From Octopus vulgaris (Eukaryota), in NCBI GenBank assembly GCA_951406725.2, contig OX597830.1, positions 39,060,001-39,124,000 of the forward strand: 64,000 nucleotides of DNA, written 5' to 3'. Under the pieces are notes generated by a model. That model made no database searches and was not told the DNA's origin. It saw only the letters and a program-made list of their open reading frames with translations. The position numbers and the translations under genes were made by a program. Numbering within the stretch: the stretch's first letter is position 1; each line of letters begins with the position of its first letter. Below, piece by piece: positions 1 through 64,000 of this stretch.

Positions 1-150
1 TTTCAAGTCACGTTTTGGCTGCTATTTCCAACGTGGCGGTATCTCATAGATACCCTTAATTATAATTTTAATAATAATTATTACTTTTGAAGGTTTCTAT
101 TCCCATTCTAGCCATACATTGATAAGATCGATATTTAAATTAACGATCTT

Positions 151-342
<192 letters not shown>

Positions 343-740
343 CATATATGTACACACATATATGTATAGTTATACTTATATACATATGCTGTTTACTTCA
401 ATTACTTTATGCCAAAATTCATCATTGTTCTCTTATTGAGTATACATTACAATCGTAAAACAGGACCAGAAATGAAGTTAGAAAGCTTATATCTTTTTTA
501 ATGAATGATCCGATACATCTCAACAAAAGAAATCTATATTCATATCAATAAATGCAAGAGAAAAAAATTGAGTTCTGAATAATTATTTGAAAATCATCTG
601 AAAATATATTATCCGCGTTGCGTGTTATTGTCGTTTTCATCTGAAATTGTATGCAATATTTACACGGAAATTTTCTAGATTAATATATCCAGATGAAAGA
701 GAATCTCAAATGCTACAAGTAGAAATAAACTTTTTCAGGC

Positions 741-805
<65 letters not shown>

Positions 806-1689
806 CATACATATATACATACATATATATAGTGACTAGTGTGCCAATAATAGACATTCACACACATATGTACGCAAAACGAGGCAAGAAGACACACACA
901 CATTTATATATATATATATTTATATTGGTTTAATATACATTAATTTCCGACACAAATATTGATAAAAGTTTTAAATTATAGAAAAGTGTATGTTTGTGTC
1001 TATGAGTGTGTGTGTGTGTGCGTGTGTGTGTTCACGCCCGCTTGTGTGTGTGTGTGTGTGTGTCTTTGTGTACGTCTTTGATGCTTGTGGTACGAACTCT
1101 TTGTGTATGCTTTTGTAATTTGTCGTTTTGGTAAAAAAAAAAAACCCATAGAATTAGTACCAGAATAAAAATATAGGTACAGTGGTTGTTTGTTTGTCTC
1201 TGTCAGACCCTAGTATGCCTGAAGTTCAATGAGTCTATCAAGTAAAATTATAAAGTCATATATGTACGGATGTACGTACGCATGTATCTGTGTAATTATA
1301 ATGGCTTTCTTTCCACGACATTCTTATCTCCATCCTCATTACAGTGAGTGGAGAACCATAAACTTACGCATCGTCTCGACAAATTTCTGAATGCGGCTGT
1401 AGTCTTCTTCTTCCAATCAGGACTCACGCCATTAGCCACAAAGAATAATCTCTAATTCGAGCCAACTCTAAGCTACTAAGAATGCGTGTGGCAACTTGAA
1501 TATCCACCCACCACAGGCGATAGACTGGCAATTGCACGGGTGCGAAAGCTACGTTGTTATCCTCATTCCGTAAACGGTGGCTTTTAACGGGTGAAGAGCT
1601 GAACCATGCTGGGGTACAGAGGATTCGCAATCTAGACTAGGGTCTGAAAGTTTATCACACCATAGTGGGTTACACCATGGTTCTTCTGC

Positions 1690-1882
1690 TTTGGGACAGA
1701 AGCAGGAAGAAAGAGCGAGAGAAAGTTTTGATGGAAGAGTACAGTGGGATTCAACACCATCCCTCGCTAGAGCCTTGTGGAGCTTAGGTGTTTTTGCTCA
1801 ATAAACACTCACAATGCCCGGTCTGGGAATCGAAACCGCGTTCTTACGACCGCGAGTCCGCTGCCCTAACCACTGGGCCATT
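1690..1882 (-). mobile_element. tRNA-derived SINE head (family 'R'), followed 3' by an unrelated ~350-bp GC-richer segment (1340-1690)
   Basis: Reverse strand CAATGGCCCAGTGGTTAGGGCAGCGGACTCGCGG...GGTTTCGATTCCC gives A and B boxes. The same head occurs at 33374-33518, 49070-49262 and 49649-49840. Confidence 0.85.
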
Positions 1883-2210
1883 GTTGTTGTACATTCGGTC
1901 TGACGTTCTCCAGTCCCGTATCCAATATCGGCCTGTATTTCACTCTCAACCTCTCTCCTTTCCAATTGTCTCTTTCGATGTCGGCTCTGATATTTTATAC
2001 TCTTCCTCGCAGTTGCTCAGAATTTTCTTTCACTCCTCATTTTCTCAATTATTGAATCATTTGCTCGACATTCTGTTCACTTAACCTTTGCTACTCGTCG
2101 GCAGCAGGTTGTATGCATGCATATGTATGTATGCTTGTATGTGTTTGTGTATGAATGTATGTATGTAGTTAGATTGGTAGATATCTAATACTTGTAAATG
2201 TGTGTGAAGA

Positions 2211-2320
2211 TGGGTGGCTTAGTGTTTAGTGCGATGATCTCGTAATCTTAGGATTGTGGTTTAACTGTGATCCTAAGCAAGACACTTCATCTCACGTTGC
2301 TCCAGTTCACTCCGCTGACA
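2211..2320 (+). mobile_element. Degenerate CORE-type SINE head
   Basis: GTGGCTTAGTG...GATCCTAAGCAAGACACTTCATCTCACGTTGCTCCAG resembles the head of the 34398-34719 copy. Confidence 0.6.
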
Positions 2321-2867
2321 TATCAAATAACATCCAAAGGTCAAAAGACTGCAATGAACATTGTATCTTTGGCATAATTACTGCACCGTATTGATCGTTG
2401 GTTAAACAGTTATATGGATTCTGCGATACTTCTGATTATTGCCACTATGATAAATAGAGTAATTTTAATTTCGATATAAGAATACGTCAAAATAGCATCG
2501 ATTTATTTCCACGTTTGACTAAATACAAAGGTCAAAACCCTGGAATGAACTCTAATTTTTAATTTCACATTCTCAAAACATTAATATCTAAATAAAACCA
2601 ACACATAAACCAAAACTATAATCTTTTGTGTACGTCAAAGACCAGATCACACTCCTAAAATTACAAACCTAATTACAAAAGTCTATATGCATGAATAAAT
2701 TTTAACAATTAGCACATTCCCAGATTTGATCAATAGAAAGTTTACAAATTATCTGGCCAGCGCAACCTACCACACAGCAAGATTATCATTCACCAGAACC
2801 CAGGTTATCCGAGAAAAGTTTTAAGCTAACAGGGACTATATAAAGCCCAGATAAACTTAGTTAAATT

Positions 2868-2921
2868 ATAGTATGATGATGGCTTAGCTGGCAGAAACCT
2901 CGTGGTTATCGTCAGTACTAT
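2868..2921 (+). ncRNA. Degenerate type I hammerhead ribozyme, probably in a decayed Penelope-like 3' end (~2540-3010)
   Basis: ATAGTA-TGATGA-TGGCTTAGCTGGCA-GAAA-CCTCGTGGTTATC-GTC-AGTACTAT. Stem I is ATAGTA/TACTAT, the CUGAUGA core lacks its C, and GAAA and a GUC cleavage triplet are present. Confidence 0.55.
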
Positions 2922-3094
2922 TCTTCTTAAGCTACAATTAATTTGTTCTGTACCAAATGTATTGAGTAATCCTTCAGTTTGATGTAAGACTGCTTTCATT
3001 ATAACATAAACAACATTATATATGTGTGTGTGTATGTATGTGTATAGATTGATATATATACATATACATATACATACACGCACACAAACGCACG

Positions 3095-3126
<32 letters not shown>

Positions 3127-4265
3127 GATATAACGTTTAAACCGGCATTTTTTTTTACTTTGTGCCTTAATAATAGACACTGATTGCTGAAAGGCGTGAG
3201 AGACGGTTAATTCTAATTTTCGCATTCAGTATTAAAGGTCTACATAATTAGCTTTCATAAGGGTAAACCACCGATGATATTGTTAAGAACATTGTATCCT
3301 TTGGAATAAGTAGGAAGCCTTTGTACTTTTGCCAAAGCAGAATGCATTTGCCAATTGATAAGTGATATGATGATAGTTCGTTAGTCAAATACGACGATGA
3401 TATTGCAACTGCCAAAGATAAATATATAAAGGAAGAGGGAAAGATATAAGGAACGAAACAGTTTCGTCAATTCGCGATCAATGAAGACGATAACTTCATC
3501 TGTACGTTACTTCAACAGCAGATGCATCCTTGCATATAAGTAGAAAATCACAAATTCACTCGCCTAAAATCACAAAATCCTTCCGCCTAAAGCGACTGCG
3601 GAGGTATTTCATCATTGCAAGTGTGTTACATCTCTCACTTCTACAGTCAAAGGTCCATCAACTACGTCTTTAAGAAGACTCAACCATCAATAATCAATGA
3701 AGATCTTGAAAATCTATGCCTCAGTTCCACAAGTGATATAACCAGTACGCCACTGCTTGCAACCTTGAAATTCCAGACTCGATAAATTTAAATTACATCG
3801 GATATCATTTTGTGCCGGTTAGTGTTTCTCATTTTTAAAAAGCAAAAAGTAGTATTTTTTTCCAGACAGCTGTGCTTCACATTCTCGGTCACATAAAAAG
3901 CTTTAAATAGAAATATGAAAATTCCACTGGGCTATTATCAGAATGCAGAGAGATTAGTAAATTGGCAAGAGCTAGATCCACACCACGCAGTACCAATTAA
4001 TTATTTTAATAACAAAGCTATAAAACAACATTCCAGATGTTCGTCTTGCGGCATGGCATCAAGCCATGGAAAACGGTATGTTGCTGCCACAACAATTTAC
4101 CCCTATGGACTACTTCCACCAATTTCCTACATAAATGTATATATTCTATATGCAAAAGTCTGGTATTCTTTTCCATATATATAATACACACACGGACACA
4201 CATACACGGGCACACACACACACACGCGCACACACACACACGCACACACACACACACACAGACAG

Positions 4266-4299
<34 letters not shown>

Positions 4300-4532
4300 T
4301 AATTAATAATAAAATATTAGGGAATAAATCCAAACTTACAGGGAAAAATCAGATTTAGGATTAAATCCATTTTTATAGTATAAATATATTATATTATATT
4401 ATATTAAATAAAACCACTATTAGGCAAATCAAACAGTGAAAAACATAAGCCCATACATAAAATTAATTTAATTTATATTATTTTAAATATATATCAAAAG
4501 TATTAAAAGTTTAATAAAAGATAAAGATAGAT

Positions 4533-4586
<54 letters not shown>

Positions 4587-4629
4587 CACATATATATATA
4601 TATATACATACACATATATATATATATAT
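4533..4629. repeat. (TA)n microsatellite
   Basis: Directly visible. Confidence 0.95.
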
Positions 4630-4774
4630 CCAAAGAAGCATATATACGACCTCACATTCTATTAGTAAAATGATTTACAAGAATTATCATTTTTCAATTT
4701 AACTTAATAAACCAAATATAAGTTTGTAACACTTGAAGATAACTAATTCATCACTCACAATACCACCATATCTA

Positions 4775-5068
4775 CAGGCTGAATGATGGCAGTCTCTCGT
4801 AGTTTGAGAAAGACGGTTCTGCAATTTCTTTCTGAACAATCTGTCCAGATGTTTTGTTTATAGTGATCAAATGTTTGTGCGGTGCATTTGCTCACTCCTT
4901 CTATGAAGTCAACGTTGTCAGAGTAGGCGCAAGGTGTACCACACGTCACGGTGTTGGGGTGATAGCAAATTGTGATGAAGGATTTAGCTGAAGAACACAA
5001 CGCACGACCGATCCAGGGATTGAAACTACGTTCTCGCGATCATGATTGTAATTCTCTAACTACGAGTC
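4775..5068 (-). mobile_element. Old tRNA-derived SINE with an RTE-like 3' tail
   Basis: Reverse strand has a degenerate A/B-box head (GTTTCAATCCC) at the 5068 end. The 3' end (forward GGCAGTCTCTCGTAGTTTGAGAAAGACGG) resembles RTE LINE tails. Confidence 0.5.
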
Positions 5069-5435
5069 TATGTATACCAATAAAGACCTGAATACGTCCT
5101 ACAAAAAAAAAACCCTATTGACAGAAATACTGACTGAACCATTTGAAGATTGGACGTCCGAATCCGGATTACATATCACGATTCACAGTAACACGACATT
5201 CTGCCGAGTTAGCTACCATCATTATTATTGTCATATCATCATCGTCGTCGTCATCATCATCATTATCATCATCATCATCATCGTGTCGTCATCGTCGTCG
5301 TTGTCGTCGACATCATCATCATCATCATCAACATCATCTTCGTCTTCCTTTTTCTTCGATTTGCGCAACCAGCCACTGGTTTGAGACACGCCAACTGATG
5401 CTTTACCGCTAATTAACCTTGTCCTCCATTACACG

Positions 5436-6786
5436 CACAGGACTTGTAAAATGTTCGTTGTTCTCCTTCAATTAAGCATTGAGGGAATGTTTTCGAGAGG
5501 CAGTTTTGAGAGATGTATGCCAGGTGAGCTTTTGACGATTCACTATAGCAAGTAGTTACTGCATGCTAGCATATTTGGCGACTTGCAACTTCTCTCTATC
5601 GTTTCCACATGTCCTCTACAGACGAGATTCAGGGCAGCTTTTGTAACTCTGATACTTAATGTCTGGATTCTTTACTACCCGTATTTTATGCAAATATTCA
5701 GCTGTCGCCTCTGAGCAAAGAAATTGAAATCAAGAAAGACATGTATAGTTTGGGTTTTATATAAAAGGCATTCATCTGTCAACATTTCCCATATGGCGTA
5801 CAACTTTACAGCTTCTTCACGGCGGTTGTTACCAGGTCCAATCTTTCATTTTAGTTCGATATTGATGTGTAAAATTGCTCAAAATGAGAGATGTTTAAAG
5901 TTGTCCACTCATGCAGTTGTCTATACAGTTTGATCCCTTCTCCTTTCATTCGACTGCCACTCAGTGCTCAGCTGACATCGCTCTTTCAACTCTCACCATG
6001 AGTTCTTAGAGTCTGTTTCCCTGCCACCCTTTATGTCAATATAATCAACAAAACACCGTCCGTTATAGAAATGGAAGTGCAACTTCTTTCTGTGTCTTTC
6101 GCATTATGTTTTCACCAAAAAGTGGAAATCAATAAAGAGAAATTACAACCTTGATGAACTCCGTCCGTTGTTCTAAAAATATTCAAAAGAATTGCCGAGT
6201 TGCAATTCCGTAGACAATTTAAATTTCTTGGATGAGTTGCAATTCTGTAGACAATTTAAATTTCTTGGATGATGTTGCATTCAAAATTGATATCGGAGAC
6301 CAGTTACCAAAAAAAAAAAGAAGAAAAAGACACTCATTCCAAACACACTCAAAGTTTTTATTTAATGTGAATTAAGTTTCGTTATATATCGTATTTGTTC
6401 ATCTAAGGCACATTAACTGCTCTGATGTACACATTCGTTTTTGGGAATATTATCTGCTACTCTGTATAAGGTTTCTTCCACATTTTTAGTACACTCATCA
6501 GTGATTTACAGGCATGAATTTATGGATATCTAATTCTAGAGATGTGTATCATTAATATTGTTTATTAATTACTCCATGAGACTAAATTATTGAAAATCTC
6601 CTTAAGAGTGGAAAAACGTCCAAAAGTTTAGATTGCTTACTTCTAACGGCAACAAAGATCTCCCATCTATGAACTCTTTTATAGACTCTACTAAAATTTA
6701 TAAAACTGGTCGAGGTCCATGTATGACAAATATGGACCTCGATCAGCCAATAGTAACTATTTAGGAAGTACTTTCAGGGCCCTGTG
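5436..6786 (-). mobile_element. Putative decayed DNA transposon with CAC terminus (Chapaev/Transib-like?)
   Basis: Reverse strand begins CACAGGGCCCTGAAAGTAC at 6786. Subterminal hairpin GGTCGAGGTCCAT...ATGGACCTCGATC. Weak CACAGG match at 5436; no TSD; reading frames broken. Confidence 0.3.
6197..6270. repeat. 37-bp tandem duplication
   Basis: GAGTTGCAATTC(C/T)GTAGACAATTTAAATTTCTTGGAT x2. Confidence 0.95.
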
Positions 6787-7439
6787 TATTTTATAGTACA
6801 TGTTGAATTAATACTGTGTAGAACTACGTAACTTATCAAGAATCAGATCGTTAAGACTAAAGCATATTCGAACTCACAGGCACAGACATATTTCCTGATG
6901 TATTATCCGTGTTAGCCATGTGACTGCTGTGCAGTTATGAGAATATTTCTTTATATATTATAGTCATAAACCTGACGCCTACAGAAATTACTTTGAGAGA
7001 TTGATGCTCTTATTCATTATTGCTGTGGCAAACATCGACACAGAGAGATAAAGGTGGTGGATAGCGTAAGGATAAGGTGATATGAAGTACAATAAGAAAT
7101 GGCTAGAAGTTACAATACAAAGAAACTGAACAATGGATTTTATTAAGATTAAAACGACTCGTACTATAATACTGTGATATCAGAAAACTGATGCATTCAT
7201 TGCATATTTGTGTCCTTTAGGTACCGGCGTCATTTTGCACAAAATGTTGTATTATGCAACAGTAACCATGCTGTCTTGCAATGCACAATATTCTATTTCT
7301 TCTTTTTACTCTTTGACAATCAGAACATTTGATCATGTATTTCTGCGTTCATTTACTTTTTGTCCTTTTTTCTCAGTTATAATGAACGACGTTTTATATA
7401 TCTAATCGCCAAACGAATTGGTATTAATAAAAGCACCGA

Positions 7440-7620
7440 TAACATCGCAAGTCAATTATCTTTCTGTTGGTAGCGTATCGGAAATGCAATATCTTTAATG
7501 CAATATTCTTTTAGGAATTTCGACAACAAAGAGTCGCCTTACTTATTAAACACGCATGTCTTCGGTCATGGCCGTTTGTATTTTCATGTGATTTATATTT
7601 ACGACTCCAAACGATTGATG
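7440..7620 (+). mobile_element. Possible Helitron helicase C-terminal relic
   Basis: Translates to LNTHVFGHGRLYF, resembling the Helitron/Pif1 motif VFSHGQLYVA; heavily decayed. Confidence 0.3.
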
Positions 7621-8654
7621 TAGCCAATCCACAAATTGAATTCAAAGCCTCGTCTCCATGTAACTGAGCCAACTCTATCAATCTATCAATCTGTCTGTGA
7701 ATCGTATAACGATAAACAAAAAGGAAGACATTTGATCAATAAGTTTAAGTATAAGATTATGAGATCGTCTTCCTCGTTCGGAACCCTATTAGATATCAAA
7801 AAATATTGCTAAGCTATTTCTAACAGATGAAAATATTTTCTGTATTTTAAATCTGAAGGAAACACTATAAAAACTATTTGGTTAAATAAACAAGTTGTCC
7901 TTTCGAAGAAGATTCGTTTCTAACTTAATATATATTGCTACTGCATGGAGTCTTTATTATTCAAGTATTTGATATGTGGAATGGAGTTTTGTTTCTAGCA
8001 GAGGAAGTATGAAATGCATGTAAGAGACTGCCTGATAATATACAATAATTAGTTTAAGAAAATGTTTTAAATGTTTTAAAATTTTTTTACTGACCAGATA
8101 TATATTTTAGCATCTCGGGACTATGGCGCTAAATGAATTCATAAAGCCATTTTTATAGAATAACTGCATTGCAATACACAATTTAGATGCAAGGGTTTAA
8201 AGTTCAACTCTTCCTTTAGATGAGAGTTGTTTTTGTTTTTCATTGTTTTAATGATATTATTTTGTCAGAATTATTAGATAGTGAAGCAGAAGTCGAGCAG
8301 TATTTAATAACAATTCCTCTTTCTTAAGTTCATATCGTCTTGAGGTTAAACTTCACGAGTATTCTGACAGAAATAAAAAAAAAGCACAAATCATGTTTTC
8401 GGTCAACTTACATTAATTTACAGGTGGTACCCGGATTTGAGCAATTATTCCAAATTCCTTAAGAGGTTTGTTTAGCAGTCATCTGAGCAGAATTTTGGAA
8501 AGTTGCTATTCACCTGTAAACTCACGACCTTCACACTCAAGTCGCCTGGGTGCAGAGTTTCGGTTAGCGACTTCCGGTTTTTCCAACCTGCCAAATATGT
8601 TTATATATTCCCAAAGGGCTGTTCCTTCTCACGGAAAACGACCTTTTGTTATAT

Positions 8655-8797
8655 TAATCTTTTCTACTCTAGGCACAAGGCCCGAAATTTTGGGGCAAGG
8701 GTGGTCAGTCGATTAGATCGACCCCAGTACACAACTGGTACTTACTTTATCAACCCCGAAAAGATGAAAGACAAAATTGATCTCGGCGGAATTTGAA
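8655..8797 (-). mobile_element. Family 'M' SINE, 3' part
   Basis: Matches the body and tail of the full copy at 38775-38990. Confidence 0.8.
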
Positions 8798-9968
8798 TAT
8801 TGTGTAACGTTAATAAATATCTGACGTAGAAGAAATTCGATATTAGCTATCTGGAATCGAAACTTCAATCCACTCAGTGCCTTTGCAAAAAACAGCGAAA
8901 TTAAATTAAATGTAATTTAATTTATTTGGCAACCTACAAAATGTATTCGACTTTAATATTACTGCAGCCTATTGATTGATGGTTAAATGGTTATATGGCT
9001 TCCGCGATTCTTCTGATTATTGCCACTATGATAAATAGATTAATTCTAATCACTTATTTTTCGATATAAGCATACATCAGAATAGCATCGATTCATTTTC
9101 ACATTGTTTTCTTTGAAAATGGAATTTTAAGTTTTGATGTAATTTGAAAGATATACTTCAAAAAATCGAATCAGCTTTTGAAAAACGGAAGTGAAATTGG
9201 AATACGTGCTCAGAATGAGAAAACCATCCATTATTTCATTATTTCTTTTTTTTTACACATTTCTAGTTAAACATTCTTTTAATATTTTCCAGTTTAATTT
9301 GTTAAGAATTCTTATTTTTATATATCTAAACAAGGAATATAATCCAATATCGCTCCCGTATTAAATTGGGTATATGCTTTTATTACTTTATTTAAAGAAA
9401 TTGCCTATTACTTTTTGAATTAAATATTTTAATACCTAATATATGAATGATGGTTTTTAATTTCAAATTTCTATTTGTATGTAATGAAATACAGCAATCG
9501 GAACCTATATTATGGAACAGTACGTTAATTAGTCTCAAAATAACATTACTTTTTCAAAAAAACACCGTCGCTTTATAAATGTTTTTTTCTTCCATATATT
9601 CTTTTAATAATAGATCTTTAAACGCCTTTTCATATTTAGATTTCTTCAATCTGTTTATCACTGAGTAGTTATATAATGTGTGTGTGTGTGTGTGTGTGTG
9701 TGTGCTATCGTTGTATCACTGATATACAATTTAACGTAATGTTCACAATATATTTCATTGATTTAGAAGACATATCTTCAAATATTCACATGAATATAAG
9801 CACTAGATAAATACATACATATTTTATTACATTGAAAGTCATTTTTGATTTATTTAAATATTTCCTGTAAGAACTATGCTATTGAATCTAATATTTCACA
9901 AAATGTATATTTTATCATTGTATTCGTCTGCCGAGAAGTTTCATATATATGACTGTACATATATATGC

Positions 9969-10019
<51 letters not shown>

Positions 10020-10770
10020 CGTGTGTGTGTGTGTGTATGCATATACATCTTATATCACGATAAAAATTGGAAAGAAATGCTTCTAAAACCTAACATTTAT
10101 ACGAGAACTATAATAATATCTATGCGTATATTTCGATAATTTTATTGAAAATGATTCCATTCTTGATACAACTATCTTTCGGAAACATATTGTTTATTGA
10201 TCTTATTTGCATGAAGTCTGCGATAAAAGTACGAGTTGTAAAATATATTAATATTTCGTATACTACATTGTTTTGGTAGTAGTAGCTAAGTAAATAGCTG
10301 GGGCGATAATGGTAATATTCTGAGATTGATGTATTTCTAAATCATTGTTAGATTTTGGAAAAGTTAAATATATTTAAGCATCCATCAATATTGTGGGAAA
10401 CAGTTGATACACAAAGAGAATACGTTACAACATAAGTATTTTAAGTGGAGTATTTTACATAATCTTCTTTCTGCGATTTGAAGTCAAATACCACCGAGGT
10501 TAAACATTCATCCTTTATAAAGTAAAGTACCAGTGACATCAACAAAATAAAACCGTCGGAAGTAAAGTTTCATGCCCGTTCGAAGTTAGAGATTTATTTA
10601 TCGCCATCAATATAACCCTAAGTTACTCTCAAGACAAATAAAATAGTTCTCAGATTTTTTCTTTTTTTTTTGTTGACATGTCACATTCAGAAAAAAAAAA
10701 CGTCTCTCGAATATAGACACTCCAGCTACATCTATATATGTGCATATATATACCAACCTATATATGTATA

Positions 10771-10935
10771 CAGTAATCCCTCGACTATCGCGATAGGTGA
10801 AAGTCTGCGAAGTACAAAGAGTGTTGTATTTTTTTTAATTATTTTTACAAACGCAAAACAACACCACCGAGGAATCGACGTAAGCTTAAATAATAAACTG
10901 CGATAGGTGAACCGCGATATGGCGAGGGATTACTG
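10771..10935. mobile_element. pogo/Tigger-type MITE (165 bp)
   Basis: TIRs CAGTAATCCCTCG / CGAGGGATTACTG, with TA on both sides (10769-70, 10936-37). Confidence 0.85.
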
Positions 10936-11546
10936 TATAAGAGAAAGCATGATAAAAACAATTTTACATCATTTGTTCTCTGCATGCATGTACTCTGTAT
11001 ATAATATCCAGTTATACTACTAAGTATAGTAGTAACGAAACCACTGCATTGGTAGCAGAATGAATGATAATCATCTACGCGTAGCTGTAAACTCAACAGT
11101 AGCGATTGTACATATGTGTCTATGTGTGTGTTTATATGTATGTGTGTAAGAAGCTGAATGCAGAATGGTAGTATTTTAGATGGTTTTATAAAGGCTTAAC
11201 CGGTTTCACAGATGTTTATGATTTTCAAATGTCAGCGAGTTAGAAAGACGTGGGATTATACCGAAACCATTTTGATTCTGGCTGTAGTTCGAAAACTTCT
11301 ATTGCTTTTATGGCGAGAATATGTCGCAAATTAGTACCAATATGATTGGCAGAGACTGATCACGTGATTAGACTAAGAAATTTTCTATGGTCCCTGCTAT
11401 GTTCGTACCTTAACGTAATGTGACAATATTTTTTTGTGCCAAAAGTTAAAGGTAACATGGTTATTTGAACGTATCTAATTAACAATCAAGGATCTCTAAA
11501 TTTAATCTGTCAAGTTGTAAATTGGACAAGAATTGCCTCCATGTAG

Positions 11547-11862
<316 letters not shown>

Positions 11863-12359
11863 ACACTTTTATATTTTCAAACACATAAAATATATATGTA
11901 TGAACGTATGAATGAATATAAAGGAATGTTAAGATAGGTATTCTTTGTTCTCATATCAGTTACAGTCACTCTTTTGTTGATATCGCGGTCAGAGATTTAG
12001 CAAATTAGTGACTGATTTATTGGATATTTGTGACTAACGGCACTGTTTTTCACAAAATAATATATTAAGTAAATGACTAACATTAATGTTTCCTTTTATT
12101 TGACTTTCATCTTGTATGATGTATTAATGATGATTTGAGAACTGATATTTTAAATATATTCATTGGTTATTTTGTTCTTAGTTTTTAACGTTCTAAGTTG
12201 ATCCTTTCATTATAGCTTAAAATGTTTCTAAAATGTAAGCCGTTTCAACTCTCTCTTTCTCTCTCTCTCTCTCTCTTTCATTCTCCTTCTCTCTCTCTCT
12301 CTTCACACACCCACTCTCTCTTCACACACACCCTCTCTCTCGCTTTCTCTCTCTCTCTC

Positions 12360-12395
<36 letters not shown>

Positions 12396-13169
12396 ACATG
12401 CACAGGCATAAAACTGTCTACTGTTTCGTACCCTCAATCGGTAATCGTTTCCCAGATCACTGATCCGGAATTTTTCTTACTTGGTTTTCTATATCTAGGT
12501 TTTCTATCCTACACTCCACATTGGCCATACTTCAAATATGCAAATTTGCAGTCTCCTATCCTCATATATTGTAACTTTATAATGATCCTATAAGAATTAA
12601 AAGAAAATGATAGTCAAATTTCGCGTAGAATAAATCCCAAACTCTTGAAATTGAAGGACCGTGGATAATCTAGTTGTGAAGGAAATAACAAATGATGCGT
12701 AATGTGGCTTGTTTTCGCCAGAGATATGATAAACCGGTGCTAACATTAGGCATAGCAATAGCAACAACAACAATAATAACGCCACACTTTTCACGAATAC
12801 AAATGGAAATGAAATGAGTTCGGTGATTTATACTTTTCACCATATTAAAAAAAAAATTGGTATACCTAAGTAATTTCTTCAGTAAACCCATTCTAGAATA
12901 AAATTAATTCTGACAATCATGTACATTTAATCAATCATAGACTCCATTGTGGAAAGTGTTTTGAGGGATATTCTGTCGTTATTTTGAGCAAGTTCAATAA
13001 GTAGAAGCTTGATTCTTTCAGCAATGTTTGTCGCATATAGATTTCTGTGAATATAGTAAATTAGCTGTAAGAATTGTACTACTAACCTTGACATGAACTC
13101 TAAAATATTTGGATACTCTATTTAGCACTTCAGAAACACTTTTAAACCCGTTTTTATAAATTGGTTTCA

Positions 13170-13373
13170 AAATTTGATACAAGAACACCAGGCTTTGGTG
13201 GAAGGGGCTGAGTTGATTATATTGATCCTAGTGTTCTGATACTTACTTTATTGACCCCGAGAGGATGACAGGCGAAGTCGACCTCAGTGGATTTTTAATT
13301 CAGAACGTAAAATGGGACGAAACGCTGCTAAACATTTTGCCTGGCGTGCTAACGATTCTACCAGCTCGCCGCC
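13170..13373 (-). mobile_element. Family 'M' tRNA-derived SINE
   Basis: Reverse strand GGCGGCGAGCTGGTAGAATCGTTAGCACGCC...GAGGTCGACTTCGCCTGTCATCCTCTCGGGGTCAATAAA. Confidence 0.85.
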
Positions 13374-14249
13374 TTAACTTTTTGATTTAAATTAACAAAC
13401 AGCCACGGTAGTTCTGATAGAGTTCGAAATTTTATGGGTGGATGATTATTTAAAATGTGATCAATGAATCTATTCACGCAAATACTGCTTCTGTAGTCGT
13501 TTTTATTATTCTTCTACAACCAAGGCACGCGCTGTTTGAGCTGACCAATGATCGCCGGCTGTTTTCTTATATTTACACATATACTATATATTTACAGACG
13601 TGCATTATCCAACGTGTTATCCTCACCTATTTTAAAAGCGATTGGGCGGCTGCGATCTCCAGCAGATCCAGTGACAAGTTGCCTAATTCTTTTGCACAAA
13701 TAATGAGAATTTTAATTTTTACAAAATTCAAAAAACATTATGAAAAACAATAATTCTTATCTATTCAATGTAACTTAATCACCTTCTCTCTTTTGACTAT
13801 ATCATTTAGCGAAATACAATTGTAACAATTTTTATTTCAACCAAATTTCTCAAGATAAGCTAATCGAATGACAAAGCCTTATGAATTTGTTCAGATACAC
13901 ACTAAATATTGCCGATAGCAGGATTCATAACGTAGCTATGGAATGCATTAATCAGAGATAATGACATTAAGTGGATATGCAATCTTTAAGTAAATTTGAA
14001 TATGGACACAAATCCTGCTTATCTCCCTCTCGTCCCTTTTACTATTCAAGTTCTACTCTTTCTTCAAACCTAGCGAAGCACAACAAGATCGAACTGTCAT
14101 CAATTACTTTTAAAATAATCTATTTTATTTCTATAAATCAGTGTTAACAGAAACATGACATCTAGACCTGTTTTGTTGCATTTTATGATACTGTTGATGC
14201 CTGCATGATCAAGTGGTATTTATACTATCATTTCATCGTGTGAATTACT

Positions 14250-14550
14250 ATTTTCCTCTTCTCTTGCCCGATGCTGTGTTGCTCTTCTTACACTCTTCCA
14301 TTTTGACTTCTGCAATAGTCATCTCCTGGATTTTGACTGGATATCTACAAACTTCACGAAGTATTCATTCTTCATTCAGGCCATCTGCTCGTCATCGCAC
14401 ATAGTCTCCACTCCACCCTCACTTACCACTACGCCCAGTCCTTCTTTCCAAGAGTCTGTAAGTCACACAAATTGCACATATTCCATGTTTTGAACAAGCA
14501 TCGACTTGAAACATTGAAAGAGGAACATATACGTCGCAAGCTTTTCAGTG
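14250..14550 (+). mobile_element. Old LINE RT C-terminal relic (CR1/Jockey group)
   Basis: Translates to HYAQSFFPRVCK, resembling the terminal SFFPR motif of these LINEs. Confidence 0.35.
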
Positions 14551-14558
14551 ACTATACC

Positions 14559-14977
14559 GGATCTTTTCGGTTTGAACGGCAGATTTTTTCTAGCGGTATC
14601 ATATGAAATTGTCACCCATAATTATGACCCTAGTATTGATCTATTCTATTTCAATATGTTTTAGAGTTAGGGTTAGGGGTGGGGGGAAGGGTATCTTTTT
14701 TCTTCGGAAATGTAAATAAACCCAATCTGTTTCTTAAACGAGTGACATATTCACACGGCACAGAATGTTTTCACCTCAAATAGACGTCATTGATTGGTTG
14801 AAATTGCAGAAATTGAAGAAAAAAAACAACAAATATCTTACAAACTATAGAATTTTCTCAATAAAGCCAAGAGAAAAAGATGTTTTATAAACACATTTTA
14901 CCAGTATACGAAGTTTAAAAGTGTTTAGTTACGTGGAAATTATTTTTAAAAAACTGCCGTTCAAACCGAAGAGATCC
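14559..14977. mobile_element. MITE with GG-starting TIRs and an 8-bp TSD
   Basis: TIR GGATCTTTTCGGTTTGAACGGCAG / CTGCCGTTCAAACCGAAGAGATCC. Flanks are ACTATACC (14551-58) and ACTATAGC (14978-85). Confidence 0.9.
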
Positions 14978-17413
14978 ACTATAGCTCCCACCTCACTACG
15001 GGGGTCGTCTTAGCCTGTTGAGACCTGAAACACGGAGAGCTTGCAATGGTAATAAGCACAAATATTGCCTTCTGAAAAAATTAAAGTATTCTTTTGTTTC
15101 TTTGGACTCATCTATACTTTTATCTTAATATATTTTCGTGAAGTAAATGGAAGTGAAAGATATGCATGCAATATATAAACTTTAAAGTGAACTTTGAACG
15201 CACACGTAATCAGAAAGAAGCAGCCATCGATGATTTGTTACAATAGAATACAGGTATTTATAAATTCATACGGAATTTGAAAGACTCCTGTATCAGAAAT
15301 CATTCATTTAGCATTTAAAACTTTTTTGCATTCAATTAATTAGAATAACAATTACGTGAGATCTATTCGTTAATGATCATCTACTAGATGTTAGGTATAC
15401 TCCGCAAATATCCATCATTTTCTTATATTTCAGTTCTTTTGAATTATGATACTTAATATATTCTCCACAAATAGAATTTCCATTTAGAAATTGAAAGTGA
15501 AGCCATTTTAATAAGTATTTAATTATATATGATTAATTTATATACATTGGATTTAATTATGAATTCGCGTAAGAATTGTGTGTAAATACAATCTAAGACA
15601 GACTATGATCCAATATTCAAAATTATATTTTCTCTTCTAATTATATGAATAGCATATTTAATACCATTGTGAGTTTGAATCTCATCAGGATTATCTTTGC
15701 AATTATATGATTTCAAGAATTCTAAAATAAGTATCAGTCTATTATTGGTGTCATACAATCGAGTATACCTCTCTCTCATGTAATACCTGATCGTGCGTCA
15801 AGTTTAAAGTCACCAATATTATTGAGAGTGGTAGAATACCAGAAATAAGCATACAAGCCTGGCCTTTTAGAATAATTTATTAGTATCCTTCCATCAAAAT
15901 TAGAAGCCATACAATTGGTTGTGTATGCAAAGTTTACTTCTCTTACTATGCCTTAGTAATAAACGCTTCGATTAGTGCAGATTTTATCAGCGAAAGCTAA
16001 ACAGAGAGTCTTGGCGAATATATATGTATTTTCAGTCTAAAATCGTTTTAAATAGACAGGACGGAAATATGTATGGCTGTAACTTTTCGCGAACTTTCCA
16101 CCTTTGGGTTTGCCAAACGTATCATATGTATACGTAATGGGTTAGAGAAGTTATATATATATCGCTCATAATATAGTGCATAGATTTATATGCATGTTGG
16201 TATACGCCTGTCTATATCCCGTGACATGGCCTAATATTGTATTCTGCTATGGAAGCAAATATACACAAGACGTAAGGATCAGTTTATATATTAGAATAAA
16301 TATGAAACTTTATTCATATGAGACAAGTAACAAATATAAAAGCGATATTTTGAAACACTCTACTTGTTATGTTTCCGCCTCCTTTTCAATGATATAAGTC
16401 AATTCAGTATCTCGTATGTATATGTTTCAGTTATCTGTACTCCTGGCAATTCTTTACATCGAACAGAATATTCATAATCATACACATATATCTTGTAACA
16501 AGTAGTTATTTGAAGTAAGAAAATATTAATTTACGAAATAGATTTCTATTGTTTTTGTAATAATTTCTCAAAAGATTGTAAGTGCATAATTATCGCATTT
16601 ACAAATAAGTCTCTATATAAAGATGCATAAATAAAGATTTTATATACGATCACTTCTTTTGTAGGAGGTAAGGTGCAGTAGACTTGACCTTTCAAAGAAG
16701 ATTTGTGAGATTGCTGCAGGTGTTCAGCTTGAATATATTCATGTTTGATGATAACAGGAAGAACGGCGTCACGAAGGCATCCCATAGGTTTTCTCCAAGA
16801 AGAAAAGATAAAACAATTTTTTCTTATGATTGAGGTTAATTAGATGTGGTGCACTGAGACAAACTAACAGTTTGATTAAGGTTGTGAGTGACACTTTAAA
16901 TACGACGTTATAAAAATTAGTTGTATTTGAATAAATGTTGATTCACATGTAACAGTATTTTAAGCTTAAATTTGAAATGAATATCTAAAAATAAAAAAAA
17001 AAGATTAGAATTCAAAAGATTACTATTCGGAATCTAGATGGAGTATTATGTTATTAAAGTAGATAAAATTGATGTCATTCCTTCTATGTGATTATTATTC
17101 TTATTCTACTTCGTTTTTGGTTTGCAAGATTCTTTTATGTGAATTCCTGTGATGAAACTAATTTTGTCGTCCCTTGGGAGAGACATTCGCCAATAATAAC
17201 CACACATGCACCGGTTCAATGCCACTCCTTTCAATTCCATGAATCTATATCTAACTAATTAATCTATCGTTTGTTTAACTTGTAAAACACTCAATCGTTA
17301 TTTGGGGGTTTGGGGTTTTTCTTCAAATTTCTTTACCATCATTCGCAAACTTTTCAATGACTATCTTTCCCACTTCGCTACGGAGGCCATTTCTTCCGAC
17401 CTGACACTTTGCT

Positions 17414-17650
17414 TGTGTGTGTTTGTGTGTGTATGTGTGTGTGTGTGTGTGTGTCTGTGTGTGTGCGCGCGTGAGTGTGTGAGTGTGTGTGCGTGTGTGT
17501 GCTTTTGCACGCATACGTATGTGTATGTGCATTTGTGTGTGTATGTGCATTTGTGTGTGTGTCTGTCTGTCAGTCTATGTGTTTGTATGTGTGTGTTTGT
17601 GTGTGTGTGTATGTAAGTGTGTGTGTTTGTAAGTGCGCGTGTGTGTGTTT
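17414..17650. repeat. Degenerate (GT)n microsatellite
   Basis: Directly visible. Confidence 0.9.
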
Positions 17651-17717
17651 GTAGTTTAGGAGAAGTAGAGTAGAGTAGAAAGTCAAATATTGGTCAAATG
17701 ATTATCCCAAGAAAAAA

Positions 17718-18010
17718 CGTTCTGAATTCAAATTCCGCCGAGGTCGACGTTGTCTTTCATGCTTTCGGGGTCAATGAAGAAAATAAAAACTATGCACACT
17801 CGCTTCTACGTTATCGACAAGCCTCTCTCCAAAATTTCAGACTTTGTGCCTATAGTAGAAAGGATTATTAACGTGGTGAGGTGGCAGAAACGTTAGCACG
17901 TCGGACAAAAACTTAAAGCATTTCTTCCAACACTTGATTTTCTGATATCAAATTCCGCTGACATCAATTTTACATGTGAGGGTCGGTAAATAAGTATTAG
18001 TTTAACACTA
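17718..18010 (+). mobile_element. Two adjacent partial family 'M' SINEs
   Basis: CGTTCTGAATTCAAATTCCGCCGAGGTCGAC... and tail, followed by a second head GGTGAGGTGGCAGAAACGTTAGCAC. Confidence 0.7.
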
Positions 18011-18202
18011 GGTAACTGTAGCCATTATATCAGTACCAGAGTATTCTTCTTTAACGAGTATGCTACAAGTTATTCTAATTTCTGATCACATGCTAAGCAT
18101 GATAATAATAGAATTAAACAAGAATCGAACTTATGCCACGAGCTTATATCCTTAAATCATATACGCAGTCTATTACAATTAGCCTTCATTTTTTTAGATG
18201 TA

Positions 18203-19351
18203 TTAGGATGGCAACTAAGTTCCCGTTGTTGTTTTAAATTAAATTTTTTTAAAAGGTTTAATAAAAAATATCAATTAATTAATCAATAATGTATTCACCC
18301 TTGTTGTTTACAACTTCTTCCCACGTTCAACAAGATTTTCAAGATTTTGTTGGTAGAAATCACCCGATTTCGACTCGAAAAATTGATCCAACCAAGATCT
18401 CAATTCTGCATCGGTATTGAACGAAACTCTGCGCATAGCAGAGACCGAAAGAGGTGGAAATCCATTGGTGCCAAATCAGGAGAGTACGGTGGGTGTGGCA
18501 GCACTTCTCAGTTTGAATGGCTTCCTTGGTCATATTGGCGATATGGGAGCGGGCGTTGTCGTGCAGCAGAAGAACTCCATGTTGCCGATTTTTCTCTTGA
18601 ATAGTCGTGTTGAGTCATTCCATCTGTTGAATACACACAACATCGTTTTTCGTGGATGAAGATCTTGTTTCACGCGCGGTATTACTTGTTTACCGAGACT
18701 AAGCCATTCCTTACGCTGCTTCATATTGATATACAGACACCATTTTTCGTCACCAGTAACGATTAGGTAAAGAAAGCATTGCTTATGTCCATGAGTTAGC
18801 GGTGACAAGCAAGGAAACCAGCGAGAGATTGTGCCTTGTTGATTTTTGTTGTTGTCACTTAAAGCATGCGGAACTTATGCTCCATACTTCTGAACCTTTC
18901 CCATCAAGTGAAAATGCTTCTCTATAACAGTTTGACGAGAATTGTTGTGCAAAAGTTGGTGTAATCGTTCTTCATCGAACTCAGCTGGACGGCCAGAACG
19001 AGGTGCGTCTTTGAGGTCGAAATTTTCATTTTTGAACTTGGCATACCAATCGTGAGCGGTTCTTTCAGGCAATGGCACCTCTCTCCATACACAGCACAAA
19101 TGCCGCGAGCAGCTTTTGCGGCATTAGAACCTTGATTAAATGCAAAAAGGAGGTGTCGAAAATGCTCGTTCTTCTTAACTTGACATTCCATTTTAATGAT
19201 CTGAAAAAAAAAATTAACTAGAAAAAAAAAATAGATTCCAAAATGATTCAAAAATAGAATTCTCGAAAAAAAAGTACATTTCAAAATTTAAAAACGCAAT
19301 AGATTCCAAAATTTAAAAAAAAAAACAGAGGAAACATAGTTGCCAACCCAA
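18203..19351 (-). mobile_element. Mariner (DD34D type, mellifera-subfamily-like) transposon, internally deleted
   Basis: TIRs TTAGGATGGCAACTAAGTT / AACATAGTTGCCAACCCAA with TA on both flanks; transposase remnants inside. Confidence 0.92.
18279..19191 (-). pseudogene. Mariner transposase pseudogene
   Basis: MECQVKKNEHFRHLL..., PRSGRP, *VPHAL, IVTGDEKW, LLHDNAR, PPYSPDLAPMDFHLF and GEYIID* recovered across frameshifts. Confidence 0.92.
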
Positions 19352-20669
19352 TATATTGCGTACTAGAGTAAAGATTACCTGCCTCTCACCGATTCATTGT
19401 GGAGCAGTATTGATTTCTTAAACAGAATCAGTATATTAAAATTAGAGGTTTGGGAAAAGAGCGTGTGGTATTTTTTAAATCTACCTCAAGCCTGTTCGCA
19501 GCAGAAGTGAACTGGATTGCTTACATTCAAGAATCAAACCTAGCATCTAGAATATACACGCCATATTGCTTACCTCTATTCTATAGAAATCTCTATTGTT
19601 CTATTATCTACCAGACAATAAACCGTTGATATCAATGAATACAATACATCAGAATATTTTATAGACTTTTGGCTTTTCTTGCTTTTGTTTATATGGAAAT
19701 AATTCTGCTTTTTAAGGTAAATTTAAGAGTAGATTTTTTTATATTCTGCAGAAGCATACTGCTTCAGTGAACATTTATCTGATTGTTATTTAACAGCATG
19801 AAATAACAAAGTTGTATAAAATTTCTTCTCAATAACTTTTTTTGCCTCTTAACTTGATATTGGCTCTCATATTTGCAGAATAAGTAATCTTTTTTTTTCT
19901 ATTCTTTTTCCGTGTCTGTTGAGTTTAACAAATAACAAATCTGTCAGTAATATATATTACGCATGGCATCTTTATCGTTTGTGAAACAAATATAACTTTA
20001 ATAATCGACTGACAACCGCATAATATGCTATCAATACATAGAGTTCTGCTTGCCTGATATTTATCATTTTGACTCGTTTAGAGCATAATAGAATTGAATA
20101 ACATGTAAGCATACATTTTCTCTCTTTATATCATAGAAATAAAAACCGACACACTGTGGAAAACATATTATTCATACTTATATAATTGGCGGTAAGCATC
20201 GTAGTACAAGAGGTTAAGATTTGTTATTTTTTTTACTTCATTTCATTTTTTGTAGTGCGCACAATGATCATATTTTATGTATGTGCAAACGTTTACAAGG
20301 GAAATACATATACATCAGAAAATCTTATTCTCTATAAGGTAAGTAAAGGAAGACGGAGTTATGCATAAAATCGCAAACCCGCATCCCTATATTCTTATCA
20401 GAATCGACTTAACGCTAACACAATAAGTCATGTTCCGGGCATCGAACAATTGTTACCACATGTTAACAGAAATAAAATCTACGCATTAACAGAAATATGT
20501 AATTCATATTTATGCCATTGTTGACAGACATCTTAGTAAAAGATAAGCTAACTTTGTTTGCTTGATCTCGTTTTTAATCATATCTGAAATGTGTAGAGTG
20601 TTTGTATAGCTTTTAAAAAACGGTCCGCAGTCAGTCGACGCATAAGCTGGAGTATTGCCACAAAAGCTA

Positions 20670-21048
20670 AGCATAGTAGAGTGATTAAGAAGCCCGCTTT
20701 CCAATCACGTAATTTAAAGTTCAATTCCACAGCACCTTGGGCAGCCATTTTCTGTTATAGCCCCGGGCCGACTAAAACCTTGTCAGTGAATTTGGTAAAT
20801 GTAAACTGTGTGAAAGCCTGTCGTACGTATGTATTTGTGTGTGTGTGTCTTTGTGTTTGTGGTCCCACAGCTTCACAACTCGTGTCGGTTTGTCCATATC
20901 CGCGTAACACAGCGGTCCGGTAATTAAGACAGTAAGAGTAAGTGTGAAACTGAAACAGAATAAGCATCGAAGTCACTTTGTTCGACTAAACTTTTCAAGG
21001 CGGTACCCCAGCACGGTCACAGTCGAATAAGTGAAACAAGTAAAACAA
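20670..21048 (+). mobile_element. Family 'C' CORE-SINE (diverged)
   Basis: GCACCTTGGGCAG core, internal (GT)n and tail GGCGGTACCCCAGCACGGTCACAGTC...GAAACAAGTAAA. Confidence 0.8.
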
Positions 21049-21789
21049 GATATAATAAACAAGGCAGCAGATCCAACATCTTTTTAACAGGGAACTTAAA
21101 TACACTGAACTTAACCACTGAATATACTTGGCTAAAAGGAAGAAATATCCACATAAGTTCACATAAAGCAATTTAAACTACAAAGCGTCAAGTATATTTC
21201 TCCAACTGAACTACTAACCCATCCCGGCTAACTTGGATCGTTTCCCAATCCACATCCATTTCCCCATCCCTACCGCCACCAAACCACCATCCATCTCAAG
21301 ACATGCAAACACAAGAACAAAACATATACACATATACACATACCAATCTAACATCTATAACAATTCATGCACAAAACTATTTACGAGCTAGTTCCTACTT
21401 ATTACTGATATGCTACAACAGTTGACTTCCAGACAACTTTAAGAGACAAACTACACAATAAATCCCGACATAAACCGACCATTATTGTCGTAACTTACTT
21501 TAGCTCATAAAGCTAGACTCACAGTACCCATGTTTTATGCATTAATTTCGATTACACATATAAGGTGACATAAAATTAGCATGTCGCAATTTTACAGCCA
21601 TTTAAATTACTGCATTTACCAAGCTAGCCCGATGGAAGACGCGACGTGTTCGACTACACATAGTTTTACATGTAATTTACATGTAAAATATAGTTTTCAT
21701 TTATGACAATAAATGAAAACTATAAATTACATAATGTATTATATATTGTAATTTATATTATGCAAACTTGTTTGAGTTCTATATAACAA

Positions 21790-22460
21790 AAGCTGAGTGC
21801 AAACTGTTATTTGCTAGATGGGTTGTGTGAATTTGCATATTCGCAACCACAAGGATATATCATTTCACACTTTTGGGACCTTGCATACATGCATTCTCGA
21901 GTATACCTATGGATAGAAATGTTTAATGTAGTGCAGACATACATATTATATATGCAGTGCATGGTTCGGGTTTCACAACCTCAGAGTAAGGTGGGAACAA
22001 CTACGTTTTGATATACCACAAGTTTGGTAGATTTCGGTTCTTGTTTCCCGAGATTCAATGAAAAACATTTTCAAAAGCGACATGCACAGCTCGGAATCTG
22101 TTCGCAACGTCTTTCATTAAATATGAGAGTTGGTCTTCCTGTACTATTGGTCTGTGTAGACAGTAATCTTGAAATCTGGAAAGATTGAGTGAAGAGAAGG
22201 TCCTTCAATTATTATTTTTTTTTTTTTACATTTTGATTGTCAGATTAAAGCGATCATATGCAGTTTTGACACCGTTGAAAGACACATGCATTTCTTCTGA
22301 TGTATGAGCTGTTGAGGCACTGATGATGGTAGAACATTTCAGCGATATGCGTCCTGTTGATCAGTATAGTAGTCAAAGCCTGGATTATGGAGTCCGTCAT
22401 GAAGCGGTAGTTCATCCCTACACGAAGGTTGTGGAGCGATGCTACAAGGTACTGGGAGAA
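21790..22460 (-). mobile_element. Old RTE (BovB-like) LINE RT fragment
   Basis: Reverse translation gives AHTSEEMH...YDRFNLTI and TKLVVYQNVVVPTLL*GCET, matching the RTE motif TKxxVYxxxVxxxLLYGCETW. Confidence 0.7.
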
Positions 22461-22943
22461 AAAGCTTATTATCCATTAGACAAAAGATTATTCGATTTAA
22501 TATACGCAGTTTTTAATTCAATTTAATATACGCAGTTTTTTACAGTACAAAAACTGACTTTGTTCTCGTTCCCAAGTAAACATATGGAATGTTAAGCTGC
22601 TTTGACTGGATATTGAAACAATGTTGCTGCTTTTGTTGGCCTAGATGTTCGATCTCGCTCTACTACATTAATAGTAAAAGATATAACATAAAGAGTAAAG
22701 AAAAACTCAAACGAGAAAATATATTTTAGTGACCTAAAAGGGAAAATTGTCGTACAACGAATATGATCAAATAAAAAATAATCAATGAGAAACTAATCAT
22801 AACTTAATGATATCGTTGATTGGATCATTATAAATCAATGCTCGTTAAAGCGAGTAAAATAGGGCAAGATAAATGCACAAAATTGTACTTTTAATTACAC
22901 CACACAGACAACACACACACATGCATTATATACACACACACAC

Positions 22944-22986
<43 letters not shown>

Positions 22987-23164
22987 TGAAGAACATGTTA
23001 TACAGAAGAGGAAGAGAAGTGCAGTTGTAATATGTATATGTTTCTCATTAGATCTAAAACTGACATGAATTCGATCCAAAGTCCTATAATGCGTCTGTAA
23101 ATTCATTAAAGATAGTAATTTCGTAAATTTTAATTTAGGTACAAAGTAAACAAAGATATTGGGT

Positions 23165-23362
23165 TCAAAGTTTGGCACAGAATCTGTAATTTCGGGTGTA
23201 AGGGTACATCGATTACATGACTAGGTAGCTCAACTGGTACTTATTTTATTGATTTTGATATGAGGAATGAAAAATTCGAACCCAGCAAAATATTAACTCA
23301 GAACACATAAAAACGAAAACCTTTTTTCCGTCGTGCTTACGATTCTAACAGTTCACCGCCTT
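23165..23362 (-). mobile_element. Family 'M' SINE (diverged)
   Basis: Reverse strand GGCGGTGAACTGTTAGAATCGTAAGCACG...TTCTGAGTT. Confidence 0.75.
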
Positions 23363-24814
23363 AAAGTAAACGAAGATATTGAAAGAAAATTAATACAAAG
23401 CCATGACGTTGAGGATTCTTTTTTTAGCATAAATATGATGCAAGGAAGCTCCATTAAGGAGGAAAATTTACATCCAGCCAGTGAATGAGCTTCTACACTG
23501 TTATTTGATCTATACCAAATAGCAGCTACATATCTTTAAATTATATGTTGATGCTTTAAAACAAAAAAAAAAAAAAAACAGATTTGGTAATGTTAGTACT
23601 TACATATAAATTAACAGAATGGTTACTGCTACAACTCTTTAGGTCATAGGTCTGCTTAATGACAGTTGATCTGCGATCAGCTGAGACGCAAAGTAATATC
23701 TCAGAGAATGAGCGAACACATTAAAGACATTGGCGTACTTTTGATTCCGGTTGACCCAACTTCATTTGGTTATATTGAAGTGGTTTGTGTATCTACCTGT
23801 TAGCTTTCATAGGGGAAATATATGGCCGATGTGTACTAGACTGAACATCAACGTATAATCCACAGATGCATACACCAGTTATAAATCCCAGTAAACAGAC
23901 TAGTGATATTGCTGCTATTTTTTCTATGAATAGGTTTTCGTATTTACCGGATTTGTGCAAAAGCTCTAGTAGCTATAAGATATTTTTTTATAGATTGTTT
24001 TGGATTGCTTTTGATGCTTACTTGTCGTGGGTGTGTGATCCGAGTATAATGTAGAATGTAGTGGTAGTGATGTAAATGTTAGACCTTTCTTCCTTAATGA
24101 CAATCCTCCTCCACACACACACACACACATGTATAAGGAAACCTTCAATTTTAGCATTTTGCTTACTCTACTAATATCCTTGAAGTAGGCATAAATAAAA
24201 TGTAATCCAATTCTCCCACACTAAAATATAAAGAAATCTTATGCATAAGAAGAACAAGTATACAGGATTATTCCCGATATTATAAACACTGTTTAATTAT
24301 CATATTATATTATATACGAAAAATGATATTTTCTGGGATTACTATAGATAAACAAAAGAAAAATACTCCAATATCATATTTTGTTTGACAATGATTACTT
24401 CCTCCATTTCATTTTCTGTAGCTTAGAAACGAAAATAATGAAGCCATAAAATACTAGCATTTCTTTGACGTTATTATCCGAAAGACGTCAGAAAAATATG
24501 CCTCGAAGCCAACAGCCATATTTCAACTAATGAATATATATATTTTATTGTGAAAGTCTCAATTATCTAACATTCAAAGCTTGGAAGCAGTTTACAATTC
24601 TAACTCAGAACAATGTATTGAAACTTGGATGTAGATTACGGCACGTTTCCCACCCACTATTAGACGCAGACCGTAAAAGCAAGAGTAAAGTGAGCAAATG
24701 CTGGTTTTCGATTCGTGACTAGAGCAATTTCACTGTATTTAGGTCGTGAATAGATTTAACTCAATTATCACTGTCAAAATAGGTTTCTGTTCAATATAGG
24801 ATTCAAATCTAAAG

Positions 24815-25275
24815 CAGCGAGTTGGCAAATTCGTTAGCATGCCGGACAAAATGTTTCGTGGTATATTGTCCGTCATATAAGGCGGTGAGCTGGCAGAATT
24901 TTTACTGCGCCGGGCGAAATGCTTAGTTCATTTCGTCTGCTGCTACGTTCTGAGTTCAAATTCCGCCGAGGTCGACTTTGCCTTTCATCCTTTCGGAGTC
25001 GATTAAATAAGTAGCAGTTACGCACTGGGGTCGATATAATCGACTTAATCCGTTTGTCCGTCCTTGTTTGTCCCCTCTGTGTTTAGCCCCTTGTGGGTAG
25101 TAAAGAAATAGGTATATTGTCCGTTTTTATGTTCTGAGTTCAAATTCTGCCGCTGTCGACTTTGCTTTTCATCCTACCGTGATCTATGAAATAAGTACCA
25201 GTTGACTATTGGGATTAAGTGTAATCAGCTTAACCTTCCCCAGTAATTAGTGGCCTTGTTTGAAAATTTGAAACC
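24815..25275 (+). mobile_element. Family 'M' SINE with a younger 'M' SINE nested in it (24874-25110)
   Basis: 14-bp TSD GGTATATTGTCCGT at 24860-24873 and 25111-25124; the host SINE resumes after the TSD. Confidence 0.9.
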
Positions 25276-25479
25276 ATTATATAACGCGAATTGCAACAGT
25301 GGTTTAATCCAAATGCATGACTTCCGTGTTTCCTGGATTTACAAATCTCTCTCAAATCAAAACCGTCCTCAAAAATAGCTTGAATAATCATTCCAAAAAT
25401 TCAATAAAAAAATTGATAATCATTCAAAAAAAAAATTATAGCACGGTCATAACTGGAATTTCTCTAATCATAGGTTTGA

Positions 25480-25733
25480 CGGAACTACGCACAGCTGATC
25501 GAAAAATGCACTCTCAAAATCCTCCAAAAAGAATAGAAGTAGCAGAAGTGGAAGAGATTGAAAAATGTCTGCATGAAATAAAAGGAAGAACTACCTTCTA
25601 CAATAGAGATAGAAAATACGCTACGGTAGACGTTCGTTTCGAAAATGAAGATGAAGCGAAAAGGAACGCAACGACAGAGTTGAGATCAGAAAAATGGATA
25701 TTACTCCATAGTTATTGCGGTGGAGCTTGGTAA
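25480..25733 (+). pseudogene. Fragment of L1/Tx1-type ORF1 (RRM-like region), paralog of the 29588 ORF
   Basis: RKYATVDVRFENEDEAKRNATTELRSEKWILLHSYCG aligns with VKQATVWLLFDNG*KARQFASQPLEGKEILFLPSYCR of the 29.6-kb element. Confidence 0.7.
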
Positions 25734-26557
25734 AGGAGTTTGAAATAATGGAAGGGATACTTCAATAAAACTTGTCCTCGAAATGTGAAGGGTTTAACTA
25801 CTAACACCCAATTACATTAATATGCACGTAACCACTAGCGTCGAATTTGTATTCTAGGTTCATGAGAATAAGTATAATACATAAAATGTAGTGGATTAAT
25901 TTAACCACAGTGGTAATAGTAGCCAATTAATAGCTTCTACGTAACTGGTTCACATTCTAGAAATAGCTGTGAAATCTGCAAATCAATATCTACCGTTTCA
26001 TTGAAAGGCAGGATAAATTAAAGAATGTCATCGTGGATATCAAAAGTTTGAATCCAAGACTGTGTGATTCATGTCTAGAGCCACATAGACCTTCTATATA
26101 CTTGAGAAGACCCGAACTGGGAAATACAAGGCAACAGTAATATTGGCATCGAGTCAAAATAAGCATTGGCTCATATTAATCCCGTCTGGTGATTGTTGAG
26201 AATTGCACTTCATTCTTCTTGATGCGATAATTATAAGTACTATACATATCATGCAGTCGATTTCATTGTCGATATCGATTCCCCAAACGGAATGACTTTC
26301 GTTTTCGGCAGAAATCAAATTTTACGTAGATATCATTACAAGTAGACTGCAATGGAGGAGGTTTTTATTGCACACAGAACTGTATGGTTGAGACGAGATA
26401 AATTCTAATAACGTATCATTCATACCTTTTCCAAATACTTGTTTTGTATAATTTTGATAGGTAACAAGTGCGAATCACATCTGTGCATCACAATCAATCG
26501 ATTATCTCAGAGAAGTGTTTATATGCAGACCTCATCTCATTTTATATATTACAATGC

Positions 26558-26765
26558 TTTCTACTATAGGCACAAGGCCAGAAATTTTGGACGGGATACG
26601 TTGATTTCAACGGCCCCAGTGCTCAATTCATATTTAATTTATCGATCTCAATAAGATAAATGGTAAAGTTTACGTCAGTGGATTTTTAACTACGAACATA
26701 AGAAACAGAAATAAATACCGTTATGCCTTTTGTCCGGCATGTCTACGATTGTCAGCTCGTCCTCT
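26558..26765 (-). mobile_element. Family 'M' SINE (diverged)
   Basis: Tail TTCTACTATAGGCACAAGGCCAGAAATTTT and head remnant CAGCTCGTCC. Confidence 0.7.
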
Positions 26766-28710
26766 TGATTCTCAATGTAATAATAATGTCTTATTAAAAC
26801 TATGGATTGGGAAACGGCTGTTAGTATCTAGGTTTTTACATGTTTCTGAAACGGTGAGAGAACTGAAGTTACCTCAGCCGAGAACAGAATTTGGATTGTG
26901 ATCATGGCTTATTAATCAATTTCATCCTTTTGTGCTACAAATCTTATATTATTCTGCATTCCTTATTTGACCATGTCGATGGCATTATGCATATATTTAC
27001 TGTTATTTACTTCTAATGTAAGAAAAAAGACTTTACATATGAGGAGGTGAGAAACGTTGATTTAATTTATATTACCAAATTAATTGTGTTTAGTTATCTA
27101 GGCAATCACGAAAGGTCAATTTTACCTTTCCTTAGAGTATCAAAACTATAATCCATTTTCTCTTGCATTCTAAGAGGTGACGTTCGAGGGTTAATAAAAT
27201 TAGAACATTTTATAAAGCGTGATGGATTCCTCAAGCAAATAGCTACCTGCTTAAATAGGCAAGCTAAACTTGGTAGGTACCGGTTTTCCGCGACCGAGGA
27301 ATGAAAATTAAGAAGTCCATCTCGATAGGTTTTGAACTCAGAATATAACTGTTTCAAGCAAAACACCGTTAGAAGTTCCGCTCAACTACCAAGCTTAAGC
27401 AATGCATTTTCTATTATTTTGCTAATATGTTATATTATGCATTCTTCTGTGCAGAATAATTAAATAGGCAATTGTTGCTCCACAATAGATATTTTGAAAG
27501 ATATTTTTGTATGGAAATTAAATATTTGTTTATTCAACAGATCTAAACTTAATGTACTGGAAGAGTGAATTAAATGTCTGATTTCAACCAAAATGTGCTT
27601 ACGACCATTAAGAAACTAAACATCATAAAGTCGATATTTAGCAAATTGATAGAGTATATTATTATGTGGAAAAGCAAAAGAAAATTATATAAAAATATTT
27701 AAAGAATAGCATTAATTCTAAGAAATTCCAATGACAATTAAGTTTTAGCATTCACTAAAATACACTTATTGTCTCTATAATTTGTACTAAGAAAATGAAG
27801 GTTTTTATTAAATCTCTAATAAACTATGCCAATAAATGTTTGAAAGACTAATGGAGGATTTAAATAAGAATACATATTTATCTTGTTAAAAGTAACTTTT
27901 TATACAAACTCAACTTATATAAGCTGCAATCATGAATTTCGAGCTAGTGAGATAGGTCTCTGGAGCGGTTAAATCTACAAAAATAGCAGCTAAAAATCCA
28001 TCCACTCACAGTTCTCCGATTTATAAAATAGAGATCCTGGCGTAGAAAAAGCCGAATAACCTATGTGCCAGAGATAATGCATTTTCTAACTACCTCTAGA
28101 TACGTGGGGATTTGCTGCAAATTCAGAGGAACAAAGGAATTAAGGAGGGGGAGAATAGAGATCGAGAGAGTCTGTAGACGGAATAATCAGGGAGTGGCGA
28201 GAAAAAGGGAGAGACAGGGACAAAGTGAAGTGAAAAGAAAGAAAGGCAAAGTAATGTGAAAGAGGGGGGAGAGAGAGTGTTGTAGAATTCGTACAAAGTT
28301 TTGTGAAATGTGTACTTACATATAAGAGAACAAAGTGTACGTACGCCTCTCTCTCTATATATATAAAATAATACAAAATAGGGCAAGAACGCAAAACATC
28401 CATAAGACGATATAAAAAAAAACCCGGGCGGATTATTCGAAGCCTTTAATCTTCAATAACTATCTGGAATTTATTGATTGAGATGTTCTGAAAACAAAGG
28501 TCTTCTAAATATTTAGGATGCGTCAGTGTTTTTGTGTGGAATTCTGGGTATAACTGTATTCTGTTTTTGAAATAAACGCTTTCGAAATAAACGCAACTAA
28601 ATTTCACAAGGGAAAATTTTGTGATATTAAGTTCAAATCTTACTGATGTCAAAGTCGCTCTTCATCAGTATGGGCTCTAAAAGAAAAATACGAGTTAAGT
28701 AATTCTTTTA

Positions 28711-29025
28711 TTCTTTTCTTTGTGTCAGTCATTAGACTGCGGCCATGCTAGAGCACCGCCTTGAAGAGTTTTAGTCAAACAAATTGACCCCAGAAATTAT
28801 ATTATTTAAGCCTAGTACTTATATCATCGGTTTCTTTTTGCCGAGCCACTAGATTGGGGAGACGTAAATACAGCAACACCGGCTATATACAACGTGCTTC
28901 TTTCAGATTCCCTCTACCAAATACACTCACAAGGCTTTGGTCGGTCAAAGTGCGACGCCGTGTGACTGAACCCGGTACCACATGGTTGAGAAGCACATTT
29001 CTTACCACATAGCCACGCCTGCGTC
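28711..29025 (-). mobile_element. Family 'C' CORE-SINE (internally deleted)
   Basis: Reverse strand head GACGCAGGCGTGGCTATGTGGTAAG and tail GGCGGTGCTCTAGCATGGCCGCAGTCTAATGACTGAC. Confidence 0.85.
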
Positions 29026-29124
29026 TATATTGACAAAACAATTTTTAAAATGTGAACCTATAGCCAAGTTGGAATATTATCCTCATAGGCGCAGGAGTGG
29101 CTGTGTGGTAAGTAGCTTGCTTAC

Positions 29125-31144
29125 CTAGAATGCAACACTAGTTGGTCTGGACTGTTACAGTGAACAGATGTGAGTTTCGGCTCCGCGAATAGAAAAAAAG
29201 AACAAAAGAAATATTGTCAATTATGGCTCGCTATAGTGAGCAAAATACTGGTTTCTCATCACCGTAACGGTGAATTGAGAATTTTTTTGAAAATTCTTCT
29301 TGTGAATCCTAGTGGGCGTATCTCGCCAGAAAAATAAGAATAAGCCATTTGGATTACCTTTTGGATTACCTTTTTGGAGTATTATACATAAGATTCCCTG
29401 TCTGTGCTATTTGTGAGGTTTTCCTTTACTTTTCCCTTCTATTTTTTCTTTCTTTCTAAATTTTGGTTCAGTCTTTTCACTACTTTAATTTCAGTTTCCT
29501 CCCCTCCTCTTTTATTTTGTTTTATTTTTATTCGGTTTAATTTTTTGGCAGACTGTCTTTTGAACTACTTTTGAACTGTTTTTTGACATGGCAGAGAAGG
29601 AACTTAAAAAGAAAAACTCTGTCTTAGAGTGGGAAATTAACCCGCCTAAGCAATGGTTAAAAGATATGGAGGAGAAGACGATGGTACTTAAAACGTATTC
29701 TAAAGTTCTTAATTCCATCACTGTCTTCCCAAAACAAGTCATAAAAAATTAACTTAAAGAACATTTGTCATCTGTAAAATATATATCCCGTGGTGTCAAA
29801 CAAGCAACCGTATGGTTGCTGTTTGACAACGGGTAAAAGGCTCGCCAGTTTGCGAGTCAGCCTTTAGAAGGCAAGGAAATTCTGTTTCTCCCGTCATATT
29901 GTAGAAGAAAATTAATACGAGCCTGGGTATGTGGGCTCCCCCCGGGCACCGAAGCGGATTGGATTGAAGATGCCATCCGACGGGGACTGGGAGATGGCGG
30001 GCCCAGGCTCTTAAATGTAGGAATATTGCCGGCGGTCGATTGGGAAGGGTAAAAAGCGATTTTGACCCTGTGGAACCCATCGGCCGCAACAGAACTGATT
30101 TTTCCAGATTTCTTGAAAATGGCTGGCTGCAGGTATCCGGTGATACTTGAGGGACGTCCCCCAAAGTGTCACTCGTGCCTGCAGCCAGGTCACATTAAAA
30201 GGAACTGCCCCAGGACCATGGTAAGGTCCTGGAACAGTCACTAGATGCCACCTCCCCTACCTGGTCAAAGGGAGAGGTGGATGTCATCGAGGAGGCTTCA
30301 GCCTCCTCAACTCAAAAAGGATTAAAAGGGAAGAAGGAACCTAAGGCTTCGGAAGGCGGGGGAGAGTCTCCGGACAAAGCGGAAGAGCTCCACTCTCCCG
30401 AAGCCAGGAAGAAAAGAAAAAAAAAGGAAGAAGAACGGGTCATCTCAGCGGGGAGATGATGTGCCGACTGCATGTCCCGAGGTTGTGCCACCCACAGTGG
30501 AAGAAACCACCCAACTCTTAAAGATGATCAATTAATTATCTTTTTCTACAAGGGCGGGGAGGTGGAAAAAATAGTAGAAGAACATAAAGAAACAGTAGAT
30601 ATGCCCTTCACACGGGATCCCGAATGGCCCCCGCAGATAGCTGTGGAGGTCATAAGGTTTCCCTTGTGGGAAAGGCTTAAAGAATTTGGGGAGCAGTGTC
30701 GCATATGGCCGGGTGGCCCTTACACGACTTACAAGTCCTACATGAGTGAAGCATGAGAAATGGCGGGATACAGGAACTCAAGCGGCATTGAAGATAATGA
30801 TAAATATATCGATGGATATATCGAAGATTAGGAGGTGAAAGACCCTCGTTACAGGGTTTGAAACCTCATCTTATCGGATTATTTTGTAGTGGTTTATAAC
30901 CTCAATTTTGTGGTTTAAGAAAGAAAAAAAGAAAACATGTTAAGTAAGAGGTTTTAGTGCCTCCTCCCTGTAAGAGATTCGAAAACTCAAATTGATTTAA
31001 AAAAAAAAAGGAAAATATGTTTTCGAGAAAAATCCAATCGGTGGGTGTCTCTCATTTATTCATTAAATTTCATTTTCATTCATTAATGTATTTGTCCAGC
31101 CTGCAAAGCTCTTTGTACTGTCCATATGACAAATTTATGAAATA
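29125..31144 (+). mobile_element. ORF1-only non-LTR retroelement (HAL1-like; L1/Tx1-type ORF1)
   Basis: Perfect 15-bp TSD AAGTAGCTTGCTTAC (29110-29124, 31145-31159). Ends in AATAAA; 5' UTR ~460 bp; single degraded ORF; no RT or endonuclease sequence recognised. Confidence 0.85.
29588..30756 (+). pseudogene. Gag-like ORF1 protein (two RRM-like segments + CCHC zinc knuckle + charged tail), disabled
   Basis: One frame from ATG 29588 (MAEKELKKK...RAWVCGLPPG...YPVILEGRPPKCHSCLQPGHIKRNC) carries three in-frame TAA stops. A frameshift near 30244-30277 continues it to TGA 30756 through one more stop. Confidence 0.8.
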
Positions 31145-32284
31145 AAGTAGCTTGCTTACAAACTACATGGTTCCGGGTTCAGTCCCACTGTGGGGTAGCT
31201 TGGGCAAGTGTCTTCTACTATAGCCTCGGGGCGACCAAAACCTTGTGAGTGGATTTGGTAGAGGGAAACTGAAAGAAACCCGTCGTATATATGTATATGT
31301 ATATGTGTGTTGGTGTTTGTGTGTCTGTGTTTATCCCCCCACCAACATCGCTTGACAACTGATGCTGGTGTGTTTATGTCCTCGTAACTTAGCGGTTCGG
31401 CATAAGAGACCGATAGAATAATTACTAGGCTTACAAAGAATAAGTCCTAGGGTCGATTTGCTCGGCTAAAGGCGGTGCTCCAGCATGGCCGCAGTCAAAT
31501 GACTGAAACAAGTAAGAGAGTCATTGATAGTGGATTGGCGGAAACAAATAAACATCTGAGGAAAATCTTTGTTGTATGTATACGGTATTTTCGCTTCCGA
31601 ATTAAAATTCTACCTGAATTAATTGTGGCTTTTTTTTTCTTTCTTTCCGGGATCGATAAAAAATACGAGTCAAGTACAGCTATCACTTTAATGAATAAAA
31701 ACACTGCCAGTATTTTTGTTTGGTCTTGTGCCAATGTTACTAATCAACATAACTGATAAGCAGGACAGCGATAATATGTTGGACATTAGCACTGCAATAT
31801 AATTGCCTATTTATGTTCTTAAATGCCGCTATGCTCAACTTTTGTCATCTCTCTAGGGTTACTGAAATAAAATTCTAGTCAGGTGCTAGGATGAACGCTA
31901 TATACGTAAATATTTTTCCAACGTATACGCAATAATGGTAAAGCTAGAAAACAATATTTTATATGTCATTAACATTTTTTCACTTATTCTTTTCGGTTCA
32001 TATTTCATTTCTTAGATTTTGGTCTCCAGAGTGTCTGGCTATCAACGTATAATTCTTCGATAATAAAGGCGGAAAATTGTTAAAGACACCTGCATTAACA
32101 CAATATACCGCTTCAATAATTTTCACACAATTGCAATATGTGACTTATTATACCACAAAATGTCACATATGAATGTGCGTCTATGTGAGTATGTGTCAGG
32201 ATGTGAGGCTGTATTATGAATATACTAATATATACAGATACACATATGTGTTTGTATTTGTATATAAATATGTATACACAAAGT

Positions 32285-32515
<231 letters not shown>

Positions 32516-32920
32516 CAAATAAATCATTGTATATGCGTCTGTGTGTTTGTTTCTGTTTGCTTGCGAGTGTGTGAGTGTGCGCGCCTGTTTCCGCATATGA
32601 TTTTCTATGTATTTCAATATAAGTGATTGTCAGAAATACCCGATTCCTGTGTGTATGAAAACAATTTTCCGAATAAAGTTATATAATTAGAAGGCAATCT
32701 AGAAGTAGTAATTCACACAACTGTACGTAGCACAACAGCTATAACAGGATAGGAAAACACTAGTGGAATAAAAACTTGGTAAAACTTATTCAATGAGATT
32801 TAATCAAATAATGAAGAACAAGACAAGTTAGTATATCATCATTTAATTTTCAATTCACAAAACGCAGATGCTCTATAATGATGAACATGGGACGTATTTT
32901 ATCATTTTAGACTGAAATAT

Positions 32921-33531
32921 GTTTTGGCACACCGTCGCTTACGACGATGAGGGTTCCAGTTGATCCGATCAACGGAACAGCCTGCTCGTGAAGTTAACGT
33001 GCAAGTGGCTGAGCACTCCACAGACACGTGTATGCTTAACGTAATTCTCGGGTGTAACAAGGCTGGCCCTTTGAATTACAGGCACAACAGAAACAGGAAG
33101 TAAGAGTGAGAGAAAGTTGTAGTGTAAGAGTACAGCAGGTTCTTATTTCTTTATTGCCCACAAGGGGCTAAACTTTGAGGGGACAAACAAAGACAGACAA
33201 AGGGATTACATCGACCCCAGTGCGTAACTGGTACTTAATTTATCGACCCCGAAACGTGAAAGGCAAAGTCGACCTCGGTGGAATTTGAACTCAGAACGTA
33301 AAGACAGACGAAACTCCGCTAAGCATTTCGCCCGGTGTGCGAACGTTTCTGCCAGCTCGTCGAGTACAGTAGGGTTCGCCAGTATCCCCTGCCGGAGCTT
33401 CGTGGAACTTTAGGTGTTTTCGCTCAATAAACACTCACAACGCCAAGTCTTGGGATCGAAATCGCGCTCCTATGACCGCGAGTCCGCTGCCCTAACCACT
33501 GGGCCATTGTGCCTTCACAGTCGGCGCTTCC
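32921..33531 (-). mobile_element. Family 'R' SINE with a nested family 'M' SINE (33140-33361)
   Basis: Inner TSD GAGTACAG(C/T)AGG at 33128-39 and 33362-73; outer direct repeat GACTGAAATAT at 32910-20 and 33532-42. Confidence 0.9.
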
Positions 33532-34322
33532 GACTGAAATATATGATCAAATGAATTTTACGTTTATATATTTGTTTTGCAAGAAGCCTGCTGTGAAATC
33601 ATATGTTGAAACAGTAATTGTGATATTTCGGGAAGGTCATTATATTTTATTTATTTGTCATTATTATTTTTTTTTTCTTTGCAAAATAAACACATATGGG
33701 TTGGCGAGTCGGTGAAAAGTTAATAGGATGTATGACAAAAAATATCCAGATAATGAGCATAAAATAAGGACAAAAATAAGTCTAAGGTGAAGAACGAATA
33801 TATGGTGCGTGCGTTTATTTGGCTAAAAGAATGACCGTCCCGAGATATACAAATATTATCAAAGGTGAACTCCGTTATTCAAATGGTCACGAAAGTGAAC
33901 TCTGTCATTCAGCCACAGAAGAATTATCAGAGAAATGACCATACCGTCAAGGAAACACACTAGACACTAACTGCGTGCATCAGCGGTTTTAGAGGGTGGT
34001 CTTGGATCTATAAGGTTGGGTTGTAGAGGAAAATAGAGAAGCAAAAATCGAGTGAAGTGAATATATCTCTTACTAATGTATTTCTTTCTAAATTGAAAAA
34101 CTATTGAGGTTGGCTTTGAAATACATGTACAAAATTTAAATGTTGAAAGATGTTCCACTTGAAGATGAATGCGGGTTAATACACATTCAGACTACTTTGA
34201 AAGTAGCTAATGACTGTCAAACACTGCTCAGTAATTGAAATATTGTAGATGAGCTAAAATTAGGGGTGACGTTAATTTATCAGAAAAGTCACAGTCATAT
34301 ACATACATACATACATACATAT

Positions 34323-34397
<75 letters not shown>

Positions 34398-34719
34398 GAC
34401 TCCGCCGGTTACGACGACGAGGGTCCCAGCTGATACGATCAACGGAACAGCTTGCTCGAGAAATTAACGTGCAAATGGCTGAGCATTCCACAGACACGTG
34501 TACCCTTAACGTAGTTCTCGGGGATAATCAGCGTGACACAGAGAGTGACAAGGCTGACCCTTTGAAATACAAGTACAACTCATTTTTGCCAGCTGAGTGG
34601 ACTGGAGCAACGTGAAATAAAGTGTCTTGCTCAAGGACACAACGCGTCGCCGGGAATCGAACTCACAACCTTACGATCATGAGCCGAATGCCCTAACCAC
34701 TAAGCCACGTGCCCTCACC
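34398..34719 (-). mobile_element. CORE-headed SINE sharing its 3' body with family 'R'
   Basis: Head GTGGCTTAGTGGTTAGGG...GAGTTCGATTCCC...GTGTCCTTGAGCAAGACAC. The 3' half is near-identical to 49845-50020; flanked by (TA)n. Confidence 0.88.
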
Positions 34720-34720
34720 A

Positions 34721-34819
<99 letters not shown>

Positions 34820-34823
34820 TAAA

Positions 34824-35150
34824 GGCGTAGGAGTGGCTGTGTGGTAAGTGGCTTGCTTACCAACCACATGGTTCCGGTTTCAGTCCAACTGCGTGGCACC
34901 TTGAGCAAGTGTTTTCTAGTATAGCCTCGGGCCGACTAAAGCCTTGTGAGTGGATTTGGTAGAGAGAAACGGAAAAAAAGCCCGTCGTATATATGTTTTT
35001 GTATATATATATATATATATGTGTGTATGTGTGTGTGTGTGTGTTTGACAACCGATGCTGGTGTGTTTACGTCCCCGGTAAAATAAGTACTAGGCTTACA
35101 AAGAATAAGACCTGGTGTCGCAGTCAATTGATTGAAACATGTAAAAGAAT
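34824..35150 (+). mobile_element. Family 'C' CORE-SINE
   Basis: GGCGTAGGAGTGGCTGTGTGGTAAG...CACCTTGAGCAAGTG... Confidence 0.9.
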
Positions 35151-35170
35151 AAAGAAAAAGGAAAGAAAGA

Positions 35171-35205
<35 letters not shown>

Positions 35206-35833
35206 TGTATGTATGTATGTATGTATGTATGTATATATGTATGTGTGAGTGTGTTTGTAAATGTCGACAAGAATGAGTGCCCCAATACCGCATTCGTGGA
35301 TAGAATTTCTTTATTCCTGTATTAAGGGTACAATTGATTTCATAGTAATAATAAATATCTTAATGTTTCAAAACTGTTTTAAAAAATAAAGACAGAGTTA
35401 GGTGAGGGAACAAAAGAAAGAAGGTATATTAGTTTGATGTTCAGAAAAGAATGGATGAGTCTCTGACATTTCGAGCCTATGCTCTTCTACAGAAAGGAAC
35501 GGGGTGACAAAACAGATGGAGAGATGAATTTAAAAAAAACGGAGAGGAAGGTGGGAGGTAGAAAGGCAGATAAATACAGCTAGATTCATATCGTGCATTT
35601 ACAAGGAATACGCATTTACAAGGAATACCCGTTAGAGAATAAAGAAAAGAAACATAATCAAATAGACACACACGCATAACCACACAGGGGCACACACATG
35701 CACGCATACAAATATATGCACACTGACACGCAAAGTCAAACCTATATAAATATCTGTATACACACACACATATATACTAATACTACTACTACTAGCGGTG
35801 ATGGTGGTGCTGATGGTGGTGGTTTTAGTGGTG

Positions 35834-35894
<61 letters not shown>

Positions 35895-36195
35895 AGTAAG
35901 CGAAAAACTAATGTGCATTTGTGTATTACTACACGCGTTTCCGTGGCGTTATTATCCTTAATTCAGAAAACGGTTATATTATATATTTCCGCCTGTAACT
36001 TATTGCAACACTATGTAACACTACGCACATTTGTATTTTCATAACGCGTCACTTCCTCAGGAGGTATTTTTGATGTGGCACAAAATATTTAGTGATATAT
36101 GATAATTCAGTTCTATATTTAAGAGATGAGAAATTATGTACACTATTTACATTATTTACATTTGACGGATATTTGTTCTCATCTTGTTTGTCGTT

Positions 36196-36241
36196 AACAC
36201 AACGTTTCGACTGATATACTCTCCAGGCTTCATCAGGGGTC
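36196..36241 (-). ncRNA. Minimal type I hammerhead ribozyme motif (copy A)
   Basis: Reverse strand GACCC-CTGATGA-A-GCCTGGAGAGTATATCAGTC-GAAA-CGTT-GTGTT. Confidence 0.65.
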
Positions 36242-36296
36242 TTGGGGAAATTTCGAACCAGGGTTCTTATTCCTAAGGTATTTTTCGATGTTGCTG

Positions 36297-36363
<67 letters not shown>

Positions 36364-37262
36364 GTTTGACTTTTGCTTTATGTTTGTACAAGTTGGCTCC
36401 AAGTCTCACCCAGAGACCTCAAGAGACAACAGGTTGGAAGTTCAGGTTGTTGTTATGCCCAGTGTGCCATATATTCGGGGGGGGGAGGTTGTTTGTGTTG
36501 TACTAGTGAATGTCTAATAAATAAATTAAAAAAACAAGAAGTTTGTATTAAACCTTGAGATTACATAGAGAGTATTTTGCGTAGGATATGAGCAGTTCCC
36601 ATGAGCACTATCTTTTAAATTTCTGCCATTTTGGGGTTTCCTGGTATCTAAGTTACGTAGTAATCAGCCCCTTTCGCTATCATTCCCAGGGCACCCATGA
36701 CAACAGGTATCGTTTTAGTCTTCAGGTTCCACGTTTTGCTGATTCCTATTTCAAGATCTTTATATTTGCTCAGTTTTTGGTAGGTCTTGACAGATGCGTT
36801 TATATCAATTGGGACAGTCATATCAACGAGGAGGCATGTTCTTTGTCTGAAATCTTTCAATATGATGTCTGGCCTGTTTGCATCTAACTTTCTGTCAGTT
36901 TGAAGGGTGAAGTTCCAGAGGAGTGAGGTGTGGTCAATTTCAAGCACTGGAGGTGGTTTGTGTTCCCACCATTTTTTTTCGTGGGGTAAATCCAGGTTTT
37001 TGCAAATTACCCAGTGAATATATTGTGCAGCTCTATCATGCCTGTTGAGGTACTGTGTAGGCGCTAGAAGACTGCACTTGGAGACAACATGATCAATGGT
37101 TTCATTTTGTTGTCGATATACACGACATGTTGGGCTACTGCCGTTCTTTAATATGTTGGCCTGGTAGTTTCTTGTTGGTAGGCATTGATCTTGAGCTACT
37201 ATGATAAATCCTTCTGTTTCAGATTTTAAGCCAGATTATTATTATTATTATTATTATTATCA

Positions 37263-37303
<41 letters not shown>

Positions 37304-37963
37304 TTAAGCCAGAGGCCATTAGCCATTGATGGGTCAGGGCTTTGTCAATATCTGCATTATTCGCTCTCTTTGGGTATTTGCCATAGAGAGGTTTTTCTTG
37401 CCATTTATTATTCAGAATATATAAGGCCACAGTTTTGACACGTTTTTTCATGCGCTTAGCTTTTTCTGTGCTTGTTTCTTGTATGACTATCTCTAATTCC
37501 GAAATTTGTTGTATTCGGAATTCACTTAGATATTCCTTTGCCTGTTTTGTTACTGAGCATGATGCTTTCTTGTTTTCATGTTTTGAGACAAGTTTTAACA
37601 TCCAGTCCTAAGACTTTTTCAGATAGGTGTCTAGGCCAATTGTAGCAATCTTCATTGTCATTGCCAGTTGTAAAAGACCACGGCCTCCCTCTTTTCTTGG
37701 CAGATAAAGTCGTTCTGTATCTGCCTTAGGGTGGTGCATTCTATGCATTGTCAACAGTTTTCGTATTTTTCTGTCAAGCTGACATATTTCAGTAATTGAC
37801 CGGTTAACGATATTGAAACTGTAAGTCACGACTGGTATGGCTAATGCATTGATCGCTTCGATCCTGTTTCTTGCATTCAGCTCTGTCTTGAGTATTGCTC
37901 TCACTCTTCGATAACATTCTCTCCTGATCCTTTCCTTCATCTCTGAATACCTTATTCCGTCCC

Positions 37964-37964
<1 letters not shown>
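36364..37964 (-). mobile_element. 5'-truncated R4/Dong-like non-LTR retrotransposon (RT thumb, CCHC finger, REL endonuclease)
   Basis: Motifs RLYLPRKEGGRGL, WQEKPLYGKY, GLKSETEGFII-AQDQ, ETIDHVVSKC, RHDRAA, RPDII and KLSKYKDL. Both ends abut (TAA)n, the known Dong target. Confidence 0.9.
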
Positions 37965-38026
<62 letters not shown>

Positions 38027-38033
38027 CATTATA

Positions 38034-38080
<47 letters not shown>

Positions 38081-38279
38081 CATTATTATTATTATTATTA
38101 TTATTCTCTGCCTGGAATCGAACTCAGAATCTTGGGGTTAGTGGCTCGCGCTCTTAACCACTACGCCATATGTCCATGGGCGCAGTGGTTAAGAGCGCGG
38201 GCTACTAGCCCCAAGATTCCGAGTCCGATTCCAGGTTGTGACCTGAATAATAATAATAACGATGATGATGATGATGATG

Positions 38280-38380
<101 letters not shown>

Positions 38381-38461
38381 AACAACAATAATAATAGTAA
38401 TAATAATAACAACATCGAAAAATACCTTAGGAATGAAAACCCACGTTCGAAATTTCCCTAA

Positions 38462-38507
38462 GACACCTGATGAAGGCTGGAGGGTATATCAACCGAAACG
38501 TTATGTT
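38462..38507 (+). ncRNA. Minimal type I hammerhead ribozyme motif (copy B)
   Basis: GACAC-CTGATGA-A-GGCTGGAGGGTATATCAACC-GAAA-CGTT-ATGTT. Confidence 0.65.
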
Positions 38508-38774
38508 AAAATGTAAATAATGTATATGATAATTCAGTTGAATTTTTGACGACTAATTTTGGTTTGTGTACGTCTCCGTAAATAAGAGATTTGCTAAAAG
38601 AGAAAGAGACAATAAGAAGCAGATCCAAAACAAGAATTTTGATCAAATACGTTTGACCAACGTCTTTAAGGTGGCACCCCGGTATGGCCGCCGGCATCAG
38701 ACTGAAACTATTAAAATATTACAGGGGCGTTCAGTAAAAATCTTGCTTCACTAGGTGTCTTAGAGCTGAGGGAT

Positions 38775-38990
38775 ATTCTTTTCTACTCTAGGTAGACGCT
38801 CCGAAATTTTTGGAGAAGGGGTAAGTCGATTAGATCCACCCTAGTATGCAACTGGTACTTAATTTATCGACCATGAAAGGATGAGAGGCAAAGTCGACCT
38901 CAGCGGAATTTGAACTCAGAACGTAAAGACAGACGAAATACCGCTAAGCATTTCCCCGCGCGTGATAACGTTTGTGCCAGCTCGCCGCCC
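38775..38990 (-). mobile_element. Full-length family 'M' SINE
   Basis: 14-bp TSD TAGAGCTGAGGGAT at 38761-74 and 38991-39004. Confidence 0.93.
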
Positions 38991-39029
38991 TAGAGCTGAG
39001 GGATTTTACAAGTCTTTTATTTTTTATCA

Positions 39030-39175
39030 TATACCCGTTTTCCTAAGTCATTACACTGCGGCCATGCTGAGGCCCCGCCTTGAAGAATTTTTAGCCGAAT
39101 GAATCGACCACAGTTCTCTTTTAAACCTAGTACTTATTTTATCGATATCCGTTGTTGTGGGGACGTAAACACACG
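39030..39175 (-). mobile_element. Family 'C' SINE, 3' fragment
   Basis: CTGCGGCCATGCTGAGGCCCCGCC tail and CCTAGTACTTAT. Confidence 0.7.
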
Positions 39176-39840
39176 ATCACAAGTGTGTGTACGTCTATAG
39201 GTTTATTTTTGTTTTATATTTTAAAAGATCGTTAAATATGCACATGTATCTGATGATATAGGAAAACTTCCAAGTTACAATTTAACCACTAAATTCAATA
39301 TCACCCTTGCATCCAATAGATTAATGTCTAAAGGCTTTAACTCTGAATATTTCATTTAGAAATGAGGTAAGAGTTACTAATTTTACTAACTTGCCGAAAA
39401 AACTTTCACATTCAGAATGCGTAAATATAAATAATATATTTCGAGAAGTAATCCAAGACAGGTTGGGAAGAATAAAATTCCTCATTGTGCGAATAATTCG
39501 GGCGGAATCAAGTGAACGTACAAATTCAAAGTGCACGCAGCTGCGAGAGATGATTCATTAACAAGAAAAACAAAAGAGAAAACTTGAAATACAAATGACT
39601 TTAACAATACTTAAGAAAAAATAATGCTCTTTTTCTGATATACAGATGCGAGACAATAATCTTGAAAACAAATTCATTTATTGATTTTAATTCATTCATT
39701 TCTTCCTAAATTTATATCGACTTTCAGACGTTTTTCCCTGAAAGGTGTTTAACATTTTATAACGACAGCATTTTCTGATGTCTAGACATTGGTAGATTTT
39801 ACACACTCTGACGCTCTTGTTTCCTAATTTTGACAGTGTG

Positions 39841-39842
<2 letters not shown>

Positions 39843-39919
<77 letters not shown>

Positions 39920-39922
39920 TGC

Positions 39923-39965
<43 letters not shown>

Positions 39966-39974
39966 CATGCATGC

Positions 39975-40011
<37 letters not shown>

Positions 40012-40015
40012 CATA
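39843..40015. repeat. (CT)n-(TA)n compound microsatellite
   Basis: Directly visible. Confidence 0.95.
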
Positions 40016-40804
40016 TTCATCATAATATGTATGTTTGCAAATATGTAAATATTGTAATTCTGTGTGTGTTATCGTGTGTGTATATGTGTGTTTGTGTGTG
40101 TATGCCTCTCTGTGCGTACATATAAAGATAAATATATGTACATACATTTAAACGTACGAAAGTTGAACAGAATAATGGAGATCTATTGTTAAATAAAAGA
40201 TATTGTATAGGGAATTGGTGTATCTTTTACATCAATCACCTCTTTAACACGCTGAATCATGAACTTCTGAAGATGGTTCAATCTTGTTTAAAGAATTTTG
40301 ATCCGTTCTTCAAGTTCTGCCTGCTTTAGCTTTTCACCGAAGTTGGGGGAGGAAAACAGCAATTCAATAGCTACTTCAAACTGCACCGTAAATTTCGTAA
40401 GTAGCGTACTTCAATTGTGTGGCATATGTATCACTTCTGAATCACATTAGCTGAGTCGGCGCATCGTCAGCCTGGAAGGGTGTGTTATTACCAGGAATCA
40501 ATGCTTGTAAGAGAGGATAAATATGATCAGCCGAAATACCTAGATACTACTTAGCTTTAACTCTGCTACAAAAATTCCTGTGAAATGGCTACCCAACTCA
40601 TCCAGAACCACCTCAATGCTTCACGGTAGGAAGTGGATCTCAAAGTACATTTTACCTGAAAGCAAATCAAAACTTTTGGATTGAAAAATGTCGAGAACAG
40701 CCTTCGATTCTCTGAATTCAAAACGGTTTCCAGCTCAATAGTTACTTTTTATTAGTTATGGTTGTACATGTACTTCGCGATCCAATTCTCGCTAGAAGGC
40801 CAGG

Positions 40805-41075
40805 TTTACTGCTGGAAGGCCATATGTGTAGTAGCAGGATTCGGATCCTTGTCAGACTTCTGGAATGAGTCAGAAGTGGTGGGCCGAGAATCTTTACGTC
40901 TTCACCGGCCCCAATTTCTCGCCTCCTAATTCCCCCGTTTTTATTCCCATTGATTACTATGAGCGCAGTTGAGAAGGACGCCAACCACTCTGCCTCCAAC
41001 TTCAAGACCGAGCTGGTGGCTAACTTCATGGAGGTGATTGAAGATCTTCCCTGGGCCACAATAAGGAACGCATGG
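40805..41075 (+). pseudogene. DD37D (maT-type Tc1/mariner) transposase catalytic fragment
   Basis: GRPYV**QDSDPCQTS...SQKWWAEN...PPNSPVFIPIDYY has exactly 37 residues between the last two catalytic Asp; it continues AVEKDAN...ELVA. Confidence 0.85.
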
Positions 41076-42439
41076 CATTCGTACCTAATCTGTGTGACAT
41101 TGCACTCTTCCGCTAGTTCAGCCGTTGAGACCGTATTTCTTCACCTACTTATTCAGGTTATTAGGGACTTTGCCCCTCTATCCACTAAAATTATTGGGAA
41201 ATGCTCTCCCCCAGAAGGACTTAGCCTGGGCAGTCTTGTTCCTTAATTAGAGGCTCAGGTCTTTCACTTAATATGACTAAGCACCAAAGCGTGCAAGAAC
41301 CAGTATTTGAGGAGTGACCATATATTATGCATCAATCAACGAAGGATACTATCTTTACATAGGCTTTGACCTTTATAAATATGTGTATGTATGTGCGTGT
41401 GTGTTTGTGTGTTATTCAGCTGAACAAAGAATACTCGTCGGGCAATCATGGAGAAGTATGTATTTAGATCTAATGGAGTTTCGATTTGCTTTCAAGTAAC
41501 ATGATTTAAATGTTGTGACTAATGGAATGATTTTGACTTAACACTCTGCAAACTTGAAATTTATTTTACATCTTAAAGATTTGTAATACTCATAATGTAA
41601 AAAATGGTATACGAAGCATAGAATATTATTGATTATCATGTTCTTATTTTCTTTTCTATAATCTCATATCCCTTATTTCCCATGCAATAGCAATTCCCAT
41701 ATGCTGTTGATAATTCTATAAACACATGAGATATTCCAAGATAATAAAAACTCGTTACCAAATATTATCATAAATTTCGATTCAATTTTTCCAGAAAGAA
41801 ATCAATTTTGTGAGAAAAAAAATCGATAAATTTCCTGAAATCAAAACAATAAAATTCAATAAACAAATGAAAAATTTTCGAATTAATGTTTAAAAATTCA
41901 TAAACAAAATAACAACAAAAAGAAAAGATAAGATTATTTTATAAAATTTCAACGTATTATTTCTTTCTTTTTTTTTTTTTTTTTTCATTTTCAGTGAAAT
42001 AATAACTTTACCCACAGTAGCTATTGAAATCTTTCAACAAAAAGTATAATTCATCGTCTTTTCTTCCCTTCATGAACCATTGACTTTATGGATAGTGTGA
42101 GATTAATTGGATTACGCTACTTAATTATAGTAATCCATCGCAAACTCACGCTGCTATAACTAAAATATTTCTTCAACTGATTACATCCTTCGATTTAACG
42201 GGATGTTGAATTTTTTCTGTATTTGTATTTTTTTTTCTGGATTAAATGACATTCAGTATAAGTTAATAAAGTGCCTGTGACAAGTTATAGAAATACAAAG
42301 CTTAAAATCCGAAAGTTTAAGATCGTTTTGAATGTAAACACAAAAATTATTCTACAATTTGCCTTATGTTAATTCTAAAATTAATATCCAGATACACACA
42401 TACATACATGCATGCATACATATACATATACATACATAC

Positions 42440-42513
<74 letters not shown>

Positions 42514-42698
42514 GCGCACACACAAACACATATAACCATACATATAGCATACAATACGTGTGAACAAGAAAACATACATAGCTACAGTGACTAAAACATC
42601 TTTTTTCCTGACAATATCATTCATATTATCTTAAAGTTAGATTTATTATCTTTTTTAATGTAAAAGTTCAAACTATTCTATAATTTGGATTATATATA

Positions 42699-42862
42699 GG
42701 CGCAGGTGTTGCTGTGTGATAAAACCTTGTTTCTCAACCACATGGTGTCGGGTTCAGTCCTACTGCATATCATCTCAGGTGAATGTCTTCTATTCGAGCG
42801 TGAGCGGACCGAAACATTGTGAACGGATTTCGTGAACGGAAACTGAAAGCGTCCCATCGTTA
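42699..42862 (+). mobile_element. Family 'C' CORE-SINE, 5' part
   Basis: GGCGCAGGTGTTGCTGTGTG...GGGTTCAGTCC... Confidence 0.8.
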
Positions 42863-42866
42863 TATA

Positions 42867-43290
42867 CAGGGTGCAATAGGTAAATTGTCGCCTCCCAAGT
42901 CTATCAGGCCAATCGCCAGGGACATGGGAGTGTCTGAGTTTCTTCTAAGGCAGGTAGTGCATGATGACATTCAGTATTCCTGATACACGATGAGAAAGGG
43001 CCAATTTTTATCCTAAGCCATTAAGGACACGAGGAAAGACTGCGCTGCGAAGTTTTTCAAAAACTCAAGCATCTCTTCCAACCGAACCTACCTTGGTTTT
43101 TCTCAGACGAGAAATATTTCTGCCGGGATCAGATGGTGAACGCACAGAACAAGCGTTGGGTTGCCGTGTCCCCAAAACATGTACCGAGAATGATAAAAAT
43201 CAAACATCCAGTCAAAATCATGGTGTTTTGAATGATCACTGGTAATGGCGACGTTTTGCCTCCATTCAACTTCCCACAAAAATCGTCACT
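42867..43290 (+). mobile_element. DD37D/maT-type transposon fragment (left end + N-terminal transposase)
   Basis: Starts TA|CAGGGTG. Translates to KSIRPIARDMGVSEF...WFFSDEKYF...NAQNKRW...KHPVKIMVF*MITGNGDVLPP. Confidence 0.8.
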
Positions 43291-43420
43291 TCAAATCGGA
43301 GAATATATATTATTATACAGTTACACACACACACGCACACATAAACACGCGCATACATATGCACCCCCACCCACCCACACACGCACAAACACACGCACGC
43401 ACACACGCACACACACACAC

Positions 43421-43451
<31 letters not shown>

Positions 43452-43657
43452 TACACACATATATTTCAGTAGTTTGTACCTCTGTAAACGTATGCATATA
43501 TGTAATTCCATGTGTCTATTTCTTAGGAACATTATTCTATAAAGGAATCCCTTCTGAATTCACAGTTCGTCATAAAAGACATTTCTGTAATCTAACAAAT
43601 GTGAGTTCGTATCTTTTGATCGGTTGTCATTTATATATATATATGTGCGTGTGTGTC

Positions 43658-43689
<32 letters not shown>

Positions 43690-44264
43690 ATTTTATGCAC
43701 AGATACAGACATGCAAATGTAATTATGTGTAAACATATTTCTGTGTATGTATATATGCATAAATGCATGTAGGTCGGTAGGGAGAAAGTTTAGTCGGTAA
43801 GTAGGCAAGTATGTTTGTGTGTATGTTTGTATGTTTGTATCTATGTATGTGTTTATGTTTCACCTTGTAAACAAAAGTGCATTGAATCGCTGATTGCAAA
43901 ACGCTGACAAACGATGATATAGTTGATATTGCGTTAAGAAACAAATCAGCACCTCTGTATGTTCTCGGTTTTACACCTGTGTAAAAAAAGAATCGATATG
44001 CTGCGTTTTCCTGTAAGCTAAGGTATGACTTCTCGCGAAAATAATTTTCCTCTTTAATCTTTTATATATAATCAAGATGGGCAAAGATTACAGGAAACAA
44101 GTTCGTCTCACCTGAACATTTTAGCAATATGTAAGAATTTCATTAATTAGCACACTAATTCTTTAGCAAATTGTCTATCTTTATTGAAACTTATTCTTTT
44201 GAGCTCCAGGAAATTAAGATCACAGTGCTTCTTTTCGTATGCGTTCTTGGGAGTGTCTTTTCTG

Positions 44265-44461
44265 CTATATACACCAAGCACGAAAGTTTGTTGGAGAGGG
44301 CTCATCAATTACATCCACCTCAATGCTCAACTGGTAGTTATTTAATCGAATCTGAAAGGATGAAAGGTAAAGCTGACCTCGGCGAAATTTGTACTCACAA
44401 TATAAAAAAGGACGAAATGTCATTAAGCATTTTGGCCGACGTGCTAACCGTTCTGCCACCT
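44265..44461 (-). mobile_element. Family 'M' SINE
   Basis: Central GAAAGGATGAAAGG...GACCTCGGCG and head GTGCTAACCGTTCTGCCA. Confidence 0.8.
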
Positions 44462-45602
44462 GAAAGGTGTTGATGGTATTATACGAATATTTATTGTTAT
44501 TGTTGCAATTTAACCTAGAGTAGTGTCACAAAATTATGAAAATATATTAAGAATTTACAGCTCTGACCATCAAATCTTTTGAGGTTTTGTATAAATACGA
44601 ATTCGTTTTACAGAGCTTAGAAAAACTGGAGTACTACTGCAATAAGTGTGTGTATCTGAGAGGGGAATATGTTGAATAAAATCATAATTAACTGATCTTC
44701 CAGTATATTCTTTTACCCAGTAGCAGGAACTTTTCAGCACGTTCTCTTAAATTATCGAACGGATCATTTTCAAAGACAGTCGGACGGTGTTCGTTAAGTG
44801 ATATTTGAAGCAGGAGTGTTGCACATATAGAGTATAGTTCACCGGGTAAAACATTAGAATACTTATTTCATGGTGTTTGTAGAATGCCTGTATCCACTAA
44901 CTCATGGACCTAAGACTCCCTGATCGTATAATGGGATCTAATTAACTTTTGAGTACGTGTGAATGACGATTTAATCAGCTCACTGCTTTACAGCTAGTTT
45001 ATATGATTTTTGTCCTTTTTTAAGCATGTCTAAATGAAGATTAGGTTCAAGTAATGTAGAGTGTACTAAAACATCAAATACAAAATTACCATCAAAGGTA
45101 TTTATTTCATATTATCTAACACATCAAATATAGGTTTTCTTCCTAATTGAATATTCTTGAAGGGGAATCTGCACACAAGATTTCTGATTGAATTAGTGCA
45201 ACTTTAATCAGTTCAATGGTTCCTTCAAGCAGAATAACACTGATTATATATCGGTCTTCACGTTTTATTGACTTTTATAAGCAACGAGGATTTACAATTA
45301 TTTTCTTCATATCATCATTATCATCATCATCATCATCAGCAGCAGCAGCAGCAGCAGTAGCAGTAGCATTATAATCATCATTATTTCGCACGCGCATGCA
45401 AATTACTTAGTTTATCGAGAATCTTGGTGACAATATATCTCCTCAAGTTTCAAGCGTCATTCCCAAGATTCTTGCAGAATATATGATGGTACGTTTCTCC
45501 AGGTCAACAATGCGAGTTTGAATTCCAATTCATTTTAGATCATCATGATTATCATGATCATCATTATCATCCTCCTCATCAACATCACCATTATCAGGAG
45601 GC

Positions 45603-46192
45603 GGTGTAATCCACTCACCCACTCCCACAAAATGCAGGCCTTGTGCCTATAGCAGAAAGGATTATCATTATGACTATTATTATTATTAAGGCGGCGAGCT
45701 GGCAGAAACGTTAGCGCGCCGGGCGAAATGCTTAGCTGAATTTCGTGTGCTATTACGTTTTGAGTTCAAGTTCCGCCGACGTTGACTTTGCCTTTCATCC
45801 TTTCGGGCTCGATAAATAAAGTACCAGTTACGCACTGGGGTCGATGTAATCGAGTTAATCACTTTGTCATTGTTTGTCCCTTTAACGTTTAGCCCGTTCA
45901 GGGCAATAAATAAATAAGAAAGGATTATTATTATGACTATTATTATTATTAAGGCGGCGAGCTGGTAGAGTCGTTAGCACGCCAGGCGAAATGCTTCGTG
46001 ATATTTCGTCCGTCTTTACGTTCTGAGTTCAAATTCCGCCGAGGTCGACTTTGCCTTTTATTCTTTCGGGGCCGATGAAATAAGTAGCGGTGAAACACTG
46101 GGATCGATCAAATAAGTACCACTGGTGTAATCTACAAGTCCCCTTTCCGTACATTTCAGGTCTTGTGCTTTTCATAGAAATGATTATTATTA
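45603..46192 (+). mobile_element. Tandem family 'M' SINEs (tail remnant + copies at 45690-45916 and 45953-46192)
   Basis: Two heads GGCGGCGAGCTGG, each preceded by the same 36-bp spacer (45654-89, 45917-52; 1 mismatch). Confidence 0.9.
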
Positions 46193-46779
46193 ACAGTTAT
46201 CTTTTTAAAGAGAATTAGAAATATTATTATTATTATTTTAGTTTCGTTCAGGTTCGGTGATATTCCAAGTAGGATTTATGTGGGTTGCGGTTTACTACCT
46301 CTAACCTTAGGTATCCACTAGTTTCCCTCCAAAGTACTTGAACCCTCCTTGCTATCCCTCAGAGACAAAGTTTCTGTAGGAGCTCTTGGGGAAATTCTAT
46401 TCCAGTATTTTTCAACCATCTGGTAAATGGTTTCATTATGAGGATTTCAAGCCTTTCCTCTAACCAAGAGGCCTTCGACGCAGCAGCCCCATAACATAAC
46501 GAGGCCCTAGCCGCCAGCGGGTTCAAGGACCGCATCTCCTATATGCCGGAACTCAACATCTGCAGAAGGAAACACCACAGAATTACAATTTGGTTTTTCC
46601 CCTTCTCCCTTAATACTATAACGCCTGTAGGTAGACTTTTCCTAAAATTAATAGACAAACACTTTAGTAACTCCCATAGGTATACCCTCATTCAGGCACA
46701 ACTTTAGTGTCTCGTTTAGCTGTGCCCCTAGCACTAAGAGTATCTTAGTTAGCGCCCCTAAGCAACGTGAAGAGATGGG

Positions 46780-48075
46780 TTGTTCATGCAGGATCCGCGA
46801 CATTTACCCAGTAGAAAGCCGCTGCGCAACCAAAGGCGTCGTCTTTCAAGCTGAGGTGCGGGCAAATCCAACCAATTCCACCGGCAGGAACCATAGCAAT
46901 CATAGCAACCGTAGACACGGGGGCAGAACCATCAACTGAGCCAGCAACACCGCCACTACCACCACCACCACTACCATTACCGCATCGAACCGCCTTACGA
47001 ACGTCAACAACACCAACACCGACAGTGCCGACTTCACCCCTGACTACACCACCACCATCATTAACATTGACCACAGTGACGTTGCCTCCAACGCCAGCCT
47101 TACAAATAGCAGGCACGACAGCCTACCTATTTCTTTATTACCCACAACGGGCTAAACACAGAGGAGACAAACAAGGATAGACATAGGTATTAAGTCGATT
47201 ACATCGACCACAGTGCGTAACTGGTACTTAATTTATCGATCCCGAAAGGATGAAAGGCAAAGTCGACCTCGGCGGAATTTGAACTCAGAATGTAAAGCCA
47301 GACGAAATACCGCTATGCCTTTCGCCCGGCGTGCTAACGTTTCTGCCAGCTCGCCTGCTCTCATAGCAGCAGTAACAGACCAAACTATATCGGCCGCAAT
47401 ACCAACAGCAGAAGCAGCAGCAGCGTCCCAAGTAGAGGCACCGGCATGGGCGAGAATAATGGTAGCCCTGTCAACGAGAACGATACGTCCACCACCGGGG
47501 AAGATGACAATAATAGCAATAATAACATTTATGGTAATACCTGCGGCTACTGTGATAACATCGATAGCGCCCCCTCCACATTCGGCAATAACATTACCAA
47601 CACCGCCACCACACCCACCTTCACCATCACAAGTGGACCCAGCAACATCCTTGACGACAGCACCATCAACAACTAGAGCAGCAACATATTCGTCGACCAT
47701 AACGGCAGCATCGTCGACACCACCAGCAACAATAACAGCAGCAGTAGCAGCAGCGTCATCAGCGGCAGCAGCAGCAGCAACAGCGCCTGCAGCAGCAACA
47801 GCAGCAGCAGCAACAGCGGCAGCAGCAGCAGCAACAGCGGCAGCAACATCAACCTCGGCAGTCTCAATAACACCAACACATACACCAGCGGCAACACATG
47901 CAGAGGCAGTAACACTACCAGTGGCACCACCACCAACATCCCCAGCTCTAGCACCATCATCGGCAGCACTAGCAGCAGCAACAACAGCAACAGCAATAAC
48001 AACAGCAGCAACAACAGCAACAGCAATAACAACAGCAGCAAGAACGGCAACAACAGCAGCAGTAATAGACACAAC
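46780..48075. repeat. Triplet-rich (GCA/ACA/CCA) low-complexity tract inside the Penelope relic
   Basis: Directly visible; it produces the 353-aa and 340-aa antiparallel ORFs. Confidence 0.85.
47128..47355 (-). mobile_element. Family 'M' SINE inserted in the Penelope relic
   Basis: Near-identical to 33140-33361. Confidence 0.92.
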
Positions 48076-48704
48076 ACCGACTCCATGCATCCAAAGAAAT
48101 ACATTGGATGCGCGGGAACTTCCTTTAAGAAACGTCTTTCCAACCATAGATACTCTTTCAGGGTCTCCGCTGGCTAGCCATACTTTGCAACGGAAAGAAA
48201 ATGGAATTCTATACTCGATATCATGGAAAATCCTCCACCGTCCGGGTCCGTACATAAATGGAACGAGACGCTAAATGCTATAAGTAGCCGAATGCATGAT
48301 ATTCGCGCGTACCAGAGATCATACTGAACTCCACAACGGAGATTTTCGGACATGCTTGCATTTCAGGTGATTCCTGTTAGCGTTTTGGGAACTGCATAAT
48401 TGCAATGTTACATATCGATAGCGATATTAGCTGGGGATTGATTGTTGATGAGAGTAGGGGATAACCACCTACCTTTTACACTCATAGCCGACAGGTGACG
48501 TGAATGAAGGGGGACGACACAGCTGAAGCCAATGACCTGTACCAAAGAGAGATAATCCCCATTGTTTATACCCGTATCGTTCCCCCTACTCCATTTTTTA
48601 AGAGGCCATAGGCCAACAGGTCTTAGGCTCTGAAGATATGCCATAAAGGTACCCTTTATGAGGGTAAACCCTGGGTAACCCTATAAACTGCCATTCACCA
48701 TTAA

Positions 48705-48764
<60 letters not shown>

Positions 48765-48799
48765 TATACATATATATGTATCATCGTGGTTGATGTTGT

Positions 48800-48838
<39 letters not shown>

Positions 48839-48937
48839 CACACCACACACTCACACACAGATACATGTGTGTGTATGTATGCATATTATCCAGATCTAAT
48901 AGAAGTACTGCACTTCGTTTGTAATAGGGTACAACTT

Positions 48938-49262
48938 TCTTTCTTTTTTCTTTTTCGCCCTTTTCAAGCCTAGCCAAGCTCATGGGCCCAGTTTCCCGGT
49001 TTCTGTGGCGTATGTGCCCCCTCCCCAGCTGGACGGGACACCAGTCCATCGCAGAGTTACTCAAGGAACAGGGGGAGAAAGTGAGAGAAAGTTGTGGTGA
49101 AAGAGTACAACAGGGCTAGCCCCCCCCCCCCCTGCCGGAGGCTCGTGGAGCTTTTAGCTGTTTTCGCTCAATAAACACACACAACGTCCGGTCTGGGAAT
49201 CGAAACGGCGATCCTCCGACCGCGAGTCCACTGACCTAACCACTGGGCCATTGCGCCTCCAC
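48938..49262 (-). mobile_element. Family 'R' head SINE with a V-domain-like body
   Basis: 12-bp TSD AGGGTACAACTT (48926-37, 49263-74). Reverse strand contains CTGCGATGGACTGGTGTCCCGTCCAG, resembling the V-SINE domain. Confidence 0.88.
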
Positions 49263-49497
49263 AGGGTACAACTTACTATGTCTATTATGTTTACAACTCA
49301 GTATGCAATAAAACAGCAAATAAAGAAATTTGAAATTTTCTCTTAATATTTCATATTCAATATGACACTAAAGGGTTTAGTGAAGAAAGAATCTACATAT
49401 AATCTGACTTGAACAGCAACGTCAGCATGTTTAATGTTTGTACGAATGGAGATCAAGTTTCAAGGCATATGATTTAGTGCTAGAAATTCTTTATATA

Positions 49498-49638
49498 TTA
49501 GGTTGTCCCAAAAGTTCGTAAACACTTGCGAAAATTGAATTTTTACTCGCCAAGTACTAACAAAAACAACAAAAATTATTCCTCAAAATAAAGACCATTA
49601 TTTTCCAAGACTTTCTACGAACTTTTGGGACAAACTTA
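49498..49638. mobile_element. Mariner-derived MITE (141 bp)
   Basis: TIR TTAGGTTGTCCCAAAAGTTCGTA / TACGAACTTTTGGGACAAACTTA with TA flanks. The reverse strand retains the transposase end VLENNGLYFEE*. Confidence 0.88.
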
Positions 49639-49648
49639 TATTTGCAAC

Positions 49649-50023
49649 GTGGAGGCGCAATAGTTAGAGCAGCGGACTTGCGTTCATAGTATCGCGGTTT
49701 CGATTCTCAGACAGGACGTTGTGAGTGTTTATTGAGCGAAGACACCTAAAGCACCACGAGGCTCCGGCATGGTGTGGTTGCGAACCCTGTTGTATTCTTT
49801 CACCACAGGTTTCTCTCACCCTTTTTTCCTGTTTCTGTTGTATCCGTATTTCAAAGGGTCAGCCTTGTTACACGCTGTGTCATGCTGAATCTCCCCTAGA
49901 ACTACATTAAGTGTACAAGTGTCTGTGGAGTGCTCAGCCACTTGCACGTTAATTTCACGAGCAAGCTGTTCCATTGATCGGATCAGCTGGAACCCTCCTC
50001 GTCGTAATCGACGGAGTGCCACG
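49649..50023 (+). mobile_element. Family 'R' SINE
   Basis: 11-bp TSD ATATTTGCAAC (49638-48, 50024-34); collinear with 32921-33531. Confidence 0.9.
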
Positions 50024-52518
50024 ATATTTGCAACAAGCTATGACCTTGAAATATCTTATCGCTCAGCGGTTAGGACATTCTTTAAATTGATAGTAGACAT
50101 TATAGCAATCAGTTTTAGATACAGAATGATTAACAACAGACCCACTAGGGGATTATTCTTCTTTCCCATCTGAAATTGGTTCGTATGGGCTCAGATATAA
50201 AATGAGATAAGTATCGTTGCGGAGACATGGTGGTGCGTTTGAAAGTGGCCAAATGCTTGAATGACGGCTGGAAGACAGCCAATATCGTCGTAACAACAGC
50301 GGTTGTCGTTATAGATTTACTGCACTTTTAATGATAACGGACTCTTCTTCCATACCTGACACCTCCCCCTCTCCAGAAAAACAAAAAGTATTGAACAATT
50401 GTATCATTTACTAATCTTTCATTCCTAAGAAAAGAAAACAACATACAATCTTCGAAGAAAATCTTAAAATGTTTACTAAACACTCATGAATTCGCTGATC
50501 AATATATTTTCTCGCACATATACAGGCATGCTACACATACAGAAAAATACATGATACACATGGCTAGACTATAGAACATTTACTAGACCCATTAGTTTAT
50601 TTACTAATGCAATTTCCGATGCTTAGCATAAAATCAATAAGTTTAAAATCTATTCTAAGTTTGAAATAAACATATACGAATAATTCATCATTATAAAATC
50701 CAGTGATTATCAAAGGAAAGGTAAAAGAAAAAAAATACTACACTTACCCTTCCTTATAATTCAATAACGTATCTGTCCGACTTTCATAGATTTTTATCTA
50801 ACGCAGGCGCCAATATTGTTTCCAACATTGTTTAGAAGAACAGAAGCACCTAATTTAAAGAAACGAGATTACGTTAGGATGATTGAAGAGATATGCTGTA
50901 AAGTATTTTAATGATTTCCATCAACAACCAATGGCATTTCACAAAAGAAATATGAGGAAAGTATTTTACAGAAGAAATATGAGCAAGGATTAACTAACAA
51001 AGAGAAAAATGCATAGAATGAAGTACGCTATGAAAATTGTCTACTAGATCTCTGAACGAAAAAAAATGGTGGAATGGTTTACCATAAATGTAAATCTAAA
51101 ATCAAATATAATAGAGAACATCTTAATATTGACGATTTGTGAATAAATTGATTGCCAAAGTAATTGGAAATATATATATATAAACAAGTATGCCAGCGTG
51201 GTGTTCAAAAATATAGGATAGACTCATTGATTGTCTACATAATTCAAAAATCGGAATTCTATATTTTAATCTATTTTTTAATAAATATATTATTAAAGTA
51301 TTCATATAAGCATAAATATTTTCAAACTATAACACGGCTAATGAAAACCAAAAATGTTCATAAATAATGGCCGCATTTTTTTTCCGAAAATTAAAAAAAA
51401 ACAGACAACGTCGGGAATTACATTAAAAAAAAGACATCAGCGAACAAAACTGTGCATATTTAAAGTAAGTGACGAACGAGGTAGACTTTACTCCCAACCA
51501 CATTGGTCGCAAAGACTAGTGTCAGGCCAATAGCGTTTGTTTTTGAGTATCGAGTGTACAGCCTCTCAGATTACAGGTGAAATGTGCAAGAGTAGAATAC
51601 TACTATTTACTGCAGTTTCCTTCTATACTGAAATACTCGAGAGTCCTCAATATTATACTTGAAAATTTCACGAAAGAGAATTTACTTCTGATTTAAGTGA
51701 TGGGATTTGGGCAGTTTCTAATATAGAAGGATATTATCTAACTTTTCTAATTATATGTTTGATCCCCCTCCCAGCACTTGGGTCACGGATTTAATTACAG
51801 ATCCTCTTATCGCAGTATAACCCTTTATCCGTCCTACGTTTCACAAATACTGGATTTTAATAGTCTTCGGTTATAATAGTCCAAACTCTTTATTCTGTAA
51901 ATCAATAACGAATACAGTTGCTGTTAGTCGTTTACAGCCTTTCTAAAATATCTTACTTCAGCTTTGCCTCCTCCTTCCTTATACAAGTTTCATCTCTATG
52001 CGGAATTTCGAGAGTGTATTCCACATTATATTTTACGAAGCCCTTTCCTCCTTTCGGGGTCGACAAATTAAGTATTAAAGAAGTTTCATCTCTATGTAAT
52101 CAAGAAAACTTACTCTAAACTTGCACTATTTCAATCAACAGACAACTAAAATAATTTTATCAAAAAGGATACCAATGCTATGCCTCACAATATCTCCAAT
52201 AATTTCCACTGGTGAACTCAAGTATATAATATAGTTATAACTACTTACCAAAATCTCTACACTGACTGGTTACACAATTCAAATATGACTTATAATAGCA
52301 TATTCATAGACATTTTAGACATTAATATCGCATTGCAACCACTCCCCCTTGCTCACTAGTGCCAAATGTTCAGCCTCTAATGGTGGCTGTAACACATTGC
52401 AAATAATCGAGCGTCACTGTGGTGTTTCGTTACCTTAACATTTTGCATGGCCCGCATAGCTTGCTAACATCTCTAAACTAGCGCATCGCAAAAAATTCCT
52501 TTAAGAAAGCCAATTTAA

Positions 52519-52751
52519 AAGGCGGTGAGCTGGTAGAATCGTTAACACTCCGGGCGAAATGTTTAGCGGCATTTCGTCTGCAACTACGTTCTGAGTTCAA
52601 ATTACGCCGACGTCGACTTTGGCTTTCATCCTTTCGGGGTCGATAAAGTAAGTACCAGTTACGCACTGGGGTAGATGTAATCGACTTAACTCATTTGTAT
52701 GTCCTTTGTATGTCCCCTCTATGTTTAGCCCTTTGTGGGCAATAAAGAAAT
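52519..52751 (+). mobile_element. Full-length family 'M' SINE
   Basis: TSD AAGAAAGC(C/T)AATTTAA at 52503-18 and 52752-67. Confidence 0.92.
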
Positions 52752-52904
52752 AAGAAAGCTAATTTAATGCAATCGTTTATCTTCTTTCATTGCATTAAAG
52801 ACTTCCCGCGTACTGTTACTCCCCAGAACTGAAAAACTGTCAGAATCTCAATATTGTTTATATTATGTTTTACATCAGCCACCCGAAACTGAAGCAGAAA
52901 TTCG

Positions 52905-53052
52905 ACGGTATATTCCACATTATATTTTACGAAGCCCTTTCATCCTTTCGGGGTCGTTAAATTAAGTACCAGAGAAATTCTGGAGTCGATGTAATCAACT
53001 AGTGTCCTCGCAAAAACTTCAGGCCTTGTGTCTATAATACAAAGGATTATAT
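52905..53052 (+). mobile_element. Family 'M' SINE 3' fragment, partly duplicated at 52017-52076
   Basis: TATTCCACATTATATTTTACGAAGCCCTTTC(A/C)TCCTTTCGGGGTCG occurs at both sites. Confidence 0.7.
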
Positions 53053-53451
53053 TCTACGAAGTGATAAAGAGCATTATTGAGACTCTGTTATCCCGGTTAT
53101 ATAATAATTGCTAAATTATACCTAAAACTTCACCCATTTCAAGAAGTGTAGTTCATCAAATTTGACCCTGTATTCCACTGGAACCTATTTTGTTGATTCC
53201 TCACCCGTAATTCGTATTTCATTTGCGAAACGCCAAGTGGACGCAAGATAATAGCTAACTGCAAAGTGAACTTTTACACTTTCGAATTCTAGATAGAAAG
53301 GGACGTCACAAAATACCACAAGTCATATAATCGTTCAGTTCTATATTTATTTTATGCCCACGGGCATATGGAGTAGTGGTTAAGAGCGCGGGCTACTAAC
53401 CCCAAGATTCCGAATTCGATTCCAAGCAGTGATCTGAACAATAACAATAAC

Positions 53452-54594
<1,143 letters not shown>

Positions 54595-54596
54595 TA

Positions 54597-54640
<44 letters not shown>

Positions 54641-54689
54641 TATCGGAAACTACCTTAGGAATGAGAACCAAGGTTCGAAATTTCCCCAA

Positions 54690-54735
54690 GACACCTGAAG
54701 AACGTTGGAGGGTATATCAGCCGAAACATTGGGTT
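54690..54735 (+). ncRNA. Minimal hammerhead ribozyme motif (copy C, mutated stems)
   Basis: GACAC-CTGAAGA-A-CGTTGGAGGGTATATCAGCC-GAAA-CATT-GGGTT. Confidence 0.55.
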
Positions 54736-55334
54736 AACAACAAGTAAGATGAGGACAAATATCCGTCGAATGTAAATAATGTAAATAATCATATAACCGT
54801 TGTTTCAACTGAGCGGTTCTACCAATCCACTGAGTTTTTACAACAAAATAATAAGCATTAACATTTCGAAGCTCTGATAAGCATAGCATCACTGGTGAAT
54901 TAATAAATGAGTTGGTCTTAAATTTCTCTCTAAAGAATTCGTTTTTGCGTAGCACTTAATGACCTTAAGAATAGAAAATCACGCACACATACACACACAC
55001 ACACACCAAATTTTGCTCAGAGGCACATATCAGAATAGTAGTAATTACTGTTCCAAATTTGATTAAGTATATGTATGATAACACGCTTGAATCATAAACA
55101 TGTCGTCTTAAAGAAAATATGTCCCTTGAGGGAGTTATTATTTCTAGCATTTCAATCGACCAACGAGATGATCTGCTTCTGTATGGGTTATCTGAATGTA
55201 ACGTGACTTGGTTGACACTTCTCTATTATTCACTAAATATTTCATAATAACTATTTTTGGTCATTACACTTGATGCACTGAGCTCGATTTAATCGATTTA
55301 TCCCACCCCACCGCCATCATAAGCTGTCTCAATA

Positions 55335-55535
55335 AAGCCACTGACCAGTTATCTATTTAAAGTTATATAAGCCCACACAGTCTGCATATCCAGTCCGGAA
55401 GCCCCATCTTGTCCTGAATATCGATCGGCTTGAATGTATAGAGATACAGGTAACCAGACGAATATCCTCTGTCAATCACCATATCTCGAATGTCTGGCTA
55501 CACCTTAAAATTTCGACGTCTAGATTATCCATCGT
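55335..55535 (+). mobile_element. Old CR1-type LINE fragment
   Basis: LKLYK...PHLVLNIDRLECIEIQVTRRISS...LKFRRL resembles the CR1 RT C-terminal motif WxPxLxxDIxxLExVQRRATR. Confidence 0.5.
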
Positions 55536-55886
55536 GTTTCCAACGAGAAATTTTCCCTCTGTTTTTTTTTTTCACTTTAATTTATCTGTTGAAGAAAGAA
55601 AATGTTTAGTCGAAGTGTAAATATATTATCCAATGTCATTTTTGAAGACTTTAGCTTGCCCGTTACTTACATTTTCCTTTGTCTATACTTCATCCAATGG
55701 CTACTATTCTCTGAAACGGCTAAGAACTTTCCTTACAATTCATAACTTTTTAGAAACACGACAGTTGGCTCGAAAGTAATATCGACTGGAATTAATTATA
55801 GAAATCCAGACGAGGTGATTTACTAGTCTTGGAGAATTCTAATCTTCTATGAATTCCGACTGAAATCAATAAAATATCTAGAATTC

Positions 55887-55888
<2 letters not shown>

Positions 55889-55960
<72 letters not shown>
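55889..55960. repeat. (TA)n microsatellite
   Basis: Directly visible. Confidence 0.97.
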
Positions 55961-55963
<3 letters not shown>

Positions 55964-57169
55964 GCTGATTATATTCTACCCTAAAATATTTGTTACAATA
56001 TGCACAAGTCTTTGATATCTCTACCATCACTTGTAGTTAAAAATTGAAGCAGTTGTAATAATAGTTGGAGTAAATTTTGATTCATTTGCAATTTTACAAA
56101 GTAATTATTATAGCCTCTCGTATGGACGATTAAACTACGGATTTTTAATTAACCACTTGTTACATAAATGATATCGATTTCACAAGACAGTTTAACTTCT
56201 TCCAAAGAAAAATAAAGACACTGTATTTTTAATATACAATACGAAATAGCTTAGTACCACCCTGCGGATGCTGAACATTATATGTGAACATAAATTCTCT
56301 TTTTACGTCTGAATTGAATATTCAAATGACTTCAGTCACATTAAAAGCACACATTATTTCTATTATTATATAACATGATTAAACATTTTAAGTACGATTG
56401 TTACTTTCTTTAAACATAATACAATGTTGAGAACATTATATTATATAACAAGAAAGCTATATAAGAACATTTCGTTTACTATACAATACTCATGTCTAAC
56501 ATATACAAATAAAATTTTTCATGAACACAATAATGTCGTCAAACGAGCTATTCTAGTGCTAAGTCCATATCCATCTCTACCTCTGCATGTACCGGCGTAA
56601 AGTTGCCCACGTGGGAAGTATGTTGTTCTTTAGATAGCCGCTGATATTTGAAAGCATTTGCCCTTGAGCTTAGCGAATTGAAAAACGAATGATTGCGCGA
56701 AATGAAGAGTGACCCATCTTTTGTTCTTATTTTCCAGAATTTTCTTTCACATTTTTATTGTTTTTAATCGATGCATTTTATCAATGTCTAACTTACTTCT
56801 TACTCTAAAACTCAGTTCATTTCTCTCATGTTTGTATCATTTATCTCATTAATATATCCCTCCTCCCACTTCACTTGAGAGAAAGAAGATTAGATATAGA
56901 GAGAGACACACACACACGGACAGTCAGACAGACAGACAGGTAGACAGACTTGTAGACAGAAAGAGAGACTAAGATTTATTGAGAAAAAAGATGAATGCGA
57001 AAATGCGTTGAAAGCTTTTTGGTATGAGAAATGTGAAGTCTTTCCAGCGACGACCATAACTAAAGTAAAAGGAACGACACGTATATAGGATGATGTAGAG
57101 CCCAAATATAGAAAGATGTAAGGAGACAAACAAGCAAAGGTATTCATTACCTGTCACTGACAGGCACAT

Positions 57170-57765
57170 GTATAGGTGTATGCGTGTGTGTGGTTACATA
57201 TATGTTAAGCATACACACATACGCAACCAGGCGCGCACACACACACACGCGCGCGCAGATGAGTGAGTCTATTCTCGTAAATGTGACATTGCCGGTAATA
57301 AATAGAAAATATACGTCGTACGTAAGAGAACCACATCACCACCACTACCACAAATCCCGCAGCATATACATGTGTGTGTATGTGTGTTCGTGTGTGTATG
57401 TATGTGTGTGTGCGTGTCCCCACGTGTATGCGTAGATACAAATAGGGTAACGTGTGTATGACAACAGGTCATGCAGAAATCAGCACAGACAAATGTGGAC
57501 AATTGTTATACACAGTGATACACGTCCACACGTGCTTGTGCACGTGCACACATGCCCCTGCGTAAACACGCACACACACACACACACACACATGCACACA
57601 CGCACACGGGAACACACACACACACACACAGGAACACGCACGTGTACACATACACAGAGACATTTATCCGCAGGCACCCGGTGAACACGCATAAGTAAAC
57701 AGTCTTGCATTCATACAAACACATTCATGCACATACGCCAGTCTATACACACACACACACAAACG
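57170..57765. repeat. Degenerate (CA)n/(TG)n microsatellite-rich region
   Basis: Directly visible; source of many CV/HT-repeat ORFs. Confidence 0.85.
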
Positions 57766-58011
57766 CGCCTCTCTCATTCCCATCCTTCTGCCCTCACCCC
57801 CACCCCCCAGCACACGTCAGTAACTACACCCATAAACCTTTACGGGATGTCAAGCAGATGTCAAGCAGATGCTGCGTGCCAGCCGGTGTTGGTGTGTTTA
57901 CGTCCCCGTAACCTAGTGATTCGATATAAGCGATTGATAGAATATGTACCAGACTTTAAAAATAACTCCTGTAGTCTACGTGTTCGGCGAAAACCGAACA
58001 AATAAAGGAAT

Positions 58012-58050
<39 letters not shown>

Positions 58051-60091
58051 ATGCCTATACTAATTTTGTGATCTACTTTCTAGCGCCTCGGTTTATTTTC
58101 TAACCTCCTCTAACCATACCATCTTCTTTTCTTCTGTGACATTCTTTTCGTTTCTTTTATTATCAATTTCTCTCCATTACCTCATTTTCTTCTTTTTCTC
58201 TAACTGTACACCTACGCAATATAAATATTTCTGATTTGTTTTCATGTGCAGTGCAACACACACTCAGCGCAAGCAATGTCGTATCACAGAAATGGCGATG
58301 AAATGTATATAGCATTTTCTAATGTATTTTTTCTCTGTCAGCTGTAATATAAACGAGGATAGACGAACGTACTTGGGAAAATATTGAAAATGCGTTTGCT
58401 TTGTTTTTTATTTGTTTTTTGTTTGTTGTTTTTTTTACTACTTTTTAAATCATATTCGCGATGTCTTATTTCCATTTTCCTTTGCAGCAATTTCTTGCTC
58501 ATATTTCCAATTATGTTTGATCAAAAATTTTGCAACTCTGAATTTCAACATCATTTTATGAAGATATAGAAACTAAACCTCTATACGTAACATTATTTAT
58601 CATACAACTAAACAGGCTTTATTAGTACGTGGCTTACGAAAAACTTACAAGAAATAGAATCCAAATTCCCTCAAATCCGAATCGTTAATTTCTAAAAATT
58701 AATCCTAATGCAATAAATTTGGGACGATAGGTGTAATCGCATGAAGTAACCGCAGTATTTACTGGTACAAATTTCATCTACCCTTCCACACAAACTCTAA
58801 ACCTGAAGGGCAGTATTAAGATGCCACACTTCTTACGACTCTGCTAATCCGCCATCTTATAACAGTAAAAATTTTTAAAAAACATTATTATTGTTTCCAA
58901 TTATTTTCCATATATATGTCTAATTACGGTGAAAACTTTAAAAAATTTGTTTTAACTAGTAATTAGCTTCGAGAATTAATTACTCAGATTTATTAACATC
59001 AATATATAATTACCATTTCTTCTATTTATTACTTTGAATTTTGATATATTTGTTATTTTCATGGGTTTCTGCTTTTATTTTTAAGATTCGCTTATATGTC
59101 TTCCATTTTGTTTATAATTTTTTTAGCGTAACGTTTCCTTCATTTTTTTCTCCTCATAGCTTTAAGTTTTCTTTTCTTTTCAGCATTTGTATGTAATTTA
59201 TCATGTTTTATTAATATTATCATGTCTCTTCTTCATATTTCAATGTTTGAGAACGTATCTATTAGTGATGCAATTCAAATATAATTAATTTTAGTGATTC
59301 AAATATTACAGTTGTTGCGGTAGTTTATTACGATGCTGTTTCTGTTTTGTTGAATTTATCATTTTCTTATTGGCTGTTACTAAATTAGAGCTAGTTATTA
59401 TTAATATTATTATTATTATTATTATTATTATCATTATTGTTGTTGTTGTTGTTGTTCTTGTTCTTGTTCTTGTTCTTGTTGTTATTCTAGGAGTTAAAAA
59501 TATAAACTAAATATCATTTCCTGCAGTTTTACCGTCTTAATTGGCAAATGATAGTTTAACATATAAAAAAAAAATGAAGAACAAATACAACTAAATAAAT
59601 ACCCGTTTTTCAAAATAGGTTTCTGTCCTCTTAAAATCTGCGGCATTAATACTAAAATAATATTTTCTCTTATTTTGCCTAAAGGTTGACGAGTGAGGAG
59701 CCACTAGAGATATAGCTCTCAAAAGAGCGTTGACTCATTTTAGAAATCAAATGAGAGCAGCATAAATCCACAATGCAATGGAAAAAATCTCAATAGACAT
59801 CCATAAAATGTAATTCAGTAAATCTCGCATAAAGCCTGCCCTGTCTTATTTACTGAAGGTAAATTGGTATTCCAATTAATTTTGTTGCTATTTCCAACCA
59901 GGACCACTATCTTAGACTCCAATTATATATAGATATAATCCGTATGAAGTTTGAAGACTGATTACCATACTTGATACGGAATTATGCACAGGTAACATTT
60001 TGAGCTCGTAAAAGGGATACCATTTTCACCCTCCGCAAAAAATCCCAAATCTTGCATAGATATGTCTATGGTTAATTGTGTGCTTGCCTTC

Positions 60092-60092
<1 letters not shown>

Positions 60093-60170
<78 letters not shown>
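60093..60170. repeat. (GT)n-(GA)n microsatellite
   Basis: Directly visible. Confidence 0.97.
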
Positions 60171-60176
<6 letters not shown>

Positions 60177-60309
60177 AGATAATGCGCCCATACTCAATAT
60201 ATTTGATTCAGGTGGAAAATTGAATAGATATTCAGATCAAGTTTAAACAAGGAAAATTCATTTAAATTGACTCTCTGTTAATAGAGTAGTAATATTTTTC
60301 TCACTCAAA

Positions 60310-60394
60310 GGCGGCGAGCCTGCAGAATCGTTAGCACGCCGGTCGAAATGCTTAGCAGTATTTCAGCTGCCGTTACGTTCTGAGTTCAAATTCC
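60310..60394 (+). mobile_element. Family 'M' SINE head (truncated)
   Basis: GGCGGCGAGCCTGCAGAATCGTTAGCACGCC...GAGTTCAAATTCC. Confidence 0.85.
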
Positions 60395-60682
60395 TAATCC
60401 CACGTCATCTGATGTCCACCTCTTTCCAAACATGAAGTATGTTTTGAAGGGGAAGCACTTATCAGATGATGATGAACATATTTCCGAGGTAAAGTCTTGG
60501 CTCCAGACGCAACCTACCGACTTCTACAGACGAGGTCTTCACAACTGCATACAGCAATAGGAGTAATGTGCCACCATCCATTGGTGGCGGCTATGCAGTG
60601 AAGGACTAATAATTATCCCAAGTTTCGTTTATCACAGTCCTTAGGAAGTGAATCAGGGCAAATCTTTAATGAACAGCCTCCG
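60393..60682 (+). mobile_element. Mariner (irritans-like) 3' fragment with right end
   Basis: PNPTSSDVHLFPNMKYVLKGKHLSDDDEHISEVKSWLQTQPTDFYRRGL...GGYAVKD*; ends TGAACAGCCTCCG|TA. Confidence 0.8.
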
Positions 60683-61084
60683 TATATACATGCATATATA
60701 CATATGTACGTATATATATATATGCACATGTATATATATTTCTACTCACACGCACACAATAATAAAATTAAAATGCACTGATGTATATATATATATAATC
60801 AAATATATATATATATGTCGTACGCGAATGAGAGGATTTGCATCCCCAACGTAGAATTTTTGATGTAATACATGTCCTTGAGGTAGTAGTTGTGAGCGGC
60901 TGAAGAAGGCCATAGACACACATTATGCATTGTTATAAATCCGTCTAATAAAGGCCCGAAACATATGTACCGCTGAATCCTTGGCATCATGTTTTATTTT
61001 GATTAATTTATATATATATATATATATATATATACACTCACATACATATATATGTACATATTTATGTGTGTATATATATATTTT

Positions 61085-61554
61085 TAAGTTTCAGCTCAGA
61101 GCTGCGGCCATGCTGATGCACCGCCGTTTTGCGCTACACTGTTATTACTAGGAGCCTCGTCTAATATGTGGCACGTGATGAAGAATGGAGTTTGATATAG
61201 CTACCCTCATTTGCACCTCTTGCCGTGAGGTAGGCTCATCTGGGACTCTCGACAGGAAGAGGTCCAGCTTTGATTTAAAAACCCTTATATCTACAAGTTC
61301 CTCAGACTCTTTGGGAGAATGTTAAAAAGCTGTGGGCCCTTGAAACCCAGGCTGTTACAGTAACTGGTCCTGAAGCGTGATGGCATTGCTGGGACCTTTG
61401 GCACCATGCAGTGTCGTCCTGTTCTGGCATTGGTGTAGCTTTCAATACCAAAATTTGGCACAATTCCTTCTAGGATCTTCCAGATATATATTACTGCATA
61501 CCTCTCCCGTCTTCTCTCCAGGGAGTAGAGCCTTAGCTGTTTCAACCTTTCCCA
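61085..61554 (-). mobile_element. CR1-type LINE 3' end (5'-truncated)
   Basis: WERLKQLRLYSLERRRERY..IYIWKIL...GPQLFNILPKSLRNL...FKSKLDLFL, then a short 3' UTR; embedded in (TA)n. Confidence 0.88.
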
Positions 61555-62026
61555 TATATATAGATATATATGTACATATATAAACATAAATATGTACATA
61601 TATATATGTATATATTACGTATATATACATATATATATACATGCATTAACATTTATACACACACACACTAATTAAAGTAAAATGCACTTATATATATTAA
61701 GTATATTTATATACATAATATAATATTTCAAGAATGCTTGAATTTTAATCGCTTAAATCATTCTTTCACATATTCCTATTAATTTTCTAAAACCCCCAAC
61801 TCGAAACATATGAAAAATATTCACTGAAACCCCATTAACATTCGATGTATTCTAGTCTTTATATACACAAGCACTCACCTACACAAGTACTTGCAAGTGT
61901 ACGCGAGAAACTGTGCACACTAACACACAGGTACCTTTGTATGACGTAAATCACATACATATGTTCAAAACACTTAAGAAATGTTATATATTAAACAGAA
62001 TCTTACACAACAATTTATTCAGTACA

Positions 62027-62113
62027 TATGCAATTCATATCTACAGAATCTTTAAATTTAGATGTTTATTCTATGCAATTCATATCTATGGAATCTTTAA
62101 ATTTAGACGTTTA
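62027..62113. repeat. ~45-bp tandem duplication
   Basis: TATGCAATTCATATCTA..GAATCTTTAAATTTAGA.GTTTA x2. Confidence 0.9.
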
Positions 62114-62269
62114 CGCTATGGGCTAATAAAAGGAGATATGTACAGAGGGAGATATCCCGCTTGTTTATGGAACCTATTCATGTAAAATTATCTACAATTT
62201 ATGCGAATGTGTGTGTATATATCTCCATGTGCGTATGTGTGTGTACTTTGCTGAATGTCATGAGTTTAA

Positions 62270-62484
62270 CCCTTGAACATTATAGATTTCTCTGTGAAAT
62301 GTAACACATATATTCACATTGTTTTGAATTATTCATGAAATATCTCATAGTTTTGAGATTTCAATGATATGATTGTTTATCTTAAGAAGTTGTAGGGGAG
62401 GTTTGGGAGGTTAGATCTGGTCGGTTTGAACATAAAAAAAGCAGAATGTTTTGGCCGGGTGTGGCTTGTTTGAATGCTAAATGG
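62270..62484. mobile_element. TTAA-flanked piggyBac-like MITE (215 bp, diverged)
   Basis: TTAA|CCCTTGAACATT ... AATGCTAAATGG|TTAA. Confidence 0.65.
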
Positions 62485-64000
62485 TTAATGTTATATATAC
62501 TGCTCGTCGAAATGAGAACCAATTACTGGTGCGGCTTTCCTGTATATATTTGTGCTTTATGTGACGAAAGTTGTACGTTTAATTTTGATAGATGCCTCCA
62601 GACTATAATGCCTTAAGTATGTTCATCTATGTCTATAAAATTTTGAAATTTTCCCTTTAAAAATGCACACGTACATACAAAAGTTTAGAGAAAAAGTGTA
62701 TTATTACGCATGTAAATATTTCAGATAAGATTTACATTTTAAAAAAGAATTTATTAAAACTATAAAGCTTTTTGTTTGTGAAATCTCTCTCATTTGGAAA
62801 CAATACATAAACTGAATATTATTATATTCCCATGGTCGTTTAGCTAGCTTTACATGATACTTCATTAACTTTCTTCGGTGTCGTAATATCGATTAGTATC
62901 ACTGGAACGAGATAATTAAATAACAGATATGTGTTGTTAGATAATTAATTTGATGATATTATCAACTGGAATATAAAGAGGGAATTAATTTCATTTGTGT
63001 CATTCCTGTAGATTAACGATAACAACTTCAATACAGCAGGAACTCTTGACGAAATTACAGAGCAAAAATTATCTTAACCAAGTGGGAATTAATAACAAAA
63101 GCATTCTGTAAAATAATAACAAATTGTACAAAAATAACTTCTCAAGAAAGTCTTTAGTTATAAATCTTTCTAGCATATATTTCGGAATTGTACATGTGTT
63201 GAAATTGAAACAATTCTATTATGGAAGTGTCACCTTCTCTATTCAAGAAGCACACAGAAAATTATTACTTTCACTTCAGTTTACGCTTTTAATTCCATCA
63301 TATGTTATAACGTTGTATAAGTTTCGTATTGTAGTCACTAACATAATTCCACTGTATTCAGAGAATTGCCTTGTAATATATACAGTATTTATTTGAATCA
63401 TATACACATCGAACATATTTCCTATTCATAGTTGAAGTCACTTTTCAATATATTATAACATTAAGGAAAAGGCATGAACGCCATAAAAGCTCATTTATTT
63501 ACTTTACGACTTTCAAAGTAACACTTCCAGAAATGGATACACTAAATTGATTTCTTAAAAAAAAATTCAATTTAATTCATTTCCCATCTCAGAAATATAA
63601 AACCGCAGGTTAATTTACCTCGCTATTAAACTTAAAAGTGTCCTAATTGTTACACGATTTCACATATAAAAACGCCAGGTTCAGGTAAAACTAAAGGACA
63701 GACACGTAGACTAGAGGAGAAAATGCGAGAGCTAGCTGCACAACATTATGTTTGAGCTATCTAATTATCAGTGTGCCTGGTCTTCAGGGATATAGTACGA
63801 GAAGTTTAGTATTCTTTAGAACCGTTTCAGCGCTTATTGGGCAAGCCGTTGGGCGAGTTCTCAGATGCAACGTCTTTTATCACATATTTACTACATCAAG
63901 AGCTACCTCAGACTACAGAAAATAATAAAAACTCTATTCTTCTTTAATTAAACTTCTGTGAGATAATTATTTTGTCTATTAGTCAGCTTAGTTATTTGAC

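Follow-up and report, generated by a model that had tools for sequence, protein, structure and literature searches.

What occupies the middle of a SINE-like repeat in this 64-kb window (the window being the whole stretch of DNA analysed), and what brought it to that position? An insert of 2,020 bp (29125-31144), on the + strand like all features given below, is bracketed by two identical 15-bp direct repeats (29110-29124 and 31145-31159) and, as an earlier note on this DNA had described, lies between an A-box-like and a B-box-like stretch of the repeat (29098-29108 and 31176-31186). The 5' portion of the host tRNA-like SINE occurs at 29088-29109, with the insertion point right after 29109, and the 3' portion at 31160-31519, where the end is approximate. 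The two stretches were labelled with what we take to be the A-box and B-box consensus. ARAGORN identified no tRNA gene in six of six SINE-head loci, and Rfam returned no meaningful match. Octopus OR1 is listed as a CORE-SINE in the accessible text of PMC4824008.

The window element is a dead copy of an octopus ORF1-only jumping-gene family. Its 463-bp 5' UTR (29125-29587), which is replaced by a different 5' end in at least four family copies, is followed by a single ORF1, broken in this copy (29588-30831, with the ATG at 29588 and the stop at 30829-30831), and by a 3' UTR lacking poly(A) (30832-31144). A disabled ORF of about 390 codons and a 3' UTR of about 390 bp had been proposed. The ORF is indeed disabled, but both lengths have to be revised: the stop at 30829-30831 is common to 30/30 aligned family copies, whereas the one at 30754 is private to the window copy (1/30), so that the family ORF has about 424 codons and the 3' UTR 313 bp. 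The ORF1 span is 1,244 nt in the window copy, compared with 1,258-1,276 nt in most of the others, and the reading frame is interrupted here by four premature stops (29750, 29834, 30050, and 30754) and four deletions (1, 27, 2, and 1 nt near 30207, 30332, 30423, and 30509, respectively). As expected from the earlier reading, no ORF2 is present, tblastn of the ORF2 of the autonomous partner described below giving no match anywhere in the window. The terminal AATAAA is also present (31141-31146), but it runs across the element/target junction, extending into the 3' target copy, with no poly(A) behind it; the two A's at the junction are not assignable by sequence to either element or target.

The proposed RRM-RRM-CCHC layout of the ORF1 protein agrees with structure prediction and sequence. 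The AlphaFold2 model obtained with 16 natural unbroken sequences contains two beta-alpha-beta-beta-alpha-beta domains and a knuckle (mean pLDDT 65.5, pTM 0.48). The two predicted RRM-fold domains comprise residues ~20-105 and ~107-190 (29645-30157); their top Foldseek match is the tandem RRM of hnRNP A1 (E 4e-5), the low TM being due to a different domain arrangement, and in VIA many RRMs are tied at Z 7-8. This predicted fold suggests that the ORF1 protein binds RNA. The CCHC zinc knuckle (30167-30208) is read from the sequence and is the only Pfam match of ORF1 (zf-CCHC, E 0.022 for copy L017, below the curated cut-off); the same profile matches the partner ORF1 with an E of 4e-5. The EGRPPK-CHSCLQPGHIKRNC motif is found in ORF1, as reported, and a basic low-complexity linker leads to a C-terminal region of ~104 codons (30517-30828) whose conservation is seen in the alignment and in the selection analysis. 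The PDB sequence search with ORF1 gave no convincing homologue, and L1 ORF1p is absent among the Pfam, PDB-sequence, and fold matches listed. One close database homologue was retrieved, an uncharacterised Octopus sinensis protein (68%), and the named profile relatives are octopod proteins.

The substitution pattern indicates that this protein was formerly functional and under purifying selection, as the earlier note had anticipated: pN/pS falls as variants are shared by more copies, and dN/dS between families is below 1. Single-copy variants behave neutrally, with a pN/pS of 0.87 in the 215-codon core and 0.82 in the C-terminal 104 codons, while in the core the ratio is 0.26 for variants found in 3-5 copies and 0.09 for those in 6 or more (singleton versus shared variants, Fisher p 1.2e-6). 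Between ORF1-only families, using unbroken ORFs only, dN is 0.18-0.38 and dN/dS ~0.04-0.32 where dS is finite, dS being saturated. Naturally open ORF1-only sister elements of 415-421 codons exist.

The genome search gave 50 matches, the best 40 of 2,048 candidates being scored, and the expected multi-copy family of constant length was recovered: 21 of the 30 fetched loci, window copy included, are full-length, so that the window copy has at least 20 full-length companions of ~2.05 kb at 89-94% identity, located on many contigs. The mean pairwise K2P is 0.063; half of this value, at the octopus rate of 0.0036 per My given in the accessible text of PMC13282606, corresponds to a crude family age of ~9 My, which is inflated by subfamily structure. 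Many other ORF1-only families, mostly 1.9-2.4 kb long, are found at the same target site. A quick ML tree was built from 48 ORF1 cores. It groups 35 ORF1-only-type rows, the O. sinensis protein among them, in a single clade (SH-aLRT 100) separate from every sampled autonomous ORF1; it has a midpoint root and long-branch warnings, and for a few rows the flanking sequence is not long enough to rule out an ORF2. The topology points to one old origin of the ORF1-only families, followed by a long separate history.

The main feature of the system, absent from the first reading, is strict insertion at one SINE base. Among 30 loci chosen by their 3' UTR alone (last 185 nt), 29 terminate at one and the same SINE base, and a SINE head lies upstream of 28/30 family loci when a loose match is allowed. 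These 29 loci, and all 20 loci of the autonomous family described below, place target preference above the 20%-of-flanks criterion found in the available portion of PMC4494074. The empty target, searched as a degenerate 29-mer, has 81,920 exact matches (control 0), and the 3' junction has at least 701 exact matches, or at least 1,191 under a less strict pattern (the controls giving 0 and 1, respectively). In a census covering 90 of the 100 junctions listed first, 11 of them with only 1.5 kb of flank, 49 ORF1-only and 13 ORF2-bearing elements were counted, and no ORF was seen in the other 28. The elements also occur in tandem at the site (L097; L192 with L211-212; L215), the second of these stacks combining seven units of 2 kb with an adjacent autonomous element; they can stack because each insertion leaves an intact target. 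Concerning the 5' side, 38 of the 90 census junctions were scored without a 5' target, a scoring that undercounts, as L091, L108, and L172-174 do have heads. A remainder of junctions lacking a 5' SINE head has no explanation in our model.

Candidate helpers were found at the same target. Four census loci are full-length two-ORF elements of 5.1-5.5 kb, and ORF2 similarity retrieved 20 loci, corresponding to 19 members of a young autonomous family and one older relative. They have the target at the 3' end in 20/20 cases and at the 5' end in 19/20, and seven of them show an open ORF2 frame of 1,140-1,150 codons. The partner ORF2 (1,133 aa) contains Exo_endo_phos, RVT_1, and zf-RVT domains, i.e., an APE endonuclease, a reverse transcriptase, and a C-terminal zinc finger, and its best PDB match is human L1 ORF2p (9e-67, versus 2e-20 for R2); on sequence grounds, the autonomous partners are assigned to the L1/Tx1 group. 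A CCHC motif in ORF1 is typical of Tx1. Since no named Tx1 reference is present among the 120 listed ORF2 homologues and the clusters checked, the term Tx1-like rests on the CCHC-containing ORF1 and on target specificity, which suggest that the partner belongs to the Tx1 clade. Its ORF1 shows ~25% identity to that of the window family over both RRMs and the knuckle (E ~1e-13), and no autonomous element with a closer ORF1 was found among the best 34-66 candidates scored per genome search. An Argonauta RT query led to a different young family, inserted at (ATT)n tracts, whose ORF1 falls outside the ORF1-only clade and whose ORF2 is 61% identical to that of the SINE-targeting autonomous family. 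The autonomous element and portions of an ORF1-only sister are represented in contigs from four presumed-RNA runs, which give no strand, level, or ends.

A search for an autonomous L1/Tx1 element sharing the last ~60 nt of the insert had been suggested as a check, and such elements were found, with a shorter stretch in common: the hairpin described below, the junction, and the last ~35 nt align, but blastn of the insert against either young autonomous element gave no match below E 0.05. The young autonomous elements are therefore only candidates for the partner that was active when the window family spread.

The direct repeats also proved less simple than a perfect 15-bp TSD. Two identical copies are indeed present in the window, but in full-length copies of related families the 3' part of the 5' copy (29110-29124) is element-borne. 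In full-length L121, L124, and L189, the 5' copy is the family's own variant and the 3' copy a different one, so the 5' end of the element RNA probably contains target-like sequence. Position by position, the 5' and 3' copies of the window family agree about as well across copies as within the same copy, and in short copies truncated at the 5' end the SINE head is still present, together with a TSD of at most ~15 nt. The 3' copy (31145-31159) is native SINE sequence: one young family is found in SINEs of two subfamilies (14 and 8 rows), and the variant seen in its 3' copy shows linkage with four diagnostic SINE-subfamily sites located downstream. We also considered that read-through RNA could overwrite the 3' target copy, which this linkage rules out.

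We conclude, with high confidence, that the insert belongs to a multi-copy ORF1-only element that inserts at one SINE base and likely borrows the endonuclease and reverse transcriptase of same-site autonomous elements of the L1/Tx1 group. The transcript would start within the 5' target copy and run through the junction AATAAA into SINE-derived target sequence, and the element's own ORF1p would package this RNA in cis. The partner ORF2p, acting in trans, would bind the 3' hairpin, nick the SINE immediately past the A box, and start target-primed reverse transcription. Target sequence read through into the RNA would help to set the exact start of reverse transcription, and this would account for the lack of poly(A). 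A second cut ~15 nt downstream would then duplicate the target and regenerate the landing site, making stacking possible.

Two 3' signals are potentially involved in this process. The first is a 4-bp hairpin ~13-25 nt from the end (31119-31131 in the window), common to ORF1-only and autonomous elements. Over 43 rows, 92% of the cells are paired and 8 two-sided changes are observed versus 1.8 in shuffles; the window family carries a two-sided C-G to U-A change. This covariation is supportive but not proof: only four pairs are involved, seven of the eight two-sided cells represent one change in related families, and 15 of 57 dereplicated ends, including some in which the stem is broken, were removed on visual inspection, so that the figure is biased upward. 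The second signal is a motif complementary to the target (31103-31110, eroded in the window subfamily). A reverse complement of the target of at least 6 nt is present in 66/79 element ends, against 23% in shuffles and 1-27% for non-overlapping 16-mers of the SINE, and the mean energy of the motif-target duplex is -12.1 versus -6.5 kcal/mol.

The most serious alternative concerns this second signal: the RNA itself would help to choose the site, the motif pairing with the top strand of the target and the read-through tail with the nicked bottom strand. In addition to the 66/79 ends, the motif lies at a different distance from the end (~80 nt in autonomous and ~45 nt in ORF1-only elements) and in different flanking sequence, and the (ATT)n sister family has the SINE-target motif in 0/10 copies but shows a 7-bp match to its own junction; annealing of RNA to target has been proposed for SART1Bm and R1Bm in the accessible text of PMC7265360. 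That annealing is nevertheless to the bottom strand, and an intramolecular stem with the read-through tail, predicted in 3/3 folded examples, explains the same pattern. Moreover, the element ends are related, so the counts are not independent, the match of the (ATT)n sister is weak (-5.4 versus -3.5, sd 1.5) with its 10 copies representing nearly one observation, and the window family spread on the target with an exact match of only 5 nt, versus 7-10 nt in many sister families, although its predicted fold still pairs motif and tail. We regard guidance by RNA as improbable. The same low standing applies to the broader scenario of an old radiation of coding passengers and LINE helpers at a single base of a SINE promoter, in which the RNA engages both target strands, the read-through tail priming on the nicked one and the complementary tag holding the displaced one. 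If true, site choice by APE-type LINEs would be partly RNA-guided and could shift with the tag, as the (ATT)n sister hints. Most likely, the site is set by the endonuclease, and the target-complementary motif folds back on the read-through tail.

A second alternative is that SINE head, insert, and SINE tail travel jointly as a composite unit, the SINE tail being the part through which it is mobilised. The same SINE flanks indeed surround nearly every copy, several families have a 5' target copy of their own, and some copies have no 5' SINE head. Nevertheless, divergence is 2 to 10 times higher in the flanks than in the inserts, and the two correlate poorly (r 0.03 and 0.23). The downstream SINE halves differ by 5.3% in young autonomous copies, versus 0.5% over the last 300 nt of the elements (16/18 usable), and by 10.7% in the window family, versus 5.3% for the insert ends (24/28), which shows independent insertions into pre-existing SINEs. 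The presence of one young family in both SINE subfamilies, the SINE head directly upstream of truncated copies, and the stacking of unrelated families at the site also speak against joint movement, which we judge very unlikely as a general explanation, although it could apply to a minority of headless copies. The remaining reading, in which the insert is either a lone, internally deleted LINE copy or a processed host-gene pseudogene, is suggested by the disabled window copy and by the annotation of its sole close homologue as an uncharacterised O. sinensis protein, and retains practically no probability, because the 20 or more same-length copies on many contigs, the missing poly(A), the homology of the ORF to ORF1 of autonomous elements, and the single clade of 35 ORF1-only-type rows in the quick tree describe a multi-copy, selected family of fixed length.

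With the SINE-targeted ORF1-only family as the preferred reading, each insertion separates the A box from the B box; one SINE copy would thereby be silenced, the element landing in low-cost DNA. Selected ORF1-only families, some with open copies, together with a young helper having an open frame, make it testable why ORF1 is kept in cis and ORF2 borrowed. For site choice by APE-type LINEs, a compact LINE that lacks poly(A), uses a defined target of ~30 bp, and has a 3' signal that can be separated also offers a tractable model. Our literature search, with Repbase/Dfam, subscription papers, and supplements outside its scope, found no description of a SINE-targeting LINE or of an ORF1-only Tx1-type element in octopus, and the combination of an ORF1-only passenger with site-specific insertion into a SINE was not found in print. 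The available text of PMC13282606 reports 13 recently active L1-Tx1 families in octopus and mentions neither targets nor ORF1-only elements; these families may include sequences of the system described here.

Several known systems share parts of this behaviour, as far as the accessible portions of the sources describe them. Dada DNA transposons also insert at a Pol III A box, but they differ in their class, in their 6-bp TSD, and in targeting real tRNA genes (PMC3706591). Mutsu, Keno, Dewa, and Kibi/Koshi, targeting 5S rRNA, U2, a tRNA spacer, and microsatellites, respectively (PMC5340908, PMC3706591, PMC4494074), resemble the octopus autonomous elements in being site-specific two-ORF LINEs of ~5.5 kb. 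Mutsu inserts ~20 nt into a Pol III gene, a position similar to that of the octopus target, and the microsatellite targets of Kibi/Koshi recall the sister family at (ATT)n tracts. Their targets are, however, host genes or simple repeats, and ORF1-only passengers are unmentioned in these portions. Closer still are the transposon-targeting Tx1 elements, namely Xenopus Tx1, found in Tx1D, and crocodilian Tx1-Mar, Tx1-8_Crp, and Tx1-4_AMi, with the passenger SINEU-3 (PMC4494074). As in octopus, the target is an abundant mobile element, the TSD is ~16 bp, tandem insertions sandwich the TSD, and non-autonomous passengers use the same target; in contrast, insertion is into DNA transposons or LTR elements and the passengers have no coding capacity, whereas the octopus elements use a SINE head and have passengers encoding a selected protein.

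Regarding the passenger itself, HAL1, HeT-A, and Ag-Sponge, whose origins lie in the L1, Jockey, and CR1 clades (PMC5786205), similarly encode ORF1p only, have a LINE-type 3' end and a fixed length, and need an autonomous partner (PMC5753468, PMC5786205). The earlier description as a HAL1-like family is thus apt as an analogy, given the ORF1-only coding capacity, the fixed length with TSDs, the selected ORF1 homologue, and the terminal ~35 nt common with the partner, but not as HAL1 membership, because the nearest named relatives are octopod proteins. The octopus element is set apart from these three by an RRM-RRM-CCHC ORF1 of an octopus lineage within the L1/Tx1 group, by the lack of poly(A), by strict insertion into a SINE, and by its many families with saturated synonymous sites.

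Seven ORF1-only units with a spacing of about 2 kb precede one autonomous element in the genomic loci L192, L211, and L212 (G000:C1, about 223.689-223.709 Mb), all of them within a single SINE. Four other elements of 1.0-2.2 kb (L131, L168, L107, and L106) extend from the SINE head to the junction with a slight or absent ORF1 match, and are possibly non-coding passengers or rearranged copies.

Within the family of the 2,020-bp insert, the copies L022, L024, L026, and L030 have a longer 5' end of another type, similar to that of other ORF1-only families, which suggests that 5' UTRs have been exchanged. At about 25500-25750 (+) of the window lies an isolated, diverged ORF1 fragment that belongs to a family other than that of the insert; its match, with E 5e-13, is to the profile's first RRM.

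A second SINE-like repeat, at 24950-25110 (+), has a terminal tail that aligns with the autonomous elements at their 3' end (three motif matches in the window, including those at 33176-33194 and 47160-47178 (-), versus none in 100 shuffles). This similarity suggests that the repeat may be a SINE moved by a relative of the same LINE group. Related SINE copies with an intact head lie at 34823-35120 (+) and at 28712-29028 (-); the latter is inverted and precedes the host SINE by about 60 bp.

The open frames at 36648-38123 (-), 54022-54579 (+), and 47156-48274 (+) comprise pieces that look like decayed retroelements, one of them with a GGRGL motif, and one low-complexity Ala/Thr-rich frame.

The young autonomous sister family, L201-L210, has an ORF2 frame of 1,145 codons, forms tandem arrays of about 5.9 kb, and has its element ends at (ATT)n tracts, which is a target switch inside one lineage.

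Follow-up and report, generated by a model that had tools for sequence, protein, structure and literature searches.

The window analyzed here is a 64,000-nucleotide stretch of Octopus vulgaris DNA, which was placed on contig C17 of the 2.8-Gb genome. It contains two copies of a LINE, each inserted in the (TAA)n array of a short repeat that we call the host. Both copies read (TAA)n-TCTGGCTTAAAATCTGAAAC at their common junction, are in sense orientation to their hosts, lie 16 kb apart, and are mutually inverted. The original prediction had placed a LINE of one family, with a restriction-like endonuclease, in sense orientation inside both arrays, and this is borne out by the coordinates and the junction sequences. 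Positions in the LINE are numbered from the shared base, with position 0 or 1 corresponding to window position 37235 on the minus strand and 53553 on the plus strand.

Copy 1 is arranged on the minus strand in the order host head, (TAA)n, LINE piece A, TAA array, LINE piece B, (TAA)n, and host tail. Its host belongs to a back-to-back pair that is bounded by a 17-bp target-site duplication, TATATGATAATTCAGTT, present at 36096–36112 (plus strand) and repeated exactly at 38523–38539 (plus strand). The head of host arm 1 (38107–38181, minus strand) carries what we take by eye to be A-box- and B-box-like motifs (38168–38158 and 38125–38114), and ARAGORN called no tRNA in the host head. This head is followed by the host array (37965–38105, minus strand), which forms the (TAA)n 5′ of the LINE. 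Piece A (37301–37964, minus strand) is a 5′-truncated segment of 664 nt from the same subfamily as piece B (36362–37235, minus strand), whose 874 nt include a zinc knuckle (zf-RVT, E = 7e-4, under the cut-off), a restriction-like endonuclease region, and a short-type 3′ UTR. The internal TAA array that separates the two pieces is 65 nt long (37236–37300, minus strand) and has two GAT units 24–29 nt from the junction. It is flanked by a 13-bp duplication of LINE sequence, TCTGGCTTAAAAT, whose upstream copy ends piece A (37301–37313, minus strand) and whose downstream copy is the junction common to copy 2 (37223–37235, minus strand). Piece B is followed by (TAA)n at 36299–36361 (minus strand) and by the arm 1 tail (36107–36298, minus strand), which carries a candidate core of a minimal type I hammerhead (CTGATGA at 36236–36230). 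Host arm 2 (38179–38522, plus strand), with its head, TAA array, and hammerhead tail, stands back to back with arm 1 and is free of the LINE.

Copy 1 without its internal array and one 13-bp repeat matches the uninterrupted family sequence, and pieces A and B have identical nearest relatives. Private changes in copy 1 are 2.5 times denser at 36362–37117 (positions 119–680) than elsewhere (22/562 versus 12/763, p = 0.013), and p values below 0.05 for such unevenness were also obtained for 3 of 44 other copies. A-to-I editing was rejected as the source of the extra changes since A>G and T>C are both present rather than being confined to one strand.

Copy 2 lies on the plus strand, with the host head at 53356–53429, (TAA)n, the LINE from 53553 to 54595, (TAA)n, and the host tail at 54639–54787. 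The target-site duplication of this host (host 2) occupies 53323–53335 and 54789–54801 (both plus strand), which match at 12 of 13 bases. An inverted tip of a host tail precedes the head (53336–53349, minus strand), and the same 14-mer is present at 36108–36121. Head and array together span 53356–53552 (plus strand), with one GAT unit 30–32 nt from the LINE junction. The start of the LINE at 53553 is exactly the nucleotide at which copy 1 is split by the array at 37236–37300, as had been noticed at the outset. Three segments make up the LINE: an old part (53553–53863, plus strand) that covers family positions 0–311 and is of an L045/L078-like subfamily; three short relics (53864–53992, plus strand; about 379–389, 560–667, and 874–888) with microhomology joins; and a young part (53993–54595, plus strand; 333–896) with a young-subfamily 3′ UTR and a poly(A) run. 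The (TAA)n and tail of host 2 (54598–54787, plus strand) follow, with the hammerhead core altered to CTGAAGA at 54695. Positions 0–311 and the relics match the L045/L078 subfamily, whereas positions 333–896 are nearest to young copies, and by these matches copy 2 joins an old relic to a young 3′ end. Its haplotype at 119–123 is unique and hence names no master. The 13-bp direct repeat, the target-site duplications of both hosts, and the rearranged, chimeric structure of copy 2 did not figure in the original prediction.

By its sequence features, the LINE is a Dong/R4-like non-LTR retrotransposon. One family member (L081) has an open frame of 1,283 aa with a reverse transcriptase match (RVT_1, E = 1.5e-27) and a zf-RVT match under the cut-off (E = 2e-4), and solved R2 proteins can be aligned to residues 518–1256 (E = 7e-29). 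Pfam reported no APE domain in this protein, and its C-terminal region includes a presumed PD-D-K motif that was spotted by eye. Among the 49 loci represented by the first 50 listed matches, TAA repeats are present at the 3′ end of 43 and at the 5′ end of 34, and the 5′ ends range from −3307 to −8, in agreement with the TAA targeting and variable 5′ truncation that the original prediction had attributed to Dong-type elements. Dong has been listed as TAA-specific (PMC3812793) and assigned to the R4 lineage (PMC3774820). The LINE in the window shares the TAA-array target with Dong of Bombyx mori, DongAg, and DongBg of that lineage, and it likewise resembles R4-lineage elements, as far as these two sources describe them, in its single ORF, reverse transcriptase, zinc knuckle, R2-alignable C-terminal region, and variable 5′ truncation. 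However, PMC3812793 puts Dong among the APE-type elements, whereas the L081 protein is without an APE domain by Pfam. Five recently active Dong-R4 families with 1,129 insertions are described for Octopus vulgaris (PMC13282606). Like those families, the Dong LINE of the window is abundant and has a very young subfamily (several copies are within 1% of the majority).

Judged from its sequence, the host is better read as the end repeat (pLTR) of a Penelope-like element (PLE) than as a separate SINE, and this reading was partly confirmed. A 23-mer of the host repeat has 4,025 exact matches genome-wide. The hammerhead core CTGATGA..CGAAA is intact in 18 of 43 tails and stem II is present in the majority fold; no hammerhead fold was obtained for three single host tails (z about +0.6 to +0.9), and an Rfam scan of the window gave no match at gathering score. 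Both insertions in the window have an inverted, 5′-truncated partner arm, and an inverted tail and/or head is present at most of 29 tail loci. A sequence that extends the host upstream has 259 exact matches and leads into a coding frame with a GIY-YIG-like end. Because this extension leads into coding sequence, the host does not behave as the stand-alone non-coding unit that a tRNA-derived SINE would be. Upstream sequence is shared with locus L238 in all 11 other loci, over ~330 nt in 3 of them. HTH_animal and GIY-YIG were found in 10–55% of the members of Atlas look-alikes, and Pfam returned no match for the PLE-like fragments.

Minimal hammerheads have been described in PLE repeats (PMC4209133), PLE insertions usually carry an inverted partner arm (PMC8557442), and animal hammerhead repeats have likewise been derived from PLE end repeats (bioRxiv 10.64898/2026.07.22.740005). 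The host resembles the PLE pseudo-LTRs of the first two sources in its putative CUGAUGA-N-stem-GAAAC core, its palindromic AACGUU, its inverted 5′-truncated partner arm and, in some copies, a candidate upstream ORF with a GIY-YIG-like end. It is unlike the pseudo-LTRs described in PMC4209133 and PMC8557442 in its putatively tRNA-like head and in the internal (TAA)n that is the target of Dong. The three layers of parasitism first proposed (PLE, SINE, and Dong) thus reduce to two, since the host itself would be a Penelope-like end repeat. Elsewhere in the window, a 166-aa low-complexity frame ends at 48085–48177 (plus strand) with MHPKKYIGCAGTSFKKRLSNHRYSF, which we take to resemble a GIY-YIG motif; Pfam gave no match for this frame, which may be a fragment of a further Penelope-like element. 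Another, commoner short repeat occurs in both orientations at 38790–38995, 44305–47355, 52000–53000, and 60307–60394.

The junction shared by the two Dong copies is rare. The 20-mer at the junction has 1,881 exact matches genome-wide, and two of these are preceded by AATAA, both within the window. When any eight A/T bases were accepted before the 20-mer, four matches were obtained: the two window copies, an older non-host copy that is truncated at this base too but has another junction (L240), and a diverged, uninterrupted relative. The left junction of copy 1, between piece A and the array, has a single exact match genome-wide. These junction counts are of exact matches, which mutated junctions escape. 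Because the exact junction occurs at 2 of 1,881 matches, both in the window, neither a chimeric family nor a TAA-bearing subfamily appears to have spread. For any one base of this zone, the chance that a Dong copy ends there is ~0.001 (~1.8 of 1,881 expected per base), as computed from the 9 of 46 distinct copies that end within 200 nt upstream. By these counts, the junction is shared more than chance would predict. No internal TAA array turned up in the rest of the 107 stored Dong loci, some of which overlap. An independent origin of such an array looks rare because none of 51 solo TAA arrays tested is flanked by a perfect repeat of ≥10 nt.

Smaller features are also common to the two copies. 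Both have A27, which is found in 23 copies genome-wide, including close relatives of both (L042, L051, L044, L045, and L046), and which may therefore have been inherited; its use as a subfamily marker was rejected since the 23 copies are scattered over the tree. A GAT unit at a like distance into the array was found in 3 of 54 other 5′ arrays, within a distance range that was picked after both copies had been inspected, and the spacing in the two arrays is off by one to two units. G491 is shared by both copies, is in none of 44 others, and sits in the young part of copy 2. A single short tract would not account for its sharing, for which homoplasy and a second small conversion are candidates.

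Common 5′ ends were seen in other settings as well. A second pair of neighbors with a common 5′ junction consists of tandem Dong pieces on C13 at 52.69 Mb (L195/L198), which share a 5′ end at position 268, lie directly behind a third copy, and include one young and one older-looking piece (98% versus 93%). The common 5′ ends of L084–L086 and of L067/L070 were set aside as DNA duplications since their flanks are common too. Several copies also end at −48, −86, or −773, where there are AAT-like microhomologies.

The two hosts inserted separately. Each has its own target-site duplication (17 bp for the copy 1 pair and 13 bp with one mismatch for host 2), and because these duplications are separate, neither host moved with the other, nor did a crossover invert the interval between them. 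Inversion or segmental duplication was rejected as a link between the copies since similarity ends at the host ends, with a duplication for each. The host tails differ at 20 of 149 sites, exceeding 93% of background pairs (mean 8.9%), the heads differ at 8 of 74, and no non-majority, derived base is common to both hosts in heads or tails. The hosts are about 5–7% off their majority, and the Dong parts have 1–4% private changes; the insertion of Dong was likely later than that of the host because the Dong parts have fewer changes.

The Dong parts likewise point to separate origins. Of 672 sites, 33 differ between them, and they were sisters in none of 200 bootstrap trees (52 rows, with L055 omitted and a bootstrap that is not fully settled). 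Copy 1 has T120/G159/AAACATAAA, as do L042 and L051, whereas the old part of copy 2 has C120/A159 plus the AGACATAAA relic, and C120/A159 is present in 14 of 16 stored copies with AGACATAAA. Over positions 1–118 the copies differ at a single base, and four other copies are likewise one base from copy 2 there; from 119 on, the differences amount to 13/192 and 18/256. On these sequence characters, the Dong parts stem from different subfamilies and different masters. The statement in the original prediction that both insertions contain the same LINE therefore holds for the family and not for the master, since the subfamily-marking sites differ. The common descent that it derived from the identical junction is not supported: the hosts have no derived base in common, the Dong parts are never sisters, and the target-site duplications are separate. 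Trees, subfamily sites, and host comparisons gave no congruence between Dong and host relationships.

We favor, with a probability of about 0.6, independent TAA-targeted insertions followed by a short, local, templated copy of the 5′ junction of copy 2 into copy 1. Some local exchange seems to be needed because neighbors from different masters share a junction that was found nowhere else. The shared junction is thus likely a one-off DNA scar and not the mark of one mobile element riding another. Ordinary chance would have truncated the old part of copy 2 at position 0. Near position 13 of copy 1, a DNA end left by a break, by a stalled fork, or by copy 1 cDNA during insertion could then have paired with the inverted neighbor 16 kb away and copied its first bases plus 65 nt of upstream array. 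Rejoining to copy 1 at AAAAT via an AAT microhomology would leave the 13-bp duplication. Later, a younger Dong may have entered the 3′ array of copy 2 and joined by several microhomology jumps, with most of the old body deleted. One event suffices in this scheme because the ordinary 5′ junction of copy 2 can serve as template. A27 and the GAT unit are weakly consistent with a templated copy. Counting against the scheme are the thin sequence signal over positions 1–118, G491, and the higher density of private changes in piece B (22/562) than in piece A (12/763).

Non-allelic gene conversion takes place between neighboring repeats. SD-MMEJ and MM-BIR are described as giving templated insertions that have direct repeat motifs and serial switches at microhomologies (PMC7407515), and annealing at 5′ junctions is known from R1 and R2 (PMC2718515). 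The short copied tract, direct repeat motif, microhomology joins, and several switches in copy 2 resemble the SD-MMEJ and MM-BIR products of PMC7407515; unlike in the cases presented there, the template here would be 16 kb distant and reached via repeat homology. The switch may have occurred either in the course of repair or while copy 1 was inserting.

The same scar could have formed in the reverse direction, which we consider unlikely. Copy 1 would then have gained its array and 13-bp duplication first, by a tail-only retro-insertion, by re-priming of reverse transcriptase, or by repair synthesis on its own adjacent arrays; copy 1 would in turn have supplied the 5′ end of the old part of copy 2 through cDNA annealing at insertion or later gene conversion. 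The 13-bp duplication does resemble a target-site duplication (those of the hosts are 13 and 17 bp), copy 1 may be the older of the two, with a larger number of private changes than copy 2, and this order of events accounts equally well for the privacy of the junction. However, it requires two rare events, one of them an internal array that is in no other stored Dong locus, and the exact flanking repeat is missing from all 51 solo arrays. Coincidence, in which the array of copy 1 arose alone and copy 2 was truncated at the same base by chance, is improbable. L240 makes position 0 a possible ordinary 5′ end, and other truncated copies end at adjacent AT-rich bases (−14, −8, and +7), but the per-base chance of ~0.001 would have to combine with an internal array found in 1 of 107 loci and with a separation of 16 kb. 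An assembly artefact, with the array and duplication of copy 1 produced by mis-joining with copy 2, is somewhat less probable still. The copies are inverted near-repeats, and public contigs over 35900–39000 are cut at arrays; however, copy 1 has private bases of its own from position 38 on, the two arrays differ, both hosts retain matching target-site duplications, and in one other sample, contigs X2 and X3 connect the host pair to its outer flanks on both sides.

The two explanations offered by the original prediction fare worse than the favored local templated copy. That a SINE-plus-Dong master was transcribed and moved as a unit is highly improbable. Host–Dong chimeras do occur genome-wide (12 in stored loci and 2 more), and the host head looks Pol III-like. 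Yet an exact-match search found the junction at this locus alone, with no third copy. The hosts have no derived base in common, their Dong parts descend from different masters, and the partner arm in the insertion of copy 1 is without Dong. The other chimeras have different 5′ ends: ten others among the 107 stored loci begin at ten other places (one of them cut by the end of the locus), and the two more begin at about 637 and 657. A composite host–Dong element was not encountered in this sample: no dispersed copies with the same junctions were found, and the relationships of host and cargo do not match. Least probable of all is a Dong subfamily whose internal TAA array sets the 5′ end by annealing to TAA targets. 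Within the exact-match limits of the pattern search, the interrupted form and the truncated form each occur once genome-wide, and the nearest relatives of copy 1 (L051, L065, and L079) are uninterrupted at the site.

A bolder form of the templated-copy reading, which we regard as doubtful, is that nearby resident copies lend Dong integration a DNA template. Copy 1 cDNA would leave its RNA for copy 2, enter the TAA array there, and re-prime on the RNA, and the young cDNA in copy 2 would likewise hop along the adjoining old copy. If this is true, microsatellite-targeting LINEs would swap 5′ junctions with neighbors in cis during insertion; if the switch fell during insertion, it would also bear on how the 5′ junctions of RLE-type LINEs are made. 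An identical 5′ junction in two LINE copies need not mean a common master, which matters when composite elements are inferred. A search of the openly accessible literature brought up no account of Dong within a Penelope-like end repeat, nor of neighboring Dong copies that share a junction.

The role that remains for the host is that of a landing pad only, as one part of the original prediction had it: 5 of the first 50 Dong matches lie directly upstream of a host tail. Of 40 arrays in arbitrary stretches totaling 400 kb, one was a host array, as was one of 13 in the 200 kb adjoining the window. Dong was in host arrays at 5 of 47 distinct loci versus an estimated host share of 4.6% (p = 0.064), and TAA-LINEs were present in 6 of 29 host arrays versus 3 of 53 (p = 0.061), with two of those six having supplied reference ends. 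A preference for host arrays would thus amount to a two- to fourfold enrichment that is not significant (p ~0.06). Two of the 29 host loci carry the Dong family and four carry two other TAA-associated LINE families. For at least three TAA-targeting LINE families, this very common Penelope-like end repeat is a source of TAA targets.

At L168, L171, L175, and L176 and in the flanks of many Dong loci, two more LINE families, about 63–72% alike to the Dong LINE of the window, end in TAA arrays and often stack beside Dong. On C1 at 39.89 Mb (L087), the inverted tail and the head of a host pair enclose TAA sequence that holds Dong and another LINE, and the strand of this array flips. Also on C1, three near-identical 3.4-kb Dong copies with TAA spacers of >1 kb (L084–L086, 37.59–37.61 Mb) form a tandem Dong amplification inside a very long TAA array.
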